Positions 1 to 64,000 of a stretch of DNA of 64,000 nt are shown in pieces. Where the stretch lies: NCBI GenBank assembly GCA_963740825.1, contig CAVUFD010000002.1, positions 968,944 through 1,032,943 of the forward strand, written 5' to 3'. The notes beneath the pieces were generated by a model. That model worked only from the letters and a program-made list of their open reading frames with translations. It searched no databases and had not been told where the DNA came from. The translations under genes were made by a program, and so were the position numbers. The stretch is from an uncultured Chloroflexia bacterium (GTDB taxonomy: Bacteria > Chloroflexota > Limnocylindria > Limnocylindrales > CSP1-4). Each line of letters starts with the position of its first letter. The first letter of the stretch is position 1.

Positions 1-189
1 GAGGCGGTCGAGGATCGGCAGGGTGAAGGCCGCCGTCTTGCCGGTGCCGGTCTGCGCGGCGGCGAGCACGTCGGTGCCCTGGAGGACGAGAGGGATCGCC
101 CGTTCCTGCACCGGCGTCGGCTCGGTGTACCCCTCTTCCGTGACGGTCCGCAACAGGATGTCGGACAGGCCTAGCTCATCGAAGCGCAA
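1..189 (-). CDS. DEAD/DEAH-box RNA helicase, RhlE-like; N-terminal part, truncated by window edge
   Basis: Not in ORF track. Manual translation from TTG at 189: [55 protein letters not shown] (Q motif, Walker A); GGAG upstream. Confidence 0.9.
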
Positions 190-327
190 GGTTGGTCGGG
201 TTCTCCAGATGGCGGTCGCATGGGCAGCGACCCGGTGGCGTATCTCGTATTCGGCGCGGCGCCCACCCGGCTGCGCGGGGGCGGCGGCTATCGCCGGTCG
301 CGCGGAGCATACCCGACAATGGCCCGG

Positions 328-828
328 ATGGGCGCACAGGGAACGCGCGCGATCGAGGCGGCGCGCCGCGCCGGGATCTCGTACTCGGTGCATGAATACG
401 CGCACGACGACCGCGCGACGCTGCGCGAAGGCGGCCGCGGCTATGCGCTCGAGGCGGTCGCGGCGCTGGACCTGATCCCGGCCCGGGTGTTCAAGACGCT
501 GGTCGTCTCGGTCGACGGACGGACCGGGATCGCGGCCGTGCCGGCGGATGCCGAGCTGGATCTGAAGGCGGTGGCCGATGCGCTGGGCGGCCGCAGGGCC
601 ACCATGGCCGACCCCGCCGAGGCCGAGCGGGCGACGGGCTACGTGCTGGGCGGGATCAGCCCGCTGGGGACGCGCCGGCGGCTTCCGACCGTGCTCGACG
701 CCTCTGGTGCGGACTGGCCGACCATCCACGTCTCCGCCGGGCGGCGTGGCCTCGACCTCGAGCTGGCCGCCGCCGATCTCCTGCGACTGACCGCGGGCGT
801 CGCGGCCCGGATCGCCCGTCGCGGCTGA
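328..828 (+). CDS. ybaK: YbaK/EbsC Cys-tRNA(Pro) deacylase
   Basis: [29 protein letters not shown] motifs; start re-called to ATG 328 (GACAAT-N7-ATG). Confidence 0.9.
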
Positions 829-836
829 GGCCGCGT

Positions 837-1649
837 CTACCCGGCGATCTCCGCCCGTTCCGTCCACAGGGCGGCGAGCACGAGCGCCCCGATCAGCCAG
901 AGCGCCACCACCACGACCGCCAGGTCCGGTCCGAGGCTCACGGTAGGCCCGCCCCCACCCCCACCGCCACCGGCCGACGTGTCGACGATCACCGCGGACG
1001 CCGCCGAGAACGGGAACCACTTGAACACCTCGGGCAGGAAGATCCCGGCGATGTTCTGGACCACCAGCAGCCCGATGCCGACGCCGATGCCCGCGAGCTG
1101 GCTGCGCGCGACGGTCGCGATCGCGAACCCGATCGCCGCCTCCATGGACAGCGCGAGCGACGCGCGGCCGATGAGCTCGGGCAGCGACAGGATGGCGGAC
1201 TGCTGGCCAGCGCCATCGAGCGACGCCCCGAGGATGGCCGAGCCGATCGCGGCCCCCAGGAGCGCCAGTGCGTAGGCGGCCAGGAACCCGACGACGACGA
1301 CCACGACGACGCCGAGATAGCCGACGAGCGTGTAGCGACTCCGGCTCTCGCCGCGGGCGATCGCCGCCTTGAGGGTCCCCCACGGCCATTCGGAGCCCGC
1401 GATGGCGGCCCCGAAGGTGAGCGCCAGGATCCCGCCCAGTCCCAGGACGAGCGAGGCCGCGTTCGTGTATGCGCCCGGAAAGGTCACGACCAAAAGCGCC
1501 GCGATCTTCGCCTGCGGGTTCTCCGATTGCTGCGAGCTGGCGATGAGCGCGAGGTACAGGAGCGCGACGAGGGCGACGAGCAGCAGGAACGTCACCCAGG
1601 TCGCGGGTCGCCGGACGAGCCTGCGCAGGTTGGCGCGCAGCAGCCTCAC
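837..1649 (-). CDS. ABC transporter permease (ABC-2 type)
   Basis: Several TM helices, [11 protein letters not shown] motif; GTG overlaps upstream TGA (GTGA). Confidence 0.85.
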
Positions 1650-2683
1650 GACTTCCACCCGGTCGGCTCGGGCTTGCTGCCGGGATCCGTGACCCACACC
1701 GTCGGCAGGGCGCCCGGACCGCCCGCTGCGTCGCCCGGCCCCCCGCCGACGTCGGGCCGCGACGCCGTCAGCTCCAGGAACAGCGATTCGAGGTTTGCGC
1801 CGCCCTCGATCCGCGACGCGAACACATCCGCACTCGCGAGCGCGCGGTTCAGCTCGGACGACTTCGCCGGGTCCACTTTCACGCTGATCCAGCCGGCCTC
1901 CGGACCGCCCTCGGGGGTCACCATCCCGGCGCCCGCGACGAGCGTGAGCACCTTCGCCGCCGTGGCGACCTCCGCGGGCGCCACCCGGATCCGGATCGAT
2001 CCCTCCTCGCGCAGCAGGGTCTCGACGGAGCCCTCGCGGATCAGCCGGCCGTGGCCGATGATCCCGACCACGTCCGCCAGCTGCTGGACCTCGGACAGGA
2101 TGTGGCTCGAGACGAACACGGTCTTGCCCGACGCGGCGAGCGCGCGCAGCGAATCGCGCATGCCGACGATCCCGGCCGGGTCGAGGCCGTTGGCCGGCTC
2201 GTCGAGCAGCAGCAGCTTCGGGTCGTTCAGCAGGGCAGCCGCGATCCCGAGCCGCTGCTTCATGCCCAGGGAATAGCCCGAGACCTTGTCCCTGCCGCGC
2301 TCGCCGAGGTTCACGAGCTCCAGGAGCTGGTCGATGCGCGCGTTCGTCACCGGCGCTCCCGTCGCCGCCAGCGCCCGCAGGTTCTCGCGGCCCGACAGGA
2401 ACGGGTAGAACGACGGGGACTCGATCAGGGCGCCGACCTCGAACAGGCGCTTGCGGTCGCGCCGTCCGAATGGCCGCCCCAGCAGCTCGACCCGCCCGCT
2501 GTCCGGCCGGATCAGGCCGGTGAGGATCCGCATCGTCGTGGTCTTGCCGGCCCCGTTCGGGCCGAGGAACCCGTACACGACGCCCGTCGGCACGCGCAGG
2601 TCCAGCCCGTCGAGCGCGACCTGGGATCCGTACTTCTTGGCGAGCCCCTCGGTCGCCAGCGCCACCCCAGGATCAGCCGTCAC
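1646..2683 (-). CDS. ABC transporter ATP-binding protein
   Basis: [27 protein letters not shown] switch; GGAGG upstream of GTG 2683. Confidence 0.95.
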
Positions 2684-3079
2684 CCTCGCCTCCCGCGAAC
2701 TCTCACGCACCTGGTCGGGGTGCGGCTACGCACCAAACGATAGCCCAGGGTTGATGACCTAAATGGCGGATGGCGGTCCCGGGATTGGAGGGGTTCACTA
2801 CAAACCCATCGGCGTGGCATACTTCCCCGGTCCAGGGGGATGCCCACCCGAACGCAGACAGGCCCACAACCGAAGAGCCGTCGTCACGGACAGGCACCTG
2901 TCGCGCCCCATCGGGTGGCCCGCCCACCCGGCCCCGGATCGTCCCAGGCGATCCACGTCGCCCGCCCTGCGGTTTCCGACGCGCCGCCCCCCGCCGCCCC
3001 TGCGCTGCCCCCGACGGCCACCACTCCCACCGTCGCCCTGCCCCATGCATGGCGTTCCGGCAGAGAGGAGGCAAGACGA

Positions 3080-3925
3080 TTGCCCGATAGCGAACGAGGC
3101 GCCCAGCGGGCGTCAACCAGGAAGCTCCGGTCCGCGCTGACCGTCGTCTTCGCCGCCCTCGTCATCGTGACCGCGATGAGCGCCACGGCCCCGCAGGCCC
3201 AGGCCGCGTCCCAGAAGGTCGTCATCGTCGTCGGTCCCGTCGGTTCCGCCACCGACAGCTACAAGCACGGTGCCCGCAAGCTCGCCGACAAGGCTCGCAG
3301 CTACGGCGCCCACGTGGTGGAGATCTACAGCCCCTACGCGACGTGGTCACGCGTCCACGACGCCGCCCAGGGCGCGAACCTGCTGATCTACCTCGGCCAC
3401 GGCAACGGCTGGCCCAGCCCGTATCACCCGTTCATGGACACGTCGAAGGACGGCATGGGCCTCAACGCCAGCTCCGGCCACGGCAACTCGAATACCAAGT
3501 ATTACGGCGAGTACTACATGGAGCGCCTCGGCCTCGCCTCCCACGCGGTGGTCGTGCTCAACCGCCTGTGCTACGCGTCGGGCAACAACGAGTGGGGCGC
3601 CGGCAACCCGAGCCTCAAGACCGCGAAGAAGCGGGTCGACAACTACGGGTTCGGGTTCATCAAGGGCGGCGCCCAGGCCGTCTTCGCCAGCGGGATCACC
3701 GACGTGGGCTACGTGCTGAAGGGCCTGTTCGCGGGCTCCAGGACGACGTCGATGTCGGACCTGTTCTGGAGCGACCCGACGCGGACTGTCCGGTACAAGG
3801 TCAGCTTCGACTCGAAGCGGATCAACGGGGTCTCGGCGCGCATGGACCCGTACAGGGCGCACCGCTACTACCGGTCGGTCGTCGGACGCCTCAACACGAC
3901 GGTGGGGGACTGGCGCAGCGGCTGA
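3080..3925 (+). CDS. Secreted protein with a caspase/CHAT-like His-Gly...Cys pattern
   Basis: TTG start after GAGAGGAGG; signal peptide ending AQA-A; IYLGHG and VVVLNRLCYASG segments. Confidence 0.7.
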   Translation: MPDSERGAQRASTRKLRSALTVVFAALVIVTAMSATAPQAQAASQKVVIVVGPVGSATDSYKHGARKLADKARSYGAHVVEIYSPYATWSRVHDAAQGANLLIYLGHGNGWPSPYHPFMDTSKDGMGLNASSGHGNSNTKYYGEYYMERLGLASHAVVVLNRLCYASGNNEWGAGNPSLKTAKKRVDNYGFGFIKGGAQAVFASGITDVGYVLKGLFAGSRTTSMSDLFWSDPTRTVRYKVSFDSKRINGVSARMDPYRAHRYYRSVVGRLNTTVGDWRSG

Positions 3926-3953
3926 TCCCCGGTCGCCCATCCGGATAGAACCA

Positions 3954-3987
3954 GGAACGGCGCCGCTCGTGAGGCCGGCGCCGTTCC
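3954..3987. terminator. Stem-loop between convergent genes (probable terminator)
   Basis: GGAACGGCGCCG-loop-CGGCGCCGTTCC, 12-bp perfect stem. Confidence 0.7.
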
Positions 3988-4027
3988 GATTCCCCTGACC
4001 GACGGGTTCACCGCCGGCGGGCGCCGA

Positions 4028-5299
4028 TCAGACGGGGGCGGCGATACCGGCCGGCACCGCGTCGCGCTCGGCGCGGAACAGGAACCAGGCCACGACCGCC
4101 GCGAGCAGCGCCACCGCGCCGCCGAGCGCGAACACGACGCGGATCCCGGTGACGTCGGCGAGGATGCCGGCCACCGCCATCGAGGCGATCGAGGCCGTCT
4201 GGATGGCGGCGTTGAGCGCGCCGGCGACCCGGCCTCGCGTCTCGTTCGTCGTCGCGCGCTGGACGATCGTCATCGTCGTCGCCTGGACCGGCATCACGAA
4301 CCAGCCGACGGCGAACATCAGGAGCAGCAGGGCCCACGGGCCGGGGGCGATCGACAGCAGGCCGACGCACACGGCCAGGCCGGCGATGCCGCCCACGAAC
4401 AGGCGCGGGATGCTGAACCGGGTCGCCAGGCCACCCATGACGCCGCCCGCGAGGATCATCGAGATGGTCTGGGCGCCCTCGAGCGGACCGGCCCAGGCCG
4501 GGCTCGCGCCGAGGTCGTCGACCAGGAACGGGATGAACAGCACGTTGATCGCGCCGACGCCGAGCATGACCACGGACACGCCGCCGAGTGCGGCCACCAG
4601 CCAGCGGGAGCGCCCGATGATGCGCAGCCCGTCCGCGACCGCGCCGCCCAGTCCCTGCGTCTTCGCCTTGGCGACGGCGAGCGCGTCCGGTCGGCCGAGC
4701 TCGCGTGTCACGCCGTAGACGAGCACGACCGACACGAGGAACGTCGCCGCGTCGATGACGATGACCGGCCACACGACGCCGGCCACGCCGGCGATCAGCC
4801 CGGTCACGCCGGCGCCGATGACGCCCGCCACCATGCGCGTGGCCTGGCCGATGGAGTTCGCGACCAGGAGGCCTTCGGCCGGGACGACGCGCGGCAGCAT
4901 CGCCATCCGGGCCGGCGAGAAGAAGGTGCCGATGACCGCCTGGATGCACGCGAGCGCGAACAGGAGGGCGACGGCGTCGCGGGTCGCCGCGAACACGATC
5001 CCCAGCACGACGACCGCCCGGAGGCTGTCGGCGGCGAGCATGATCCGCCGCCGGTCGTGGCGGTCGGCCCACGCCCCGGCGAACAGGCCGACGGTGACCG
5101 GCGGCAGCGCGACGAGGATCGACAGCAGCGCGATCGCCGCGGTCGAGCCGGTGAGGTCGAGGACCAACAGGAACAGGGCGAGGTAGGTCATCCCGTCCCC
5201 GATGTCCGAGATCGCCTGCGCGAGGTAGAGGCGCCGGAAGTCGGGGATGCGGAGCAGATCGCGGAAGCCGATCGCGGCCGCGGTGGGCTGGTCAGTCAT
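4028..5299 (-). CDS. MFS transporter (DHA3/MefA-like)
   Basis: DFRRLYLAQAISDIGD, GAWADRHDRRR motif A, about 12 TM; ATG overlaps regulator stop. Confidence 0.9.
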   Translation of the reverse strand: MTDQPTAAAIGFRDLLRIPDFRRLYLAQAISDIGDGMTYLALFLLVLDLTGSTAAIALLSILVALPPVTVGLFAGAWADRHDRRRIMLAADSLRAVVVLGIVFAATRDAVALLFALACIQAVIGTFFSPARMAMLPRVVPAEGLLVANSIGQATRMVAGVIGAGVTGLIAGVAGVVWPVIVIDAATFLVSVVLVYGVTRELGRPDALAVAKAKTQGLGGAVADGLRIIGRSRWLVAALGGVSVVMLGVGAINVLFIPFLVDDLGASPAWAGPLEGAQTISMILAGGVMGGLATRFSIPRLFVGGIAGLAVCVGLLSIAPGPWALLLLMFAVGWFVMPVQATTMTIVQRATTNETRGRVAGALNAAIQTASIASMAVAGILADVTGIRVVFALGGAVALLAAVVAWFLFRAERDAVPAGIAAPV

Positions 5300-5993
5300 C
5301 GTTCGCTCCATCGCTGTCGGGCTGGGGTGACGTGTCGTCTTCGTCGCCGTCGTCGGCCATCGCCGCGGGCCGGGGCATCGGATACACCGCGAACACCAGG
5401 CCGTACGCCTCGCCGTCGGGATCCGGGTCCTCGCCGAACTCGTCCTCGAGCGCCTTGATCCGCTCGCGGAGCTCCGCGGCCCGGGCGGGGGAGAGCCGGG
5501 CGAGACCCCGGGACAGGACCACGCGACGCTCGGCCGGGGCATCCTCGGCCGTGTCGATGACGCCACTCCGGATGGCCTCCTCGATCTCGTTGCGAGCCGT
5601 GTCGAACACCGTCACGAGGGTGTCGTGGAGGACCTGGCGCTGGGCCTCGGAGTCGCCGGCGAGGAGCCGTCGATCGAGCTGGAACGAGGTGGCGACGACG
5701 CGATAGCGCGTCTCGATGATCCCGGACACGATCCGCCGCTCGACGGGCCGGATGAGGTCGCGCTCGAGCAGCTGCTCGACGTGGTGGTAGAGGCGGGTCT
5801 GGGGCACGCCGATCTCGGCCGCCAGCTCCTTGACCGACCAGGCGGGGTCCTGGCGCTGGACCATCGTCTCGAGGATCCGGAGGCGGGTCGGGTCCGAGAT
5901 CGCGCGCAGGCTCTCGATGTCGCCGATCATCCGGACGTCCTGGGGCAGGAAGTCGGGATCGAGCGGGACTTGGTCACGCGGATCGCTTGACAT
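5292..5993 (-). CDS. ArsR-like winged-HTH regulator with C-terminal extension
   Basis: LRAISDPTRLRIL, SVKELAAEIGVPQTRLYHHVEQL; GGAG SD. Confidence 0.85.
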   Translation of the reverse strand: MSSDPRDQVPLDPDFLPQDVRMIGDIESLRAISDPTRLRILETMVQRQDPAWSVKELAAEIGVPQTRLYHHVEQLLERDLIRPVERRIVSGIIETRYRVVATSFQLDRRLLAGDSEAQRQVLHDTLVTVFDTARNEIEEAIRSGVIDTAEDAPAERRVVLSRGLARLSPARAAELRERIKALEDEFGEDPDPDGEAYGLVFAVYPMPRPAAMADDGDEDDTSPQPDSDGANDD

Positions 5994-6006
5994 TCGCTCT
6001 CCATAG

Positions 6007-6030
6007 ATCATTCAACAGAAGTTGAACGAT
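6007..6030. promoter_or_regulatory. Palindromic operator candidate upstream of the HTH-MFS operon
   Basis: ATCaTTCAAC-agaa-GTTGAAcGAT; minus-strand TTGACA at 6053-6058. Confidence 0.6.
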
Positions 6031-6106
6031 AGGATGCACGCTGAACGGCGGTTGTCAAGAGGGTTCCTCGCGCGCCGACAGCATGTCGATGCGGCACCAT
6101 GGGCGG

Positions 6107-6952
6107 ATGCCCGACCGGACCGCCAACGTCGATGATGGGTGGCGCGCCGTGCGCGCGGCCTCACCGGCCCTCGACGCGGGCGCCCGCCGCGGGCGGCTGA
6201 CGTTCCTCGGCCACTCGACGGTGCTGATCGAGGTCGACGACCTGCGCATCCTCACCGACCCGGTGCTGCGCGACGGGGTCGGCCCGGTGCGGCGGCAGGT
6301 GCAGGCGGTGCTGCCCGAGCTGTTCGCGGACCTCGACGCCGTGTTCATCAGCCACGGCCATCACGACCACCTCGACCCGCCCTCCCTGCGCCGCATCCCG
6401 GGCAAGCCGACGGTCATCGTCCCGCGCGGCTTCCGTCGCTTCGGCGAGCGCGCCGGCCTGGGCCCGGTCGAGGAGGTGGAGCCAGGTGACCGGCTGACGA
6501 TCGACCGCGTGCGATTCGAGGTCACCTACGCGGAGCACTCCGGCCGGCGCGAGCCGCTCGGGCCCAGCGGCCCGGCGATCGGCTGCGTGCTGGCTGGATC
6601 GCGAACCGTGTACTTCCCCGGCGACACCGACCTGTTCCCGGCGATGGGCGAGCTGGCGGGCAGGCTCGACGTCGCCATGCTCCCCGTGTGGGGCTGGGGC
6701 CCGACGATCGGCGAGGGGCACCTCAACCCGGTGCGCGCCGCGGCGGCGGCCGCCATCCTTCGAGCGCGACTGGCCGTCCCCATCCACTGGGGCACCTTCT
6801 ATCCCGCCGGGATGCGGCGGGTCGCGCCGGGGCCGTTCGACGAGCCCGGCCGCCAGTTCGCCACGGCGCTGGCGGGGTTCGCGCCCGATCTCGAGGCCCG
6901 CGTCCTGGCGCCGGGCGAAGGCCTGGACCTGCCCGAGCCCAAGTCACCCTAG
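6107..6952 (+). CDS. MBL-fold metallo-hydrolase (UlaG/NAPE-PLD-like)
   Basis: FLGHST, SHGHHDHLD, YFPGDT, PIHWGTF. Confidence 0.9.
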   Translation: MPDRTANVDDGWRAVRAASPALDAGARRGRLTFLGHSTVLIEVDDLRILTDPVLRDGVGPVRRQVQAVLPELFADLDAVFISHGHHDHLDPPSLRRIPGKPTVIVPRGFRRFGERAGLGPVEEVEPGDRLTIDRVRFEVTYAEHSGRREPLGPSGPAIGCVLAGSRTVYFPGDTDLFPAMGELAGRLDVAMLPVWGWGPTIGEGHLNPVRAAAAAAILRARLAVPIHWGTFYPAGMRRVAPGPFDEPGRQFATALAGFAPDLEARVLAPGEGLDLPEPKSP

Positions 6953-7027
6953 GCCCCGATCGCGAGGCGCGCCCAGCTGGCCACCGGTGGAAGCCATCCC
7001 TTCGTCCGGCACGGAGCCGGATCGGAC

Positions 7028-7170
7028 AGCTGCACGCCAGGCGTTCACTGCAGCGGTCGAACCGGCGATTCGCACGCCGAGCGTGCAAACCAGCGGTTGT
7101 CGGGCCCAGAACCGGCGAGTGGGTCGCGTGGCGTGCAGCTCAGCGGCGGAGCCGCTGCAGTGAACGCTGG
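7028..7170. repeat. Mosaic of inverted and 50-bp-spaced direct repeats with attC-like core
   Basis: 16-bp IR 7041-7056/7152-7167; 12-bp IR 7028-7039/7129-7140; GAACCGGCGA at 7059 and 7109. Confidence 0.6.
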
Positions 7171-7206
7171 GCGGTCAGCGCTGCTCGACCGCGCCCGAGA
7201 CGCGAC

Positions 7207-7230
7207 GAACCCCGCCGTTGCCGGCGGGTT
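7207..7230 (-). terminator. Stem-loop downstream of the 39-aa small ORF
   Basis: GAACCCGCCG-ttgc-CGGCGGGTTC, perfect 10-bp stem. Confidence 0.7.
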
Positions 7231-7255
7231 CACGCATGGGAGCGAGGAGCAGGGA

Positions 7256-7375
7256 TCAGCCGAACGCGACGTGCGCGACGATCCCGAGCGCGGTGAGGAA
7301 GATCACGAGGAGGAGCAGGAGGGCGGGGAAGACGCCGACCGCGTCGACTTCGAGATATTGGCTCTGTGCGGACAT
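7256..7375 (-). CDS. 39-aa single-TM small protein, below ORF-track cutoff
   Basis: MSAQSQYLEVDAVGVFPALLLLLVIFLTALGIVAHVAFG*; AAAGGAGA SD; downstream hairpin. Confidence 0.75.
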   Translation of the reverse strand: MSAQSQYLEVDAVGVFPALLLLLVIFLTALGIVAHVAFG

Positions 7376-7559
7376 CTGGCGTCTCCTTTCTGGTCCAGAT
7401 CAGCTGGCCGTCGGGGTGGCGGCCGATGACCAGAGATTGCCGCACGGCCGGTCCCGCACCCACCGTCGCGCGCCACGACGACTGGGCCACGAACGACCGC
7501 TCGTGCGATGGACGGATGACGATGTCCGAGGCCCGATGCGCACCGGCGCCAGGAACGGG

Positions 7560-8759
7560 TCAGCTCGCCCAGGCCACGTGCCACACCCGCCACAGGGCCG
7601 CGGGATCGGACAGCGGATCGCCGTGGACGAGGAGGAAGTCCGCCGGCCCGCCCTCGCGGATGACGCCGGCGTCCGGCTCGCCCAGCAGCTCGCCGCCACG
7701 CCAGGTGGCGCTGCCGAGCGCCTCCCACGGCTCGAGCCCGGCGGCAACCAGCTGCTCGACCTCCCAGGCGAGCTGGTTCGCCCGCGTCGAGCCGCCGCCG
7801 AAGTCGGTCCCGGTCGAGATCCGGACGCCGGCCCGATGCGCGATCCCCACCGAGGCCAGCGCCCGCTCGCGCCGCGCGGCCGTCCTCGCCCGGCCCTCGT
7901 CGCTCGCGAAGCGCGGCAGATCGGTGGTCGCGGCGAACGTCTGCCACGACGCCATGACCGACAGGGTCGAGACGAGCCGCACGCCGTTCCGCGCCATGGT
8001 CGCGGCGACCTCATCGTCGAGCTCGAACCCGTGCTCGAGCGCGTCCACGCCCGCCTCGGCCCCCGCGCGCGCCCCGGCGAGGTACCCGGAGTGGGCGGTG
8101 ACCCGCGCACCCCGCGCGTGGACCGCCGCGACCACCGCGCGGAGCGCCTCGACCGGCCACGGTGACGCGTCGAGGTCGGGCCCGTCGAGATAGAGCTTCA
8201 CCAGGTCGGCGCCGTCGTCGAGCTGCGCGATCGCCGCGGCGAGGAGCCCGTCGCCATCGGATGCCTCGATCGACAGCGCCGGCATCAGGCCGCTGGCCAT
8301 GATCCACGTCCCCGCCGCGCGCACGTGCGGGTAGCCGGGCCGGCCCCGCCATCGATCACGAATACCGATTGCGAGTGCCCGCTCGCGCCCGCCGTCCTCC
8401 GGGTCGGCACGCCGCACCGAGCCGACGTCGCGCGCCCAGCGCACGCCCGCCCGGGTCAGCAGCCGCGCGTTCGCCTCGGCGACGGCGAGCAGGCGCGCCG
8501 TTGGGTCCGAGCCGCGGTCGATCCAGTGCGCGCCGCCCGGCATCGTCAGGTGGCTGTGGGCATCGACCATCCCGGGCACGATCGTCGAGCCGGACGCGTC
8601 GACAACCTCGGTCGCTCCGCCATCACCGACCGGGCCTTCGTCGTCGGCGGGACGAATCCAGGCCACGCGCCCGTCATCGACCAGGATCGAAACGCCCCGC
8701 TCCAGCCGGTCGGTCCGCCCGTCGGCGAGCACCCCGTCACGGTAGAGGCGCGAAAACAC
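7560..8759 (-). CDS. Amidohydrolase family protein (imidazolonepropionase/prolidase-like)
   Basis: PGMVDAHSHL, VKLY, TAHS, EHG, GTDFG, G-x-I-x-x-G-x-x-AD. Confidence 0.9.
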   Translation of the reverse strand: MFSRLYRDGVLADGRTDRLERGVSILVDDGRVAWIRPADDEGPVGDGGATEVVDASGSTIVPGMVDAHSHLTMPGGAHWIDRGSDPTARLLAVAEANARLLTRAGVRWARDVGSVRRADPEDGGRERALAIGIRDRWRGRPGYPHVRAAGTWIMASGLMPALSIEASDGDGLLAAAIAQLDDGADLVKLYLDGPDLDASPWPVEALRAVVAAVHARGARVTAHSGYLAGARAGAEAGVDALEHGFELDDEVAATMARNGVRLVSTLSVMASWQTFAATTDLPRFASDEGRARTAARRERALASVGIAHRAGVRISTGTDFGGGSTRANQLAWEVEQLVAAGLEPWEALGSATWRGGELLGEPDAGVIREGGPADFLLVHGDPLSDPAALWRVWHVAWAS

Positions 8760-9208
8760 GGCTTGCGGCCCTCGCGCAGCATCTCGACCGCCTTCGCCAC
8801 GCGGCGCTTGCGCGTCTCCTCGTTCTTCGTGCCCTCGACGTTGAGCACGAACCAGCGGCGGTGGCTGTAGGACAGCCCGTCGAAGAACGCCCGCGCCGTC
8901 GGCTCGTCGTCGAGGGCCGCCGCCAGGTCGGGCGGGACCTCGACCTCGCGGGGGGCCGTGTCGAGGGCGACGTCCACCTCGACCTGGTCGCCCGCCTCGA
9001 CCCCGGCAGCGGTGCGGTGCTCGGCCGCGAGCGGAAGCATGAACACGTCCCCGTAGGCCGCGATCGTGCTGCGGTACGTGTAGCCGTTGATGGTCACGCT
9101 GACCGCCGGCCGCTTCTTCCCCTGGCCGAGCGCCTCGACGACCTCGGGCGGGACCGGGAACCCGGTCGCCGTGCGCCCCTCGAGCTGGATCGTCGTCGTG
9201 AATTGCAT
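8546..9208 (-). CDS. DUF1905 + YdeI/OmpD-associated protein; 3' end reads through about 214 nt into next gene
   Basis: RPAVSVTINGYTYRSTI, REVEVPPDLAAAL, FFDGLSYSHRRWF, TRKRRVAKAVEML; TACACT-N7-ATG. Confidence 0.85.
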   Translation of the reverse strand: MQFTTTIQLEGRTATGFPVPPEVVEALGQGKKRPAVSVTINGYTYRSTIAAYGDVFMLPLAAEHRTAAGVEAGDQVEVDVALDTAPREVEVPPDLAAALDDEPTARAFFDGLSYSHRRWFVLNVEGTKNEETRKRRVAKAVEMLREGRKPCFRASTVTGCSPTGGPTGWSGAFRSWSMTGAWPGFVPPTTKARSVMAERPRLSTRPARRSCPGWSMPTAT

Positions 9209-9259
9209 GTCGGGGAGTGTAACGCCGGGCCTTCGTGGCGCTCTAACTCGAATATGGAC

Positions 9260-9288
9260 TTGACAATATAGAAAGGCCGCATTAGAAA
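9260..9288 (+). promoter_or_regulatory. Housekeeping-type promoter for the DUF2089 operon
   Basis: TTGACA-N17-TAGAAA in an AT-rich island. Confidence 0.65.
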
Positions 9289-9324
9289 AGAGAAAGACAG
9301 GTTCACACACGACGAGGAACGCCA

Positions 9325-9786
9325 GTGCCGCATGATGTCATCGCCACCTGCCCGGTGTGCTCGGGCGAGCTCGCGGTCACGCGCCTTCGCTGCGGCGATT
9401 GCGGGACCGTCATCGAGGGCGAGTTCGGGGTCGGGCGGTTCGCCCGGCTGACCCGCGAGCAGACGCAGGTGCTCGAGAGCTTCCTCCGCAGCCGCGGCAA
9501 CCTCCGCGACATGGAGCGGGAGCTCGGGATCAGCTACCCCACGGTCCGGGCCCGTGTCGAGGCGCTCATCCGAGCGCTCGGCTTCGGCCCTCGGGACGAG
9601 GGGGAGGCACCGGCCACGGCAGCCGACGACCTCGACACGACCCTGGCGGACGCAGCACAGGCCCTCGCGTCCGCAGCCGAATCCATCCAGGCCGGACGGC
9701 GCGAGATCCTCGAGCAGCTGTCCCGCCACGAGCTGAGCGCCGAGGAGGCCGCGGAGGCCATCCGGGCGCTGGGGAGAACCCGATGA
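9325..9786 (+). CDS. DUF2089 family protein (Zn ribbon + HTH + C-terminal SHOCT-like helix pair)
   Basis: CPVC...CGDC, GNLRDMERELGISYPTVRAR, REILEQLSRHELSAEEA. Confidence 0.9.
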   Translation: MPHDVIATCPVCSGELAVTRLRCGDCGTVIEGEFGVGRFARLTREQTQVLESFLRSRGNLRDMERELGISYPTVRARVEALIRALGFGPRDEGEAPATAADDLDTTLADAAQALASAAESIQAGRREILEQLSRHELSAEEAAEAIRALGRTR

Positions 9787-11015
9787 CCGAGCTGACGTCC
9801 CAGGCCACCACCGTCCGCGAGCTCCCCATGGAGCCGCGCGGCGAGGTGGAGATCCTGCTGACCTCCAGCCGTGTCCGCCTGCGCGGCGTCGACCGCGACG
9901 TGTTCACCGTCCGCAGCCTCGGCGGCGAGGACCTCGAGGACGACTTCGAGATCGAGGGCACTCCGGGCAAGGTCCGGCTGCGCGACAGCGTGACCGGCTT
10001 CAAGCTCGGATCGATCCGGATCCGGACGAACCACCCGCCCGATCTCGAGGTCGAGGTCCCGCGGACGGCCGTCGTGTCGTTGCGCACCCTGAGCGGCGAC
10101 GTCGAGGCGACGGGGACGGCCGGCGAGAGCCGGTGGGCGACAGCGTCCGGTGACGTGCGCGTCCAGGTGGACGGTGGTCCGGTCACGGTCGAGTCGATGT
10201 CGGGCGACGTCGCCGTCGTCGCCACGGCGCCGATCGAGCTGCGCGCCCGGTCTGTGTCGGGCGACCTCGTGGTCAGCGGGCCCAGGTTCGACGCGCTGGC
10301 CGCCTCCTCGACCAGCGGCGACATCCGGGTCGACGCGGCCTTCGGCGACGCGCAGGACCACGTGATCAGCTCGGTCAGCGGCGACGTGGAGCTGACGACG
10401 TCCAGCCCGGTCCGCGTCGACACGCAGTCAGTCACCGGCGACGTCCGTGCCAGCGGGACCCGGTTCGCCGAGGGCGGCCGCGGCCGCCGCACGCTGGTCG
10501 TCGGCGAGGGCACGGTCGCCGTGTCGGTCCGCACGACCTCGGGTGACATCCAACTGCGCGGCGTCGCGGCGACGGACGCGTCGGTGCCCACGCCGCCGGT
10601 CCCGCCGCGGGCGCCCGCCGTCCCGCGCCCACCCGAGACGCCGGTCGCCCCGACCCCGCCGGCCCCGGCGAGCCCGCCGGTTGCGCCGGTCGTCGTGGTC
10701 GCCGAGGCCGAGGCGGCCCCCAACCTGGTGCGCCCGGCCGCACGCAACGCCGAGGACGCCGCGCGCGACGACGCCGGGCCGGACGACACAGCGGCGCCGG
10801 ACGGCGACGAGGCCGCCGGCGACGAGCCCGAGGTGGAGCCCGTCGCCGCGCGCGAGGCGCCGCTGAGCGCCGCGAGCGCGACCGATCGCCGCGAGGCCGC
10901 CAGGCTCGAGATCCTGCGGGCGCTCGAGCGCGGCGACCTCGACATCGAGTCCGCCTCGCACAGGCTCGAGATTCTCGAGGACGCGGGCCCCCGCTTCTTC
11001 CGGGGCTGGTGCTGA
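9783..11015 (+). CDS. DUF4097 (beta-strand repeat) protein with C-terminal SHOCT-like motif
   Basis: Repeated S-x-SGD-V motifs; RLEILRALERGDLDIESA; ATGA overlap. Confidence 0.85.
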   Translation: MTELTSQATTVRELPMEPRGEVEILLTSSRVRLRGVDRDVFTVRSLGGEDLEDDFEIEGTPGKVRLRDSVTGFKLGSIRIRTNHPPDLEVEVPRTAVVSLRTLSGDVEATGTAGESRWATASGDVRVQVDGGPVTVESMSGDVAVVATAPIELRARSVSGDLVVSGPRFDALAASSTSGDIRVDAAFGDAQDHVISSVSGDVELTTSSPVRVDTQSVTGDVRASGTRFAEGGRGRRTLVVGEGTVAVSVRTTSGDIQLRGVAATDASVPTPPVPPRAPAVPRPPETPVAPTPPAPASPPVAPVVVVAEAEAAPNLVRPAARNAEDAARDDAGPDDTAAPDGDEAAGDEPEVEPVAAREAPLSAASATDRREAARLEILRALERGDLDIESASHRLEILEDAGPRFFRGWC

Positions 11016-11016
11016 G

Positions 11017-11472
11017 ATGGGCGTCGACCCGTTCGACGAGGTCCTCCGCCTCGTGTCCGAAGGCCGGCTGACGGCCGAGGAGGCCGCGCCGATCCTCGCC
11101 GCCCTCGACGAGCGCGCCCCGTTCGCCGCGACCGACGGACCGGCCGGGACGCCACCGCCCTCGACGGGTCCCGGGTCGGAGCCGCCGGGCGGCTTCGGGC
11201 CGAACGTGCCGCCGGGATCCGAGCCCGGTGACGCGTCGCGAGCCAAGCGCGGCGGCGGCCCGAGCATCCTGCGCATCGAGGTCACCGACGCCGGCCGGCA
11301 GGTGGTCAACCTGCGCCTGCCGATCGCCGTGGGCAAGTTCGCCCTGGATCGCATCCCGGGCCTCCCCGCCGAACAGGTCACCCGCGTCCGCGAGGCACTG
11401 CTGTCCGGGTACCGCGGGTCCGTGCTCGAGGTCGACGACGAGGGCGACGGCGTGAGGATCGTGCTCGAATGA
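11017..11472 (+). CDS. SHOCT-like (YvlB N-terminal-like) domain protein
   Basis: DEVLRLVSEGRLTAEEAAPIL; LRIEVTD...VNLRLP. Confidence 0.75.
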   Translation: MGVDPFDEVLRLVSEGRLTAEEAAPILAALDERAPFAATDGPAGTPPPSTGPGSEPPGGFGPNVPPGSEPGDASRAKRGGGPSILRIEVTDAGRQVVNLRLPIAVGKFALDRIPGLPAEQVTRVREALLSGYRGSVLEVDDEGDGVRIVLE

Positions 11473-12842
11473 CCGCGCTCACCCTGGGCCGGGTCCGCAC
11501 CCTCCCGGTCCTCCGCTCGCTCGAGGCCCGGGACTTCCGGCTCCTGTGGGCCAGCGAGGCGATCTCCGTCGTCGGCGACCAGTTCCACTTCGTCGCCCTC
11601 TCGTGGCTCGTGATCTCGCTGACCGGCTCGGGCCTCGCCCTGGGCGCCGTGCTCATCGCGATCGCCGTGCCACGAGCGGTCCTGCTGCTGCCGTTCGGCG
11701 TCCTCGCCGACCGCCGACCGTCGAGGACCCTGATGCTCGCCGCGCACCTGATCCGCGGCGCAGTCGTGGGTGCCATCGCGGCGCTGGTCCTGACCGGGAC
11801 CGCGTCGATCCCGATGCTTGCGCTGCTGGGCGCGATCTTCGGCGCCGCCGACGCCCTCTACATGCCCGCCCAGCAGGCATTCCTGCCGCGGACGCTCGAG
11901 GCCGAGCGGCTGCCGTCCGCGAACGCGATGCTCCAGGGGACGTACCAGCTCGCCTCGATCGTCGGGCCGCCGATCGCGGGCGCGGTGATCGCCGTGTCCA
12001 CGACCGGGGTGGCGTTCGCCGTCGACGCGACGTCGTTCGTCCTGGCCGCGATCGTGATCGCGATGATCGGCCGGCCCGGGGCGGGCGTCCGGGCCGCGCT
12101 CGCCGGGCCCGCTCCCGCCGACGTCGCGGCCGCCGAGGCCGAGACTCCCCGAGCCGACGGTTCCGCAGTCGACGTTCCCGCCGACGCGGCGCACGAGCCG
12201 TTCCTCACCGCGATCGCCGGCGGGATCCGGTACGTGCTCGCGGATCGCGCCCTGCTGGTGACCATGGTCATCTCGCTGGTGTTGAACTTCGCGCTCAACG
12301 GACCGGTGCTGGTCGGCATGCCGTGGCTGGCCGACCAGCGGTTCGCCGCGGGCCCGGCGGGCCTCGGCCTGCTGGCGGCCTCGTGGGCCGCGGGCGCGCT
12401 GATCGGGGTGGTCGTGGCGGGCAGCATCCGGCTCGAGCGGCAGGGGCGCATCCTGCTCGGCGCGGTCGTCGTCTGCGGGGTCAGCGAGATCCTCGTCGGC
12501 GTGCTGCCCTCGATCGCCGGCGTGTGGCTGGTGCTCGCGCTGATGGGGGTGGCGATCGGCTACGCGAACATCGTCGCGATCTCGTGGATCCAGGGCCGCG
12601 TCGACCGCGCGATGATCGGCCGCGTGATGAGCCTGGTGATGCTGATGGGCGTCGGGATCACGCCCCTGTCGCTCGCCGTGTCGGGCGCCCTGATCGACCT
12701 CGACGCCACCGGGCTGTTCGTCGGCGCCGGGCTCCTGATCCTGCTCACCGCCGTCGTGTCGGCAGCGGTCGGGTTCGTGCGGCTGTTCGACGCGGCATCG
12801 ACGACGGCAGCGACGGTGTCCAGCCCCGCTCCCGGCCACTGA
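11469..12842 (+). CDS. MFS transporter
   Basis: DFRLLWASEAISVVGD, GVLADRRP, about 12 TM; ATGA overlap. Confidence 0.9.
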   Translation: MTALTLGRVRTLPVLRSLEARDFRLLWASEAISVVGDQFHFVALSWLVISLTGSGLALGAVLIAIAVPRAVLLLPFGVLADRRPSRTLMLAAHLIRGAVVGAIAALVLTGTASIPMLALLGAIFGAADALYMPAQQAFLPRTLEAERLPSANAMLQGTYQLASIVGPPIAGAVIAVSTTGVAFAVDATSFVLAAIVIAMIGRPGAGVRAALAGPAPADVAAAEAETPRADGSAVDVPADAAHEPFLTAIAGGIRYVLADRALLVTMVISLVLNFALNGPVLVGMPWLADQRFAAGPAGLGLLAASWAAGALIGVVVAGSIRLERQGRILLGAVVVCGVSEILVGVLPSIAGVWLVLALMGVAIGYANIVAISWIQGRVDRAMIGRVMSLVMLMGVGITPLSLAVSGALIDLDATGLFVGAGLLILLTAVVSAAVGFVRLFDAASTTAATVSSPAPGH

Positions 12843-12957
12843 GCGCAGCGACCGGCGCAGACTCGACGCCCATCTCCTCCATGCGGTCTGCGTTGATGCC
12901 GGCGCCGCCGCGCCTCGCCGTGACGGCCGGCTCGTGATGCTCCCACCTAGGGCGGGT

Positions 12958-13770
12958 CTACGCCCATGCTTCCGTGCGGATGGCCTCGATCGGGATGCCC
13001 GCGCCGCCCAGGACGTGTGTCGCGGCGTCGACCAGCGACGGATTGCCGCAGATGAAGGCGAGCGTCGCGCCGGGATCGACGTCGTACGTGGCGATGATGT
13101 CGGGCAGCAGCCCGTCGAGACGCCCGGTCGCGCCGCGCCAGCCCACATTGGCGGCATCGAATGGCCGCGAGACCGCCGGAACGTACGAGATGCGTCCAGC
13201 CGACTCCAACGCAGCGAGGCGCGCTTGCCCGGCGAGATCCGTTGCAAACGAGGCTCCGTGCACGATGACCGGGCGGGTCGCGGGCCGGCCAGCCGGCACG
13301 CCCTGGAGGTGTGTCTCGAGGATTGACAACAGAGGCGCGATCCCCGTGCCGGTACCCACGAGGAGCCGCCGTCTCGGGTCGGTCACATCGGCCGCAAACA
13401 GGCCCTTCGGTGGCCCGAGCCGAAGCCGGGCTCCGCGGTGCAGCTCCCAAAGCCGCGGCGTCAGCGCCCCGTCCGCAACGAGCCGAACGAGGAACTCGAG
13501 AGCATCGCCTTCATCCTGTGGGGACGAGGTTGAGTACGGGCGCTGGACGAAGCCGGTGCCTCCCTGGAGGCCGAGGGCGAAGTACTGGCCTGCCCTGAAT
13601 GAGGGGATGCCGCCGTCGGGTCGCACGAGGAGGCGGACGATCGTCGCGCCGACCGGCTCCCGATTGACGAGGGTCGCGTTCGGCTCCGTTGTTCCGGCCG
13701 ATCGCAGCCGCGGGGCGAGCGACGGGCGGCCGACGGTCTCGGACCGCTGATCGTGCATCCCGGCGCGCAT
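12958..13770 (-). CDS. Ferredoxin-NADP(+) reductase-like FAD/NAD(P) oxidoreductase
   Basis: FRAGQY, RPYSTSS, GTGTGIAP, FICGNP. Confidence 0.9.
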   Translation of the reverse strand: MRAGMHDQRSETVGRPSLAPRLRSAGTTEPNATLVNREPVGATIVRLLVRPDGGIPSFRAGQYFALGLQGGTGFVQRPYSTSSPQDEGDALEFLVRLVADGALTPRLWELHRGARLRLGPPKGLFAADVTDPRRRLLVGTGTGIAPLLSILETHLQGVPAGRPATRPVIVHGASFATDLAGQARLAALESAGRISYVPAVSRPFDAANVGWRGATGRLDGLLPDIIATYDVDPGATLAFICGNPSLVDAATHVLGGAGIPIEAIRTEAWA

Positions 13771-13771
13771 G

Positions 13772-14062
13772 TCAGGCGAGGGGTGCAAGCTCGTCGACGA
13801 CGGCCCGCGCTGCGTCGGCATCGGTGAACCAGGCGGCGTCGACCCAGGCGAAGTCGCGCCACTCGGGTCGCAGGTCGCGCTCGGGGACGATCGCGTCATT
13901 GGGGCAGACCGGGCGGCATGCCCCGCACTCGATGCAGCTCTCGGGGTCCACGTACATCTTGCGGTCGACCGCCAGGTCGCCCCAGATGCAGTCCACGGGA
14001 CACACGGAGACGCACGACTGGTCGGAGTGGTCGACGCACGGGGCGGCGATGACGTAGGCCAT
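13772..14062 (-). CDS. FdxA-type (7Fe-like) ferredoxin
   Basis: MAYVIAAPCVD...SCVSVCPVDCI...CIECGACRPVCP; GAGGAG SD. Confidence 0.92.
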   Translation of the reverse strand: MAYVIAAPCVDHSDQSCVSVCPVDCIWGDLAVDRKMYVDPESCIECGACRPVCPNDAIVPERDLRPEWRDFAWVDAAWFTDADAARAVVDELAPLA

Positions 14063-14144
14063 GAGAACGGCTCCTCGAGGCGGCTGCGATCCGTGGATGC
14101 GGCGCAGCCCTCTGTCTCGTAGCGGAGCGCATGCCCCGCGAGCC

Positions 14145-15545
14145 TCAGGATTCCTCGCCGACCCCGGCCTCTCGTGTGACCACGCTGTGGCTTCTCTCAT
14201 CCGCGTCTCGGCCGGCGGAGCCGGCAGGGGCCATCGCGCGCAGGACGACCGTGAAGCGCGCGCCGCCTCCGGCGGGCGAGCTCGCCTCGATGCTGCCGCC
14301 GTGTGCCTCCACGATGCGTCGCGCGATCGCCAGCCCCAGCCCCGTGCCACCCGAGCCGTGGCGCGTGGTGCCCGGCAGCCGGGTGAACGGCTGAAAGATC
14401 CGCTCGAGCTCCGCGGTCGGAATGCCCGGTCCGCCGTCCTCGACGTCGATCGTCACGCTGCGCCCCATGGTCAGGACGCGGACCGTGACCGGCGCGCCAG
14501 CGGGCGAGTGGTCCACCGCGTTGTCGATGAGGACGAGCAGGACCTGGACGATGCGGTCCGGGTCGGCCATCGACCAGGCCGCGCCTTCGCCCGCGTCGAC
14601 GTTGAGTGGCACGCCTCGTTCGGCGGCCATGGCCGCCGCTCCGCGGACGGTTTCGCGGGCAATCGAGGCGACGTCGACGGGCACCGGCGTGATCGTCGTC
14701 CGCATCTCGTCCCACGCCGATAGTTGCAGCAGGTCTCCGACAAGGCCGCCGAGCCGGTCGGACTCGCCGATGATGTCGGTGAGGAGCGGACCGCCGTCGG
14801 ATTCGACCAGGTCCTCACGCTGCAGCACCTCGGCATTGGCACGGATCAACGCGGCGGGTGTCCGAAGCTCGTGGGACGCGTCCGCAACGAACCGTCGCTG
14901 TGCGGCGAATCCCTCCCGGATGGGGCCGAGCGCCCGGTCGGTGACGAGCAGCGTGATCAGCGCGGCGGCGATCAGTCCCATCGCCCCGACGGTCACGACG
15001 GCGAGCACGAGGCTGCGCGACTGGCTGTCGTGCAGGTCGAGGACGAATCCGCCCTGGACGAACCCGACGATGGCGCCGTTGCGGATCACAGGAACGGTGA
15101 GCAGGCGGAAGCTGTGGCCACCTGCCTCGATCGTCCGCAGGTCTTCGCCGGCGGTCTTCGCTCCGGCGAGGACCTTCGCATCCGGCAGGCCCGCGATCGT
15201 CCGACCCGAGGGGTTCTGGACAACCTTGCCGGTTGGGTCGAGCACGAGCAGGAAGGTGTCCGCCGCAGCCGGGGGACGCTCGTCGGCCTCCGGGGTCTCG
15301 GTGCGATCCTCACCGTTCGTCGCTGTCCCGCCGTCGGTGGCCGACGTCTCCGCCGTCACGCCCGCCGCCTGGGCCGCGACCGCCGCCCGGAGCGCGTGGT
15401 CCACATCGGCATCGAGGGCGGCGAGGCCCATGATCGCCGTCGCGGAGCCCACCCCCACGACGAGCAGCGCCAGCAGGCCGAGCGTGACCGCGAACAGGCG
15501 CCGCCTGGTCCGGCGGACGAGCCGCTCGGAATGGCCGATCGCCAC
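14145..15545 (-). CDS. Membrane sensor histidine kinase (HisKA/HATPase)
   Basis: Two TM, FVADASHELRTP, NAVDH, DGGPGI, GTGLGLAI. Confidence 0.95.
   Translation of the reverse strand: MAIGHSERLVRRTRRRLFAVTLGLLALLVVGVGSATAIMGLAALDADVDHALRAAVAAQAAGVTAETSATDGGTATNGEDRTETPEADERPPAAADTFLLVLDPTGKVVQNPSGRTIAGLPDAKVLAGAKTAGEDLRTIEAGGHSFRLLTVPVIRNGAIVGFVQGGFVLDLHDSQSRSLVLAVVTVGAMGLIAAALITLLVTDRALGPIREGFAAQRRFVADASHELRTPAALIRANAEVLQREDLVESDGGPLLTDIIGESDRLGGLVGDLLQLSAWDEMRTTITPVPVDVASIARETVRGAAAMAAERGVPLNVDAGEGAAWSMADPDRIVQVLLVLIDNAVDHSPAGAPVTVRVLTMGRSVTIDVEDGGPGIPTAELERIFQPFTRLPGTTRHGSGGTGLGLAIARRIVEAHGGSIEASSPAGGGARFTVVLRAMAPAGSAGRDADERSHSVVTREAGVGEES
14185..14203 (-). promoter_or_regulatory. Candidate response-regulator site, copy 1 (upstream of ferredoxin)
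   Basis: CTGTGG-cttct-CTCATCCG; 15/19 identical to 16277-16295. Confidence 0.5.
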
Positions 15546-15549
15546 CGCG

Positions 15550-16224
15550 TCAGCCCTCGGCCTTGAGCGTGTACCCGACCCCGCGCACGGTCCGCAGACG
15601 GGTCGCCCGGTCGAGCTCGCCGAGCTTGCGCCGAAGGTAGGACACGTAGAGGTCGACCACGTTCGAATAGACGTCGGGCTCGGCGCCCCAGACCTGGTCG
15701 AGGATCTGCTGGCGGGTCACCACCTGGCCGGCATGCCGGATGAAGAAGCCGAGCAGGGCGAACTCGCGAGCCGACAGATCCACGGTCCGATCGCCGACGA
15801 CCGCGACGTGGCGGAGGCCGTCGAGGGCGAGGTCGCCCGCGGCGAGGCGTCCGTTGACCGCGGGAGCGGGCCGCCGGCCCAGGGCGCGCACGCGGGCCAG
15901 CAGCTCGGCGAACGCGAACGGCTTGGCGAGGTAGTCGTCGGCGCCGGCGTCGAGGCCGGCGACCCGGTCATCGACGGTGCCCAGCGCCGTGAGCATCAGC
16001 ACCGGCGCCGAAACCCCCTTGGCTCGGAGGAGCCGCAGCACGGTGACCCCGTCGATGTCCGGCAACAGTCGGTCAAGGACGATGACCTCGGGCTCGCTCT
16101 GCGTCGCCAGCGCGATGGCGCCGACCCCGTCCGGCGCGACGTCGACGATGTGGCGCTCGGCGACCAGGACGCGCTTGATCAGCGCGGCCATCTTCGGTTC
16201 GTCTTCCACCACGAGCACATGCAT
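15550..16224 (-). CDS. OmpR/PhoB-family response regulator
   Basis: VLVVEDE, VLDRLLP, GADDYLAKPF, LRTVRGVGY. Confidence 0.95.
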   Translation of the reverse strand: MHVLVVEDEPKMAALIKRVLVAERHIVDVAPDGVGAIALATQSEPEVIVLDRLLPDIDGVTVLRLLRAKGVSAPVLMLTALGTVDDRVAGLDAGADDYLAKPFAFAELLARVRALGRRPAPAVNGRLAAGDLALDGLRHVAVVGDRTVDLSAREFALLGFFIRHAGQVVTRQQILDQVWGAEPDVYSNVVDLYVSYLRRKLGELDRATRLRTVRGVGYTLKAEG

Positions 16225-16276
16225 CGGCTGCAGTCTGCGGGCCCGCGGGGGCAGGGTCGAGGGCCATTGGCCCTGT

Positions 16277-16295
16277 CTGTGGAACTTCTCATCCG
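16277..16295 (-). promoter_or_regulatory. Candidate response-regulator site, copy 2 (divergent promoter region)
   Basis: CTGTGG-aactt-CTCATCCG. Confidence 0.5.
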
Positions 16296-16367
16296 GGCCA
16301 TACCGGTCGTTTCGGGCGACGGCGCGACGATCGGAGCCGTTACCTCCCTGTACGGAGTCCGTCACCG

Positions 16368-16649
16368 ATGGTTCAGCGCGTCGCCCTGTTCATCGCCAGC
16401 CTTACCGCAGCCCTGGCCCTGGCGGCCGGCCTTGCCCTTAGCGGTCTCGCACCCGCCGCCGAACCGGCCCCGGTCATTGCCGAGGTGGCGCCGGCCGCCA
16501 CGGACGCTGCGCCCGAGCCGACCGTCCAGGTCGACACCGTCTACGTCACCCCGAAGGTCAAGCCCAAGCACGTCACGGTGAACCGGACCGTCAGGTCGGG
16601 CTCGACGGGCGAGGGAGAGCACGAGGGCGGGGGCGGGGACGACCGATGA
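16368..16649 (+). CDS. Small secreted or anchored protein with acidic/His tail
   Basis: N-terminal hydrophobic segment; ends RSGSTGEGEHEGGGGDDR; ATGA-coupled to next gene. Confidence 0.75.
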   Translation: MVQRVALFIASLTAALALAAGLALSGLAPAAEPAPVIAEVAPAATDAAPEPTVQVDTVYVTPKVKPKHVTVNRTVRSGSTGEGEHEGGGGDDR

Positions 16650-17092
16650 GGGAGCCCCGATCGGTGCGCGAAGATCCAGCCCGACCCCGAGACAGGTCGC
16701 GTCCGTCACCCGCGCGCCCCGTTCCGGCCCGCCCGGCCGGGGCACCGCGATCTGCCGCTCTGCCGAGGCCCGAGCCCGTTCGCAATCGGCCGGACCCAGG
16801 ATCCATGAGAATGCTGATCGTGTTCGGCGGGATCGCCTCCGCGTCGGCGCTCGCGGCGGCCATGATTCCATCGGTCGCGCCTCCGACCGACGCCGCTCGC
16901 GGTGGGTCGGCGCTGACCGCCGATCAGGCGATCGGCACGGTGGCGCCCGCACCATCGGTACGCCACGTCACCCGCTACGTCGTGCTGAAGCCCGGTCAGA
17001 CGGCACCACCCAACGCGCCCGTCCTCGTCCGCCCCACGCCGACGCCACGGGTCACCGTCGTCACCCGGACCCGACAGTCCGGGAAGCCGTGA
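16646..17092 (+). CDS. Small single-TM Pro/Thr-rich protein
   Basis: TM MLIVFGGIASASALAAAMI; ends VTVVTRTRQSGKP; coupled on both sides. Confidence 0.7.
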   Translation: MREPRSVREDPARPRDRSRPSPARPVPARPAGAPRSAALPRPEPVRNRPDPGSMRMLIVFGGIASASALAAAMIPSVAPPTDAARGGSALTADQAIGTVAPAPSVRHVTRYVVLKPGQTAPPNAPVLVRPTPTPRVTVVTRTRQSGKP

Positions 17093-18015
17093 TGGTCGCG
17101 AGCGACGTCGGCGGTGCCGCGTCTGCGGAACGCCCGATGATGGGTGGCCAGGTCTCGGTGCACCTGCGCGGCGTTCCCATGGGAGTCGCCGGGGCCGACC
17201 CGGCGGAGCGGGTCCTCGACCGGATCGCGGCGTGGGCGCATCGCCTCACGCGCTTCGAGCCCACCTCGGACCTGATGCGCCTCAACGGGGCAGGCGGTGC
17301 ATCCGTCCGCGTCGGCCCAACGCTGACCGCGGTGCTCGACTGGGCACGCGAGCTCGAGGGACGGACCGACGGGTACATCGATGTCGCGATGCTCGATGCC
17401 CGCGTCGCGGCTGAGGCTGGTGAGCCGATCGAACCTCCGGCAGCTGCTGCCAGACGCTGGTCGCTTCGCCGGTTGCCCCGTGGAGCGATCGTGGAGCGCC
17501 CGCCCGGCCTCCAATTCGACCTCGACGGCGTCGCGAAGGGGTGGCTTGCCGACCGCGCCCTGGCCATCGCGCCGGGGCAATCGGCGATGGTCGATGCCGA
17601 CGGCGACATCGCAGCTCGGATCGCCAGCGGTGACTCGTGGGCCGTCGGCGTGGCGGATCCGCGCGATCATCCGGACGGGCTGCTCGCGGTCGTGCGGCTG
17701 GCCGCGCCCGGCTCGTGCGGCACGATTGGGCTCGCCACGTCCGGGATCAGCGTCCACCGCTGGGATCGGGCGACCGGCCCCGCCCACCACCTTATCGATC
17801 CCGCGACCTGGCGGTCGGTCCAGACGGACGTCGTCCAGGCGACCGTCCTCGCGGAGAATGCGCGCCTGGCGGAGGGGTTCGCCAAAGTCGCGGTGATCTC
17901 CGGCGCCGCCGATGCCTTCGAGCTGGCGAGCCGCCCCGGCGTCCACGGGCTCCTTGTGCTCACGGCGACGGGCGAGGTCCGCGCGAGCGAAGGGATGGGC
18001 CGATGGCTGGCATGA
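17089..18015 (+). CDS. apbE: FAD:protein FMN transferase, no signal peptide visible
   Basis: TRFEPTSDL, DLDGVAKG, ATSG, HHLIDP. Confidence 0.92.
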   Translation: MMVASDVGGAASAERPMMGGQVSVHLRGVPMGVAGADPAERVLDRIAAWAHRLTRFEPTSDLMRLNGAGGASVRVGPTLTAVLDWARELEGRTDGYIDVAMLDARVAAEAGEPIEPPAAAARRWSLRRLPRGAIVERPPGLQFDLDGVAKGWLADRALAIAPGQSAMVDADGDIAARIASGDSWAVGVADPRDHPDGLLAVVRLAAPGSCGTIGLATSGISVHRWDRATGPAHHLIDPATWRSVQTDVVQATVLAENARLAEGFAKVAVISGAADAFELASRPGVHGLLVLTATGEVRASEGMGRWLA

Positions 18016-18692
18016 CGTATCGGGGCTTCGACTCGCGCACCTCGCTCACGCGCTGGGGCCTCGCGGCGGTGGCCATCGGGATCGTCGGTGGGGCGACGCT
18101 CCCGGGTGCGCTCGGTGGTGTCGCCGCCGTGGTGGACGGCAACCGGGCGAGTCTGCCGTGGCTGTTCGAGCGGTTGTTCGCGTTGCTCGCCTACCTGGCC
18201 TTCACCGGATCTGTGGTCTACGGCCTGCTGCTATCGACGAAGGTGCTCGACCACCTCGCCCATCGACCCGTCTCATTCCTGCTCCACAAGGACCTCGCCG
18301 CGATCGGCGTGGGCCTCGCCGGAATCCACGGAATGCTCCTCGGACTCGACCACACCGTGCCCTTCTCGTTGGCGCAGATCCTGGTGCCTGGCATCGCTCC
18401 CCACGCGACGCTCGCCGTGGCGTTCGGCCAGGTCGCCCTCTACCTCGCGCTCATCGTGACTGGCAGCTTCTACGTCCGTCGCCGAATCGGCCATCGGGCC
18501 TGGCGGGCGCTCCACTATCTGACATTCCTCGCCTTCATCGGCGCGACCGTCCACGGCCTTGCGGCGGGGACTGACAGCGCAGCGGGGTGGGCGCAGGGCA
18601 TGTACCTCGCTGCAGCGACGGTGGTCGCATTCCTGCTCGTCTATCGGATCGTTGTATCGATCGGTCAGCGGCTCGTGTCAGCCCCAGCGTGA
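18012..18692 (+). CDS. Ferric-reductase-like (MsrQ-like) di-heme b membrane protein
   Basis: Four TM His (LHKDL, IHGM, LHYL, VHGL); WRALHY; AGTD. Confidence 0.85.
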   Translation: MTYRGFDSRTSLTRWGLAAVAIGIVGGATLPGALGGVAAVVDGNRASLPWLFERLFALLAYLAFTGSVVYGLLLSTKVLDHLAHRPVSFLLHKDLAAIGVGLAGIHGMLLGLDHTVPFSLAQILVPGIAPHATLAVAFGQVALYLALIVTGSFYVRRRIGHRAWRALHYLTFLAFIGATVHGLAAGTDSAAGWAQGMYLAAATVVAFLLVYRIVVSIGQRLVSAPA

Positions 18693-18735
18693 CGCGGGCC
18701 TGTCGGCAGGACGAGCAGCCGACCGTGCGCTGCTA

Positions 18736-19995
18736 TCAGCCGACCCGAGCGTCGATGACCACGCGGCCGCCCTTGATGACGACCGTCGGCCGCTCGAGGA
18801 CCGTGACGTCGGCGAGCGGATCGCCATCGACCGCGACCAGGTCCGCGAACCGGCCCGGCGCCAGCGTGCCGACGCGGTCGGACCAGCCCATGCACTCGGC
18901 CGCCGCGACGGTCGCCGAGCGGATGGCGTCGATCGGCGACATCCCGCATCGCACGAACCAGGCGAACTGCTTCGCGACCAGGGCGTGCGGGTACACGCCG
19001 CTGTCGGTCCCGTAGACGATGCGCACGCCTCTTTCGACGGCCTTGCGCATGACCTCGACGCCAGTGTCCATCGACGCCGCCAGCTTGGCCATCGTCGCGA
19101 CCGGCCAGCGCTCGGCCTCGCCGTGCTCGAGCGCCCACTCGCCGTCGTACAGGTCGACCGAGTAGAAGGTACCGGTGTCGGCCAGCATCGCGATGACGTC
19201 GTCGTCGATCATCGAGCCGTGCTCCACCGACCGGGCGCCGGCCCGCATCGCCCGCCGGGCGCCCTCGGACGAGTGCGCGTGCACCGCGACGAACTTGCCG
19301 TAGTGGCCAGCCTCCTCGACCGCCGCCCGGACCTCGTCCTCGGACAGCTCGGGCGCGCCGGGGACGCCGCCCCGGGTCAGGACCGCGCCGGTGCCGATGC
19401 ACTTGACGAGGTCCGCGCCCCCGATCATGAGCCGCCGCACCCGCTCGCGGACCTCGGCCGGCGAGGTGACCACACCGAAGCGGAGGTCCTCGGGCAGCCG
19501 GATGTCGTGGGCGAGGCCGACGACGTCGCCGCCGCCCCACGGCGCCGTGATGAACGCGCCGGCGCCCTGCATCCGCGGGCCCTCGACGTCGCCCCTGTTG
19601 ATCGCGTCGCGCAGCGCGAGGTCGACGAATGCCCGGAACGTGCCGAGGTCGCGCACGCTGGTGAACCCGGCCTCGATGGTCTCGCGTGCATGGACGACGC
19701 CCAGCAGCGCGTCCTGGGCGGCCGACGTCGTCGTCGACGGCACGCCGGCCGTCTGCACCTCGCCGACGAGATGGCTGTGGGTGTCGATGAGACCCGGAAG
19801 CACTGTCAGGCCGCCGAGGTCGAGCAGCCGCGCGTCATCCGGCACGCCGTCGTCCGGACCCGCCACCGCCTCGACACGGGCGTCCCGCACGAGGATGGTC
19901 CGGTCGGGGACCTGCGATCCCGACTCCACGTCGAGCAGCCTCCCGACGCGGATCGCGACGGCCCGATCGGCGTCGGAAAAGGGGGATGTCGGCAT
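18736..19995 (-). CDS. Amidohydrolase, Xaa-Pro dipeptidase-like (M38)
   Basis: PGLIDTHSH, GADLVKC, VAVHAH, EHG, YGTDSGV. Confidence 0.9.
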   Translation of the reverse strand: MPTSPFSDADRAVAIRVGRLLDVESGSQVPDRTILVRDARVEAVAGPDDGVPDDARLLDLGGLTVLPGLIDTHSHLVGEVQTAGVPSTTTSAAQDALLGVVHARETIEAGFTSVRDLGTFRAFVDLALRDAINRGDVEGPRMQGAGAFITAPWGGGDVVGLAHDIRLPEDLRFGVVTSPAEVRERVRRLMIGGADLVKCIGTGAVLTRGGVPGAPELSEDEVRAAVEEAGHYGKFVAVHAHSSEGARRAMRAGARSVEHGSMIDDDVIAMLADTGTFYSVDLYDGEWALEHGEAERWPVATMAKLAASMDTGVEVMRKAVERGVRIVYGTDSGVYPHALVAKQFAWFVRCGMSPIDAIRSATVAAAECMGWSDRVGTLAPGRFADLVAVDGDPLADVTVLERPTVVIKGGRVVIDARVG

Positions 19996-20025
19996 CCCGC
20001 CATGCTAGCCGCGTACGATGGGTCC

Positions 20026-20607
20026 ATGAGGCTCCCCGTCCCGCCCGACCACCTCCCGTTCACCGGCGACCCGGACGCCGACGCCCTCATCGCGACCAAT
20101 CCGGTCGCGCTGCTCATCGGCTTCGCGCTCGACCAGCAGGTGACGGTGCAGAAGGCGTTCTCGGGGCCGCTGGAGCTGCAGCGACGGATCGGCACGCTCG
20201 ACGCGGCGACGATCGCGGCGATGGACCCCGAGGCCCTCGCGACGGTCTTCCGCACGCCCCCGGCGCTCCACCAATTCCCGGGCAACATGGCCGGCCGGGT
20301 CCAGGACCTGTGCGGGGCGATCGCGGAGCGCTACGACGGCGATGCGTCGCGGATCTGGACCGAGGCCGCCGATGCGAAGGACCTGGACCGGCGCCTGCGC
20401 GCGCTGCCGGGGATCGGCGAGATGAAGGCCGGCACGATCGTCGCGTTGCTGGGCATCCGGTACGGGATCAAGCCCGCGGGCTGGGAGGAGGTCCGCCCGA
20501 AGACGCCGACGCTCGGCGACGTGGACTCCCCGGAGGCGCTCGCCGAGTACCAGGCCGGCAAGCGGGCGCGCAAGGCCGAGGCGCGGGCGGCCCAGGGCAA
20601 GGCCTGA
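20026..20607 (+). CDS. HhH-GPD-type base excision repair protein
   Basis: LDQQVTVQKAF, LPGIGEMKA; TACGAT-N6-ATG. Confidence 0.85.
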   Translation: MRLPVPPDHLPFTGDPDADALIATNPVALLIGFALDQQVTVQKAFSGPLELQRRIGTLDAATIAAMDPEALATVFRTPPALHQFPGNMAGRVQDLCGAIAERYDGDASRIWTEAADAKDLDRRLRALPGIGEMKAGTIVALLGIRYGIKPAGWEEVRPKTPTLGDVDSPEALAEYQAGKRARKAEARAAQGKA

Positions 20608-20942
20608 TGGCCATCTCGGAGATCCTGGCGGTCGCCGCCACGCTCACGGGAATCCTGATGGCGCTGGCCCCATCGCTCCAGATCCGGCGGATGTTCCAGA
20701 CGCATTCCAGCCGCGACGTGTCGATCGGCTATCTCGCGCTCCTCGACCTCGGGTTCGTGATCTGGATCTCGTACGGCTTCTCGATCGGGAACCCGGCGCT
20801 GATCATCTCGAACGCGGCGTCCCTCTCGTTCATGACGATCACGATCCTGGTCGCGCTCAGCTTCCGGCGTGCCGCTGCGGACGCCGGCGAACCCCTCGCC
20901 GATCCCGTTGCGGACGCCGAAACGGCGGCCCCCCGGTCGTAG
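20607..20942 (+). CDS. SemiSWEET/PQ-loop family transporter
   Basis: APSLQIRR...SRDVS...WISYG...IISN, 3 TM; TGATG overlap. Confidence 0.8.
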   Translation: MAISEILAVAATLTGILMALAPSLQIRRMFQTHSSRDVSIGYLALLDLGFVIWISYGFSIGNPALIISNAASLSFMTITILVALSFRRAAADAGEPLADPVADAETAAPRS

Positions 20943-20972
20943 ACGGGAGGCCGCCGAGGAGCCTTGAGGCGG

Positions 20973-21764
20973 TCAGGCCGGCGCGGCTTCCTTCGCGCCG
21001 AGCGGCTCGCCGGTCTCGAGCAGGGTCTTGAGGCCCGCCGCGATGTACGGCCAGCCGCCCACGACCTCCTCGCGGGTGGCATCGCGACCCTCGAGGTCCT
21101 CGTGGATCACGGTCAGCTTCGAGACGCCGGGCCCGGCGTCGTCGATCTCGAACAGGATCTTCGACGGTGCGTCGGCGCGGACGGCCTCGGACCACAGCGC
21201 CTTGAACGTCATGGCCAGGCGGCGAGGCGGATCCGACGCGAGGATCACGCCCTCGATCGCCGGGTTGCCCTGGGTCCGGAACTCGTACGGGCTGCCGACG
21301 GCCCAGTCGGAGTGGACCGTGCTGCTGTAGTAGTACTTGAGCGTGAAGCTCGAGTCGGTGAGCGCCTGCCAGATGCGTTCCGGCGTGCTGCGGATGTAGG
21401 TCGTGAACACGTAGCGCGGGGGTGCGGCCACATCGGCGCCTTGCGCGGTCATCGGTGTCTCCAATGCGGTGCGAAGCTCGTCGAGGAGATCGGCGGCCCG
21501 GACCCGGTAACGGTCCAGCCAGCGATCGTGGATCCGGCGGATCGGGACGGGGTTGAGGTAATGGTGGCGCTCTCGCCCCACCTTCCGGCTCGTCACCAGC
21601 CCGGCCGCCTCGAGGACCCGCAAGTGCTTCATGACGCCGAACCGGGTCATCCCCGGCAGTGCCGCCTCCAGCTCTCCCAGCGTCTGGCCATCGCGCTCGA
21701 AGAGCCGGTCCAGCAGCGTCCGCCGATTGGCCTCGGCCAGCGCCCTGAACACCTTGTCGTCCAT
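20973..21764 (-). CDS. ArsR HTH - SRPBCC/AHSA1 fusion regulator
   Basis: VFRALAEANRRTLL...MKHLRVLEAAGLV; YIRSTPERIWQALT...GGWP. Confidence 0.9.
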   Translation of the reverse strand: MDDKVFRALAEANRRTLLDRLFERDGQTLGELEAALPGMTRFGVMKHLRVLEAAGLVTSRKVGRERHHYLNPVPIRRIHDRWLDRYRVRAADLLDELRTALETPMTAQGADVAAPPRYVFTTYIRSTPERIWQALTDSSFTLKYYYSSTVHSDWAVGSPYEFRTQGNPAIEGVILASDPPRRLAMTFKALWSEAVRADAPSKILFEIDDAGPGVSKLTVIHEDLEGRDATREEVVGGWPYIAAGLKTLLETGEPLGAKEAAPA

Positions 21765-21770
21765 GCCCAG

Positions 21771-21800
21771 ACAATAGGTGACCAAATAGTCACCTGTCAA
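21771..21800 (-). promoter_or_regulatory. Leaderless promoter with operator between -35 and -10
   Basis: TTGACA-N18-TATTGT-N6-ATG; palindrome AGGTGAC-caaata-GTCACCT at 21776-21795. Confidence 0.75.
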
Positions 21801-21848
21801 GCGCCTGCAGGGCTGCTCGAAAACGGGGTCGTGCTTCGCGCTACGAGA

Positions 21849-22364
21849 TCAAGAGCCAGGCGGCTCGCCTGGCCGAGTTCCATGGAGATCGCGCACCAGC
21901 CACACCACATCGCCGAGATCGTCCGTGGTGGTGTGGTCCCTGCGGAACCCGATCTTGTCGAGCACTCGGAGTGACGCCGCGTTCCAGGGTCGGACGGTCG
22001 ACCAGAGCCGGTGTCGACCCGTCGCGGCCGCGGCATCCACCAGAGCTTGCGCCGCCTCCGTTGCATAGCCGCGTCCATGGAACCGCCGAAGCAGCTCGTA
22101 CGCGATTTCCGGTTCGTCCAGGCTGCAACGTCCGACGATCAGCGCGCAGTAGCCGATCACGTCGCCTTCCGCGCGACGACAAATCGCGAGCGAACCGATC
22201 CCGATCTCGATCGTGAGATCCCGGAATCGCGCCAGCCGGGCCGTCGCCTCTTCGAGCGTCGGCGTGTCCTCCCCACGTTCGCCGATCAGCTCCCGGTACC
22301 AGACTGCGTCGCGCTCGTCGCGAAGCCGGAGGGTCAGCCGCTCGGTCTCGATGGCGAGCGACAT
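21849..22364 (-). CDS. GNAT N-acetyltransferase (RimJ/RimL-like)
   Basis: IETERLTLR, HGRGYATEA, NAASLRVLDKIGF. Confidence 0.9.
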   Translation of the reverse strand: MSLAIETERLTLRLRDERDAVWYRELIGERGEDTPTLEEATARLARFRDLTIEIGIGSLAICRRAEGDVIGYCALIVGRCSLDEPEIAYELLRRFHGRGYATEAAQALVDAAAATGRHRLWSTVRPWNAASLRVLDKIGFRRDHTTTDDLGDVVWLVRDLHGTRPGEPPGS

Positions 22365-22472
22365 CGGGCGCCAGGTCACCCAATGCATGGTACACGGCGC
22401 CGGAACGAAGACGTCATCGGCGTGCACCATGGCTGCGTGGAACCTGAGGAACCAGCGCAGCGTCGTCGACAC

Positions 22473-22907
22473 GTGCTTGTGGTCAGGCTGCTCCCACTCG
22501 TCGCCTGTGCGCTGCTCGTTGCCTGCAGCCCGGCGGGCGGGGGTTCATCAGGGGTCGGCCCATCGCCGGTGGCTTCAGTTGCCGGGGGCCCGCCCAGGGT
22601 GATGGGCACGATCACCGCGGGTCCTGTCTGCCCGGTCGAGCAGTCGCCGCCCGACCCGCAATGCGCGCCGCGCCGCGTCGAGGGTGCCGTGGTGGTCGCG
22701 ACGAACGCCAGCGGAGAGGAGGTCGGTCGAGTCACGAGTGCCGCCGATGGCTCCTACGACCTGGCCGTCACGGAAACCGGGTCCGTGGTCATCACGGCGC
22801 TGCCGGTCGCGGGCCTGATGGGAACGCCCTCGCCGGTGAGCCTGAGGTTGATCGCCCCTTCCGAGGTCCATCGCCTCGACCTCGAGTACGACACCGGGAT
22901 CCGCTGA
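22473..22907 (+). CDS. Lipoprotein with carboxypeptidase-regulatory-like beta-sandwich
   Basis: Lipobox-like LLVAC; AGPVCPVE...C; YDTGIR end. Confidence 0.7.
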   Translation: MLVVRLLPLVACALLVACSPAGGGSSGVGPSPVASVAGGPPRVMGTITAGPVCPVEQSPPDPQCAPRRVEGAVVVATNASGEEVGRVTSAADGSYDLAVTETGSVVITALPVAGLMGTPSPVSLRLIAPSEVHRLDLEYDTGIR

Positions 22908-23046
22908 GGCGAGCCCGTGGCGGGCCTCCGAGAGCGGCGCAGTCCGCTCGAGCGAACAGAAGCCTCATCGATCTTGCACGGCAGCCGTTAGCCCGACCAC
23001 GCCTGCGGTGAGGTGCGTATGTCGCCACGGCGACGAACCTCAGCCC

Positions 23047-23412
23047 ATGGCGACCTACACGGTGAACGACGCCGCCGTCGAACGAGCCCATCGGCTGATC
23101 GAGTCGCGTCAGTACGTGCTCGACAGCGACTGGGGCGACGTCCAGCCGACGGCCGAGGACGAGAACCGCTACCTCCGCACGCACTCGTGGGACGAGTTCG
23201 CCGAGTGGCACCTGGGCCTGACCGAAGGCGCCAACGACGGGACCAAGGCCCGCTACGCCTTCGTGTTCGGCGACCTCCGCCGGATCCACCGCTCCGGGAT
23301 CATCGCCTGCCATTTCCGGGCGGCCGAGTGGCGCCACAAGTCGATCGAGCTGGCCGCGCACGACCTGCTCCAGGCCCTCGACCGCAAGAGCGGGCTCATC
23401 GCCTCGGGCTAG
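23047..23412 (+). CDS. Conserved hypothetical protein
   Basis: GC-typical codon use; YVLDSDWG, WHLG, KARYAFVFGD. Confidence 0.7.
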   Translation: MATYTVNDAAVERAHRLIESRQYVLDSDWGDVQPTAEDENRYLRTHSWDEFAEWHLGLTEGANDGTKARYAFVFGDLRRIHRSGIIACHFRAAEWRHKSIELAAHDLLQALDRKSGLIASG

Positions 23413-23742
23413 CGGTCAGGCCCGTTCGTTGAAGACCGCCCTGTACTCGCGACACGAGTGCAGCCGCTCGCTGACTACGCCAGATACCCACCGAGCGAGC
23501 GCGAAGGCGCGATCTGGCCTGTCCTCGGCGCCATGGACTCGCCAGGCGAGTGGCCGGCGAAGCCGGGACCTCGATTGCTCGCCCAACACTCCTGGGATGG
23601 GGATCTGGCGGGTTCGACTGGCGACTGTGCTCACGGTGCGAACCGGCGGTGTGGTTATCCCTGGCGAAGCGAACGACCAGCACTCACGGCATGGGTACAG
23701 GGCGAAGAAGTGGCCCCGAGGAGCCCTCGAGTCCCGGGTGAC

Positions 23743-24156
23743 TCAGCTCTCCGGCTGGACCATCTCGCTCGCCAACCACACGAGTCCCGGGCATCGGCCG
23801 GCTTCGGGCGGCAGGGCCGACCGATCAAACTCCCCACCCCCGACACGGAGCGTGTCGCCCACCTTGCCCAGCGACCGGCCCTCCTCAAATAGGGTCGGCG
23901 TGCCGAGCGCATCCAGGCCGAGCGAGACCGTGGCCGGCCAGATCACCAGGTACGAGCCACCGCCATCGCCCATCGTGACGTAGAGGCAGCCCGCGCGGTT
24001 CTCGAGAACGCCGGTGAGGAGCGCCGCCATCCCGCCCGTGCTGGCGTCATGCGTGGGGAACACGATGCCCGCCGGTGTTCGTGGTGCCGGATCCGAGCCG
24101 CAGCCGAGACACGCCGCCGCGACGACGGCGGCCACGAGCCCCGTCCGGAGCGCCAT
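23743..24156 (-). CDS. Hypothetical lipoprotein
   Basis: AACLGC lipobox-like; start 2 nt after DUF3037 stop. Confidence 0.65.
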   Translation of the reverse strand: MALRTGLVAAVVAAACLGCGSDPAPRTPAGIVFPTHDASTGGMAALLTGVLENRAGCLYVTMGDGGGSYLVIWPATVSLGLDALGTPTLFEEGRSLGKVGDTLRVGGGEFDRSALPPEAGRCPGLVWLASEMVQPES

Positions 24157-24158
24157 CC

Positions 24159-24548
24159 TCAGCGTCGGACGAGCGTCCGGAACAGGTGCTCGAGGGTCGC
24201 CGCGGCGTCGTCGGTCAGGCCGGTATGGACCTCCGACGGCTGGATGATCGTCGACGACGGCGCGACCAGCCAGTGGAAGCGTTCGCCCATCGAGAGCGCG
24301 GCGATGGGGCCGGCGGCTCCGTCGCCATCGGCGATCCGGACGATCCCGTCGAGGTGCGCCCGGACGTTGTCGGGATCGCAGTCGGGAGCGAGCGCGGCCA
24401 GCACCGCTGGATCCAGCTCGACCTGCGCGCCCAGGAACCGATGGGGCCGGGACATCAGCACGATCCCCGCGTTGAACGCCTCGCCCCTGTCCACGCGCGG
24501 CACCACCCGCACGATCGCGTACTCGAACGGCTTACGCGGCCCGGGCAC
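24159..24548 (-). CDS. DUF3037 domain protein
   Basis: FEYAIVRVVPRVDRGEAFNAG, ERFHWLVAPSSTIIQ. Confidence 0.9.
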   Translation of the reverse strand: MPGPRKPFEYAIVRVVPRVDRGEAFNAGIVLMSRPHRFLGAQVELDPAVLAALAPDCDPDNVRAHLDGIVRIADGDGAAGPIAALSMGERFHWLVAPSSTIIQPSEVHTGLTDDAAATLEHLFRTLVRR

Positions 24549-25308
24549 GCTCGGCCTCCTCCACGAACGCCCGCGGGGCCTCGAGCCGCTGGACGAGATA
24601 GTCCACGTAGGCACGGCGGTGGGCATCGGGATCCGCGAGTCCGGACTCGGGCTGCAGCCAGTCGTCGGGGATGGCGGCCGCGAGCCCCTGGAGCAGCGCC
24701 GGCGTGACCATCGGCGCGAGGCGGGCGTCCGCCGCCTCGATCGACGACGCGAACGGCAGCAGCACGTGGTCCCGGATCGGATGGAACGGGCGCCGGGCAT
24801 GCTCCGCCGGATCGCGCCAGCTGTGGTGGATGTACAGCGCCGATCCGTGGTCGATCAGGTGAAGCCGACGATGCCACACGATGAGGTTCGGGTTGCGCGG
24901 CGTCCGGTCGACGTTGGTCGTGTAAGCGTCGAGCCAGACGATGGCGGCGGCCAGGTCCGGGTCCGGTGCCGGGCCCACGGCCGGCGCGAAGGCCAGGGCG
25001 CCGGGCAGGAAGTCGAGGCCGATGTTGGTGCCCGCCGACCGTTCGAGCAGGTCCTGGATCTCGCGGTTCGGCTCGGCCTTGGCGAGGGTGGCGTCGAGCT
25101 CGACGAGCACCTGGTCGGGCACGGGAAGCCCCAGATGGCGCGCGATCTCGCCGGCCAGCAGCTCCGCCACCAGCGCCTTCCGGCCGTGCCCCGCGCCGAG
25201 GAGCTTGACCACGTAGAGCCCGTCGTCGTCGGCCTCCACGAGCGCGGGCAAAGACCCGCCCTCGCGCAGGGGCGTCACGTACCGGGTCGCCGTCACGGTG
25301 CGGAGCAT
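24532..25308 (-). CDS. HipA-like family kinase
   Basis: LREGGSLP, YVVK, NVDRTPRNPN, LIDHG; TACACT-N7-ATG. Confidence 0.9.
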   Translation of the reverse strand: MLRTVTATRYVTPLREGGSLPALVEADDDGLYVVKLLGAGHGRKALVAELLAGEIARHLGLPVPDQVLVELDATLAKAEPNREIQDLLERSAGTNIGLDFLPGALAFAPAVGPAPDPDLAAAIVWLDAYTTNVDRTPRNPNLIVWHRRLHLIDHGSALYIHHSWRDPAEHARRPFHPIRDHVLLPFASSIEAADARLAPMVTPALLQGLAAAIPDDWLQPESGLADPDAHRRAYVDYLVQRLEAPRAFVEEAERARAA

Positions 25309-25366
25309 GAGCCGGAGTGTAGGTCCGTGGTCACGGCCCTTGTGCCGCGCGGCGTTCAGGACTATC

Positions 25367-25380
25367 GTTGCACGTGCAAC
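25367..25380. promoter_or_regulatory. Perfect 14-bp palindrome, MarR-like operator candidate
   Basis: GTTGCACGTGCAAC in a divergent intergenic region. Confidence 0.55.
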
Positions 25381-25435
25381 TATTGCCGCGAGCGGCCCGC
25401 AGTCGATCGGCCGCGACGGAGAACACCGACCCACC

Positions 25436-25834
25436 ATGGACACCGCCATCCACCTGGACCCGGCCATTCACGACGCCCTCGACCACAGCCAGACCGTCGA
25501 CATCAGCACGACCGGCCGGCGGACGGGCGAGCCCCGCCGGATCGAGATCGCCCTCCACAACATCCGCGGGCGCCTGGTCATCAGCGGCCGCCCCAGCCAC
25601 CGGACGCGGGCCTGGATCTACAACCTCGAGGCCGATCCCCGGCTGACCGTCCACCTCAAGCGCGGCGTGCAGGCGGATCTCGCGGGAACCGCACGGGTCG
25701 TCACCGACCCCGAGGAGCGCCGGGCGTTGCTGGTCGACGTCGCGCGCGCCTGGAACCGCACCGACGTCGAGCCGATGATCGAGCTCAGCCCGCTCATCGA
25801 GGTCCACATCCCGGGCTACGGTCCCGAGGTCTAG
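25436..25834 (+). CDS. Split beta-barrel deazaflavin(F420)-dependent oxidoreductase-like protein
   Basis: TTGRRTGEPR, WIYNLEADP. Confidence 0.75.
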   Translation: MDTAIHLDPAIHDALDHSQTVDISTTGRRTGEPRRIEIALHNIRGRLVISGRPSHRTRAWIYNLEADPRLTVHLKRGVQADLAGTARVVTDPEERRALLVDVARAWNRTDVEPMIELSPLIEVHIPGYGPEV

Positions 25835-25859
25835 AGCCGCCCGGCTACCCGGATCGTCG

Positions 25860-26318
25860 TCAGCCCTGCGGACTGGCGGCACCCTCCTCGGCCTCGAGCA
25901 GGGCCCGGAACCGCTCGAGCGAGGCCGGCAGCTCGGCGTTGATGCGCCGCTCGGCCTCGCGGGCGATGAACCCGAACAGGGGCGAGGTCGACAGGTCGAT
26001 CTCCAGGAAGATCCGCGTCGCGTCCGTGCCAACCGGATCGAGGCGCGTACGCACCTCGACGCTCAGCGGCCCGCCCGACCCGCCGATCACGAGCGCCGAC
26101 GGCGAGCGCAGCTGGCGGACCGTCCCGACGAACTCGGCGCCCGCGGCGGCGGCCGACAGCTTCAGCCGGACGCGGCTCCCGAGCGCCAGCGGCGGATCGA
26201 GGAGGGTGGCCGCGATCACCTCGGGGAGCCATCGGGGCAGGTCCTCGATGCGCGTGGCCACGCGGAACACCGGCTCCGGCGGATAGGGGATCTGGAGGGA
26301 AGCGCCGACACGGCCCAT
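25860..26318 (-). CDS. SRPBCC family protein
   Basis: PPEPVF...LPRWLP pattern; TAGGAT-N6-ATG. Confidence 0.75.
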   Translation of the reverse strand: MGRVGASLQIPYPPEPVFRVATRIEDLPRWLPEVIAATLLDPPLALGSRVRLKLSAAAAGAEFVGTVRQLRSPSALVIGGSGGPLSVEVRTRLDPVGTDATRIFLEIDLSTSPLFGFIAREAERRINAELPASLERFRALLEAEEGAASPQG

Positions 26319-26327
26319 CGGGGAATC

Positions 26328-27074
26328 CTACTCGGTCGGTGGGCGGTGCCCGGTGCCCGGGCCGCCGGGCTCGGTCAGGCGGTCGATGAGCCGGTCGATG
26401 GCCGCGTCGGACAGGCCCTGACGGCGCAGCAGGGCACGTGCGCCGCCGTGGGCGGCGTCGAGGTGGGCGAGTGCCTCGGCCATCAGCTCGGGCGCATTGT
26501 CGAGCTCGAGCGGCTCGTGGCGCCAGTCGGGCGGATCCACGCGCGACCGCGGCTCGGAGAAGAAGCCGGCGGTGAGCGCGTAGTCCTCGACGATCACCTC
26601 GGTCGGCACGCCCACGAGGTCGAGCAGCAGGGCGATGGCGACCCCGGTGCGATCCTTGCCGGCCGCACAGCCGATGATCGCGGGCAGGCCGCCGTCCCGC
26701 AGCAGGGCCCGTGCGATCTCGGCCAGCTGCCGTGCCCGCACGTCGAACACATGGCGGTACATGCCGGCGAGGCCGGCGTGCGGCGTCGGGTCGTCGGCGA
26801 GCAGCGGGATGCTCGTATAGCGGACCGTCCGGGATCGCCGGAAGGCGTTCGGCGAGCGATCGGCCTCGTCGGGCCAGCGCAGGTCGATGACCTGGCGCAC
26901 CCCGAGCGCGACGAGCTCGGCCTGCGCGTGGGCCGGGATCGAGGTGAGCTCGTCCGAGCGGAGGAGCGTCCGCCAGCGGGTCCGCCGGCCATCGCTCGCC
27001 GGGTACCCGCCGACGTCGCGCACGTTGCGCGTCCCCTCGAGCGGGAGGTGACGGGAGGGATCGGCGGCGGCCAT
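26328..27074 (-). CDS. Tyrosine-protein phosphatase (IphP/MptpB-like)
   Basis: NVRDVGGY, LLRSDEL, IDLRW, GCAAGKDRTG, DYALT. Confidence 0.9.
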   Translation of the reverse strand: MAAADPSRHLPLEGTRNVRDVGGYPASDGRRTRWRTLLRSDELTSIPAHAQAELVALGVRQVIDLRWPDEADRSPNAFRRSRTVRYTSIPLLADDPTPHAGLAGMYRHVFDVRARQLAEIARALLRDGGLPAIIGCAAGKDRTGVAIALLLDLVGVPTEVIVEDYALTAGFFSEPRSRVDPPDWRHEPLELDNAPELMAEALAHLDAAHGGARALLRRQGLSDAAIDRLIDRLTEPGGPGTGHRPPTE

Positions 27075-27457
27075 CGCCCTCAGGGTACCGGCGACCCCCC
27101 CGGCCGGCCGACCGAGGCACGTCGTGACGTTTGTCCACCCCGGGACATGACCTGTGGCCCTGTTGCCGCGTCGCGTCCCGGACCTACGGTACGGACATCG
27201 AACGGACCGCCAACACACGGACCACATCCGGCGGCGCGTCGACCTTCCGGCGGGATGCTGGGCGGCGGCGGAGCCGGGAAACCTGTCCATCCGGCGGTCC
27301 GTTCTCGATTCCCCGACCACCCCCGGACCCCGCGCCGATTGCGTCCACGCGCCGATGACCCTTGCATTCGCGTTGTAGAGTGCGCAACGAACTGGATCCG
27401 CATCGCGTCCAAGGGCGGACCATCGAGTCGATGGAGGCTTGCTGAGGGGCAGTTGAC

Positions 27458-28978
27458 GTGACGAACAGGGAACCCCGCTCACCGTTCGTGGCGGCGGCCC
27501 TGTCCCTCCTGTTCCCGGGCCTCGGGCAGTACGCGGCTGGTGCCCGCCGCCGCGGTGTCCTCATCGCCATCCCGGCGCTCGTCGTCCTGACGGCCATCAT
27601 CGGCTTCGGGATCGGAACCGTGCTGGGCGGAGGACCGCAGGCCGTGCTCGGCGTCCTTCTCAGTCCGCAGGTGCTGGTGGCGGTCGTCGCCGCCGACCTG
27701 CTGTGGCTTGCGTACCACGCGTTCGCGATCTTCGACGCCTGGCTCGTCGCACGCCAGGCGCGCCTCGATGTCGGCCGTCAGACCGGTCGCCTGGCGATCG
27801 TCGGCCTGCTCACGGTCCTCGCGGTGGCCACCTTCGGGCACGGCTCGGTCGCCGCGCTGGGGATGGAGACCGAGGACACCCTCACGGCCGTGTTCCGGGG
27901 CGACGACCCGAACGCCGACCCCAACGGCGACTGGGCCATCCCGGAGGCGAGCTTCGAGCCGGACGAGGAGGACTCGCCGACGCCACCTTCGCCCGGAACA
28001 CCGGCGCCCGTCATCGCCGGCGTGCCGCCGAGCCTGATCCCGACGCTGCCGCCGACGCCCTCGCCCCCGCCCGTCCCGGACTGGGCTCGCGACGGCCGAT
28101 TGAACATCCTGCTGGTGGGGTCCGACGCCGGCACGGGGCGCTGGCTGCTGCGGACGGACACGATGGTGCTGCTGAGCGTCGACATCGCGTCCGGGCAGGC
28201 GGCGATGTTCGGGATCCCGCGCAACCTCATCAACGTCCCGCTCGCCGGCGAGGACGCGAAGGCCTTCCCCGACGGACGGTTCCCGGGGCTCCTGAACGCG
28301 CTCTACGTCTACGCATGGGACCACCCGTCGCAGTTCCCGGGCGGCGATGCCCGCGGGTTCCGGGCGGTGACGGGCGCGATCCAGGAGCTGGTCGGAGTGC
28401 CGCTCGACGGGTTCGTCGCGGTGGACCTCCAGGGCTTCGTCCGGCTGGTCAACTCGGTGAACGGGCTGTGGATCCGGATCCCCGAGCCGCTGTTCGACGA
28501 CCACTACCCCAAGGTCGACGGGTCGGGCTACATCTCGATCTCGTTCAAGTCGGGCTGCCAGAAGCTCTCGGGGTCCGAGGCGCTCTCCTACGCTCGGTCG
28601 AGGCACCAGGACTCGGACTACGGCCGGATGCGCCGTCAGCAGCTGACGCTGCTCGCGCTGCGGCGGCAGCTGGACCCGATCTCGCTCCTCGAGAAGGTGC
28701 CGGAGATGCTGTCCATCGCGAAGGACGACCTGTGGACGACGATCAAGCGCAAGGACCTGCCGGGGCTCGCCGAGCTCGCCGCCAGCGTGCAGGCGCGCGA
28801 CGTCGAGCGCATGTACTTCACGCCGCCCGAGTACCCCGAGTACCTGACGACGGCGGACATCAAGCACATCCACCAGACCGTGCGGCACGTGTTCGACGGC
28901 GGCGGCGGAGGGTCCGGCGGGAGCGGTGGCGGCAACAGTGACGGCCTGAACAACCAGAAGCCCTGCCCGGACAAGTGA
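27458..28978 (+). CDS. LCP (LytR-CpsA-Psr) family protein with N-terminal TM segments
   Basis: NILLVGSD, RTDTMVL, GIPRN, ALSYARSR, SDYGRMRRQQ. Confidence 0.92.
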   Translation: MTNREPRSPFVAAALSLLFPGLGQYAAGARRRGVLIAIPALVVLTAIIGFGIGTVLGGGPQAVLGVLLSPQVLVAVVAADLLWLAYHAFAIFDAWLVARQARLDVGRQTGRLAIVGLLTVLAVATFGHGSVAALGMETEDTLTAVFRGDDPNADPNGDWAIPEASFEPDEEDSPTPPSPGTPAPVIAGVPPSLIPTLPPTPSPPPVPDWARDGRLNILLVGSDAGTGRWLLRTDTMVLLSVDIASGQAAMFGIPRNLINVPLAGEDAKAFPDGRFPGLLNALYVYAWDHPSQFPGGDARGFRAVTGAIQELVGVPLDGFVAVDLQGFVRLVNSVNGLWIRIPEPLFDDHYPKVDGSGYISISFKSGCQKLSGSEALSYARSRHQDSDYGRMRRQQLTLLALRRQLDPISLLEKVPEMLSIAKDDLWTTIKRKDLPGLAELAASVQARDVERMYFTPPEYPEYLTTADIKHIHQTVRHVFDGGGGGSGGSGGGNSDGLNNQKPCPDK

Positions 28979-29145
28979 CGGCGCGCCTGTCCCCGGGTCG
29001 ACAGGCCCGCTGAGGCGCCGCGCCACCGTCTCGTCCGGCCTGACGAGGCTGCTGTCGCGAATACGCCGAATTGCTGAGGGACGGGATTCGACGGATCGCG
29101 GACGATGAGCGTCGGCTCGTCGTTTTCGGGGAACGTTGATCGACC

Positions 29146-29745
29146 ATGCCCGCCCGCACCCAGCCGCGCCTCCAGGCGTTTCCGGCCGAGGACCTCGCGT
29201 TCCGGCGGTTCATCGCCGAGGCGTTCGCCGAGCTCCTCGAGGAGGTCGGCACGCGCCCCAACGGCCGACCCGAGGCCGCCGATCTCCAGTGGCGGCTGCG
29301 TGTCCGCTACCCATCGGCCGTCGTCCGGGAGCGCGACCCGCTGGCCGATCCGGGCGGCGAGGGGCAGGTGTGGTACGTCTACCGCTTCGGGAGCGTCCGG
29401 CCCGGACGCCGCTGGTGGGAGGAGCCGGGGCACGCCTGGGCCATCCTCGACGCGGACCGGTGCTTCGTCGAGGTGTCGACGTCGCTGGCCGAGATCGTCG
29501 AGGCGCCGCGGACGGCGATCATCGGGCAGCCGGTCGTGGCGTTTGCGAACCCCGGCGACGCGTCGGTCGGCTCGGACTTCGACGGGCTATGGCACCAGCT
29601 CCTCAATGACGGCGAGCTCCACGCGACGCTCCGCTTCTCGCGCGCCGACGGCTCGCCCCGGGAGATCGAGTACCACGTGACCCGTGACGGGGCGGGTCCG
29701 GAGCGGCACCTGGCGGTCGTGCGGGAGATCGACCCCAGGTCCTGA
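29146..29745 (+). CDS. PAS-domain-containing protein
   Basis: C-terminal ILDADRCFVEVS...IIGQP...HLAVVREI. Confidence 0.65.
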   Translation: MPARTQPRLQAFPAEDLAFRRFIAEAFAELLEEVGTRPNGRPEAADLQWRLRVRYPSAVVRERDPLADPGGEGQVWYVYRFGSVRPGRRWWEEPGHAWAILDADRCFVEVSTSLAEIVEAPRTAIIGQPVVAFANPGDASVGSDFDGLWHQLLNDGELHATLRFSRADGSPREIEYHVTRDGAGPERHLAVVREIDPRS

Positions 29746-29758
29746 GGCCCGGCGCCGG

Positions 29759-30208
29759 TCAGCGCGGCGGGTCGCCCTCGAAGGCGCGCTTGGCCCCGCC
29801 GACCGCCGCGCGCACGCCCCAGCCGGCCGGGATCGCCATCACGGCCTCGTGGACCCACCCGAACGGGCCCCACAGGCGCGATCGGAGCTCGGCCACCTGG
29901 TGCACCCACGTGCCCGTGCCGCGCTGGTCGAACGTGATGACGAGGGCGTTCTCCATGCCGAACGCGTCCGAGACGTGCACCTGGCGGGTGGGGCGACGGT
30001 GCTCGACGATCTCCCACTGCTCGACCGTGGGGATGCCGGCGAGCCTGGTGCGCTCGCGATAGATGGTGCCGACGCGGGCCGGCCCGGAGACATAGAGGAT
30101 CTCGCTCACGAACGGCACCCAGAGCGGCGTGCCCTCGATGTCGTCGTAGAGCTTCCAGACCTCGTCACGCGAGGCACCGACCAGCGCCTCGGCCTCGACC
30201 CTTCGCAT
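29759..30208 (-). CDS. SRPBCC family protein
   Basis: ASRDEVWKLYDD...PLWVP. Confidence 0.75.
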   Translation of the reverse strand: MRRVEAEALVGASRDEVWKLYDDIEGTPLWVPFVSEILYVSGPARVGTIYRERTRLAGIPTVEQWEIVEHRRPTRQVHVSDAFGMENALVITFDQRGTGTWVHQVAELRSRLWGPFGWVHEAVMAIPAGWGVRAAVGGAKRAFEGDPPR

Positions 30209-30352
30209 CGCTGGCCAGTATCCCAGAGCCCGCGAGACCGGCGCGAACCCGGGCGTCGGGGGACCGTGCCTGACGGTGGTCGAGCCGCGCGCCGAACACC
30301 TCCATGACAAGGGCCTCGCGCCTGCCGTCGACCGGTCGACGGAGCGGCGATT

Positions 30353-30386
30353 CATGACAGGAACTGGCACCATCTGCCGATAGGAT
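30353..30386 (+). promoter_or_regulatory. Putative WYL-activator-dependent promoter
   Basis: CATGACA-N5-TGGCACC; TGGCAC-N10-TAGGAT. Confidence 0.6.
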
Positions 30387-30423
30387 TCGGGATGTAGACA
30401 GGTCGATGTGGACGAGGTGTTCC

Positions 30424-30618
30424 ATGCTCACGATGTCGCTCATCGCAGAGGCCATCCAGGCAGATCGCGAGCGCGAGTTCCGTAACCGGCGGCCGCGCGT
30501 TGCGGGCGTCCCGTCGGGGCTTCGGCATCCGCGCCTGGAGCTCGAGCGGTTCGCGAACCGACGTCAGCCCGCCGAGACCGCCGTGGCCGGCACACCGGCG
30601 CTCGCCGGCTCCCGGTAG
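30424..30618 (+). CDS. 64-aa small protein, candidate WYL target
   Basis: MLTMSLIAEAIQADREREFR; GAGGTG SD; overlaps 3' end of WYL gene convergently. Confidence 0.55.
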   Translation: MLTMSLIAEAIQADREREFRNRRPRVAGVPSGLRHPRLELERFANRRQPAETAVAGTPALAGSR

Positions 30619-31571
30619 CGGGCGACAGTCTCGGCCGCCAGCGCGGCGATCTCGGCCCGTAGCTCCGGTGGCTCGAGCACCTCGATCGCGCCGCCGAGCG
30701 CGAGCAGGCGGCCGGCAACCTCGCGGGGCCAGTCGAGGGTCACCCGGATCCGGCGCCACGAATCGGGCTCCGGATCCGGCTCCTCGACGGCCAACGCGAG
30801 CACCGGGGCATCGATGACGTCCTCGAGCCAGCGGGTCGATGTGCGGCGGACGCGAAGGGTCACGTCGATGCGCGGCTGGTCGCGCTCGTAGGCGGTGATC
30901 GATTCGGACCAGTACGTTGCGAGGTCGAAACCCGCGGGGCGGACCGCCTTCTCCGGCAGCGGCTCGACGCCGCGGGCACGCGAGACGCGGTAGGTCCGGA
31001 TCTGGCCGTCGTGGCCGCCGACGAGGTACCACACGCCGGCCTTGAGCACGAGGCCGAGCGGGTCCAGGGTCCGGGTGACGATCGTGTCCGAGCGCGCGTA
31101 GTCGAGCTCCAGGCGCTGGCCGTCCCAGACGCACTGCGCGATCGCTGCCAGGTGGGGCACGTCCTCGCCGGCCCGGAACCAGCCGGCGGCGTCGAGGTGG
31201 AAGCGCTCGAGCAGGCGGCTGGCGCGCCCGCGCAGCTCCGTCGGCAGCGCCGCGAGGACCTTGAGCCGCGCCGCCGCGACGACCGTGCCGAGCCCGAGCT
31301 CGGCGGCCGGCCCGGGCAGGCCCGACAGGAACAGCGCGTCGGCCTCCTCGGTGGTCATGCCGGTCAGCCGGGTGCGGTAGCCGTCGACGAGGCGGATGCC
31401 GCCGTGGGGGCCGCGTTCCGCGAAGATCGGGACCCCGGCGGCGCCCAGCGCCTCGACGTCGCGGTGGATCGTGCGGACGGAGACCTCGAGCTCGCGGGCG
31501 AGCTCCGACGCGGTCATCCCGCCGCGCGCCTGGAGCAGCAGTAGGAGCGAGACGAGCCTCGACGCGCGCAT
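30564..31571 (-). CDS. YafY-like HTH + WYL transcription regulator
   Basis: MRASRLVSLLLLL, ELEVSVRTIHRDVEAL, PLGLVLKAGVWYLV, YRVSR. Confidence 0.95.
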   Translation of the reverse strand: MRASRLVSLLLLLQARGGMTASELARELEVSVRTIHRDVEALGAAGVPIFAERGPHGGIRLVDGYRTRLTGMTTEEADALFLSGLPGPAAELGLGTVVAAARLKVLAALPTELRGRASRLLERFHLDAAGWFRAGEDVPHLAAIAQCVWDGQRLELDYARSDTIVTRTLDPLGLVLKAGVWYLVGGHDGQIRTYRVSRARGVEPLPEKAVRPAGFDLATYWSESITAYERDQPRIDVTLRVRRTSTRWLEDVIDAPVLALAVEEPDPEPDSWRRIRVTLDWPREVAGRLLALGGAIEVLEPPELRAEIAALAAETVARYREPASAGVPATAVSAG

Positions 31572-31577
31572 GGCCAG

Positions 31578-31608
31578 ATGCTAGCAAAAGGCGCCACTCG
31601 GTGTCAGG
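31578..31608 (-). promoter_or_regulatory. WYL gene leaderless promoter with second copy of the 19-bp site
   Basis: CCTGACA-N5-TGGCGCC (31608-31590), then TAGCAT-N6-ATG. Confidence 0.6.
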
Positions 31609-31683
31609 TATCCCGGCGAGAACCGACGAGGTCGTCGGCGGACCATCGCCGGGCCCTCACGGGATCGGGTCTACGATCTGCGG

Positions 31684-33726
31684 GTGATCTCCGAGGACGC
31701 TCCCCAACCGGCCGACCACGAGGTGCCCGATGCTCACGCCGACGAGCCGGCGCCGGTGCCGCCCGTCGCTGAGGCGATCGAGGAACGCGCCGGGTTTCTC
31801 GCCCTCGACCTCGATCCACGGCTGCTCCACACGCTCGCGGACCTGGGCTATGAGGAGCCGACGCCGATCCAGATGGCGGCGATCCCGCCGCTGCTCGGTG
31901 GCAAGGACCTCCTCGCGGAGGCGCCCACCGGCACGGGCAAGACCGCGGCGTTCGCCCTGCCCGTCCTCAACCGGCTGTCGATCCGGCTCGACGAGCTCCG
32001 CGCGCGCGGCGAAGCGGCCGACGGCCGCGGCGCGCCCCGCTCGGGCGAGAAGGGGAGCCGGCCGCGGTCGCTCGTGCTGACGCCGACACGCGAGCTCGCG
32101 ATGCAGGTCGCCGAGGCGATGCACCGCTACGGTCGCGAGCTTGGGGCGCGGGTCGTGCCCGTCTACGGCGGTCAGCCGATCACCGCCCAACTCCACCGCC
32201 TCGGCCGGGGGGTCGACGTCATCGTCGCGACGCCGGGCCGCGCGGTGGACCACCTGGAACGTGGGTCGATCCGCCTCGACGAGGTCGAGACCGTCGTGCT
32301 CGACGAGGCCGACGAGATGCTCGACATGGGATTCGCCGACGACCTCGAGCGGATCCTGGGCTCGCTGCCCGAGGTCCACCAGACGGCGCTGTTCTCCGCC
32401 ACGATCTCGGCGCCGATCGCGCGACTGGCCGGCCGGCACCTGCGACACCCGGTCCAGGTCAGGGTGCAGTCCGAGGCGGCCGCCGGTGAGGCCTCGCGGG
32501 TGCGCCAGGTCGCGTACGTCGTCCGCCGGGCCGACAAGCTCGCCGCCCTCGGCCGCATCCTGGACGTCGAGGACGGGACAGCGACGCTGGTGTTCGCGCG
32601 CACGCGCGGCGAGGTCGACGACCTGGCCGAGGCGCTCAGCGGGCGCGGCCGCGACGCCGCCGCCCTGCACGGCGGCCTGGCGCAGGAGCAGCGCGACCGG
32701 ATCATGGGCCGCTTCCGCGACGGCGCCCTCGACGTCCTCGTCGCCACCGACGTCGCCGCGAGAGGCCTCGACATCGAGCAGGTGACGCACGTCGTGAACT
32801 ACGACGTGCCCTCGTCGCCCGACGTCTACGTCCACCGCATCGGCCGGACCGGGCGCGCCGGCCGCGAGGGCGTCGCCATCACCCTGGTGGAGCCGCGCGA
32901 GCACCGGCTGCTCCGCGACATCGAGCGGACGATCGGCGCGCCGCTCGAGATCGTCGGGCTGCCGACGGTCGCCGACGTGCGCGAGAAGCGGCTGGAGATC
33001 CTGCGTGGCACGCTGCGGCAGACGCTCCTCGGGGACGGCTTCGACCGCTACCGCGCGGTCGTCGAGCCGCTGTCGGACGAGTTCGACCTGGTCGACATCG
33101 CCCTCGCCGCGATCAGCCTCGCCGACGAGGGGGCCCGGGGTGCCGAGGACACGGTCGAGCTCGCGCCCGCCACGCTGCCGCCGGCGTTCGGGGACCGCGG
33201 AGCCGCGAATCGAAGCGGGCCCAATCGCCGCCCGAAGCCGGCCGTCGCCCGGGGTGCCACCCCGTGGGAGGCGCCGGGTCGCCGGCCGCCACAGCGGCAT
33301 GGCGCCCCGCCGCCGTACGGGGCTCCGCCGGCCGGCGCGGGCGAGGCCGGCGACGGGCGTCCGCAACGCCTCCATCGCCCGGTTCCGCACGGGGCCTCAG
33401 CGCCCGTACGGGGCTACCGGGTGAGCGGCTGGCGCGACGCAGAGGGCCGCCCGGTCATGCGATCGCCGCGCGGTGCACCCGCCAGCCCCGACGTCACTCG
33501 GCTGTTCGTCGGGGCGGGCCGGGCAGCGGGCATGCGGCCCGGGGACCTGGTCGGGGCGATCGCCAACGAGGCGGGGCTCTCCGGCGGGGACATCGGGGCG
33601 ATCCAGATCGCCGATGGCTTCTCGCTCGTGGACGTGCCGGCCGATGCCGCGGACCACGTGATCAGCGCGCTGCGCGGTGCGACGATCCGGGGCCAGAAGG
33701 TGAACGTCCGGCGCGAGCGCTACTGA
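31684..33726 (+). CDS. deaD: DEAD-box RNA helicase DeaD/CsdA with DbpA RNA-binding domain
   Basis: APTGTGKT, PTRELA, DEAD, SAT, HRIGRTGR; C-terminal LFVGAGR...GDLVGAIANE. Confidence 0.9.
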   Translation: MISEDAPQPADHEVPDAHADEPAPVPPVAEAIEERAGFLALDLDPRLLHTLADLGYEEPTPIQMAAIPPLLGGKDLLAEAPTGTGKTAAFALPVLNRLSIRLDELRARGEAADGRGAPRSGEKGSRPRSLVLTPTRELAMQVAEAMHRYGRELGARVVPVYGGQPITAQLHRLGRGVDVIVATPGRAVDHLERGSIRLDEVETVVLDEADEMLDMGFADDLERILGSLPEVHQTALFSATISAPIARLAGRHLRHPVQVRVQSEAAAGEASRVRQVAYVVRRADKLAALGRILDVEDGTATLVFARTRGEVDDLAEALSGRGRDAAALHGGLAQEQRDRIMGRFRDGALDVLVATDVAARGLDIEQVTHVVNYDVPSSPDVYVHRIGRTGRAGREGVAITLVEPREHRLLRDIERTIGAPLEIVGLPTVADVREKRLEILRGTLRQTLLGDGFDRYRAVVEPLSDEFDLVDIALAAISLADEGARGAEDTVELAPATLPPAFGDRGAANRSGPNRRPKPAVARGATPWEAPGRRPPQRHGAPPPYGAPPAGAGEAGDGRPQRLHRPVPHGASAPVRGYRVSGWRDAEGRPVMRSPRGAPASPDVTRLFVGAGRAAGMRPGDLVGAIANEAGLSGGDIGAIQIADGFSLVDVPADAADHVISALRGATIRGQKVNVRRERY

Positions 33727-33732
33727 GCGGCC

Positions 33733-34578
33733 CTACGTCGACCCTGTGCTCTGGTCGCGCAGGTAGCGCTCGATCTCGGTGATCAGGTCGTCGCCGGCGG
33801 GCAGCCGCGACTCGTCGACCATCGACTCCAGGCGCTCGACGTACTGGCGCGTGGTGTCGTCGGCGGCGGTCGCGGCGTCCAGGCGGATGCGCAGCTGACG
33901 CGCCTCGTCGGCGAGGTCGCCGCGGGGCAGCTCCACGTCGAGATGGCGCTCGATCGCGCGCATCAGCTCCACCGACGCCAGCGCGTACGGGCCCTGGACG
34001 TAGTGGGGGATCTGGGCGAAGTAGCCGACGGCCGGGATGCCCGCGTCCGAGACCGCCATCTCGAGCATCGACAGGGCGGCCGACGGCACGCGCAGGATGC
34101 CCGTCGGGCCGGCGGTGACGCCGCCACGCAGCAGGCCGGCCTCGGATTCCGTGCCCAGGATCGGCACCGGACGCGTGTGCGGCACCGCGGCGGGGATGGC
34201 GCCGAGGCTGATCCAGCCGCGCGCGCCGAGGCCCTGGAGGATCGTGACCACCGAGTCGGCGAGCAGGTGCCACCGGTCGTCCGGCTCGCTGCCGGTCAGC
34301 ACGAGCAGGTCGAGACCGCTGAACCGGGCGAGGCGGAGCGACACCTCGGGCCAGGCGAGCGACGTGAGGCGGCCGTCGCGGATCTCGAGGGTGGGGCGGC
34401 GCGACCGATAGTCGAACAGCTGGTCGGGGTCGAAGGTGGCGATCGGCTCGCCCTCGTCGCCGAGTATCGACAGCACGCTGGTCGCCGCCGTGCCCGCGTC
34501 GACCCAGCCGTCGAAGGCCGCCAGCACGATCGGATCGACGATCGCCGGCTGCGGCTCGGTGAGGTGGTAGAGCGCCAT
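33733..34578 (-). CDS. PAC2 family protein (proteasome-assembly-chaperone-like)
   Basis: AAFDGWVDAG, LFDYRSRRP, VPHTRP, AQIPHY. Confidence 0.9.
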   Translation of the reverse strand: MALYHLTEPQPAIVDPIVLAAFDGWVDAGTAATSVLSILGDEGEPIATFDPDQLFDYRSRRPTLEIRDGRLTSLAWPEVSLRLARFSGLDLLVLTGSEPDDRWHLLADSVVTILQGLGARGWISLGAIPAAVPHTRPVPILGTESEAGLLRGGVTAGPTGILRVPSAALSMLEMAVSDAGIPAVGYFAQIPHYVQGPYALASVELMRAIERHLDVELPRGDLADEARQLRIRLDAATAADDTTRQYVERLESMVDESRLPAGDDLITEIERYLRDQSTGST

Positions 34579-34679
34579 GGGCGAAGGATAACGGGGGCCG
34601 GTCGGCCCTCGACCGGGCACGGGATCGGGTGCATCCTGAGCGGGTGTCGGGGGTGTCCTCCGAGCTATGGGGTGTGCCG

Positions 34680-35177
34680 ATGTTTGGAACGATCCTGAAG
34701 GCGGTCAGCGTGGTGCTGGCGGCCTGGTTCACGTTCATGATCGCGGCCGCGATCTACGCCGCGACGAAGCGGCGCGACGTCGTGCCCGCGGATCCCGCGG
34801 CCGACGAGGTGGACCTCGTGGCGAGCTTCGGCCCGCTCGAGTTCCGCAGCGAGTCCGGCGCGTTCCGTGGCGGCTCGGTGACGACGATGTTCGGTGGCGG
34901 CGAGGTCGACCTGCGGGATGCGACCCTCGATCCGGCCGGTGCGACCCTCCACGTCAGCACCCTGTTCGGCGGCGGCAGCCTCGTGGTGCCGGAGACCTGG
35001 AACATCGAGACGAGCCTGAGCGGCATCGGCGGCGTGGGCGACATGCGGCCGAAGGTCGAGCGGTCCCCGGACGCGCCGACGCTGCGCGTCGAGGGCACCA
35101 ACTGGTTCGGCGGCTGGGGGATCACCTCGACGCCGCCGCGCGAGGAAGACGAGCTGCCGGAGCCGGTCACCGTCTGA
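34680..35177 (+). CDS. LiaF/DUF2154-like membrane-anchored protein
   Basis: N-terminal TM; FRGG...MFGGGEVDLRDA...LFGG...VP. Confidence 0.7.
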   Translation: MFGTILKAVSVVLAAWFTFMIAAAIYAATKRRDVVPADPAADEVDLVASFGPLEFRSESGAFRGGSVTTMFGGGEVDLRDATLDPAGATLHVSTLFGGGSLVVPETWNIETSLSGIGGVGDMRPKVERSPDAPTLRVEGTNWFGGWGITSTPPREEDELPEPVTV

Positions 35178-35236
35178 CCACCCTCGGGGAACAGGCGCGC
35201 CGCGAGCCGGACGACCGCCGGCCGGCGCCCTGATCC

Positions 35237-36517
35237 ATGCCGGGCAACGCGCCGACACGGATGGCGAGGCGTCGAGTACCTTCGGTCCCCGAACCGGAGG
35301 CCAAGCCCGTCACGATGATCCGGACGTCCCCGTTCCACGCCCGTACCTCGGCGCTCAACGAGACCGGCCTGTGGAGTCACTGGTCGGGGCACCTCGCCGC
35401 CGAGAAGTACGGCCTGTCGGACAAGTTCGAGTACTTCGCGGTGCGCAACGCGGCGGGGATCTTCGACACCTCGCCGCTGTTCAAGTACCGGTTCTCGGGC
35501 GCCGGCGCCGAGCGCTTCCTGGCCGGCGTGCTCGCCCGCGACCCGCGGACGCTCGCGCCCGGGCACGGCATGTACGCGATCTGGTGCGACGACCGCGGCT
35601 TCGTCGTCGAGGACGGCGTCCTGCTGCGCCACGCGAAGGACGAGTTCGTCCTGACCGCCGCCGAGCCCAACCTCGCCTACTTCCAGGACCTGGTGACGCG
35701 GCGCGACAAGGTGCACATCGAGGAGGTGTCCCAGGACTGGGCGGTGCTCAGCCTCCAGGGTCCGCGCGCCCGGCGCATCCTCGCCGGCGTCGAGCCCAGC
35801 GTCGAGGCGCTGCCGTACTTCGGGATCACCAGGGGCAAGGCCGGCGGATGCGAGGTCACGATCTCGAGGACCGGATACACGGGCGACCTGGGGTACGAAG
35901 TCTGGGTCAAGGCCGAGAATGCGCTGCCCGCGTGGGACGCGATCTGGGCGGCGACGCAGGGCCTGGGCGTGCTGCCGTTCGGCCTCCAGGCGCTGTACAT
36001 GACCCGGATCGAGGCGGGCTTGCTGCTGCTCGACGTCGACTTCGCGAACAGCCGGTTCGCCTGGACGGACGCCGACCGCGCGACGCCCCACGAGCTGGGT
36101 CTCGGCTGGATGCTCAAGGGCGTGGACACCGACGACCGCGCGTTCATCGGGCGCGACGCGATCCGGCGCGAGCTGGCCGGCAAGCCGTCGCGCTTCCGGA
36201 CCACCGGCATCGTCGTCGACTGGCGCGACTGGGACCGCATCCACGACGAGGCCGGCCTGATCCCGCCGAAGGACCACACGCCGGTCCAGGAGGAGATGTT
36301 CCTGTACGACGCCGACGGCGAGCAGGTGGGCTATGCGACGAGTTTCATGTACTCGCCGGTCCTCCAGCGGCACATCGGCATCGCCCGCGTGCCGGTCGAT
36401 GCGGCGAAGCCGGGCTCGCGCGTGTACCTCGAGGTCCCGGTGAGCCACCGCTACATCCACGTCGCCGCGGAGACGGCCCGGATGCCCCTCTACAACCCCG
36501 AGCGAAGGACGGCCTGA
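35237..36517 (+). CDS. Aminomethyltransferase (GcvT-like folate-binding) family protein; alternative start 35315
   Basis: AVRNAAGIFDTSPL, SRTGYTGDLGYE, RIEAG, YSPVL. Confidence 0.9.
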   Translation: MPGNAPTRMARRRVPSVPEPEAKPVTMIRTSPFHARTSALNETGLWSHWSGHLAAEKYGLSDKFEYFAVRNAAGIFDTSPLFKYRFSGAGAERFLAGVLARDPRTLAPGHGMYAIWCDDRGFVVEDGVLLRHAKDEFVLTAAEPNLAYFQDLVTRRDKVHIEEVSQDWAVLSLQGPRARRILAGVEPSVEALPYFGITRGKAGGCEVTISRTGYTGDLGYEVWVKAENALPAWDAIWAATQGLGVLPFGLQALYMTRIEAGLLLLDVDFANSRFAWTDADRATPHELGLGWMLKGVDTDDRAFIGRDAIRRELAGKPSRFRTTGIVVDWRDWDRIHDEAGLIPPKDHTPVQEEMFLYDADGEQVGYATSFMYSPVLQRHIGIARVPVDAAKPGSRVYLEVPVSHRYIHVAAETARMPLYNPERRTA

Positions 36518-36519
36518 CG

Positions 36520-38148
36520 ATGACGACGACCGACCACAGCTTCGACGCCATCGTCGTCGGCGGCGGCCACAACGGCCTCGTCAACGGCGCCTATCTCGCA
36601 AAGGCGGGGCTGCAGACCCTCGTCCTGGAGCGGCGCCCGATCGTCGGCGGCGCCGCGATCACCGAGGAGCTCTACCCGGGCCACTGGTTCACCACGTTCA
36701 GCTACGCGCTGAGCCTGCTGCGGCCGGACATCATCCAGGAGCTCGACCTCGTCAAGCACGGGTTCATGCCGCTCCTGATGTCGTCCACATTCGCGCCGAT
36801 GGAGAACGGCGACTACCTGCTGCTGGGCCAGGACCACGGCGTCAACCAGCGCGAGATCGCGCGCCACAGCCGGCACGACGCCGACGCCTACGACCGCTTC
36901 AACCACGACATGAACAAGGTCCTCCAGGCGCTCAAGCCGCTGCTCGACGCGCCGCCGCCGAACCTGTTCAGCGACGACCCCGAGGAGCTGATGGCGCTCG
37001 CCGGCCTGGGCGCCCGCTTCCGGTCCATGCCCAAGGACGTGCTCCACAACGCCGTCCGGCTGCTGACGGGGTCGGCCGCCGACTTCCTCGACGACTATTT
37101 CGAGTCGGACATCATCAAGGGCTACATGGCCTCGTCGGCGATCATCGGCACCAAGGTGGGGCCGTACTCGCAGGGGTCGGGGCTGGTGCTGCTCTACCAC
37201 CTGCTGGGCGAGCACGACGGCGAGTTCGGCGCCTGGGCGTTCCACAAGGGCGGCAACGGCGGGTTCACGCAGGTGCTGGCGCGCGCGGCGCGGTCGCTGG
37301 GGGCGGAGATCCGGCTCGAGGCGCCGGTGGTCGAGGTCAAGACGTCGGGCGGTCGGACGACCGGCGTCGCGCTCGAGGACGGCACCGAGTTCGAGGCGCC
37401 GATCGTCGTCTCGGCGCTCGACCCGCGGCGGACGTTCCTCGAGCTCGTGGACCCGCGTGAGCTGCCGACCGACCTCGTCGACGCGATCCGGCGTTTCCGG
37501 TTCCAGGGCACCTCGGCCAAGGTCAACTTCGCGCTCGACGGGCTGCCGGTGTACCCGTCGCTCGCCGCTCGCGAGGACCAGTACCGCGGCTTCACCAACA
37601 TCGGGCCGTCGATGGAGTACCTCGAGCGCGCGTTCGACGAGGCGAAGTACGGCCGGTACAGCAGCCGGCCCTACCTCGACTGCGCGATCCAGAGCACGAT
37701 CGACCCGGACATGGCGCCTCCCGGCAAGCACGTGATGTCGTGCTTCGTCCAGTACGCGCCGTACAAGCTGCGCGAGAGCGACTGGGACGCGGAGCGCCAG
37801 AACCTGGGCGACACGGTCCAGCGGACGCTCGAGTCGTTCTTCCCGGGCTTCGGCGACCTCGTGCTGCACCGGGAGGTCCGGACGCCGCTCGACATCGAGC
37901 GGATCGTGGGGCTGTCCGAGGGGAACATCTTCGCGGGCGAGTTCCTCGCGCCGCAGATGTACTTCTTCCGGCCCGCGCCGGGCTGGAGCGACTATCGAAC
38001 GCCGATCGACGGCTATTACCAGTGCGGCTCTGGCACGCACCCCGGCGGCTGCGTGATGGGTGCGCCCGGCAAGCTCGCCGCGATGCGGATCCTCAAGGAC
38101 CGCGAGCGCGCCCCGGAGCGCCCAGCTGCGGTCGCCGTCGCTCGCTGA
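36520..38148 (+). CDS. Phytoene-dehydrogenase-like NAD(P)/FAD oxidoreductase
   Basis: VVGGGHNGLV, LERR...VGGA, TPLDIE, GNIF, THPGG. Confidence 0.9.
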   Translation: MTTTDHSFDAIVVGGGHNGLVNGAYLAKAGLQTLVLERRPIVGGAAITEELYPGHWFTTFSYALSLLRPDIIQELDLVKHGFMPLLMSSTFAPMENGDYLLLGQDHGVNQREIARHSRHDADAYDRFNHDMNKVLQALKPLLDAPPPNLFSDDPEELMALAGLGARFRSMPKDVLHNAVRLLTGSAADFLDDYFESDIIKGYMASSAIIGTKVGPYSQGSGLVLLYHLLGEHDGEFGAWAFHKGGNGGFTQVLARAARSLGAEIRLEAPVVEVKTSGGRTTGVALEDGTEFEAPIVVSALDPRRTFLELVDPRELPTDLVDAIRRFRFQGTSAKVNFALDGLPVYPSLAAREDQYRGFTNIGPSMEYLERAFDEAKYGRYSSRPYLDCAIQSTIDPDMAPPGKHVMSCFVQYAPYKLRESDWDAERQNLGDTVQRTLESFFPGFGDLVLHREVRTPLDIERIVGLSEGNIFAGEFLAPQMYFFRPAPGWSDYRTPIDGYYQCGSGTHPGGCVMGAPGKLAAMRILKDRERAPERPAAVAVAR

Positions 38149-38809
38149 GAGAGCCCTCTCCCCCGGCGGCTCGCATGCGCACCGGGCGGGGCCGGGACAA
38201 TCCTGATCTCCGAGCCCCCAAGAGCTCGAGCCGCCCGTCTCGGCAACTCCGCTGGTCCCCCATCGACGACCCACCATCGTCATGACGCAACATGCCCTGG
38301 TACGGAACCCCGCGCCACGATGGTTGGTCGTGCAAACCGGCCAACGGCCATGGATGGACGCCCGGTACGACCATGTTTCGTGCTCGGCATGAGCACCGCA
38401 CCGATCACGATCCGGGATCGTGCACGGGAGACGCGAGGGATGGGCCGCGGTCGGGCGTGCGTGACGCGCCGATGCCGGCCGCCGATCCGAGGGCCATTTC
38501 GGTTTGGACGAGTGGTGGTCGTAGACGGCGAGCCGTGTCGCAACCTTGGTCGACGCCCAGCCGCGGCGGCGCCCCGAGCGCGGCCCTGGCACGGGAATGT
38601 GCCATCTGAGGCAGGTCGGAGCGTGGCCCTTGCGTCGAGTCGAGGTTCTGGCGCCGTGGCCCGCACGACATCAACCGATTTGGCACATATCCGGGTCAGG
38701 GCGCGTGGTGCATGTCCCGGCCTGTCAATTCTGGCCGAGCCCGGTCGTCGTGCTCCTGACAGGCGGTGCGACGGACGAGCCGCCGCAAGCGGCCAGGAGG
38801 ACCAGGAAG

Positions 38810-39142
38810 ATGGGCAACCACGTCATCCACGTCGAGGTCACGGGCAAGGACAGCGCCAAGCTGCAGACGTTCTACAAGGACGTCTTCGGCTGGACCTTCG
38901 ACACCACCAACCCGAACTACGGCATGGCCCGCTGGGACGACCTCTCGGCCGGCGTCGGCGCCGCCCAGGATGGCGGCCCGGGCCTCGTCACGTTCTACGT
39001 GCACTCGGACGACCCGAAAGGCGTGCTCGCCAAGGCCGAGGCGTCGGGCGGGCGGGTGATCATGCCGCTCACCGAGGTGGCGCCCGAGACCACGATCGCG
39101 CTGTTTGCGGATCCGGAGGGCCACGTCGTCGGCCTCATGTAG
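38810..39142 (+). CDS. VOC/glyoxalase family protein
   Basis: VIHVEV, FYKDVFGW, FADPEGHVVGL. Confidence 0.9.
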   Translation: MGNHVIHVEVTGKDSAKLQTFYKDVFGWTFDTTNPNYGMARWDDLSAGVGAAQDGGPGLVTFYVHSDDPKGVLAKAEASGGRVIMPLTEVAPETTIALFADPEGHVVGLM

Positions 39143-39193
39143 TCGTTCACCGCCAGCACGCGGCGCCGGCCGGCCAAGCCGTCCGGCGCCTCG

Positions 39194-39850
39194 TCATGCT
39201 TTCCGCGCGGACCGGCGAGGCCGCGGCGTCGAGAGGTAGTGGTGCCACAGGATCCGGGCCGCGACCGCCCGCCAGGGTCGCCATTCTTCGGCGAGCCCGA
39301 GCATCGCGGTCGCGTCGGGGCGGGCGTCGAGGCCGCGCAGCTCCGCAACCGCCTGGGCGAGCGCGATGTCGTGGACCGGCCAGGCGTCCGGGCGGAGCAG
39401 CACCATCAGCCGATAGATCGTCGAGGTCCACGGTCCGATCCCCGGTAGCGCGCTCAGCGCGGCGTCTACCGCGTCGTCGTCCAGGCGCGAGAGCCCGTCG
39501 ATGTCCAGGGAGCCCTCCTCGACGGCCGATGCCAGCGCACGGGCATGGCGCGCCTTCTGGCGGCTGAACCCGACGGCCAGCAGCTGGGCGTCGTCGAGCC
39601 GGAGCAGCGTCCGCGGCGTCAGCGGATCCGCCGCGACGCGCAGCCGGTCGAAGGCGGCCTGGGCCGACGCGAGCGACACCTGCTGCTCGAGGATCAGGTG
39701 CACGAGCGTCGGGAAGCCGGGCTCGCGGGCCCACAGCGGCGGCGGGCCGAAGCGCGCGACGACCGCCCCGAGCGCCGGGTCGGCGGCCGCGAGCTCCTCG
39801 ACGGCCGCGAGCAGCCGCGACGCCGTGAGCGGTTGCGGGACGGTGATCAC
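39194..39850 (-). CDS. DNA-3-methyladenine glycosylase II (AlkA/HhH-GPD)
   Basis: ILEQQVSLASA, LPGIGPWT, WPVHD, WRPWR. Confidence 0.9.
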   Translation of the reverse strand: MITVPQPLTASRLLAAVEELAAADPALGAVVARFGPPPLWAREPGFPTLVHLILEQQVSLASAQAAFDRLRVAADPLTPRTLLRLDDAQLLAVGFSRQKARHARALASAVEEGSLDIDGLSRLDDDAVDAALSALPGIGPWTSTIYRLMVLLRPDAWPVHDIALAQAVAELRGLDARPDATAMLGLAEEWRPWRAVAARILWHHYLSTPRPRRSARKA

Positions 39851-39892
39851 GCCTCCCTCAACACGGCACGGGCCATCGGCGTTGCATCGGCC

Positions 39893-40689
39893 TCAACCGC
39901 CGGCCCGGGCGAGCCCCGCGACGCGGTCGCGCAGGTCCGGGTGGATCGGCGGCAGCGCGCCGACGGCGGCGTTCGCGGCGGCGTGGGCGGCCGACGTGGT
40001 CGCGGGGATGGCGACCGTCACGCGCGGATCTGCGAGGCACCAGCGGAGCAGCGCCTCCGGCCAGCCGGACAGGCCGGCCGCGGCGAGCTCCGGCGGGAAT
40101 GGGCGGCGGAGCAGCTGCCCCTCGCCCAGCGGGCGCATCGCGATCACGCCCAGCCCGAGGTCCGCGGCGAGCGGCAGGATCCGGCCCGCGCTCTGGTCCT
40201 CGACCGGGTTGAACGGCACCTGGACGGCGTGGATCCGGCCGGAGCGCATGACGGTCTCGAGCTCCCCGAACGCGGACGGCTGGTACGTCGTCGCCCCGAG
40301 CCAGCCGATCGCCCCGGCCTCACGCTCGCGCTCCATCCAGGCGAGGTGCGAGCGCCACGCGACGAGGTTGTGGACCTGCAGCAGGTCGACCTTGCCGAAC
40401 CACCGGAGCTGGTCGGCGAACTGCCGGCGGCCGTCGGCGACGTCGGGGGTCCAGACCTTCTCGCCACGATCGCCTCGCCGCGCCCCGCCTCGAGCGCGGT
40501 CCCGAGACGCGCCTCCGACCGCCCGTACATCGGCGAGCTGTCGACGAGGCGGGTCCCTCCATCGAACGCGGCCGAAAGGACCTCGTTGACGTCGGCCTGC
40601 CGTTCGGCGGGCACGTCGAACGTCCGCCACGAGCCCAGGCCCACGACCGGGACCTCGAGCCCGGTCGCGAAGAGTGTCCGGGTCTCCAC
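39893..40689 (-). pseudogene. Aldo/keto reductase with a 1-nt deletion near 40460 (or sequencing error)
   Basis: Frame 1 GLGSW...DSSPMYG...EAIVA; frame 2 KVW...DLLQVHN...IAMRPL; adding one base restores IVATKVW. Confidence 0.85.
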
Positions 40690-40769
40690 GATCCCACCTT
40701 ACCGGCGACGCCCGGCCGCGGGGCCAGCCTGACCGAACGATGGGCCGATTGTTGAGTCGGGTACATAGG

Positions 40770-41237
40770 ATGGTCACCATGCTCCGCGCGTCGGTTCGCA
40801 TCCAGCGCGTCGTGGCGGCCCTCGCGGTCGCGATCCTCGCGTGCCTCGTCCTCGGCGGCTGCGGTCGCATCCTCGGCCCTCGCGAGTGGACGATGCAGGC
40901 GGCCCGCACGGACGGCAGCTCGTACGCGATCCGTGTCCGCGACGCGAGCGGGCGGATCGACAACGCCGAGATCGACCCGGTCGAGCCGGTTCCGGAGCTG
41001 GACGCACCGATGAACCCGCCCGGCGAGCCGAACGTCGTGCTCGTCCCGTGGACCGGCGGCGAGTGCGACGCGCAGACGGAGATCCTGATCGAGGGCAACG
41101 GCTCCGGGATCGTGATCTTGGTCTCGGCCACCAGCGATGCCAGCACCTGCACCGACGTCGGCGTCCCGCACATGCTGCGACTCCACGGCTCGGGCCCGCT
41201 CCCGGCGGGCGCCGTCCAGGTCAGGCAGGGACCGTAG
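40770..41237 (+). CDS. Hypothetical lipoprotein
   Basis: LVLGGC lipobox; W-x-GG-x-C...C pair. Confidence 0.65.
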   Translation: MVTMLRASVRIQRVVAALAVAILACLVLGGCGRILGPREWTMQAARTDGSSYAIRVRDASGRIDNAEIDPVEPVPELDAPMNPPGEPNVVLVPWTGGECDAQTEILIEGNGSGIVILVSATSDASTCTDVGVPHMLRLHGSGPLPAGAVQVRQGP

Positions 41238-41268
41238 GCCCAGCCCGATACGGTGCGGGCCGCCGGAT

Positions 41269-44022
41269 TCAGTCCGGGGTCCGCGCCTCGAGGATCGCGG
41301 CCCGGACGAGCGACGGGGTCGCGGGGACGCGGTCGATCCGGGCGCCCGTCGCGTGCCGGATCGCCGCCAGGATCGCGGGTGCCGTCGGGACCAGCGCGGG
41401 CTCGCCGACGCCCTTGGCGCCGAACGGGCCAGCCGGCTCTGCGTCCTCGACCAGGAGGCACTCGATCTCCGGCGCGTCCCCGATCGTGGGGATCAGGTAG
41501 TCGTGCAGGTTCTCCGTGCGACCAGGCACGTACGCCTCCATCAGCGCCATGCCCAGCCCCTGGACGATGCCGCCCTGGATCTGGCCCTCGACCAGCGTCG
41601 GGTTGATCGCCCGGCCGACGTCGTGGGCCGCGACGATGCGGCGCACCTTGACCGTCCCCAGGTCGAGGTCGACGTCCACCTCCGCGACCTGCGCGCCGAA
41701 GGCGTACGTCTCGTACGGGACGCCCTGGCCGTCGGCATCGAGCGGCGTGGTCTTCGGGTCGTACGAGCCGCGTCCCAGCACCACGCAGTCGCGACCCGCG
41801 GCCGGCAGCTCGCGCAGCTCCACGATCGAGACCGTCTCGCCGTCCCGCACGGCCACGCGCCCGCCATCGATCTCGAGCGTCGCGTGCTCCCCCGCCTCCG
41901 CGAGGGTCAGCAGCTTGCGGCGCAGGTCCGTGGCGGCGATGCGGGTCGCGTTCCCCGACACGAACGTCTGGCGCGAGGCCGAGGTCTTGCCGGCGTCGAG
42001 CGTGAGGTCCGTGTCGGGCCCGAGGCGGTCGACGTCGCCCACCGGCACGCCGAGGGCGTCGGCGGCGATCTGGGCGAGGATCGTGTTCGAGCCCTGGCCG
42101 ATGTCGGTGGCCCCGGAGAACAGGATCACGCTGCCGTCGGCCCGGATGCCGACCTCGATCTCCGACGGGTTCGGCAGCGACGTGTTGCCGATGCCGTACC
42201 ACATGGCCGCGACGCCGACGCCCCGGCGGACACGGCCGGTCGCGGCGTCGTTGACGGCCGTCGCCTCCGCCCGCAGCGCCAGCCACCGGGGCCGCAGGGC
42301 ATCGAGGCAGGCGGGCAGGCCGGCGCTCGCGGTGAGCTCCTGGGACGTCGCCGTCCGCGAGCCGGCGTGGAGCGCGTTGCGGGCGCGCAGCTCGAGCGGG
42401 TCGATGTCGAGCTGTTCGGCCAGATCGTCCAGCAGCGCCTCGTGCGCGATCGCCGCCTGCGGGACGCCGAAGCCGCGGAAGGCGCCAGCCGGGGGCCCGT
42501 TGGTGTAGACGGCCCGGCTGGTGCTGAGGACCGAGCGAACCTCGTACGGGCCCATCGCATGCACCGGGACGCGGCTGGCGACCGTCGGTCCCCACGAGGC
42601 GTAGGCGCCGGTGTCGAAGTCGGCGTGCACGCGGACGCCGGTGAGCCGCCCCTCCGCGTCGGCGCCGAACGTGGCCACGATCCGGGCCGGGTGACGCTTG
42701 GTCGTGGACGCCATCGACTCCGGCCGCGGGTAGGCGGCGCGCACCGGATGGTCGAGCAGGAGCGCGGCGATCGCGATCAGCGGCTGCAGCGACAGGTCGA
42801 GCTTGCCGCCGAACCCGCCGCCGCAGGCGCTCGGGATGACCCGCACCCGGTCCTCGGGCAGCCCGAGGACCAGCGCCAGCTCGTCGCGATCCATGTACGG
42901 CGTCTGGGTGGTCGCGAAGACCTCGACGCGCCCGTCCACCAGGCGGGCGGTGCCGGCCTCGGGCTCGATGTATGCGTGCTCGACGTAGGTCGTCTCGAAG
43001 GTCCCGCTCGCCGTCGCGGCCGCAGCCGCCAACTCCGCGTCCACGTCGCCCAGTCGGACGAGGCCCTCGATGAGCACGTTGCCGGGCGACGCCTCGTGGA
43101 GGCGGGGCGCCGCCGGGTCCAGCGCGGCATCGATGCCGATCAGCGGCGGCCGTGGCTCCCACACGATCGGCAGCTCGTCGTCGGCGATCGAGGCCACGGT
43201 CGCCGCGTCGCCCACGAGCGCAAGCACGGCCTCGCCCCGGTACCGGACGTAGCCCTCGGCGAGCACCGGCTGATCCTTGCCGGTCGCGTAGATCCCGTAC
43301 CGGTTCTGGCCGGGCACGTCGTCGGCGGACAGGATGCGGACGAGCCCCGGGTGCGCGGCCAGCACCGGCGCCAGGTCGCCGACCCGGAATCGGGCGTGGG
43401 CGTGGGGCGACCGGACCACGCGCAGGTGCCAGGCGCCGTCGGCCGGGAGGTCGTCGCCGAACCGCTCCGCACCCGTGACCTTGGCGAGCCCGTCGGTGCG
43501 GGCGATGCGCGCGCCGACCGCGGCACCGACGGCCGGGACGGGCACCTCCGCGACGGCGCCCGAGGCGGTGGCGCGAACCGCGTCGATGATCGAGGTGTAG
43601 CCGGTGCACCGGCAGAGCACGCCGCCGAGCCCGTCGAGGATCTCCGTCGGCGTCGGGCTCGGCGTGCGCGCGATCAGCTCGTCGGCCGCCATCAGCATCC
43701 CCGGCGTACACGCGCCGCACTGGGCGCCGCCGCAGGCGAGGAACGCGCGCTGGAGCGCCGACGGGCCGGCGGCGGCAGCGAGGCCCTCGACCGTCTCGAT
43801 GCGCCGGCCGTCCACCTGGCCCGCCGCGACCAGACAGGCGCAGACCTGCTCCCCGTCGAGCCGGACGGTGCACGCCCCGCAGTCGCCGGCGTTGCAGCCG
43901 ACCTTGGTACCGGTCAGGCCGAGGTCCTCGCGCAGCACGTCCACAAGGCGGCGCCGTCCGTCGGTCCGGATCTCCACGGCCCGCCCGTTGACCTTGAACC
44001 GGAGCACCGTGTCGGTGATCAC
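41269..44022 (-). CDS. Xanthine-dehydrogenase-family Mo subunit fused to an N-terminal 2x[2Fe-2S] domain (nicotinate-dehydrogenase-like)
   Basis: GCNAGDCGACTV, CGACTPG, CRCTGY, GGGFGGK, AFRGFG, KGVGEP. Confidence 0.92.
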   Translation of the reverse strand: MITDTVLRFKVNGRAVEIRTDGRRRLVDVLREDLGLTGTKVGCNAGDCGACTVRLDGEQVCACLVAAGQVDGRRIETVEGLAAAAGPSALQRAFLACGGAQCGACTPGMLMAADELIARTPSPTPTEILDGLGGVLCRCTGYTSIIDAVRATASGAVAEVPVPAVGAAVGARIARTDGLAKVTGAERFGDDLPADGAWHLRVVRSPHAHARFRVGDLAPVLAAHPGLVRILSADDVPGQNRYGIYATGKDQPVLAEGYVRYRGEAVLALVGDAATVASIADDELPIVWEPRPPLIGIDAALDPAAPRLHEASPGNVLIEGLVRLGDVDAELAAAAATASGTFETTYVEHAYIEPEAGTARLVDGRVEVFATTQTPYMDRDELALVLGLPEDRVRVIPSACGGGFGGKLDLSLQPLIAIAALLLDHPVRAAYPRPESMASTTKRHPARIVATFGADAEGRLTGVRVHADFDTGAYASWGPTVASRVPVHAMGPYEVRSVLSTSRAVYTNGPPAGAFRGFGVPQAAIAHEALLDDLAEQLDIDPLELRARNALHAGSRTATSQELTASAGLPACLDALRPRWLALRAEATAVNDAATGRVRRGVGVAAMWYGIGNTSLPNPSEIEVGIRADGSVILFSGATDIGQGSNTILAQIAADALGVPVGDVDRLGPDTDLTLDAGKTSASRQTFVSGNATRIAATDLRRKLLTLAEAGEHATLEIDGGRVAVRDGETVSIVELRELPAAGRDCVVLGRGSYDPKTTPLDADGQGVPYETYAFGAQVAEVDVDLDLGTVKVRRIVAAHDVGRAINPTLVEGQIQGGIVQGLGMALMEAYVPGRTENLHDYLIPTIGDAPEIECLLVEDAEPAGPFGAKGVGEPALVPTAPAILAAIRHATGARIDRVPATPSLVRAAILEARTPD

Positions 44023-44912
44023 CCCGCCACCTCGGCGATCGCGCGCCGGACCAGCGTGAGGGCCGCGTCCCAGCGGTAGTCGTTGGTGCCCCGGACGTCG
44101 TCGATCGGCGCCAGCGGGGACAGGTGCTCCATCGCCGGGATCGTCGCGAGGGCCAGACCCGCCCGCCGCCCGCGAAGCTCGCGCTCGAGGCCGCGCAGCC
44201 GCCGTGCCACCGGCGAGCAGGCACCGACCGCGACCCGGACATCGACGACGACGCCGTTGGCCACGACGAGCACGGCCGACACCGCGACGATCGAGATCAC
44301 CAGGTACGCGCGCGAGCCCAGCTTGAGGAACGTGGACCGGGCGACGCTCGCCGACCCGACATCGGCCGCCGCGGGGCCAGCGGCCGTGATCTTCGGCACC
44401 CGCAGGCCCGTCACGAGCTCGCCGGCCCGCAGGTCCGTGCGCCGGTTGCCGAGCACGAAGTCCGCGACCGGCACCACGCGCACGCCGTCGGCGGACGCGA
44501 CCTCGACCGACGCGTCCAGCGCGAGCAGGCTGGGCAGGCCGTCCGCCGCCGGCGAGGCGTTGACCACGTTGCCGCACACGGTCCCGGCGTTCTGGATCTG
44601 GCGTCCCCCGATCGTCCGGGCCGCCGCCCGCAGCCCGTCGAGCTCGGGCGGCAGCGCCGCCTCGGCCAGGTCCGTCCAGGTCGTCAATGCCGGGATCAGC
44701 CAGGCGTCCCCGCCGTCGGCCACGCCCCGGAGGCCGGGGAGCGCCGTGATGTCCAGCACGGGCCGGTCGATCGGCCGCGTGGCGTAGGCCGGGTAGACGT
44801 CGGTCCCGCCCGCGACGATCAGCCGCGGCTCCGAGGCCAGGATCGCGAGCGCCTCCTCGAGGCGGTCCGGACGCAGGTAGGGCGGGAGCGGGCTGGTGAC
44901 GCCGGCCGCCAC
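44019..44912 (-). CDS. Mo-hydroxylase FAD-binding subunit (CoxM/XdhB-like)
   Basis: AGGTD, QIQNAGTVCGN, SPAAD, PIDDVRG. Confidence 0.9.
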   Translation of the reverse strand: MAAGVTSPLPPYLRPDRLEEALAILASEPRLIVAGGTDVYPAYATRPIDRPVLDITALPGLRGVADGGDAWLIPALTTWTDLAEAALPPELDGLRAAARTIGGRQIQNAGTVCGNVVNASPAADGLPSLLALDASVEVASADGVRVVPVADFVLGNRRTDLRAGELVTGLRVPKITAAGPAAADVGSASVARSTFLKLGSRAYLVISIVAVSAVLVVANGVVVDVRVAVGACSPVARRLRGLERELRGRRAGLALATIPAMEHLSPLAPIDDVRGTNDYRWDAALTLVRRAIAEVAG

Positions 44913-44914
44913 GA

Positions 44915-45910
44915 TCAGGCCGCCACCCTCGGCAGGACGTCGCTCGCCAGTCGCTCGAGGTTCGCCGGGTCCCAGTTGAGGGGGTTGAGCACGAGGTGGT
45001 CGACGCCGCCCAGCGCCTCGACCTTGGCGCGGATCCGGTCGGCGACCTCCTCGGCCTCGCCCAGCAGGTAGTAGCGCTGCCAGTAGTCGAGGTCCATGCC
45101 CGAGTAGACCCGGAACAGCGGCGTCGCGTCCTCGGGGCGCTCGCCCGGCCGCAGGACGTGCACGAAGTTGGAGTACACGCGCGACATCTGCTCCGGCCTT
45201 CGCCCGTATTCGAGCATGTAGCGGCGGAGGTCGTCCCAGTCGCGGTCGACCATGTCCGCGGTCGCCGAGGAGTGGGGAACCCACGTCTTCGCGTACTTCG
45301 CGATCCGGCGCAGGACCGGCTCCACCGTCGGCACCTGCTGGCCGTAGATCTTCTCGGACGGTTGCGTGCCGCCGCCGATCCAGATCGGCGGATGCGGCCG
45401 CTGGGCGGGCTTGGGGTCGAGCGACAGGTCGTGCACGCGGTAGAAGCGGCCCTCGTATGTCACCTGGTCCTGGGTCCAGAGCGCGGTGATGAGCTCGAGC
45501 AGCTCGTTCATCCGCGCGCCGCGCTCCCGATGGGGGATGCCGACCGCCTCGAACTCGGCCTCCATCCAGCCCACGCCGACGCCCAGGATCGAGCGTCCGC
45601 CGGACAGCTGGTCGAGCGTCGCCCACTGCTTGGCAAACTGGACGGGCTCGCGGAAGGGGAGGACCAGGACGAGCGTGCCGAGCTGGATCGTGCGCGTGAC
45701 GCCCGACAGGGCCGCCAGCAGCGTGATCGGCTCGAGCCACGTCGTCCGGTAGGCGGGCGGGGCGACGAGCAGGTGGTCGATCAGCATCGCGGTCTCGAAG
45801 CCGAGGTCCTCGGCGCGCCGCAGGTAGGCACCCATCTCGGCGAGGGACGCGGTCTGGTCGCCCAGGGCGAACGATGGCAGCCGGAGCCCGTAGTGCATCT
45901 GCCCCGCCAT
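44915..45910 (-). CDS. LLM-class flavin/F420-dependent oxidoreductase
   Basis: IDHL, EPITLLAAL, TLDQLSGGR.ILGVGVGW, PIWIGG. Confidence 0.9.
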   Translation of the reverse strand: MAGQMHYGLRLPSFALGDQTASLAEMGAYLRRAEDLGFETAMLIDHLLVAPPAYRTTWLEPITLLAALSGVTRTIQLGTLVLVLPFREPVQFAKQWATLDQLSGGRSILGVGVGWMEAEFEAVGIPHRERGARMNELLELITALWTQDQVTYEGRFYRVHDLSLDPKPAQRPHPPIWIGGGTQPSEKIYGQQVPTVEPVLRRIAKYAKTWVPHSSATADMVDRDWDDLRRYMLEYGRRPEQMSRVYSNFVHVLRPGERPEDATPLFRVYSGMDLDYWQRYYLLGEAEEVADRIRAKVEALGGVDHLVLNPLNWDPANLERLASDVLPRVAA

Positions 45911-45924
45911 CGGCTCGCCCGCGC

Positions 45925-47100
45925 CTAGTGCCCGGCCGCCGCGATCCCCGGGCCCTTGACGACCTCGGGGGCGCGCCCGGCAGGCGGCGTGTTGCGGCTG
46001 CGGCCGACGGCCAGCTTGCCGTCGATCAGGATCATCCCGACCCCGGGCAGGTCGCCGATGGCCAGCGCGCCGAGCGCGGAGTCGGCCGCGGAGCCCTGTG
46101 GAGCGTCCACCAGTGCGATGTCGGCCTCGCGACCGACCGCGATCGTGCCGGTGTCGAGCCGATGGACGCGCGCCGTGTTGCCGGTGGCCAGGCACACGGC
46201 CAGCTCGGGGGCGATCCCGCCCAGGGATGCGAGGTGCCCCATCGTGCGCAGGATCCCGAGCGGGACCACGCCGGTGCCCGACGGGGCGTCGTTGCCGAGG
46301 ATCACCCGAGCCAGGGCGCCGGCCTCGCGTGCAAGGCCGATCGCGTGGAGCGCCGCCCGCCCGTTGCCGCAGTGGACGATCTCGATCGCCATCCCGCTCG
46401 CGACCAGCTGCTCGATGTCGGCATCGGGGAGGGCGGTCGTGCCGCCGTTGATGTGGCCGACGATGTCGGGGCGGGCCTCGAGCACGACGTCCGCGCGGAT
46501 GGCGCTCGACCCGGCGATGGACGGGCCGCCCGTGTGGAACGTGGACACCATGCCGTGCTGCCGTGCCCAGCCGAGCATGGGCGCGGCCTGGGCGCCCGTC
46601 TTCACCGAGCCGAGGCCCACCTCGCCGATCAGGTTGACGCCGGCCGCGGCGAGCTCGGCAAAGTCCGCCTCCTCGAGGCCGAGCTCGAGGATCGGCGCGC
46701 CCGCGTGGACCTTGACGCCGGCCGGCCGGACGTTGGCGAACGCCCGAACCGCGACGATCGCCAGCGCCTTGAGCCCGACGAGGTCTTTCGGCCGCCCCGG
46801 GAGGTGGACCTCGCCCGCCGAGATCATCGAGGTCACGCCGCCGTGGAGCTCGGACTCGATGAAGTCGGTGGTGCGCTGGCGCGGCGTCCAGTCGCCGAAG
46901 ACCGGGTGCACGTGGGAGTCGATGAGGCCCGGGAACGCCGTCACGCCCTTGCCGTCGATCACGACGTCGGCGTCCTCGTCGAGGGCACGGCCGACGGCCG
47001 TGATCCGACCGTCCTCGATCAGGATCGAGTCGGCGTCCAGCAGCGGCGCCTCGATGTCGCCCGAGACGACCTCGCCCAGGCCCGCGATCAGCGTACGCAT
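45925..47100 (-). CDS. ena: Enamidase-like amidohydrolase
   Basis: VSGDI, PGLIDSHVH, PRQ, HGGVT, PGRPKD, HTGG, HINGG, GNDAPSGTG, SRNTPP, as recalled for Eubacterium barkeri enamidase. Confidence 0.85.
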   Translation of the reverse strand: MRTLIAGLGEVVSGDIEAPLLDADSILIEDGRITAVGRALDEDADVVIDGKGVTAFPGLIDSHVHPVFGDWTPRQRTTDFIESELHGGVTSMISAGEVHLPGRPKDLVGLKALAIVAVRAFANVRPAGVKVHAGAPILELGLEEADFAELAAAGVNLIGEVGLGSVKTGAQAAPMLGWARQHGMVSTFHTGGPSIAGSSAIRADVVLEARPDIVGHINGGTTALPDADIEQLVASGMAIEIVHCGNGRAALHAIGLAREAGALARVILGNDAPSGTGVVPLGILRTMGHLASLGGIAPELAVCLATGNTARVHRLDTGTIAVGREADIALVDAPQGSAADSALGALAIGDLPGVGMILIDGKLAVGRSRNTPPAGRAPEVVKGPGIAAAGH

Positions 47101-47119
47101 CGGGCTCGCACGGGCGGCG

Positions 47120-47692
47120 TCAATGGAGCCCGTCGCTGCCGACGGCGTCCTCGGCCTTGAGGCCGCCCACGCGGGCGTGCGGCCGGCCGCCGTTGGTCAC
47201 GGCCAGCGCGACCAGCAGCTCGTCGGCCATCGGCGCGTCGGGGACGCAGATCTCCATCGCGTCGAAATGGGATCGGACGAGCATCGCCTTGACGTGGTGG
47301 ACGGGGATGTCGAGGTGGCTGCCGATGCCACCGCGCTTCTTGACCGACGGCAGGATCGAGACGCCATCCACGAGGCTGCGGACGGGTGCCCCGAACTTGG
47401 GGTGGAGCACCGCCGCGACGTGCTCGAGCTCGCCGTGCTCACCGACGATGCCGCCTTTGCCATATGCCTCCACCTGGTCGCCCAGGGCCGCCTTGCACCG
47501 CCGCATCAGCTCGTCGCCCAGGGTCTCGCCGGCGTCGATGAGCTGGGAGATGTCCTCGGAGTAGACGCCGGCATACGGGTTGTTCAGCACCGCGGCGACG
47601 GCGACGCGGCGCAGCGGCCTCTCGAGGTCGCGGCAGCCCTCGCTGTGGATCTCCTCCGTGAACGTGACCCATTTGCGGACGTCGACGGCCAC
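47120..47692 (-). CDS. Amino acid synthesis family protein (DUF1185)
   Basis: AAVLNNPYAG, AYGKGGIVG..GELEH, VRSHFD, PHARVG. Confidence 0.9.
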   Translation of the reverse strand: MAVDVRKWVTFTEEIHSEGCRDLERPLRRVAVAAVLNNPYAGVYSEDISQLIDAGETLGDELMRRCKAALGDQVEAYGKGGIVGEHGELEHVAAVLHPKFGAPVRSLVDGVSILPSVKKRGGIGSHLDIPVHHVKAMLVRSHFDAMEICVPDAPMADELLVALAVTNGGRPHARVGGLKAEDAVGSDGLH

Positions 47693-47878
47693 GCCTGCTC
47701 ACCTCTTCCGATGCTGTGCGGGAGCGATCCGTTGATCATCCGGGGTCGCACGGCCTCCGTGCAAGGCGACGAACGACGCAGGGCGCCGCCGCCAGTGGCG
47801 GGGATTGAACCTGCAGCCTCCTTGGACCACCTTTAGTCGGCGAAGCGCCCAACCAGGGCGTCGCAGACGAGGGGCCTG

Positions 47879-48430
47879 ATGCGGGCACCGCTGGTGGAGC
47901 GAGCGAGGCAGGGCGACGACGTCGCCTTCGGCGAGCTCGTCGACGCCGACGGGGACCGCTGCTTCGCGATCGCCTATCGGATCCTGCGCGATCACGAAGC
48001 CGCCCAGGACGCCGTGCAGCAGGCATTCCTGCTGGCGTGGCGGGACCTGCCCAAGCTGCGGGACGTCGAGCGCTACGACGTCTGGCTGCATCGCCTGCTC
48101 GTGAACGCATGCTACGAGGAATCCCGCCGCCAGCGACGGTGGACGAGCCGGATCAAGGTGCTGCCGGTCGACGGACCGGAGGTGCCAGATTCGACGGTCT
48201 CGGTCGACGACCGCGACCTCCTCGATCGCGCGTTCGCGCGACTCACTCCGCAGCACCGCGCGGTGTTCGTGCTCCACCACTACGCCGGGCTGCCGGTCGC
48301 CACGATCGCCCAGGTCGTCGGCGTCCCGGTCGGCACGGTCAAGTCCCGTCTTCACCACGCGACCCGCTCCCTGCGAGCGTCGGTCGCCGTCGATTCCATC
48401 CTCGACTCAGCGGAGATCCAGTCGGCATGA
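47879..48430 (+). CDS. ECF sigma factor (copy 1)
   Basis: GDDVAF, AQDAVQQAFL, WLHRLLVNAC, GTVKSRLHHA. Confidence 0.95.
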   Translation: MRAPLVERARQGDDVAFGELVDADGDRCFAIAYRILRDHEAAQDAVQQAFLLAWRDLPKLRDVERYDVWLHRLLVNACYEESRRQRRWTSRIKVLPVDGPEVPDSTVSVDDRDLLDRAFARLTPQHRAVFVLHHYAGLPVATIAQVVGVPVGTVKSRLHHATRSLRASVAVDSILDSAEIQSA

Positions 48431-49821
48431 GCGCGCCCCGTGATCCGGACGTCGTCCTGGCCGCATGGCTGGACGACGGCCCGGCGGAACTTCCGTCCTC
48501 GACGCGACGCGCGATCTCGACTGCCGTCCGGACGACACCCCAGGCGCGAGCCGGCTTCGGCTTGCCCGCGTGGAGGCCAACCCAGATGTCCCGATTCCTC
48601 ATGCTTGCCAGCGTCGCCGCGGTCATCGCGGTGGCCGTCGGCGTGTTCGCCAACGCCGCGCCGCGGCCCTCCGGCGTCATTGGCGTGCCCGCCGTGACGC
48701 CGGACACGGCGACACCCTCGCCGTCGCCGTTCATCAGCACGGCTGACTGGCTGCCGCTCTCGTCCACGCGGTACGGCTACGAGATCGCTTATCCGCCCAA
48801 TTGGACTGCCCGTCAGTCGGTCAGAGCCTGGTCCATCGACTACGACAAGAACGCCTGGAACAGCCCGGCGGCCGACCACCTCGACGGGGGGGATGTGCTC
48901 GTCACCGCGTTCGCGGCGGACATCCCGCCGGGGACATCCGCCGATGCGTGGATCTCGTCCTACCTCTCGCCGGAGCCCGTCGGCGAGGGATCGCCTTCGC
49001 CGTGCACCCACACGTCGATCACGCTTGCGACGACGCAGGTCGACGGGCATCCCGTCGCCTTCTGGCGGGAGGATGCAGCGGAGGGCTGCGCGGGCACCTT
49101 CGCCTTCGTTGTCGTTGACGGACGTATCCATGTCTTCAGCATCTGGCGGAGCGGTCGGGACGCGTTGCTCGAGGCCATGCTCTCGACGGTCACCTTCGGA
49201 ACGGGCGCGCTCGACACGTCCACCTGGACGACCTACAGCTCGGCCCGGTACACCTTCGGGAACGACCCAACGATCGGACACCCCGCGGACTGGGTCGTGC
49301 GCCCGAGCGACCACGACTGGACCTTCGATTCGGACGGACTCGATCCGGCGAGCACGGGTCTCGAGTCGTTCACCAACCCCGAGGACACCGTGCGCGTGAG
49401 TGCCTGGAACGTCCCGAGGGCTCCGTCCGAAGGAGAGATGTATGGCGCCACTGCGTCGGACGGATGGCGGAACGTCGAGCCGTGGGTCCAGTCGTACTGC
49501 GAGCGGACCGGCGACACACCCTGTACGGGCATCCACCAGCGAGCCGTGCCGCTGTGCCTCGAGAACAGGGATTGCCATCCGGGCCTCCTGGTGCCGTTCC
49601 AGAACGACGTCCAGGCGTTCTTCACGAACGGGGGTAAGGGCGCGCCGATGACGGTGGTGGCCGTCTGGCGGGGACCGACCGATCCGACCACGGCGCCGTA
49701 CGGCGGTTCGCGGCAGCTCCTCGAGGCCTTCCTGTCGACCATGGACGTGCAGGCCACCGAGGAGTCGCCCTTCCAGGAATCGCGCGACGCCGCCGCCAGC
49801 TTCGCGGCGAGCGCCCCCTAG
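48427..49821 (+). CDS. Membrane anti-sigma-like protein (copy 1) with duplicated extracytoplasmic module
   Basis: ATGA-coupled to sigma; AAWLDDGP, TM, PT linker; two W-x-x-x-SS-x-RY...P-x-x-W repeats. Confidence 0.75.
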   Translation: MSAPRDPDVVLAAWLDDGPAELPSSTRRAISTAVRTTPQARAGFGLPAWRPTQMSRFLMLASVAAVIAVAVGVFANAAPRPSGVIGVPAVTPDTATPSPSPFISTADWLPLSSTRYGYEIAYPPNWTARQSVRAWSIDYDKNAWNSPAADHLDGGDVLVTAFAADIPPGTSADAWISSYLSPEPVGEGSPSPCTHTSITLATTQVDGHPVAFWREDAAEGCAGTFAFVVVDGRIHVFSIWRSGRDALLEAMLSTVTFGTGALDTSTWTTYSSARYTFGNDPTIGHPADWVVRPSDHDWTFDSDGLDPASTGLESFTNPEDTVRVSAWNVPRAPSEGEMYGATASDGWRNVEPWVQSYCERTGDTPCTGIHQRAVPLCLENRDCHPGLLVPFQNDVQAFFTNGGKGAPMTVVAVWRGPTDPTTAPYGGSRQLLEAFLSTMDVQATEESPFQESRDAAASFAASAP

Positions 49822-49822
49822 C

Positions 49823-51046
49823 TCAGTCCGGGAACGCCTCCGGCCCGCGCTCGGACAGCTCGCGCGCGTGCGCCTCGGCGTCCTCGGGCGGCAGCCATGA
49901 ATAGGGGTAGTTCGGGTCGTCGAGGTCCATGGCCGCCTGCGTGACGTGCAGCGGGTGGAACGTGTCCACCATCACCGCGAGCTCCTCGGTCGCCTCCTTG
50001 CCTATCGATGCCTCGGCGGTGCCCGGGTGCGGGCCGTGCGGGATCCCGGCCGGGTGGAGGGTGAACGAGGCGATGTCGACCCCACGCCGGCTCATGAAGT
50101 TGCCGGCGACGTAGTAGATGACCTCGTCGCTGTTGATGTTCGAGTGGTTGTAGGGCGCCGGGATCGCGAGCGGGTGGTAGTCGAACTTGCGGGGCACGAA
50201 CGAGCACACGACGAAGTTCCGGGCCTGGAACGTCTGGTGGACGGGCGGGGGCTGGTGCACCCGGCCCGTGATCGGCTGGAAGTCCGCGATGTCGAACCGG
50301 AACGGCCACAGGTAGCCGTCCCAGCCGACGACGTCGAACGGGTGGTGCCGATAGTGGTAGGCCGTGATGCGGTCGCTCGAGCGGACGTCGATGACGTAGT
50401 CGCCGTGCTCGTCGAGCGGCTCGCGGAACTCGGGCGAGTGGAGGTCGCGCTGCCCGTACGGCGAGTGCTCCAGCAGCTGCCCATAGTCGTTGCGGTAGCG
50501 CTTGGGCGGCTCGATCTCGGAGGGCGCCTCGAGGTACAGGATCCGCTGGTCGGAGCCCGGGTCCGGATCCAGCCGCCACGTGGTGCCGATCGGCAGCACC
50601 AGGTAGTCGCCGGGGTGGTAGGCGAGGTCGCCGAAGACCGTCCGGCAGACACCCGTTCCTTCGTGGACGAACAGCATCTCGTCCGCGATCCCGTTGCGAT
50701 AGAAGCGGTTCTCGGGCATCGGCCCGGCCGGTCGGACGATCCCGAACACCACGTCGTGGTTGAAGTACAGCGGGACCCGGCCGGTGAGCACGTCGCCCTT
50801 CGGGGGGACGGCGCCGGTGTTCGTGAGGCGGTGGCGATGGAGGCCGTCGTCCGCCGCCTGGAGGTCGATCCGCGGGCCCGGTTCGAGGTGGTGCGTCCGC
50901 GTCGGCGGCGTCAGGTGGTAGAGGAGGGAGCTTCGCCCGGTGAACCCCTCGACCCCGAACAGCTCCTCCGCGTGCAGGCTCCCGTCGGCCGCCCGGTGCT
51001 GGGTGTGCCGCGTGGGCGGGATGGAGCCTCGCGAGACGTAGTACAT
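49823..51046 (-). CDS. hmgA: Homogentisate 1,2-dioxygenase
   Basis: EGF.G.SSLLYH, GWDG, HQPPPVH, PYNHSN.NSDE, HP.G.PHGP, VMVDT. Confidence 0.95.
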   Translation of the reverse strand: MYYVSRGSIPPTRHTQHRAADGSLHAEELFGVEGFTGRSSLLYHLTPPTRTHHLEPGPRIDLQAADDGLHRHRLTNTGAVPPKGDVLTGRVPLYFNHDVVFGIVRPAGPMPENRFYRNGIADEMLFVHEGTGVCRTVFGDLAYHPGDYLVLPIGTTWRLDPDPGSDQRILYLEAPSEIEPPKRYRNDYGQLLEHSPYGQRDLHSPEFREPLDEHGDYVIDVRSSDRITAYHYRHHPFDVVGWDGYLWPFRFDIADFQPITGRVHQPPPVHQTFQARNFVVCSFVPRKFDYHPLAIPAPYNHSNINSDEVIYYVAGNFMSRRGVDIASFTLHPAGIPHGPHPGTAEASIGKEATEELAVMVDTFHPLHVTQAAMDLDDPNYPYSWLPPEDAEAHARELSERGPEAFPD

Positions 51047-51050
51047 GCGC

Positions 51051-51081
51051 GACTGGCCTCCTCGGGGTGAGGAGGCCAGTC
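51051..51081. promoter_or_regulatory. 13-bp perfect hairpin covering the hmgA SD
   Basis: GACTGGCCTCCTC-ggggt-GAGGAGGCCAGTC; minus-strand GAGGAGG is 10 nt from ATG. Confidence 0.7.
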
Positions 51082-51091
51082 TACCGACGCG

Positions 51092-51801
51092 TTACGGCTG
51101 GCGGACGAACGGGCCGGACTTCTCGAAAACGACGCCCCTGACGAATGCCTCGACGGCGCTGGGTGCCGGCGACACCGCGTGGACCGTGAACTCCGCCGAG
51201 CCAGGTTCGCCCCGACCGACGTCGAACTCGATCCTGCCGTTCGACCACCGCGCGTAGATCCGCCGGCCGTCGACCGGATCGATTGTCCATGTCTCCGGGC
51301 TGAACGCCTCATCGACGCCGGTGCTCACGATCCACTGATTCCCGCGGACCTCCATCTTCGTTCGGAACGTGTGCCGCCGCGGATGCCCAGGATCGTGTCG
51401 ATGATGGCGTCCCTCTCGCTCTGGGCGAGGGTCGGGTCGTCCGCGAGGCGAGCGAGGATGCCTGCCACCGGCTGCGGCGTCCCCAGGTACACGCCATCGG
51501 GGATGATCTGGCTCGGTGCGGGTGTCGGCGGCGGCGCCCCCGCGACCCGGCTGTCCGTCCGGGACGCGATGAGCAGCCCGCCGACGGTGGCGGCCACGAC
51601 GATCGCGGTGGCCGCCCCGAACAGGGCGATGCGATTCATGGTCTGAAACCTCCGGGGCACGCGCGAGGCGCGCCGCTGTAGGATCGAGGGGAACGCCGCC
51701 AGCACGGTGCTGAGCACCGGCGACGGGGCGATGTCGGGATCGGCCTCGAGCCAGTCCGCGACGCTGGGCTCGAAGTCGGGGTCAGTCGGGTATCGGCTCA
51801 T
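51092..51801 (-). pseudogene. Anti-sigma-like protein (copy 2) with apparent 1-nt deletion near 51369
   Basis: MSRYPTDPDF...WLEADP...TM; continues in the frame of ORF 51092-51355 (FRTKMEVRGNQW). Confidence 0.7.
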
Positions 51802-52365
51802 GCCGGTCGCTCCTCGGACGTCGCGAGCGAGCGTCCGTCGTGGTCGAGCACGGCCCGCAGCTGACGGACCGCGTAGTGGAGTCGGGACCGCGCGGTCCCT
51901 TCGGGGATGCCCAGGGTCACCGCGATCTCCGTGAGCGGATACCCCAGGTGGTGGTGCAGGACGACGACCGCCCGCTGCTCCGGTGTCAGCCGGCGGAAGG
52001 CGCCTTCGAGCTCGTCCCGGGCGGCGACGGAGCGCGCCACGTCCGGTTCGAGCGAGGTGTCGGTGGGGATGACCCGGATGCGCGCGACCCACCGCCGTTC
52101 GGTGCGGGCCTCTGCGTAACACGCATTGACGACCAGGCGGTGCAGCCAGGCGGTGCAGCCAGGCGTCGAAGCGCTCGGGGTCGCGCAGCGTCGGGAGGTC
52201 GCGCCAGGCGCCGAGCAGCGCCTGCTGCGAGGCATCCTGGGCGCGATGCGGGTCGCGCAGGATCCGGTACGCGAGCCGGTAGCAGCCGTCGACGGACTCG
52301 GCCGCCAAGGCCGCGAAGGCCTCCTGGTCGCCGCCCATCGCCCGCTCCACCAGCCCCACTCGCAT
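51798..52365 (-). pseudogene. ECF sigma factor (copy 2) frameshifted by a 13-bp tandem duplication
   Basis: GDQEAF...FDAWLHRL in one frame, VVNACY...GTARSRLHYA in another. Confidence 0.9.
52133..52165. repeat. 13-bp tandem duplication, CCAGGCGGTGCAG x2 + CCAGGCG
   Basis: Read directly from the sequence. Confidence 0.95.
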
Positions 52366-52435
52366 CGGGATCCTCGGGTGTCGCGCGACCCTCCGGCCGC
52401 GTCACCGAGTATGGAGCCGGCTCGGGCAGATTCGT

Positions 52436-53554
52436 TCAGCCCCTGACGTCGGCACCCCGGTCGAGCCGGATCCGGACCCTGACCGTCCGATCGGCGCGAA
52501 CGGTCACGTCCGCGCGACCCACGACGACCCAGCCTGCATCGCGGGGCAGCGGTGCCTCGATCACCATCGTGTGCTCGCCGACCTGGCACGGGACCTGGAA
52601 CCGGCCGTCGTCGCCCACGCCGTAGCCCATGTCGCCACCGCCGCAGGAGCCCGGGCCATCGCTGCGGCCATCGACCATCAGGTTGTTGTAGCCGGGCGCC
52701 GATCCGTCGGCGAGCGTGACGATTCCCCGGACGGTGCCGAACGGCAGCAGGGCGGCCCCGGTGCCGTCCGACACGACCTCGAGCATCTCGGGCGCGATGC
52801 CCAGCGCCTTGACGTAGTGGTCGACGATGTGGCGCGGCGCATCCGGGTTGGCGCTCGAGATCTCGACCTCGACCACGTTGCGGACGATGTCCACGCCGAC
52901 CCCTTCGCCCTTCGCGTCGAGCTCCGCGAACCAGCTCCAGTCGATCTGATCCTGCACCGCCCGCAGCTCGCGCTCCGACCACCGGACCTGGCGGGCGACG
53001 ATCGGCTTGGCGACGGCGCCGACCTCGTTGAGCGCGGCGAGATGGCCCTCCGGGTCGGCGGTCCAGAGGGTGACGACGACGTGGTTCGGCTGGTCGGTGT
53101 ACACGCCGCCGAACTGGTCTACGTGCGACGCCGCGTACCGCCGGACGAATTCGACGGCAGCCTCGTAGGCGTGCTGGCGGCTGCCGAACTCGGCCTCTTC
53201 TTCCGGAAGCATGGGGACGTCCAGCGCCTCCATCCGGGCGCGCGGATCGGCGGCAACCTGCTCCACCCAGGCGAGGTCGGAGCGCAGGCCGAAGAGCTGC
53301 CGCTGGCGCATGGCGTATTCGATGTCCGCGGGCAGCCCCGACGGGATCGGCTCGAGCGATGCCGCTGGATCCGGGGCCTCGGATGGCGATGGCACCGCCG
53401 GCGATGCCGTCGCTGCCTCGAGCGAGGTTGGTGCCACCGACATCGGCGAACCCGGCGACGCCGCGCGGCTGCAGCCGATCAGGGCGATGCCGGTCGCGAC
53501 GAACAGCGGGACGGTCATGCCGACCCGTCGCCTCGAGCTGACGCGATCGTTCAT
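52436..53554 (-). CDS. Lipoprotein, paralog 1 (protease-prodomain-like region + beta-sandwich)
   Basis: ALIGC lipobox; GLRSDLAWV, FGGVY, GVGVDIVRNVVEVEISSANP. Confidence 0.75.
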   Translation of the reverse strand: MNDRVSSRRRVGMTVPLFVATGIALIGCSRAASPGSPMSVAPTSLEAATASPAVPSPSEAPDPAASLEPIPSGLPADIEYAMRQRQLFGLRSDLAWVEQVAADPRARMEALDVPMLPEEEAEFGSRQHAYEAAVEFVRRYAASHVDQFGGVYTDQPNHVVVTLWTADPEGHLAALNEVGAVAKPIVARQVRWSERELRAVQDQIDWSWFAELDAKGEGVGVDIVRNVVEVEISSANPDAPRHIVDHYVKALGIAPEMLEVVSDGTGAALLPFGTVRGIVTLADGSAPGYNNLMVDGRSDGPGSCGGGDMGYGVGDDGRFQVPCQVGEHTMVIEAPLPRDAGWVVVGRADVTVRADRTVRVRIRLDRGADVRG

Positions 53555-53557
53555 TGT

Positions 53558-54712
53558 CTAGCCCTTGATGTCCGCGCCCGGAACGAGTCGGATCCGGAGA
53601 TTGGTCGTCTCGTCGGCGCGGACCGTGAATGTGGCCTCGCCGACGGTCACCATCTCCTCGGGCCGCAGGTAGTAGATGTTGTCGAAGCGAGCATCCGGAC
53701 CCGGCGCCCGCAGGCTGATCGTCCAGTCGCCGCGCGTGCAGAGCAGGGTCAGGTGGCCGGTGCGGGCGACTCCGGGGCCCGAGATCCCGGGCGGGACGCA
53801 CGCGCCGGCGTGCTCGGGCGTTGTCTGGACGAGCTGGTCGTTCGGACCCGGACGTTTCCCATCGGCAGTGACGACGGTGGCCTCGAGGGTGCCGCTCGAC
53901 ATGAGCGCGACGCCGGTTCCATCCGATTCGACCTCGATCATCTCGGGTGGAATCCCGAGCTCCTTGGCGTAGTGATCGGCGATGAGGCGCGGCGCCTTGG
54001 GGTTGGCGCTCGAGATCTCGACCTCGACCACATTTCCCTCGATGTGGGCGCCCACGCCCTGGGGATCAGCGTCGATCCGCTTGAACCAGTCCCAGCTGCG
54101 ACTGATCTTCCTCTTGACCGCGTTGAGCTCGGTGAGCGACCAGCGGACCGGCAACGCGACGATCGGCGCGTCCTGGCCGGCGATGTCGAGCATCGCGGCG
54201 AGATGAGCGTCGACGTTCCGCGTCCAGAGCGTGGCGATTCGGTCGTTCAGGTTGTCGAGATAGAGCCCGCCGAACTCGGCCTCGTGGTCTGAGGCGTAGC
54301 GATTCACGAGGCCGACAAATGGCTGGACTCCAGACTGGCGGGCCAGCATCGACGCCTCCTCGGACGGGACCATCGGAAATCCCCAGTAGCGCTGGGATGT
54401 GGGATCGGCGTCGACCTGGAGGATCCACTCCACGTCCGCCCGGAGGCCCATCTGTCGTCGCTCGACGATGGCGTTGGCGACCCAGTCCGGCACGGCCGAT
54501 GGCATGGGTTCGGGCGTTGGCGATGCCTCGGCCAATGGCGCGGCCGCGACGACCGACGGCGATGGCGCAGCCTCGATGGTCGGCACGTGCGATGCAAGCG
54601 CCGCTCCGGTCGCGATGGCGGAGGCGTCGGGCTGGCTGCAGCCCGCGACGAGCACGATGGTCGCGAGCCAGCCGCCGAGCGCCAATCGACCGAGGAGCGA
54701 TCGAGACCTCAT
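53558..54712 (-). CDS. Lipoprotein, paralog 2
   Basis: LVAGC lipobox; GLRADVEWI, FGGLY, GVGAHIEGNVVEVEISSANP. Confidence 0.75.
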   Translation of the reverse strand: MRSRSLLGRLALGGWLATIVLVAGCSQPDASAIATGAALASHVPTIEAAPSPSVVAAAPLAEASPTPEPMPSAVPDWVANAIVERRQMGLRADVEWILQVDADPTSQRYWGFPMVPSEEASMLARQSGVQPFVGLVNRYASDHEAEFGGLYLDNLNDRIATLWTRNVDAHLAAMLDIAGQDAPIVALPVRWSLTELNAVKRKISRSWDWFKRIDADPQGVGAHIEGNVVEVEISSANPKAPRLIADHYAKELGIPPEMIEVESDGTGVALMSSGTLEATVVTADGKRPGPNDQLVQTTPEHAGACVPPGISGPGVARTGHLTLLCTRGDWTISLRAPGPDARFDNIYYLRPEEMVTVGEATFTVRADETTNLRIRLVPGADIKG

Positions 54713-54775
54713 CGCCGGGACCCTCCGAGCGGACGTTCCCGGCTACGACCCGCGAGGGGACCCGTGCGTGACGCG

Positions 54776-55429
54776 TCAGGCCGGTTGGGAAGTTCCTGCG
54801 GAGGCCGGATCGTCGAAGTCGAGGCGGACGAGGAGTCGCGGCAGGCCGGCGCTGCGGGCCGCCGTCTCGAGGACGCGGTGGAAGCCCGCCTGGTCGAACA
54901 TCGAGGCGATGCCGACGAACGCGAAGCCGACGTCGACGCGCCCGCCGGCCGGATCGATCGGGTACGCCTCGACGCCGGGCGCACCGGCCTCGCGGGCGGC
55001 CTGGACCACGTGCTCGAGCAGCGCCCGCGCGACGCCCCGCCGACGGTAGCCGACGCGGATCCGGAAGCAGCCGATCGCCCACACCGGCTCGTCGTCGATC
55101 GAGGGGATCGTCCTCGACCGGACGAGCCGCGGCGCCTCCGTGCGGACAACGACCCCGCACCAGCCGACCGGCTCGTCGCCGAGATAGGCGAGGAACCCGG
55201 GCGGCACGTCGAGCTCGAGCTGCGCCCGGAGCGCGGCCGGGCGGCTCCCGGGTGCCGCGGTGCCGTATCCGCTGGCCTGGCCTCGCCAGGGCTGGCACCA
55301 GCAACCCTTGTCGTCATCGCCCCCGAGGATCAGCGCGATGTCGTCCCAGCGATCGGCGGTGGCAGGAACGATAACCAGGTCGGCGGCGATGGATCGACCC
55401 TCGGACGCCTGTCGGCCCGTCGTGCTCAC
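54776..55429 (-). CDS. GNAT acetyltransferase
   Basis: CWC, VGWC, YRRRGVARALL, VEAYP, FDQAGF; GTGA-coupled to fahA. Confidence 0.85.
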   Translation of the reverse strand: MSTTGRQASEGRSIAADLVIVPATADRWDDIALILGGDDDKGCWCQPWRGQASGYGTAAPGSRPAALRAQLELDVPPGFLAYLGDEPVGWCGVVVRTEAPRLVRSRTIPSIDDEPVWAIGCFRIRVGYRRRGVARALLEHVVQAAREAGAPGVEAYPIDPAGGRVDVGFAFVGIASMFDQAGFHRVLETAARSAGLPRLLVRLDFDDPASAGTSQPA

Positions 55430-56451
55430 GACGGTCGCGCCACCACCGGCGTCACGAGCCGCCCCAGCCGCTCGATCTCCAGCACGACCTCGTCGCCCGG
55501 CTCCAGGTAGCGGCCGAGGGTCTCCTCCCGGATCTCGAGCAGGCAGCCGCCGCCGACGGTCCCGCTGCCGAGGATCTCGCCCGGACGCAGGTGCACGTCG
55601 GCCGAGGCCCGCGCCACCATCTGCCCGAACGCGTAGTGCGCGCTGGACCAGGTCCCGCTGGTGGTCTCGACCGACCGGCCATCGTGCGTCCGGACCGTCG
55701 CCACCATCGCGAGGTCCGGTCCCGTCGCGCCCGGAGACCGCCGGTCCGCGAGCTCGTCCGGCGTGACCAGCCACGGCCCGATGGAGACCCCGAAGTCCTT
55801 GCCCTTGGCCGGCCCGAGGCGGAGCACGCTCTCGTCGCGCTGGAGGTCGCGCGCGGACCAGTCGTTCAGCACGAAGTAGCCGCCGATCGCGTCCTCGCCG
55901 CGCTCCTCGGCGAGATCGATCGCCGGGGTGTCGATCAAGGCCCCGACCTCCAGCTCGTAGTCGAGCTCGGACGACTCGCGCGGCGCCCAGATGGGATCGC
56001 CGGCCCCGCGGAGCTCGGCCACGTTGGAGAAGTAGAAGATCGGCAGGCGGTACCACGCCTCGGGGATCGTCTGGTCGCGTCGCTCCCACATCGTGCGGAC
56101 GTGTCGCTCGAACGCGTAGAAGTCGCGGAACGATGGCGGGCGGAGGATCGGGGGGCCGAAGGCCAGGTCGGCGGCGTCGAAGACGGCGTCGTCGCCGTCG
56201 CGCGGGACGAAAGGCTCGACGAGGTCCGCCAGGCCGGCGATGCGCAGGCCGTTGCCGAGGTGGTCGTCGAGCGTGGTCACCGGCCGGCGGTGCAGGGCGC
56301 TGTCGTGGGCGAGGTTCGAGTTCGCGGCGATGGCGCGCCGGCGAGCGACCTCGAGGTCGACCCAGCGCAGGCCGCCGGAATCGAGCGCCGCCGCCAGGCG
56401 CCAGTCGGCCCCTGCGGCGGCATGTCGTTCCCGGACGTGGGCGAGACGCAT
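55426..56451 (-). CDS. fahA: Fumarylacetoacetate hydrolase family protein (probable fumarylacetoacetase)
   Basis: RDFYAFERH, PIFYFSN, LDYELE, NDWSARD.Q, KGKDF, GSGT; lies between hppD and hmgA. Confidence 0.8.
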   Translation of the reverse strand: MRLAHVRERHAAAGADWRLAAALDSGGLRWVDLEVARRRAIAANSNLAHDSALHRRPVTTLDDHLGNGLRIAGLADLVEPFVPRDGDDAVFDAADLAFGPPILRPPSFRDFYAFERHVRTMWERRDQTIPEAWYRLPIFYFSNVAELRGAGDPIWAPRESSELDYELEVGALIDTPAIDLAEERGEDAIGGYFVLNDWSARDLQRDESVLRLGPAKGKDFGVSIGPWLVTPDELADRRSPGATGPDLAMVATVRTHDGRSVETTSGTWSSAHYAFGQMVARASADVHLRPGEILGSGTVGGGCLLEIREETLGRYLEPGDEVVLEIERLGRLVTPVVARPS

Positions 56452-56542
56452 CGCCCGAGTCTAGCGAAGGATGCGGCGGGCCCGGATCGTCTCCGTCAGG
56501 TTCGCGATCCAGCCAGGCCCGCCGCGAGGAGCGGGATGTTGG

Positions 56543-57439
56543 CTACTTGATCACCTTGCCTTCGGCGTCGACCACGTACCACTTGCCACCGAGGCCCTGG
56601 CCCTTGGTGTCGCCCGCGGCGGTGTCGCCGGCGAAGTAGTAGAGCGGCTGGCCATAGAAGGTGACCTGCTTGGCCTGGTTGTCGTCGCGCGTGATCGCGG
56701 CGAAGTCCTCGGCGTCGAGGCCGGTCCCGAGGGTGGGCGCGCCGTCGGAGGTGAGCGCCGGCCAGTTGGCCAGGCAGTCGCCCGTGCAGTTGGACTTGCC
56801 ACCGGAGTCAGCCGAGAACGCGTAGAGCGTCAGGCCCTTGTCGCCCCCGACGAGGATCTTGCCCAGCGGGTTGTCCGCGAGGTCGACCTGCACGCCGCCC
56901 GCCGCCGCCGACGGCTCGGCGCTGGCCGCCGGGGACGCTTCTGCGCCGATCATGTTGCCGTCGGCACCGACCACGAACCACTTGCCGCCGACGCCCTGGC
57001 CGTTCGTCTGGTTCGGCGCGGTGTCCTTGGCGAAGTAGTACACGGGGTGGCCGTAGAAGGCGATCTGCATGGTGCCGTCGTCGCGAGTGATCAGGGTGAA
57101 GTCTTCGGCGTCGAGGCCAGTGCCCAGGGTCGGCGCGGCGTCCGAGGTCAGCGGCGGCCAGTTGGTGGCGCAGTCGTCGTTGCAGACCGACTTGCCGGCG
57201 GCGGCTGCGTCTGGCGTGAAGACATACAGGGTCTTCCCGGTGCCGTCCGCGAGGACCTTGCCGAGCGTCGAGTCCGCGAGGTTGATGGTGACGCCGCCGG
57301 CGGCGGCCGACGGGCTCGCTGCGGCGGGTGTCGGCGCCTGTGCGCTCGGCGCGGCGGTGCCGCCGGTCGTCGAGGCTGAGCAGGCCGCGAGGACCATGCC
57401 CAGGGCAAAGAGCGGCGCGGCCGCTCGGATGGTTCGCAT
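56543..57439 (-). CDS. COG4315 lipoprotein with secreted Y-X4-D repeats (two modules)
   Basis: LAAC lipobox; TLYVFTPD...C...C...NWP, YYFAKD, GQGVGGKW, all duplicated. Confidence 0.9.
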   Translation of the reverse strand: MRTIRAAAPLFALGMVLAACSASTTGGTAAPSAQAPTPAAASPSAAAGGVTINLADSTLGKVLADGTGKTLYVFTPDAAAAGKSVCNDDCATNWPPLTSDAAPTLGTGLDAEDFTLITRDDGTMQIAFYGHPVYYFAKDTAPNQTNGQGVGGKWFVVGADGNMIGAEASPAASAEPSAAAGGVQVDLADNPLGKILVGGDKGLTLYAFSADSGGKSNCTGDCLANWPALTSDGAPTLGTGLDAEDFAAITRDDNQAKQVTFYGQPLYYFAGDTAAGDTKGQGLGGKWYVVDAEGKVIK

Positions 57440-57483
57440 CGTGAGGGTCTCCTGTCCGTATGTGGCTCGGTGACAGGGACCTC

Positions 57484-57509
57484 TACGCCGAGGGTCTTGC
57501 GCCGGTTTC
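57484..57509 (-). promoter_or_regulatory. ECF-type promoter candidate for the COG4315 gene
   Basis: GAAACC-N16-CGTA on minus strand. Confidence 0.5.
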
Positions 57510-57512
57510 GGC

Positions 57513-57977
57513 CTAGCCGGGCTTGACGGCCATCAGCCAGATCAGGATCAGCAGGCCGGAGCCGCCGATCAGCGCGAGCGCCTCCGGGCGCCGGTTGTCG
57601 AGCCGGGCGACGAGCTCCGCATCATCGAGCCGCGGGGTCTTCTCGGTGCCGTCGAGCCCGTCACGGAGCGTGTAGTAGAAGCCGGCGCCGACGATGTACA
57701 TGAGCAGGATCACGACGACGATGACGACGTACGAGGCGACGACCCAGGGCGCCGTCAGCCAGCCGACCGACGCGGCCGCCCCCAGGCCACCGATCCCGAG
57801 CAGGAGGAACCCGAGGTACATCAGCTGGTTCCCGCGCGACGACAGGCCGAGGAGCGCCGCGACCACGCCGCGGTCGGGCTCGCCGCGGATCCGGAACGAG
57901 ACCCACATCGAGACGCCATGCGCCACCAGGAACAGGGCAAAGCCGACCAGGTGCAGTGCCACCAGCCACGAGTACAT
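57513..57977 (-). CDS. DUF2269-like 4-TM membrane protein
   Basis: WLVALHLV, four TM, WLMAVKP end. Confidence 0.75.
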   Translation of the reverse strand: MYSWLVALHLVGFALFLVAHGVSMWVSFRIRGEPDRGVVAALLGLSSRGNQLMYLGFLLLGIGGLGAAASVGWLTAPWVVASYVVIVVVILLMYIVGAGFYYTLRDGLDGTEKTPRLDDAELVARLDNRRPEALALIGGSGLLILIWLMAVKPG

Positions 57978-58117
57978 CGGCGTCCTCCGGTGCAGGGCTC
58001 GACACGCCCAGTTTGGCGGGTGACGGAACCTCTCGCGCCTTCAAATGAACGCTCCTCGCGACGAGGTGACCAGTAGAGTTGGACGGCGCCCCCGCTCGGC
58101 GCACCAGAGGCCGAGCA

Positions 58118-58672
58118 GTGGATCGCGATCTCGTCGAGGCGGCCCAACGCGGCGACAGGGAGGCATTCGTCGACCTGGTTCGTCCGCGCGCCGACCACCT
58201 CTACGCGGTCGCACAGCGGATCCTCCGCGACGTCGATCGGGCCGAGGATGCTGCACAGGACGCGCTGGTGATCGCCTGGCGTGACCTGCGGGCACTCCGC
58301 GATCCGGACCAATTCGACGCGTGGCTGCAGAAGGTCCTGATCAACGTCTGCATCCGACACGCGGGCCGGGAACGGCGTCGCTTGGCGAACCTCCGAGCGC
58401 TGCCGATCGACGGACCGGTGGCGCCCGACCCGGACATCATCACGATCGCCGATCGGGATCAGCTCGAGCGTGGGTTCCGCCGGCTATCGGCCGATCAACG
58501 GGTCGTCCTCACCCTGCACCATTTCGCGGGCTATGCCCCGGGCGAGATCGCCGAGATCCTCGGTGTCCCGCCGGGGACGGTCCGCTCGCGACTTCACAAC
58601 GCCCATCGCGCCCTGCGGGCCGCCCTCGAGGCGGACGCGCGCGCCCAGGTCCTCGGAGGTCGTCCGGCATGA
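58118..58672 (+). CDS. ECF sigma factor (copy 3)
   Basis: GDREAF, AEDAAQDAL, WLQKVLINVC, GTVRSRLHNA. Confidence 0.95.
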   Translation: MDRDLVEAAQRGDREAFVDLVRPRADHLYAVAQRILRDVDRAEDAAQDALVIAWRDLRALRDPDQFDAWLQKVLINVCIRHAGRERRRLANLRALPIDGPVAPDPDIITIADRDQLERGFRRLSADQRVVLTLHHFAGYAPGEIAEILGVPPGTVRSRLHNAHRALRAALEADARAQVLGGRPA

Positions 58673-59541
58673 CTCGCGAGCGGGACATCGAGCGCCTCCT
58701 CGACGCCTGGTTCGCCGATGGCCCGGCGCAGCTCGCCGACCACGTCTTCGATGAGGCCGTCGGGCGCGTCCACCGCCAACGCCAGCGACCCGCGTGGCGC
58801 TTCCTGTGGAAGGAGCTCCATGTGACCACCCAGCTCAAGGTCGCGCTCGGCGCGGCCGCCGTCATCGTCGTCTTCGTCGCGGGCTTCGCCATGCTCGGGC
58901 CCGGTGGCCGGATCGGTGGGGTCGACCTCCCGACCGCGTCTCCAGCGCCATCGCCGTCGCGGACCCCATCGCCGCCGCCGCTGCCCGACGGGCGCCTGAA
59001 CGCCGGTGACTACGCCCTGCGTGCGCTGCCGGACGACCCCATGGCCTTCACCATCACGGCCCCCGGCGGCTGGACGGGCTACGGCGGGTTCTTCATCGGT
59101 GGCCCCAGCCTGTCGGATGCCCCGAGCGGGATCGGGATCTCCGTCAACCACGACCCGCAGGTGGTCACCGACCCGTGCGACTCATCCGTGCACACGCCTT
59201 CCCCTGCGTCGAGCGTGCCGTCCATCGACGACCTGGTCGCGGCGATCTCCGCCCGCGGGGACATCGAGGTCTCCGGGGTGACGGACGCCGAGCTCGCCGG
59301 CTACTCAGGCAAGCGCTTCGATGTGCAGTTCCCGGCGGAGCTGGCGTGCGCCAAACACTACCTGTTCGCGGAGCCGAAGGGCCTGTACGCGAACGGCCCG
59401 GCGAACCATTGGCGGGTCTGGCTGGTCGACGTCGACGGTGAGACAGCTGTCGTCGTGCTCCTCGATTACGCGGGAACGCCGACGGCGGACCGCGACTCGG
59501 CGCAGGCGGCGATCAATTCGATCCGGATCACGCGCCAGTAG
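58669..59541 (+). CDS. Membrane anti-sigma-like protein (copy 3)
   Basis: ATGA-coupled to sigma; DAWFADGP, TM, PT linker, extracytoplasmic domain. Confidence 0.75.
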   Translation: MTRERDIERLLDAWFADGPAQLADHVFDEAVGRVHRQRQRPAWRFLWKELHVTTQLKVALGAAAVIVVFVAGFAMLGPGGRIGGVDLPTASPAPSPSRTPSPPPLPDGRLNAGDYALRALPDDPMAFTITAPGGWTGYGGFFIGGPSLSDAPSGIGISVNHDPQVVTDPCDSSVHTPSPASSVPSIDDLVAAISARGDIEVSGVTDAELAGYSGKRFDVQFPAELACAKHYLFAEPKGLYANGPANHWRVWLVDVDGETAVVVLLDYAGTPTADRDSAQAAINSIRITRQ

Positions 59542-59694
59542 CGCGCCTGGCTGCCGAACGGGCGGGCCTCCGGTCCGCCCGTCCGGCGCCGCGTTCCGAG
59601 GGTCGGTTCCGACGCTCGCACTGCCGGTCGATGCGCACCCGACCGGTCCATGCCCACCCCGGGGTTCGCGGCGCGAGGATTCGCGTTTATCGGA

Positions 59695-59716
59695 TCGTTC
59701 CAGGTACGCGGAACGA
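59695..59716. repeat. Inverted copy of the TCGTTCC-N8-GGAACGA palindrome
   Basis: Reverse complement TCGTTCCGCGTACCTGGAACGA is 19/22 identical to the array unit. Confidence 0.75.
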
Positions 59717-59781
59717 GGTGCCGCAGCACGCCGGCAGCCGATACGTGGCGGTGCAACCTCGATCGTCAGGATGGCGTCGTC

Positions 59782-60099
59782 ATGGCCAGGCGGAACGGCA
59801 CCGGGATCGCGCTGCTCGCCGACGAGACCAGGCGACGAATCGTCGCGCTGCTCGCCGCGCAGCCGCGCCGGTCGTCGGCGATTGCGGCGGAGCTCGGGTT
59901 GAGCCGCCCAGCGACGAGCCGCCAGCTCCGGCTCCTCGAGGAAGCCGGACTGATCTGGGCGTTTCGGTCGCGCCTTGACGGTCGCGGCATCGTCTACCGC
60001 ATCAACCCGTCGGCGCACGGCCGGATCATCGCGTGGCTCGCCGGCACCGAGGTCGGGCTGCCGGGATCGGGTCAGTCCAGCCGAAGTCGTTCCGCTTGA
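59782..60099 (+). CDS. ArsR/SmtB-family HTH regulator
   Basis: LLADETRRRIVALL, SRPATSRQLRLLEEAGLI. Confidence 0.85.
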   Translation: MARRNGTGIALLADETRRRIVALLAAQPRRSSAIAAELGLSRPATSRQLRLLEEAGLIWAFRSRLDGRGIVYRINPSAHGRIIAWLAGTEVGLPGSGQSSRSRSA

Positions 60100-60290
60100 T
60101 TGCCAACGTCGTTCCGCGTGCTTGGAACGACCGCGATCCTGCACTTGCTCGCCCTGCGGACGCGCCGTCGCCCACGGGCACCCGTGGTCGTTCCGCGTGA
60201 TTGGAACGACCGCGATGCTGCACTTGCTGGCCCTGCGGACGCGCCGTCGCCCACCGGCACCCAAGGTCGTTCCGCGTGATTGGAACGACC
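60086..60290. repeat. 79-bp-period tandem repeat with a palindromic head (REP/operator-like)
   Basis: GTCGTTCCGCGTG(A/C)TTGGAACGACC at 60108, 60187, 60266; degenerate copy at 60086; units differ at 6 of 79 positions. Confidence 0.9.
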
Positions 60291-60363
60291 AGGAATCAGC
60301 GCAGGTGCGCGCTGCCGACCGACGGTCGAGGGCGAGCGACCTCCGCCAGGCGAGCGACCTCGG

Positions 60364-61560
60364 CTAGAGGTTCCCGCGCCGCGCCTGTTCCAGCTCGATC
60401 GCCTCGAACAGCGCCTTGAAGTTGCCCACGCCGAAGCCCCGCGAGCCGTGGCGCTCGATGATCTCGAAAAAGAACGTCGGGCGGTCCTGGATCGGCCGGG
60501 TGAAGATCTGGAGGAGGTAGCCCTCCTCGTCGCGGTCGGCCTCGATCCCCAGCTCCTCGAGCACGTCCATCGGGACCCCGACGTCGCCCACGCGGTCGCC
60601 CAGCGACTCGTAGTAGGCGTGGGGCATGCCCAGGAACTCGACGCCGTTGTCCCGCAGCCGGCGCACCGTGCCCACGATGTCCTCGGTCCGCAGCGCGACG
60701 TGCTGCACGCCGGGCGTGTGGTACCAGTCGAGGAACTCCTGGATCTGGCTCTTCTTCTTGCCCGTGGCGGGCTCGTTGATCGGGAACTTCACCCGGCCGT
60801 TGCCGTTGGTCATGACCTTCGACATGAGCGCGCTGTAGTCGGTGTGGATGACCTTGTCGTCGTAGTGGATGAGCTGGGCGAAGCCGAACACGTCGCGGTA
60901 GTAGTCCACGAACCGGTTCATGTCGCCGAGCCCGACGTTGCCGACGCAGTGGTCCACCTCGAGCAGGCTGAGGCCCGATGCGGCCCTGGCCGGCCTCTTG
61001 ACCTTGCGATAGCCCGGCGCGAAGGCGCCATGGTAGTCGCGACGGTCGACGAAGCTGTGGCGCACCTCGCCGTAGGTCCAGACCGCGCTTCGTCGCAGGA
61101 CCCCTTCCTCGCCGCCGTCGAGCTCGACCGGCTCCATCGCGGACCGGGCGCCGCGGGAGGTGGTCTCGCGCCACGACGCCGCCGAGTCCTTGACCGCGAA
61201 CGCGATGTCCCGGACGCCGTCGCCGTGGGCGCGCACGTGCTCGGCGATCTCGCCGTCGGGCGTGAGCGGCGCCGTCAGCACGATCCGGATGTCGTGATGC
61301 TGCATGACGTAGCTGGCCCGGTCGCGGACGCCGGTCTCGAGCCCCGAGAAGGCGACCGGCGTGAAGCCCCAGAGCGCGCGGAAGTAGGCGGACGCCTGGC
61401 GGGCGTTGCCCACCCAGAACTCGACGTGGTCGATGCCGTCGAGCGGCAGGAAGTCCTTGGCCTCCGCGAACGCGTCGGCGTTGAGATGAGCTCCCGACTG
61501 GTTGGCGACGGGCGTGCCGACCGGGCCGGCCTGGCCCGGGCGCGAGGCTGTATCGGTCAT
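60364..61560 (-). CDS. hppD: 4-hydroxyphenylpyruvate dioxygenase
   Basis: IDHVEFWVGNA, HGDGVRDIAF, DHCVGN, QHVAL, LLQIFT, FFEIIER, GFGVGNFKALF. Confidence 0.97.
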   Translation of the reverse strand: MTDTASRPGQAGPVGTPVANQSGAHLNADAFAEAKDFLPLDGIDHVEFWVGNARQASAYFRALWGFTPVAFSGLETGVRDRASYVMQHHDIRIVLTAPLTPDGEIAEHVRAHGDGVRDIAFAVKDSAASWRETTSRGARSAMEPVELDGGEEGVLRRSAVWTYGEVRHSFVDRRDYHGAFAPGYRKVKRPARAASGLSLLEVDHCVGNVGLGDMNRFVDYYRDVFGFAQLIHYDDKVIHTDYSALMSKVMTNGNGRVKFPINEPATGKKKSQIQEFLDWYHTPGVQHVALRTEDIVGTVRRLRDNGVEFLGMPHAYYESLGDRVGDVGVPMDVLEELGIEADRDEEGYLLQIFTRPIQDRPTFFFEIIERHGSRGFGVGNFKALFEAIELEQARRGNL

Positions 61561-61722
61561 GGGGGCGCTCCGTGTCTTCCGTAGGCTGCCGGCGGCGCCT
61601 GCGCGCAGCGGGATGGTCAGTGGCCCCCAACGATGCCCCTGCCCGTTTGGCGGGTCAAGCGCCGCTGAGGGTCGACGGTCGTCGTCACGATCCCGAAAGG
61701 ATGTCGACGGCAGGATCGATCC

Positions 61723-62025
61723 ATGAGCTCCAACGACAACGGGCGCGCCGAGGCTCGAACCCGAGCCAACCGCCGGCTGCGCAGGATGACGATCGGGACG
61801 ACGATGCTCGGCCTGGCGGCGACGGGCACCCTCGGCTGGCTGGCCGGCGTCACCGACAACGGGACGACGGCGATCGGGGCCGAGACGGCGATCGTGACGG
61901 ACTCCACGTTCGCGTCGACCGGATCCATCTCCTCGACGACCACGACGTCGACGACGCGCGCCGCGACCGCCCCGACGGTGACCACGACCACCGGCAGTGG
62001 CCATGCATCGAGCGGCGGCTCGTGA
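61723..62025 (+). CDS. Small Thr/Ser-rich exported protein with RR-containing signal-like N-terminus
   Basis: RANRRLRR + hydrophobic segment; ends TTTTGSGHASSGGS. Confidence 0.75.
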   Translation: MSSNDNGRAEARTRANRRLRRMTIGTTMLGLAATGTLGWLAGVTDNGTTAIGAETAIVTDSTFASTGSISSTTTTSTTRAATAPTVTTTTGSGHASSGGS

Positions 62026-62026
62026 C

Positions 62027-62980
62027 GTGATCGACCAGGTCGAATGGCGAGCGCTCGGGACGGGGGTCCGCGTGGTCGTGCTCAACGGGGACCTGCCGGC
62101 GGCTCGTGCCGCGGTGGACGGCGTGCTCGCGGACGCCGACCTGGCGTACAGCCGGTTCCGGGCCGACTCCGAGCTCACGGGCGTCAACGCGCAGGCGGGC
62201 CGGACGGTCGTTGTCAGCGCCACCCTCGCTCGGGCGATCGATGGCGCCCTCGATGCGGCGCGCCGCACCGGCGGGGCGGTCGACCCCACCGTCGGCCGCG
62301 CCATGCGCCTCATCGGCTATGACCGTGACTTCGACCTGATCGCGGGCTCAAGGCGCCCCCTTGAGCTCCACATGGAGCCCGTACCGGGCTGGTCGGTGGT
62401 CTCGTTCGACGCTCGGCGCCGCTCGCTCCGCGTGCCTCGGGGCGTCGAGCTCGATCTCGGGTCCACCGGCAAGGGGCTCGCCGCCGACCGTGCGGCAGGG
62501 TCCGCCTTGACGGCTGCCGGCCCGGGAGCCGGCGTCCTCGTCAGCCTGGGCGGGGATATCTCGACCGCGGGCCTGGCTCCCGATGGTGGCTGGCGGATCC
62601 TCATCGTCGAGGACAGTCGGACGCCCCCCGATGGCGACGGCGAGCTGATCGCGATCCACCAGGGAGCCGTCGCGACGTCGAGCACCACGGTGCGACGCTG
62701 GCAGTCGCTCGACGGGGTCAGCGTCCACCACATCGTCGACCCGCGCACGGGTACCCCGGCTTCGACGCATTGGCGCACCGCCTCGGTCGTGGCCGCCAGT
62801 GCGGAGCTGGCCAACGCGGCGTCGACCGCCGCGATCGTCATGGGCGATGCCGCGCCGGACTGGCTGCGTGACAACGGCGTGGCGGCCCGTCTCGTGGCGA
62901 ACGACGGCGGCGTGACCCGCCTCGGCGGATGGCCGGCGCCCGACGGGATGGTCGCGGGCTCCGCTCCGTCATCGGACTGA
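62027..62980 (+). CDS. apbE: FAD:protein FMN transferase, no signal peptide visible
   Basis: SRFRADSEL, DLGSTGKG, SLGGD, ATSS, HHIVDPRTG. Confidence 0.92.
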   Translation: MIDQVEWRALGTGVRVVVLNGDLPAARAAVDGVLADADLAYSRFRADSELTGVNAQAGRTVVVSATLARAIDGALDAARRTGGAVDPTVGRAMRLIGYDRDFDLIAGSRRPLELHMEPVPGWSVVSFDARRRSLRVPRGVELDLGSTGKGLAADRAAGSALTAAGPGAGVLVSLGGDISTAGLAPDGGWRILIVEDSRTPPDGDGELIAIHQGAVATSSTTVRRWQSLDGVSVHHIVDPRTGTPASTHWRTASVVAASAELANAASTAAIVMGDAAPDWLRDNGVAARLVANDGGVTRLGGWPAPDGMVAGSAPSSD

Positions 62981-63019
62981 AAGGTCCCGGACGCGACACT
63001 CGGCGCGAAACCGTTACCA

Positions 63020-63056
63020 GGGCGCGGGGTCACGTTCCTCCTTCGACCCCGCGCCC
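63020..63056. other. Intra-operon stem-loop with pyrimidine loop
   Basis: GGGCGCGGGGTC-acgttcctccttc-GACCCCGCGCCC, 12-bp stem. Confidence 0.7.
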
Positions 63057-63073
63057 GTCCTCCGGAGACGCCT

Positions 63074-63676
63074 TTGATGTTCGACCAGGTCCTGTGGTTC
63101 GCCACCCGAGGCGCGGGCGCGGTGTCGCTGATGATGTTCACCGCGGCGACCTGTCTCGGGCTCGTGACGGTGACCCGGTTCCAGGCGGCGGGCTGGCCCC
63201 GCTTCTTCAACTACGAGATGCACCGGCGGGTATCCCTGCTGTCGATCGTGTTCCTCGCGGTCCACGTCCTGGCTGCTGTCTTCGACCCGTTCACATCCCT
63301 GGGGCTCGGCGCGGCCCTGGTGCCCCTCGCATCGACGTACCGGCCCCTCCCGGTCGCCCTCGGCGTCATCGCCCTCTACCTGTTCGTCGCGCTGATCGCG
63401 ACGAGCCTCCTGCGCAAGCACATCGGCCAGCGGACCTGGCGCCTCGTCCACTGGTCGTCGTACGCGATGTGGCCGCTGGCCGTGCTCCACGGGCTGACCG
63501 CGGGCACCGACGGCTGGTCGACGTGGATGCTTGGCATCGACGTCCTGTGCGTCTCGGCGGTCGCGGCCTGCCTCGCCTGGCGGGTGATGGCCGGCAATCC
63601 AAATCGGAGCCAGCTCGCCGGCATCGTCGCGACGTCGTCGTTGGATGCCCGGGCGCCACGACGGAAGGCCCGATGA
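63074..63676 (+). CDS. Ferric-reductase-like (MsrQ-like) di-heme b membrane protein
   Basis: WFATRGAG, MHRR, VHVL, WRLVHW, LHGLTAGTD. Confidence 0.88.
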   Translation: MMFDQVLWFATRGAGAVSLMMFTAATCLGLVTVTRFQAAGWPRFFNYEMHRRVSLLSIVFLAVHVLAAVFDPFTSLGLGAALVPLASTYRPLPVALGVIALYLFVALIATSLLRKHIGQRTWRLVHWSSYAMWPLAVLHGLTAGTDGWSTWMLGIDVLCVSAVAACLAWRVMAGNPNRSQLAGIVATSSLDARAPRRKAR

Positions 63677-64000
63677 CCGTGCGCCTCCTCGCCGGCCCGG
63701 CCCTCACGGCCGGTCCCGAGTCGCTCGCCGGGCACCGAGACCGCCTCGGGCTCATCCCCCAGCAAACCGCGATCTCGGCAACCACGGCCATGCTCGAGGC
63801 GTCCGGCCTGCTGGGCCGCGGCGGAGCCGCCTTCCCCGTCGCCCGCAAGTGGGCCGCGGTCGCCGAGCGTCGGTACGGCGACGCGATCGTCCTGGCCAAC
63901 GGCGCCGAGGGCGAGCCCCTGTCGGTGAAGGACCGGGTTCTGATGGCGACCCGACCGCATCTGGTGCTCGATGGCGCGGAGCTGGCGGCCGACGCCGTGG
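63673..64000 (+). CDS. NuoF-like (Complex I 51-kDa) flavoprotein, partial
   Basis: SGLLGRGGAAFP, NGAEGEP..VKD, PHLVLDG; ATGA overlap; runs off window. Confidence 0.9.
   Translation, partial: MTVRLLAGPALTAGPESLAGHRDRLGLIPQQTAISATTAMLEASGLLGRGGAAFPVARKWAAVAERRYGDAIVLANGAEGEPLSVKDRVLMATRPHLVLDGAELAADAV

Follow-up and report, generated by a model that had tools for sequence, protein, structure and literature searches.

A likely internal translation start ahead of the membrane helix in an ECF anti-sigma gene family of Chloroflexota

Introduction

The window analysed here, a 64,000-nucleotide stretch of DNA from an uncultured Chloroflexia bacterium, holds three operons in which an ECF sigma factor gene is followed by that of a presumed membrane-bound anti-sigma factor. 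A first-pass annotation, made from the sequence, had proposed that all three downstream genes carry an internal Shine-Dalgarno (SD) sequence and an in-frame start codon just ahead of the transmembrane (TM) helix, which raises the question of whether ribosomes enter these genes twice and make two proteins from one reading frame. An internal start is undescribed for ECF anti-sigma genes in the literature searched, where no published precedent was found in any anti-sigma factor. The comparative evidence makes it likely that the site functions in initiation, and each gene would very probably yield a second, shorter protein that lacks the presumed sigma-binding head.

Three sigma and anti-sigma gene pairs

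The genes and the promoter-like elements ahead of them are the following.

47806–47838, + strand: operon 1 ECF-type promoter-like element (−35 TGAACC, 47806–47811; −10-like GACCACCTTTAGTC, 47825–47838)
47879–48430, + strand: ECF sigma factor gene, copy 1 (183 aa; Pfam Sigma70_r2, Sigma70_r4_2)
48427–49821, + strand: long ORF, copy 1 (464 aa; start ATG 48427)
52407–52438, − strand: operon 2 ECF-type promoter-like element (TGAACG, 52438–52433; −10-like CTCCATACTC, 52416–52407)
51798–52365, − strand: ECF sigma factor gene, copy 2, frameshifted
51325–51801, − strand: long ORF, copy 2 (158 aa, then a stop; start ATG 51801)
58046–58079, + strand: operon 3 ECF-type promoter-like element (TGAACG, 58046–58051; −10-like GTGACCAGTAGAGT, 58066–58079)
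58118–58672, + strand: ECF sigma factor gene, copy 3 (Pfam Sigma70_r2, Sigma70_r4_2, Sigma70_ECF)
58669–59541, + strand: long ORF, copy 3 (290 aa; start ATG 58669)

Copy 1 of the sigma factor also scores above the NCBIfam cut-off for the sigma70-ECF superfamily. The promoter-like elements belong to a recurrent arrangement, TGAACC-N~17-CCATCTxTA, found at the equivalent position ahead of the sigma gene at 42 of the 50 homologous loci; the operon 1 element is followed by a GC hairpin in the 5′ UTR, and in operon 3 the position of the element points to GTG 58118, not TTG 58079, as the start of the sigma gene. The start of the long form overlaps the sigma stop as ATGA at all three copies (ATG 48427, 51801 and 58669), as the first-pass annotation had it, and at every homologous locus with upstream sequence save the remnant L017.

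Operon 2 is damaged. Its sigma gene is recovered by tblastn as two HSPs in different frames, the break being a 13-bp tandem duplication (52133–52158) that amounts to a 13-nt insertion relative to the homologue L025. The long ORF downstream shows several 1-nt indels against the same homologue, and its ectodomain seems to carry on in another frame (51355–51092); a pseudogene or an assembly indel is the probable explanation.

The internal site in the three copies

The internal elements lie exactly where the first-pass annotation had placed them.

48572–48576, + strand: internal SD core, copy 1 (GGAGG from codons TGG AGG, W-R; N9; ATG 48586)
48586–49821, + strand: short ORF, copy 1 (411 aa, from the in-frame ATG 48586, codon 54)
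51637–51653, − strand: internal SD and start, copy 2 (GGAGG 51653–51649, from CGG AGG; N9; ATG 51639–51637, codon 55)
58810–58824, + strand: internal SD and start, copy 3 (AAGGAG 58810–58815, from AAG GAG; N6; GTG 58822–58824, codon 52)

In copy 1 the internal ATG stands three codons ahead of the TM helix (48595–48654), and its SD is predicted to pair with the anti-SD more strongly (−9.3 kcal/mol) than that of the main start (−6.6 kcal/mol). Copy 2 shares its arrangement with L025. Between its SD and GTG, copy 3 also has an out-of-frame ATG (58820, with TGA directly behind it) that overlaps the GTG and is nearer to the SD; relatives of this copy carry AAGGAG-N6-ATG (L023) or GGAGG-N9-GTG (L024). 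Thus the sequence is present in each gene, and the claim that all three carry the site is nonetheless overstated, because copy 2 is frameshifted and copy 3 has a GTG with a competing out-of-frame ATG.

Such sites are rare in the window. A strict pattern, GGAGG or AGGAG placed 3–12 nt ahead of an in-frame ATG, recurs three times in 10,377 other coding codons, which corresponds to about 0.5% for a given 19-codon stretch. The AGG arginine codon of copies 1 and 2 was rightly called unusual, since AGG accounts for 4.0% of the arginine codons in the confidently coding ORFs of the window.

The encoded proteins

The AlphaFold2 model of the copy 1 long product (pLDDT 85.6) places helices at residues 7–17 and 24–36, a TM helix at 57–76 and domains at 109–265 and 266–464, with a Foldseek match to PsbP (E 1.5e-4); it would therefore comprise an N-terminal head of two helices, then a linker, a single TM helix and a pair of PsbP-like ectodomains. 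The copy 3 model (pLDDT 85.6; Foldseek E 2e-4) similarly suggests a helical head, a TM helix (residues 54–75, 58828–58893) and a single PsbP/DcrB/LpqN-like ectodomain. The head, about 50 residues, found no Pfam or PDB match and no known anti-sigma domain. It is nevertheless conserved as protein, with W14 invariant, L15, G18, P19, P23, Q39 and R41 at 90% or more, and synonymous positions varying freely. That it binds sigma is presumed from gene context, and given the lack of any such match it is an assumption that the short form would be "sigma-blind".

The short form is plausible as a protein judging from its predicted sequence. It would open with M-(N/S/T)-x-(R/K), run on into 19–24 hydrophobic residues and have no A-x-A-type cleavage site; its n-region carries a net charge of +1 in 56 of the 59 genes and of +2 in a further one. 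These features make a secreted product, as had been suggested, less likely than a membrane-anchored one.

The site across the gene family

The survey took in 78 homologues from MAGs of Chloroflexota (Ca. Limnocylindrales) and from metagenomes. An SD core with an in-frame start at the boundary of cytoplasm and membrane is present in 69 of the 78, the SD being mostly GGAGG. In these 69 genes the gap between SD and start is mostly 6–9 nt (full range 3–12 nt), with 9 nt in 46 genes and 6–7 nt in 14, a spacing that fits the GGAGG-N9-10-ATG of the main starts. Long-read assemblies, with their indel errors, are the source of many of the MAG loci; the pattern recurs in the 49 JGI metagenome contigs. 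Among another 132 representatives of the family (50%-identity clusters), 123 have proteins with [WR][RK]x1-4 and then M or V ahead of the TM helix, in a family that numbers 3,147 clusters at E ≤ 1e-3.

That last motif bears directly on how the signal should be read. The peptides of the three copies (WRPTQM, RRFQTM, WKELHV) had been taken as different, and a signal at the RNA level had been argued from their difference; they are instead variants of a single conserved motif, [W/R]-[R/K]-x3-[M/V]. The argument was thus mistaken, and the conclusion stands for another reason, namely that codon choice shows the selection directly. A conserved peptide also gives shape to the simplest alternative, in which chance or codon context on a protein motif produces the site with no function at the RNA level: W-R yields GGAGG whenever its arginine is AGG, the positive-inside rule predicts a basic residue ahead of a TM helix, and conservation of the methionine alone could be a protein-level effect of a conserved W-R-x3-M peptide.

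The codons speak strongly against this. AGG makes up only 4–7% of arginine codons, yet it encodes the arginine in 51 of the 51 homologues with the W-R motif, as against 6 of 39 W-R dipeptides elsewhere in the same genes (Fisher P 8e-19) and none of 86 codons at four other conserved arginine columns. Eight genes have a second W-R a few codons upstream, and there the arginine codon is CGC. The SD is moreover spelled in many ways (TGG AGG, CGG AGG, AGG AGG, AGG AGA, TGG AAG GAG, CGA GGG AGA, CGA AGG GAG), so that what is preserved is the SD itself and no one codon or residue.

The homologue alignment and synonymous shuffling proposed as a check were carried out on the first 69 unique genes, with a loose detector (SD core and in-frame ATG or GTG at codons 44–62) and a strict one (GGAGG or AGGAG and ATG). 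Resampling that preserved the protein gave 9.0 ± 2.6 loose sites, with a maximum of 18 in 1,000 trials, where 59 of 69 genes have one; the strict site was expected in 4.3 ± 1.8 genes and observed in 52. Applied to other 19-codon windows of the same genes, the detector fired in 4.6% (loose) and 0.3% (strict). Shared ancestry offers little relief, as the site occurs in 25 of 30 clusters at 70% amino acid identity (binomial P 5e-18), and codon identity between clusters is 0.40 at identical residues, which means that synonymous sites are scrambled. Resampling comes nowhere near the observed count, and the reading by chance is close to refuted. Together with the codon controls, the resampling bears out across a large gene family the proposal that selection acts at the RNA level on the SD and its in-frame start.

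The same scrambling weighs on the possibility that the site is an unused relic of a fusion between a small sigma-binding ORF and a gene for a secreted or anchored PsbP-like protein. The architecture is indeed modular, the same head being joined to at least nine BLAST-distinct groups of ectodomain, and actinobacterial homologues of the ectodomain have a different N-terminus. An unused SD would, however, decay at synonymous sites, and here AGG is fixed and the site persists in most clusters; a relic is accordingly quite improbable.

Initiation or pausing

An SD-like sequence might instead act during elongation, pairing with the anti-SD to hold the ribosome ahead of the TM helix, with no start at all; the delay would let the chain be targeted to the membrane or the head engage nascent sigma. 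SD-like motifs early in membrane-protein genes or before TM segments have been proposed as programmed pauses in E. coli, the pause falling 8–11 nt downstream of the motif (Fluman et al., 2014; PMC4359368). The resemblance is real, since the motif here also lies within the coding region, immediately 5′ of a TM helix. A pause requires no start codon, yet in 69 of the 78 genes one of ATG, GTG or TTG stands 6–9 nt downstream. ATG serves in 59 of them; where valine replaces methionine the codon is GTG in nine of nine cases (GTG being 30–37% of valine codons), and the one leucine is TTG (1.8% of leucine codons), so that only start-competent codons take its place. Unlike in the described pauses, a start is thus co-conserved at initiation distance. 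SD and start also vanish jointly, with CGA and CTC for AGG and ATG in L055, and AAT and TCG in L050. Mohammad et al. (2016, Cell Rep) are moreover said to have traced most SD-linked pauses to an artefact of the ribosome-profiling method, which would count further against a pause. Taken together, pausing without initiation is an unlikely account.

Internal initiation is also what the predicted strength of the site favours. The predicted anti-SD duplex has a median of −10.5 kcal/mol for the internal site, against −9.3 for main starts and −2.9 for background codon positions; in 38 of 57 genes the internal duplex is more stable than that of the main start, and the SD-to-start region is less paired than the remaining local mRNA in 50 of 62. 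By these predictions the site resembles the normal ribosome-binding sites of the lineage, at equal or greater strength. No internal promoter and no conserved RNA structure was found. Elongating ribosomes arriving from the upstream start could block the internal SD.

The frequent superiority of the internal SD invites the converse reading, in which it alone is real and the upstream 50 codons are a mis-annotated extension or a separate small peptide. Gene callers have chosen the internal start in several members, so that database entries begin at the internal methionine, and the source's call for copy 1 is exactly the 411-aa short product, although JGI homologues are called at 464 aa. Against this, none of the 78 genes has a stop between the two parts and the frame is kept in all, the 50 codons are conserved as protein, and the ATGA overlap ties the upstream start to the sigma gene; we regard the reading as very improbable.

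Nine of the 78 genes lack a complete site and retain an intact long ORF, which indicates that the site is dispensable in some lineages. A subfamily (L062, L066, L068 and L070) and L074 have neither SD nor start, and their arginine codons are CGN.

A model for two products and its parallels

Under internal initiation, translation from the ATG at the sigma stop would yield the long product, a single-pass protein whose short cytoplasmic head of two helices is joined through one TM helix to a PsbP-like ectodomain; the 1:1 ratio of this product to sigma that had been suggested is conjecture. Within the disordered linker, one to eight codons ahead of the TM helix, a strong SD core and an ATG, GTG or TTG would form a second, independent initiation site. 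Ribosomes initiating there would make a stub of 2–8 cytoplasmic residues, charged +1, followed by a TM anchor and ectodomain identical to those of the long form. Because the short form would share the ectodomain and be unable to hold sigma, it may compete with the long form for whatever acts on that domain, be it a ligand, a partner or a site-1 protease, and such competition would set the threshold at which the ECF switch responds, or its feedback. If the internal start is functional, we put regulatory competition, as opposed to an envelope function of its own, at somewhat below an even chance; decoy, threshold setter and actual output are roles that the short form might conceivably play, all equally compatible with the sequence.

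In their overall layout the pairs resemble those of the RseA, RsiW and RskA types and the short class II (CnrY) anti-sigma factors, which likewise lie directly 3′ of, and translationally coupled to, an ECF sigma gene behind a GAAC-type promoter, with an N-in head, one TM helix and an extracytoplasmic sensor domain. The head here, with some 36 structured residues in two helices, differs in having no match by sequence to a described anti-sigma domain, and no report of an internal start in those families was found in the literature searched.

The closest analogue is the PBP1b (MrcB) proteoform pair, whose short form in E. coli is missing about 42–45 cytoplasmic N-terminal residues, with its anchor and the whole extracytoplasmic part retained. 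As in the present family, the in-frame internal start lies just 5′ of the single TM anchor; it separates the alpha and gamma N-terminal proteoforms in E. coli and Salmonella (PMC11005335). PBP1b is an enzyme, both forms of which are equally active, whereas the part removed here is the presumed regulatory, sigma-binding head, so that the two forms would differ in signalling function; and the site here is known from evolutionary conservation rather than from protein data. For ClpB, IF2, CheA-S and SsaQ/SpaO, too, a single bacterial gene is translated from two in-frame starts into two proteins, the short often modulating the long (PMC11005335). No anti-sigma factor is among them, and in no case does the start sit at the cytoplasm/membrane boundary of a single-pass sensor. 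Alternative translation starts inside an ECF regulatory module are familiar from M. tuberculosis SigE and S. coelicolor SigR, where they produce sigma isoforms whose N-terminal extensions affect stability; the variable partner there is the sigma factor, and here it would be the anti-sigma factor.

Three ECF operons and their probable internal start signals

Pairs of ECF sigma and anti-sigma factors, widely employed as orthogonal parts in synthetic biology, are the textbook example of a switch with one sensor and one regulator. In the window (72% G+C), three paralogous ECF sigma genes occur, and behind each lies a gene for a single-pass membrane protein. The sigma factors display the group 4 (ECF) architecture, consisting of sigma-2 and sigma-4 regions only, over ~180-200 aa; those of copies 1 and 3 match Sigma70_r2 and Sigma70_r4_2 in Pfam and score 72.7 and 71.7 against the NCBIfam sigma70-ECF model TIGR02937 (cut-off 42.9). 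The first-pass annotation had described an ATGA overlap between sigma stop and downstream start; all three window copies show it, as do 28 of 29 individually checked genes, the exception being the pseudogene remnant L017 (L numbers denote homologous loci from Chloroflexota MAGs or JGI metagenomes). It had also proposed that every downstream ORF carries, just before its TM helix, a Shine-Dalgarno (SD) core followed by an in-frame start codon, from which a short form without the N-terminal head would be made beside the long form. The SD-like cores and in-frame starts of all three copies lie exactly where it had placed them.

Sigma genes, downstream ORFs, and internal sites of the three window copies
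47879-48430, + strand: copy 1 sigma gene (Pfam and NCBIfam match)
48427-49821, + strand: copy 1 downstream ORF, 464 aa
48572-76, + strand: copy 1 internal GGAGG, 9 nt before ATG 48586 (codon 54)
52365-51798, - strand: copy 2 sigma gene (homologous, frameshifted)
from 51801, - strand: copy 2 downstream ORF
51653-49, - strand: copy 2 internal GGAGG, 9 nt before ATG 51639 (codon 55)
58118-58672, + strand: copy 3 sigma gene (Pfam and NCBIfam match)
58669-59541, + strand: copy 3 downstream ORF, 290 aa
58810-15, + strand: copy 3 internal AAGGAG, 6 nt before GTG 58822 (codon 52)

The claim that all three genes carry the site holds as to position, but copy 2 is damaged and copy 3 has a competing ATG-TGA. 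The copy 2 sigma gene is frameshifted by a perfect 13-bp tandem duplication (CCAGGCGGTGCAG twice, 52133-52158), and its downstream ORF ends at 158 aa, resumes in a different frame (region 51325-51092), and differs from the homologue L025 by several 1-nt indels and one 10-nt indel; the pair represents either pseudogenes or an error of long-read assembly. Copy 3 has an out-of-frame ATG at 58820, with TGA directly after it, between SD and GTG. This ATGTGA "start-stop" (58820-58825) overlaps the GTG, lies 4 nt from the SD, is absent in the closest homologue, L023, and might divert or recycle initiating ribosomes.

The three encoded peptides, WRPTQM, RRFQTM, and WKELHV, had been regarded as different; they align as one motif, [W/R]-[R/K]-x3-[M/V]. 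In its W-R form (hereafter the W-R motif), an AGG Arg codon completes GGAGG. AGG is, as had been remarked, unusual at this G+C content, making up 4.0% of Arg codons in the confident ORFs of the window. A strict pattern (GGAGG or AGGAG 3-12 nt 5' of an in-frame ATG) occurs three times among 10,377 other coding codons, or ~0.5% per given 19-codon stretch, so that two strict matches at homologous positions are already unlikely. Because three genes are too few to decide the matter, the search was extended to relatives.

Relatives in uncultured Chloroflexota

A first profile search with the three N-terminal regions returned only frameshift-ridden metagenome proteins, yet these possessed a Met before the TM helix. 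A one-genome-per-species scan yielded 22 loci, all from Chloroflexota and, where named, from Ca. Limnocylindrales MAGs; a scan of JGI metagenomes contributed 49 further loci, and protein-based look-ups another 12, including L081 and L083, which come from Illumina-type or JGI assemblies and represent more distant subfamilies. The organisms sampled are uncultured, and many MAG loci derive from long-read assemblies with indels; the JGI contigs show agreement. After removal of duplicates, incomplete contigs, and a remnant pseudogene lineage (L017, L060-67), the final set comprised 78 genes.

The remnant lineage was considered as a natural "split" gene and rejected, being a start-less remnant fused to another frame. 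On these CSP1-4-type Chloroflexi contigs (L017, L060-L067), the head sequence is kept without start codon, sigma gene, or TM helix, and runs into a frame-shifted serine-hydrolase-like ORF, identically in seven independent assemblies.

Selection on the Shine-Dalgarno sequence and start codon

An SD core with an in-frame start occupies the internal position in 69 of the 78 genes. The core is GGAGG at 58 of these 69 sites, the start codon is ATG at 59, GTG at nine, and TTG at one, and the gap between them is 9 nt long in 46 genes and 6-7 nt long in 14. When the codons of the 69 genes then collected were resampled synonymously with every protein sequence kept, a site was expected in 9.0 ± 2.6 genes (maximum 18 in 1000 trials), versus 59 observed; for the strict pattern the expectation was 4.3 ± 1.8 (maximum 10 in 1000 trials) versus 52 observed. 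Applied to other windows of the same genes, the same detector fired in 4.6% (loose) and 0.3% (strict).

Codon choice is skewed as well. When the first 27 genes were aligned by codon, AGG accounted for 25 of 25 Arg residues in the W-R motif and for 0 of 86 at four further Arg columns that the domain conserves. Over the larger collection, AGG encodes the motif Arg in 51 of 51 cases, compared with 6 of 39 at W-R dipeptides elsewhere in the same genes (Fisher P 8e-19), and in eight genes with an extra W-R a few codons upstream, that one uses CGC and the one at initiation distance AGG. Codons adjoining the motif vary freely, the preceding Pro being CCC, CCA, or CCG. Shared ancestry was gauged by clustering the first 80 residues at 70% identity: the site is found in 25 of the 30 clusters (binomial P 5e-18), and synonymous sites are scrambled between clusters, since identical residues share codons only 40% of the time.

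At least seven coding contexts spell out the core: TGG AGG (W-R), CGG AGG and AGG AGG (R-R), AGG AGA, TGG AAG GAG (W-K-E, as in copy 3), CGA GGG AGA (R-G-R), and CGA AGG GAG. Judged by these codons, what is kept is the SD rather than one codon or one residue. A rare-codon pause at AGG is ruled out, as variants retain the SD in common codons such as AAG GAG. The start codon is constrained beyond its Met as well: Val replaces Met in nine genes and is GTG in 9 of 9, GTG being 30-37% of Val codons, and the sole Leu replacement is TTG, 1.8% of Leu codons. Five of the nine Val genes had been selected deliberately from protein sequence alone, their DNA not yet seen, which makes them valid for the GTG test and not for frequency estimates. 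The earlier assertion that the signal is conserved at the RNA level is thus borne out by codon choice, shuffles, and 25 of 30 clusters, but needs the qualification that the peptide motif is conserved too. Taken together, the sequence comparisons establish selection on both SD and start codon.

Nature has also supplied variants that lack the site. L055 has CGA and CTC, and L050 AAT and TCG, in place of AGG and ATG; the whole motif is absent from L074 and from a subfamily (L062, L066, L068, L070), in all of which the Arg codons are CGN; SD alone is lost in L059 and ATG alone in L038. An intact long ORF persists in every loss variant, which indicates that the long product stands alone and that the internal site is dispensable. 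The main rival to internal initiation holds that the SD makes elongating ribosomes pause ahead of the TM helix (PMC4359368); it leaves unexplained both the constraint on the start codon and the joint losses of SD and start.

Predicted ribosome binding, RNA structure, and transcription

With a generic anti-SD, the predicted duplex has a median of -10.5 kcal/mol at internal sites; the medians for main starts and background codons are -9.3 and -2.9, and only 0.8% of background positions reach the internal-site median. The main starts consist of GGAGG-N9-10-ATG or weaker purine runs within the sigma 3' end, and the internal SD is predicted to form the stronger duplex in 38 of 57 genes. In 50 of 62 genes, predictions make the stretch from SD to start more accessible than the remaining local mRNA. 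In predicted strength and in spacing, the internal sites therefore resemble real initiation sites. RNAalifold found no conserved pair near the site in 18 diverse sequences, and no Rfam family was detected across the whole window. For comparison, the gene between copies 1 and 2 (49823-51046, - strand; homogentisate-dioxygenase-type by eye) starts with GAGGAGG-N10-ATG, a textbook example of this lineage's normal SD use.

A separate transcript for the short form, driven by an internal promoter, was considered and set aside. No sigma-70-like promoter was found in 47700-49900 (operon 1), and 42 of 50 loci conserve an ECF-type promoter-like element, TGAACC-N~17-CCATCTxTA, 5' of the sigma gene, a candidate for an autoregulatory promoter with a GAAC-type -35, whereas only 3 of 50 have the motif within the operon; hence the short product would share its mRNA with the long one. 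Because this element is nearly identical in all paralogues, cross-talk among their sigma factors is possible. It sits ~40-60 nt 5' of sigma starts in loci L001-L074 and, together with the 5' UTR, spans 47806-47865, 52438-52380 (- strand), and 58046-58110 in the window. The 5' UTR further contains, 3' of the element, a conserved GC hairpin (GAAGCGCCC-loop-GGGCGC) with some compensatory changes (GCACCC/GGGTGC in L005, GCGCCG/CGGCGC in L007).

The downstream protein and its predicted short form

The downstream protein is presumed to be an anti-sigma factor on the basis of its coupling to an ECF sigma gene, its N-in single-pass topology, and its variable sensor domain. AF2 models from deep alignments give a pLDDT of 85.6 for both copy 1 and copy 3. 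In copy 1, helices at residues 7-17 and 24-36 precede a disordered stretch (40-55) holding W-R-x3-M, the TM helix (57-76), a linker modeled with low confidence, and a pair of alpha/beta domains; in copy 3, three helices (4-17, 19-36, 43-48) lead to a TM helix (54-75) and a single domain. The predicted topology comprises a single TM helix with a cytoplasmic N-terminus on the Arg-rich side and a folded extracytoplasmic C-terminal domain.

The head shows no recognizable domain of the described anti-sigma classes (class I zf-HC2/RsrA-like or others); AF2 models it as only two short helices. Pfam gave no match for whole proteins or 22 N-domains, the NCBIfam "antisigma" model scored 13.9 against a cut-off of 100, and a profile search of PDB sequences with the head returned nothing relevant. 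By sequence, then, the head belongs to no described anti-sigma domain family.

The ectodomains, which follow a Pro/Ser/Gly linker in the AF2 models, have no Pfam match by sequence. In Foldseek searches of the PDB, that of copy 1 matches CyanoP 2lnj (E 1.5e-4, TMt 0.54) and that of copy 3 matches Apa, PsbP, DcrB, and LpqN (E 2e-4 to 1e-3, TMt up to 0.57). Both predicted structures adopt the PsbP/Mog1/DcrB/LpqN/Apa fold, an alpha/beta sandwich, with TMt of about 0.5-0.59. The internal site accompanies at least nine ectodomain groups unconnected by BLAST, which argues that its role belongs to the signaling architecture and not to the chemistry of one ectodomain.

A short form initiated internally would be a plausible membrane protein. 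Its predicted N-terminus reads M-(N/S/T)-x1-4-(R/K) and carries, among 59 genes, a net charge of +1 in 56 and of +2 in one; 19-24 hydrophobic residues follow, and then Pro/Arg and a Gly/Pro/Ser linker. The first-pass annotation had allowed for a secreted product; a cleaved signal peptide is less likely given the length of the hydrophobic run and the lack of an A-x-A-type site, and a signal anchor fits better, so that the short form would more probably be anchored.

At the protein level, the family and its motif extend well beyond the collected loci. At E<=1e-3, a profile run against 1.84 billion representative proteins retrieved 3,147 clusters, and at E<=1e-10 it retrieved 359. Of the new top representatives, 132 have a TM helix; [WR][RK]x1-4M precedes it in 115, V replaces M in eight more, and six have M without the basic pair; relatives of the copy 3 type also possess M or V at the internal start position. 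Gene callers disagree on where these proteins begin: the source call for copy 1 is itself the 411-aa short form (48586-49821), JGI gives close homologues as 464 aa, and the internal Met is the first residue in several database entries. Databases consequently mix long and short forms of the family, a point of importance for annotating Chloroflexota MAGs.

Probable internal initiation and its possible role

ECF sigma factors can themselves have alternative starts, M. tuberculosis SigE being an example. In-frame internal starts that give two proteoforms are likewise well known from ClpB, IF2, CheA, and SsaQ (PMC11005335), the closest architecture being that of PBP1b/MrcB: its short form begins immediately ahead of the TM anchor and is missing ~42 cytoplasmic residues (PMC11005335). 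The absence of a precedent in ECF systems, asserted at the outset, agrees with a full-text literature search, in which neither an anti-sigma factor with an internal start nor anything relevant on anti-sigma isoforms from internal or alternative starts came up. While internal starts as such are familiar, a conserved one in an anti-sigma gene thus appears to be new.

The sequences are best read as containing a functional site of internal initiation, the product of which is an N-terminally truncated proteoform; that ribosomes do initiate there, and what the short form does, we infer. As to function, we favor, with modest weight, a sigma-blind competitor that would share its anchor and ectodomain with the long form and could titrate ligand, partner, or site-1 protease, or mix into oligomers. 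Alternatively, the ectodomain of the short form may have an envelope function of its own, and so be the "output". One could tentatively picture these ECF switches as possessing a second layer, in which a sigma-blind copy of the sensor, translated from a strong ribosome-binding site of its own, would set threshold or feedback through its level relative to the sigma-coupled long form, as a decoy for ligand, partner, or site-1 protease, a scheme we consider rather doubtful.

A second, conserved anti-sigma-gene product without the presumed sigma-binding head would add a regulatory element missed by current models and annotations and, if real, would amount to proteoform-level control of an anti-sigma factor, kept in thousands of soil Chloroflexota gene clusters. 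For a case built on sequence by itself, the evidence for a functional internal start is unusually clean, and natural loss variants are at hand as a guide for experiments. The effect of sensor-form stoichiometry on the ECF response also becomes directly testable.

Neighboring elements

Glyoxalase-family genes adjoin the homologous operons in L023, L078, and L083. In the window, a small ORF (~59783-60099; helix-turn-helix, ArsR-like by eye) is adjoined downstream by a 79-bp tandem repeat (60103-60290; 2.4 copies, 91% matches), each unit of which holds the palindrome GTCGTTCCGCGTGATTGGAACGAC; these repeats may be operator sites.

Follow-up and report, generated by a model that had tools for sequence, protein, structure and literature searches.

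Organization of the locus

The window, a stretch of 64,000 nucleotides from an uncultured Chloroflexia bacterium, ends with four genes on the forward strand (positions 61723-64000): a 100-aa open reading frame (ORF), an ApbE gene, a Ferric_reduct/MsrQ-like gene and the start of a NuoF-like gene (Table 1). All the elements that a first-pass annotation had described here were present at the positions it gave, and the four genes were 100% identical in an independent Logan assembly (L001). A single nucleotide separates the small-ORF stop from the ApbE start, and the Ferric_reduct and NuoF-like genes overlap by 4 nt (ATGA). In all 17 loci having both genes, the distance from the small-ORF stop to the ApbE start lay between -4 and +2 nt, the ApbE frame relative to the small ORF being +1, +2 or a 1-4 nt overlap according to the clade. 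Since the relative frame differs between clades, the arrangement reflects translational coupling and not a broken fusion. The possibility of one gene split by a frameshift was rejected, as the two-gene order recurs in the identical independent assembly and in the 17 loci. The lone 456-aa "fusion" (P0205) was a 1-nt frameshift in the Thr-rich linker, with the ...HASTGGT* ending readable in the other frame. No RNA element, FMN riboswitch included, scored above the gathering score at the operon, and no terminators were found within it.

Table 1. Features of the locus and the evidence for each
Feature	Position	Strand	Evidence
Small protein, 100 aa	61723..62025	+	ORF; 25 homologue clusters; 224 by profile
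Small protein: basic N-terminal region, residues 1-21, net charge +5, family-invariant R18-L19-R20	61723..61785	+	Alignments, charge analysis
Small protein: hydrophobic Gly/Ala/Thr-rich helix, residues 22-43, proposed signal-anchor (N-in/C-out)	61786..61851	+	Maximum KD19 hydropathy 1.12
Small protein: variable Thr/Ser-rich linker, residues 44-93	61852..62001	+	19 Thr and 7 Ser in 50 residues
Small protein: C-terminal heptapeptide HASSGGS, proposed FMN acceptor site, Ser100 as putative acceptor	62002..62022	+	Family consensus
ApbE-family protein, 317 aa	62027..62980	+	PF02424, E=1.3e-50
Ferric_reduct/MsrQ-like membrane protein, 199 aa	63077..63676	+	PF01794, E=1.6e-8
NuoF-like gene, 5' part (109 codons), truncated by the window end	63673..64000	+	PF01512, E=1.7e-18

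A family of small proteins with a conserved C-terminal tail

The small ORF is a real gene, because a homologue search returned 25 clusters of about 100 aa and a profile search 224 clusters. No Pfam or NCBIfam family matched the protein and no description of the family was found in the literature; the JGI label "anti-sigma factor RsiW" carried by one member was discarded, being unsupported by any domain match. Members share a basic N-terminus, one hydrophobic helix, a Ser/Thr-rich linker of variable length and sequence, and the tail H-[AV]-[ST]-[ST]-G-G-S-COOH. The NRRLRR stretch (residues 16-21), the hydrophobic segment, the Thr-rich stalk and the SSGGS end reported by the first-pass annotation were all present in the window copy. 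The best-conserved part was the N-terminal 47 residues, with T23, I24, G25, T26, G30, G35, G38 and A41 conserved in the helix. Frameshifted linkers were common in the assemblies (P0008, P0019 and P0205).

The tail was exceeded in conservation only by the N-terminal helix. With the family consensus H/Q-[AV]-[ST]-[ST]-G-[G>S>A]-S, it aligned in register with the canonical ApbE flavinylation motif, D-x-x-[ST]-G-A-[ST] (PMC12052999). Among 137 members, position 0 (the acceptor position of the motif) was Ser in 136 and Thr in 1, and position -3 was Thr in 84 and Ser in 53. The pattern used to select the 137 members demanded Gly at -2; in unfiltered alignments, too, G98 was invariant. The tail thus carries the Ser/Thr, Gly and Ser/Thr of the motif at 0, -2 and -3, and lacks its Ala at -1 (G 127/137, S 7/137, A 3/137) and its Asp at -6 (H 112/137, Q 17/137, never D). 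These two departures, His or Gln for a "strictly conserved" Asp and Gly for Ala, count against flavinylation, as does Ser at the acceptor position, which is less favoured than Thr and in most members closes the chain. In a model protein, changing D to A at -6 had a minor effect, and changing G to A or A to V left about 50% flavinylation (PMC12052999). Positions -6 and -1 therefore appear tolerant, given the effects of D to A and A to V. Members with the canonical GAS ending (P0090 and P0151) also lie directly upstream of ApbE.

Codons of the tail varied (AGC, TCC and TCT for Ser; GGC, GGG and GGA for Gly), and the synonymous changes together with AGC/TCC switches indicate that selection acts on the tail at the protein level. 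The tail was also retained where no ApbE follows (L012 and paralogues of L003 and L020). The Gly-Gly codons double as the ApbE Shine-Dalgarno (GGAGGA in L007 and L011), which explains part of the nucleotide conservation of the tail. That it is kept solely as a GGNGGN Shine-Dalgarno was rejected in view of the AGC/TCN switches at Ser, the conserved His and the persistence of the tail without ApbE.

The ApbE-family protein lacks a signal peptide

By homology, the second gene encodes an ApbE-family protein: it scored 172.8 bits against PF02424 (cut-off 25.6) over profile positions 1-264 of 266, and its PDB matches were TM1553 (5e-30) and Ftp_Tp (3e-22). The most likely start is the GTG at 62027, which is the start called in the collection and beyond which orthologues cannot extend upstream. 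With this start, the domain's first strand begins after only about 6 residues, which leaves no signal peptide; none of its 120 closest homologues had a signal peptide or a hydrophobic N-terminus. Cytosolic ApbEs are already known (PMC12052999).

The HHIVDP motif (62726-62743, residues 234-239), with the catalytic His (Vc H257 / Tp H256), was conserved in the homologues, and the Mg-binding Thr (Tp T288) was conserved in 119/119. The signal-less ApbE with intact HHIVDP of the earlier description was thus confirmed, with a feature that it had omitted: Asn263 (62813-62815) occupies the position of the Mg-binding Asp (D284 in T. pallidum Ftp). The same Asn was found in all 119 scorable sequences of the 120 closest homologues. 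The window protein also has Arg at the E244 position. Since D284A abolishes both activities of T. pallidum Ftp and both an Asn for the Mg-binding Asp and this Arg are present, neither transferase activity nor catalytic equivalence is assured.

The locus belongs to a wider operon

The four genes make up the 5' half of an operon that is conserved in Chloroflexota of the Limnocylindrales type. In relatives, the order is small peptide, ApbE, MsrQ-like protein, NuoF-like protein, ferredoxin, response regulator and histidine kinase, often followed by GtrA and PMT_2. Of the 14 related loci whose sequence reaches the downstream genes, all 14 had an OmpR-type two-component system and 10 a linked PMT_2 glycosyltransferase (PMT_2/YkcB_C, of the PMT or protein O-mannosyltransferase family). 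The NuoF-like protein and the ferredoxin were optional, being missing from 7/14. No FMN_bind (PF04205) gene was found in the window locus or in these 14 loci. A canonical FMN_bind gene just past the window end, which the first-pass annotation had named as contrary to its proposal, was also discarded: in the syntenic L002 and L003, the NuoF-like, ferredoxin, response regulator and kinase genes are followed by unrelated genes. A conserved [ST]G[AGS][ST] was likewise absent from the Ferric_reduct, ApbE, NuoF-like, ferredoxin, response regulator and kinase proteins, and the sequences support the view that, within the operon, no protein but the small one is a candidate substrate of ApbE.

In the Ferric_reduct protein, His49, His63, His125 and His138 were invariant in 13/13 orthologues, which bears out the four-His cytochrome b described earlier. 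They form two pairs (H49/H63 and H125/H138), 13-14 residues apart, on two transmembrane helices, the arrangement of Ferric_reduct/MsrQ-type di-haem cytochromes b, to which the protein putatively belongs. Its basic loops and C-terminus are predicted to be cytoplasmic. The relationship of NOX-type proteins to Ferric_reduct has been noted (PMC8238504). The NuoF-like subunit, also anticipated by the annotation, was confirmed by its PF01512 match; the part within the window carries GRGGAAFP, and full-length orthologues of 374-425 aa contain both domains of complex I NuoF, Complex1_51K (PF01512) and NADH_4Fe-4S (PF10589), with a Fer4_15 ferredoxin gene next in line. Neither nuoE nor nuoG was found beside this gene in the window locus or in relatives, its neighbours being Ferric_reduct and the Fer4_15 ferredoxin, and for this reason we call the protein NuoF-like and not NuoF. 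The electron path from NADH through the NuoF-like protein to cytochrome b that had been put forward fits described MsrQ-like/NuoF-like clusters (PMC8238504), but would not apply to the seven loci without the NuoF-like protein and ferredoxin. The annotation had also held that this locus uses a different cytoplasmic donor module from a first ApbE locus in the window; that first locus has no adjoining donor module at all.

The composition of the operon also allows the tail a role other than flavinylation. It could bind or regulate ApbE, act as a ligand for the neighbouring histidine kinase at its outer sensor domain, or serve as a glycosylation or processing signal, ApbE having its substrate elsewhere or a changed or lost activity. 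The ubiquitous two-component system and the frequent PMT_2 would suit sensing or glycosylation, and the non-canonical residues at -6 and -1, the Asn and Arg at the D284 and E244 positions of an enzyme family in which D284A is inactivating in Ftp_Tp, and the overlap of the Gly-Gly codons with the ApbE Shine-Dalgarno all point the same way. In contrast, the tail matches in register over seven residues, its variation (S/T at -3, G/S/A at -1) is the kind that an ApbE site should show, and GAS-ending variants exist. In addition, the invariance of the catalytic His and the Mg-binding Thr in the subfamily argues for an active enzyme, and none of the 14 loci encodes an alternative substrate. We therefore consider an unflavinylated tail somewhat unlikely.

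Export route and topology of the small protein

The first-pass annotation had proposed that the small protein receives its flavin in the cytoplasm and then leaves through Tat with the cofactor in place, or that ApbE is exported together with it. The window copy contains Arg-Arg twice, though in an RRLRRM context where Tat substrates have an [ST]-R-R-x-F-L-K-like motif; its Gly/Thr-rich segment is of low hydrophobicity (KD19 1.12) and its ApbE has no signal peptide, all of which would suit Tat. Low hydrophobicity and Gly/Thr richness are associated with Tat signal peptides. However, consecutive Arg-Arg occurred in only 67 of the 137 family members (49%) and a loose Tat regular expression matched 3/137. 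The conserved N-terminal pattern across the family was instead R-L-R plus T-x-G, and the whole clade formed by L006-L011 and L014 reads ARLRK. No Tat-signal profile matched the small protein, since no Pfam or NCBIfam family matches it at all. Moreover, conservation within the protein is highest in the N-terminal region, and an unfolded peptide cargo would have no need of Tat. As for ApbE leaving with its substrate, nothing was found in support of co-export or of a stable ApbE-peptide complex. Export by Tat was thus left unsupported, and we regard both versions as most unlikely.

At the end of the helix, [LVI]-A-[AG] was conserved; if signal peptidase cut there, the peptide would be set free and not stay tethered. 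A41 and A42 were at least 90% conserved directly ahead of x-[ST]-Y-x-G, and such a context resembles a signal peptidase I site. Cleavage there would secrete a soluble FMN-peptide of about 57 residues as an electron shuttle. Against this, the basic and hydrophobic regions are long (20 residues each), and the strong conservation of the N-terminal 47 residues, above that of the "mature" part, is unlike that of an ordinary, disposable signal peptide. A cleaved shuttle is, on this evidence, very unlikely.

We propose an N-in/C-out topology, on the basis of charge asymmetry, the single helix modelled by AF2 and the PMT_2 linked in 10/14 loci. Across the family, the net charge of the N-terminal part ranged from +4 to +9 and that of the C-terminal part from 0 to -6. 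AF2 placed one helix at residues 6-43 and left the rest disordered, with low confidence. PMT-type enzymes would carry out glycosylation on the outer side of the membrane. Alternatively, the tail could be flavinylated yet stay in the cytoplasm, the hydrophobic segment being a peripheral or re-entrant anchor and the FMN delivering electrons to the inner haem from the inner face, as FAD does in NOX and STEAP. Its donor would be the NuoF-like protein with the ferredoxin, or a different one. This would remove the compartment problem of a signal-less ApbE, and the segment is Gly-rich and weakly hydrophobic in the clade of the window (KD19 1.12). NOX-type relatives of Ferric_reduct do use a cytoplasmic flavin. 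However, the charge asymmetry predicts the opposite location, the family median hydropathy (KD19 1.66) is typical of a membrane-spanning helix and the AF2 model, although of low confidence, shows one continuous helix and no hairpin. Ser/Thr/Pro/Ala-rich linkers and the linked PMT_2 also suggest a location outside, where the flavinylated partner is found in known MsrQ-like clusters (PMC8238504). A cytoplasmic flavin is accordingly an unlikely alternative.

Proposed mechanism

The reading that we favour, with a probability of about 0.45, is that the tail receives its flavin while still cytoplasmic and that Sec or YidC afterwards carries it across the membrane, where it serves as a tethered flavin. 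Gene content, synteny, conservation of the motif, the missing signal peptide and the invariant His residues are seen directly in the sequences. From them we infer the following scheme, in which the flavinylation of the tail, its orientation, the sequence of steps, the course of the electrons and their acceptor are proposals. The 100-aa peptide would be a single-pass membrane protein whose basic N-terminus lies in the cytoplasm while the Ser/Thr-rich linker and the tail point outward, and its last seven residues, H-A-S-S-G-G-S, would constitute a natural minimal flavin tag. The coupled signal-less ApbE, using cytoplasmic FAD, would attach FMN to the terminal Ser by a phosphoester bond before Sec or YidC translocates the short, unstructured C-terminal part, so that Tat would not be needed. 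Tagging inside before export would also make FAD export unnecessary. We know of no direct precedent that can be cited for Sec or YidC passing a tail that carries FMN. Once outside, the tethered FMN could be reduced by the outer haem of cytochrome b, while the stalk may be O-glycosylated. Cytochrome b would be fed from NADH via the NuoF-like protein and ferredoxin or, in the clades devoid of both, by another donor such as quinol, and the FMN would hand its electrons to some extracytoplasmic acceptor. Taken in full, a chain in which an Asn-type cytoplasmic ApbE tags the last Ser of a domain-less peptide of about 100 residues, and the exported tail becomes an O-glycosylated, tethered flavin that takes electrons from the MsrQ-like cytochrome b, is tentative and rather doubtful.

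Comparison with known flavinylation systems

The closest described systems are the MsrQ-like flavinylation clusters, 31 of which include a NuoF-like protein (Meheust et al., eLife 2021, PMC8238504). Both have a PF01794 six-helix protein of the two-haem type, apbE and a NuoF-like protein (PF01512/PF10589) as presumed NADH-oxidising donor, and in both electrons are proposed to pass from the cytosol to a flavinylated partner outside (PMC8238504). The window locus has the PF01794 gene together with apbE that defines those clusters. The definition also includes an FMN-binding gene, which was found neither in the window locus nor in the 14 loci, and a signal peptide on ApbE or FMN_bind, which none of the 120 ApbE homologues had. 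Unlike the described clusters, which are from Actinobacteria, this Chloroflexota operon has in the window no FMN_bind, DUF2271 or DUF3570 and carries instead the 100-aa peptide with its terminal heptapeptide, and it is linked to a ferredoxin, a two-component system and often GtrA/PMT_2. Its ApbE is signal-less, and such genes were discarded in that screen (PMC8238504). A signal peptide on ApbE or FMN_bind was a condition of the published surveys, which would therefore have missed systems of this kind, and flavinylation-based electron transfer may be under-counted in Chloroflexota. If correct, our reading would add a previously undescribed form of MsrQ-like flavinylation cluster.

A signal-less ApbE working with cytosolic FAD is also found in the cytoplasmic systems of Klebsiella pneumoniae fumarate reductase and of the trypanosomatid FRD ApbE domain (PMC12052999). 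Their substrates are folded, soluble cytosolic reductases, whereas here the substrate would be a membrane peptide with its tail predicted outside. The putative acceptor Ser on a C-terminal extension recalls flavinylated FMN reductases (Huang et al., mSystems 2024, PMC11334425); in those, the FMN folds back into the pocket of a flavoprotein, and the small protein has no folded domain. As a proposed membrane-tethered covalent flavin carrier outside a single-membrane cell, it resembles Listeria PplA, which is flavinylated by FmnB (PMC9973259; PMC8238504). In contrast to the small peptide, PplA is a lipoprotein and contains folded FMN_bind domains; FmnB, unlike the window ApbE, is extracytosolic and depends on exported FAD, and the membrane donor is Ndh2/EetAB/quinone in place of a Ferric_reduct cytochrome. 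In the ApbE substrates described in the papers cited here, the flavin sits on or inside a larger protein (FMN_bind, NqrB/RnfD, DUF2271, DUF3570, flavodoxin-like proteins and reductases). The small protein would thus represent a new substrate class and a new order of events, modification inside followed by export, and would raise a testable question: can a cofactor be attached to an unfolded tail in the cytoplasm before that tail is exported?

The nearest counterpart of the tail is the engineered Flavin-tag (Tong et al.), also a terminal peptide of seven residues. Those seven residues suffice for modification, including at a C-terminus and with a signal-less ApbE inside E. coli (PMC12052999; PMC9400968). 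Engineered tags keep D at -6, A at -1 and a Thr acceptor, e.g. GVDGLSGATLTS, unlike the putative natural site, H-x-[ST]-[ST]-G-G-S. If our reading holds, nature would be using the minimal tag of protein engineers, as the sole conserved extracytoplasmic feature of a family of more than 200 clusters. The Asn-for-Asp metal site, together with His/Gln for Asp and Gly for Ala in the tail, would then offer a natural enzyme-substrate pair in which to study ApbE specificity.

Gene organisation of the locus and its relatives

In the window, whose G+C content was 72%, four closely packed genes occupied the + strand at 61723-64000 (table below), and every element that the first-pass annotation had listed there (small ORF, ApbE, cytochrome and NuoF-like gene) was recovered. 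The ApbE ORF had alternative openings at GTG 61997 or ATG 62003; the orthologues and the collection's gene call placed its start at GTG 62027, 1 nt past the TGA of the small ORF. Since the independent Logan assembly L001 was 100% identical to the window across all four genes, the frame relationships were not sequencing errors. The nearest relatives were Chloroflexota MAGs (Candidatus Limnocylindrales, 'uncultured Chloroflexia'), not Actinobacteria.

Coordinates of the features of the window (an empty cell means that nothing is given)
Feature	Position	Strand	Remarks
First-locus kinase	14145-15545	-	divergent
First-locus response regulator	15550-16365	-	divergent
First-locus small membrane ORF	16805-17092		GTGA overlap with ApbE
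First-locus ApbE	17089-18015		signal-less; ATGA overlap with Ferric_reduct gene
First-locus Ferric_reduct gene	18012-18692
Convergent ORF	18736-19995	-	419 aa; amidohydrolase-like by look
ECF sigma factor	58079-58672
ECF sigma factor and overlapping ORF	58079-59541		ORF anti-sigma-factor-like, containing a membrane segment
ArsR-type gene	59650-60099
Inverted related repeat copy	59695-59719
79-nt tandem repeats	60103-60344		three copies
HPPD-like dioxygenase	60364-61533	-	divergent from small ORF
Small ORF	61723-62025	+	100 aa; no Pfam or NCBIfam match
Thr-rich linker of small ORF	61852-62001		runs of ACC/ACG codons
ApbE	62027-62980	+	PF02424, E=1.3e-50; GTG start
Ferric_reduct/MsrQ-like protein	63077-63676	+	PF01794, E=1.6e-8
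NuoF-like gene	63673 to window end	+	PF01512, E=1.7e-18; GRGGAAFP; ATGA overlap with preceding gene

The NuoF-like gene was truncated by the window end after 109 codons, and the genes beyond were read from two relatives: L003, which shared the upstream genes of the window (Lipoprotein_15, DUF2269, ArsR-type regulator and HPPD-like dioxygenase), and L002. Both carried a full NuoF-like protein (374-413 aa, PF01512 and PF10589), a 91-aa Fer4_15 ferredoxin, an OmpR-type response regulator and a HisKA kinase whose outer loop spans about 120 residues. The FMN_bind gene, whose presence just downstream would have spoken against the first-pass scheme of a flavinylated small protein, was absent from them. 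The same gene order was retained in the more distant loci L018, L019, L020 and L021. Among the 14 loci long enough to judge, the response regulator and kinase were present in all 14 and the NuoF-like protein with ferredoxin in seven; in one clade (L006-L008, L010, L011, L014 and L015) the two-component system directly followed the cytochrome gene. The invariant core therefore consists of peptide, ApbE, cytochrome b and two-component system, the NADH module being optional.

A small-protein family with a conserved C-terminal tail

A word-based search retrieved 25 clusters of small proteins of about 100 aa each, and a profile search of 1.84 billion representatives extended them to 224 clusters at E<=1e-3. 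The small protein represents a real family, of which no description was found in the literature searched. Family members shared one layout. The N-terminus was basic, its net charge ranging from +4 to +9, and carried R-L-R then T-x-G; next came a single Gly/Ala-rich hydrophobic segment (KD19 hydropathy 1.66 at the median and 1.12 in the clade of the window). Ser, Thr, Ala and Pro were abundant in the linker behind it, which varied in length and sequence, and the C-terminus was strongly conserved. AF2 modelled one helix at residues 6-43 and left the rest disordered, with low confidence. The Thr-rich linker was frameshift-prone in assemblies (homologues P0008, P0019, P0037, P0049 and P0205), which produced spurious C-termini (...RPRIERRLLR) and, in P0205/L021:3001-4371, a single apparent 456-aa fusion of peptide and ApbE that was rejected on account of a 1-nt frameshift. 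Extra copies of the small protein lay after the kinase in L003 (15398-15769, AHVSSGGS) and L020 (8001-8384, HATTGGSAP) and in tandem before ApbE in L019 (~7620-7996, GQATSGGS), so that some systems hold two tagged peptides.

According to a 2025 review, the motif recognised by ApbE is D-x-x-[S/T]-G-A-[S/T], whose final residue becomes modified; a stretch of seven residues is enough, and terminal tags perform best (PMC12052999). Numbered back from the proposed acceptor (position 0), 137 tails read H (112) or Q (17) at -6, A or V at -5, S or T at -4, T (84) or S (53) at -3, G at -2 (demanded by the selection pattern, yet G98 was invariant in unfiltered alignments), G (127), S (7) or A (3) at -1, and S (136) or T (1) at 0. 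The proposed acceptor was the final residue in 103 of them, with one or two residues beyond it in the other 34. The tail H-[AV]-[ST]-[ST]-G-G-S is thus in register with the ApbE motif, matching at -3, -2 and 0 and departing from it at -6, where His or Gln replaces Asp, and at -1, where Gly is a conservative substitute for Ala. In a test protein, D-to-A had a minor effect and flavinylation fell to about 50% with G-to-A or A-to-V; Ser is less well accepted than Thr (PMC12052999). Terminal tags were fully flavinylated in E. coli by a signal-less ApbE (PMC9400968), and in natural flavinylated FMN reductases an extension of the C-terminus bears the acceptor Ser (PMC11334425). Rare family members with a canonical ...TGAS or ...SGAS ending also lay directly upstream of ApbE, and a conserved [ST]G[AGS][ST] was not found in any other protein of the operon. 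That the small protein is not a substrate at all seems unlikely to us, albeit with a chance large enough to be taken seriously.

The codons of the tail varied (AGC, TCC, TCT or ACC for Ser/Thr at -3; GGC, GGG or GGA for Gly), and the tail was also kept where no ApbE followed. Because of this synonymous choice and retention, selection on the tail is read as operating at the protein level. The Gly-Gly codons (GGC GGC in the window, 62011-62029; GGA GGA in L007 and L011) preceded the ApbE start by 8-9 nt and probably double as its Shine-Dalgarno sequence (GGAGGA in L007 and L011), which would place this stretch under dual constraint.

A signal-less and divergent ApbE

In 17 out of 17 loci with both genes, ApbE started at -4 to +2 nt from the peptide stop, with a relative frame that differed by clade; this spacing and clade-dependent frame indicate translational coupling rather than a split gene. 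The first-pass description of this ApbE as signal-less held: a hydrophobic N-terminus was absent from each of its 120 nearest homologues (identity 63% or higher), 66 of which had only six residues before the first strand, and the NCBIfam ApbE model (351 positions, E. coli-type) aligned from position 37, beyond the model start where a lipoprotein signal would lie. In the numbering of T. pallidum Ftp, S240, R245 and H256 were conserved in the window ApbE and T288 in 119/119 homologues; E244 was replaced by Arg, and the Mg-binding D284 by Asn in 119/119 homologues. D284A loses both Ftp activities. Because Asn and the catalytic His and Thr are all invariant, the alignment suggests a constrained and divergent enzyme that is presumably active.

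The window's first ApbE locus (14145-18692) had the same layout. Its small protein ended ...TRTRQSGKP, without a flavinylation-like motif, its ApbE had Glu in place of D284 and Lys in place of T288, and no NAD(P)H-binding module was adjacent; a convergent ORF followed.

Predicted topology and proposed export of the small protein

Judging by how its charge is distributed and by its one helix, the small protein is predicted to have its N-terminus inside and its C-terminus outside. A linker rich in Ser and Thr, together with PMT_2/GtrA genes that recur beside the operon, would agree with an outside tail, PMT-family enzymes glycosylating on the outer face of the membrane; a tail that remains cytoplasmic is improbable. 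A PMT_2/YkcB_C glycosyltransferase, usually preceded by a GtrA-like gene, adjoined the operon in 10 of the 14 loci (L006, L008-L012, L014, L015, L018 and L019; for example L010:5148-7882 and L018:13342-15306) and may O-glycosylate the stalk. The glycosyltransferase was not present in the window or in the flanks of L002 and L003, the window's closest relatives.

With a signal-less ApbE, modification would precede translocation. The first-pass annotation had proposed Tat export of the peptide, or co-export of ApbE. This fared poorly: Arg-Arg occurred in only 67 of 137 members, a whole clade read ARLRK, a loose Tat regex matched 3/137, and the peptide had no Pfam/NCBIfam family match and hence no Tat-signal profile. 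Moreover, the N-terminal 47 residues were the best-conserved part of the protein, unlike a disposable signal. Although RR and weak hydrophobicity in the window's own clade speak for it, Tat export or hitch-hiking of ApbE is very improbable. We favour insertion via Sec or YidC, because the cargo would be an unfolded peptide; the FMN adduct would then have to pass through these routes. A conserved [LVI]-A-[AG] at the helix end hints that the peptide may be cleaved and released; that the product is a secreted flavo-peptide is nevertheless quite improbable.

Cytochrome and proposed electron donor

His49, His63, His125 and His138 were invariant in 13/13 Ferric_reduct orthologues, 13-14 residues apart on two helices; the basic character of the loops at residues 33-49 and 112-124, and of the C-terminus, marked the cytoplasmic side. 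These features fit a two-haem conduit through the membrane. The NuoF-like orthologues (L002:12072-13196, L003:11946-13187) read ...QCGPCVFG..., with further Cys nearby, where NuoF has C-x-x-C-x-x-C.

The arrangement may represent a minimal natural flavin tag on a single-pass peptide, which a dedicated ApbE would modify in the cytoplasm. Displayed outside, the tag would serve as acceptor of the MsrQ-like cytochrome b, itself supplied with electrons from NADH by way of the NuoF-like protein and ferredoxin in loci that have them. We hold this reading tentatively, at a probability of about 0.45; the first-pass interpretation was supported in part. A published survey had catalogued 31 MsrQ-like clusters in which apbE and a NuoF-like protein occur together; such clusters 'typically include' an FMN_bind gene, and the survey had dropped components without signal peptides (PMC8238504). 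In contrast, the relatives of the window operon lacked an FMN_bind gene and the window ApbE lacked a signal peptide.

Flanking sequences

Upstream, an ECF sigma factor was followed by an overlapping anti-sigma-like ORF. The divergent HPPD-like gene kept its arrangement in L002 and L003, not in distant loci. The interval separating the ArsR-type gene from the 3' end of the HPPD-like gene held a 79-nt unit in three tandem copies (92% and 66% identical to the reference copy), each opening with the palindrome GTCGTTCCGCGTG.TTGGAACGAC, and an inverted related copy lay nearby.
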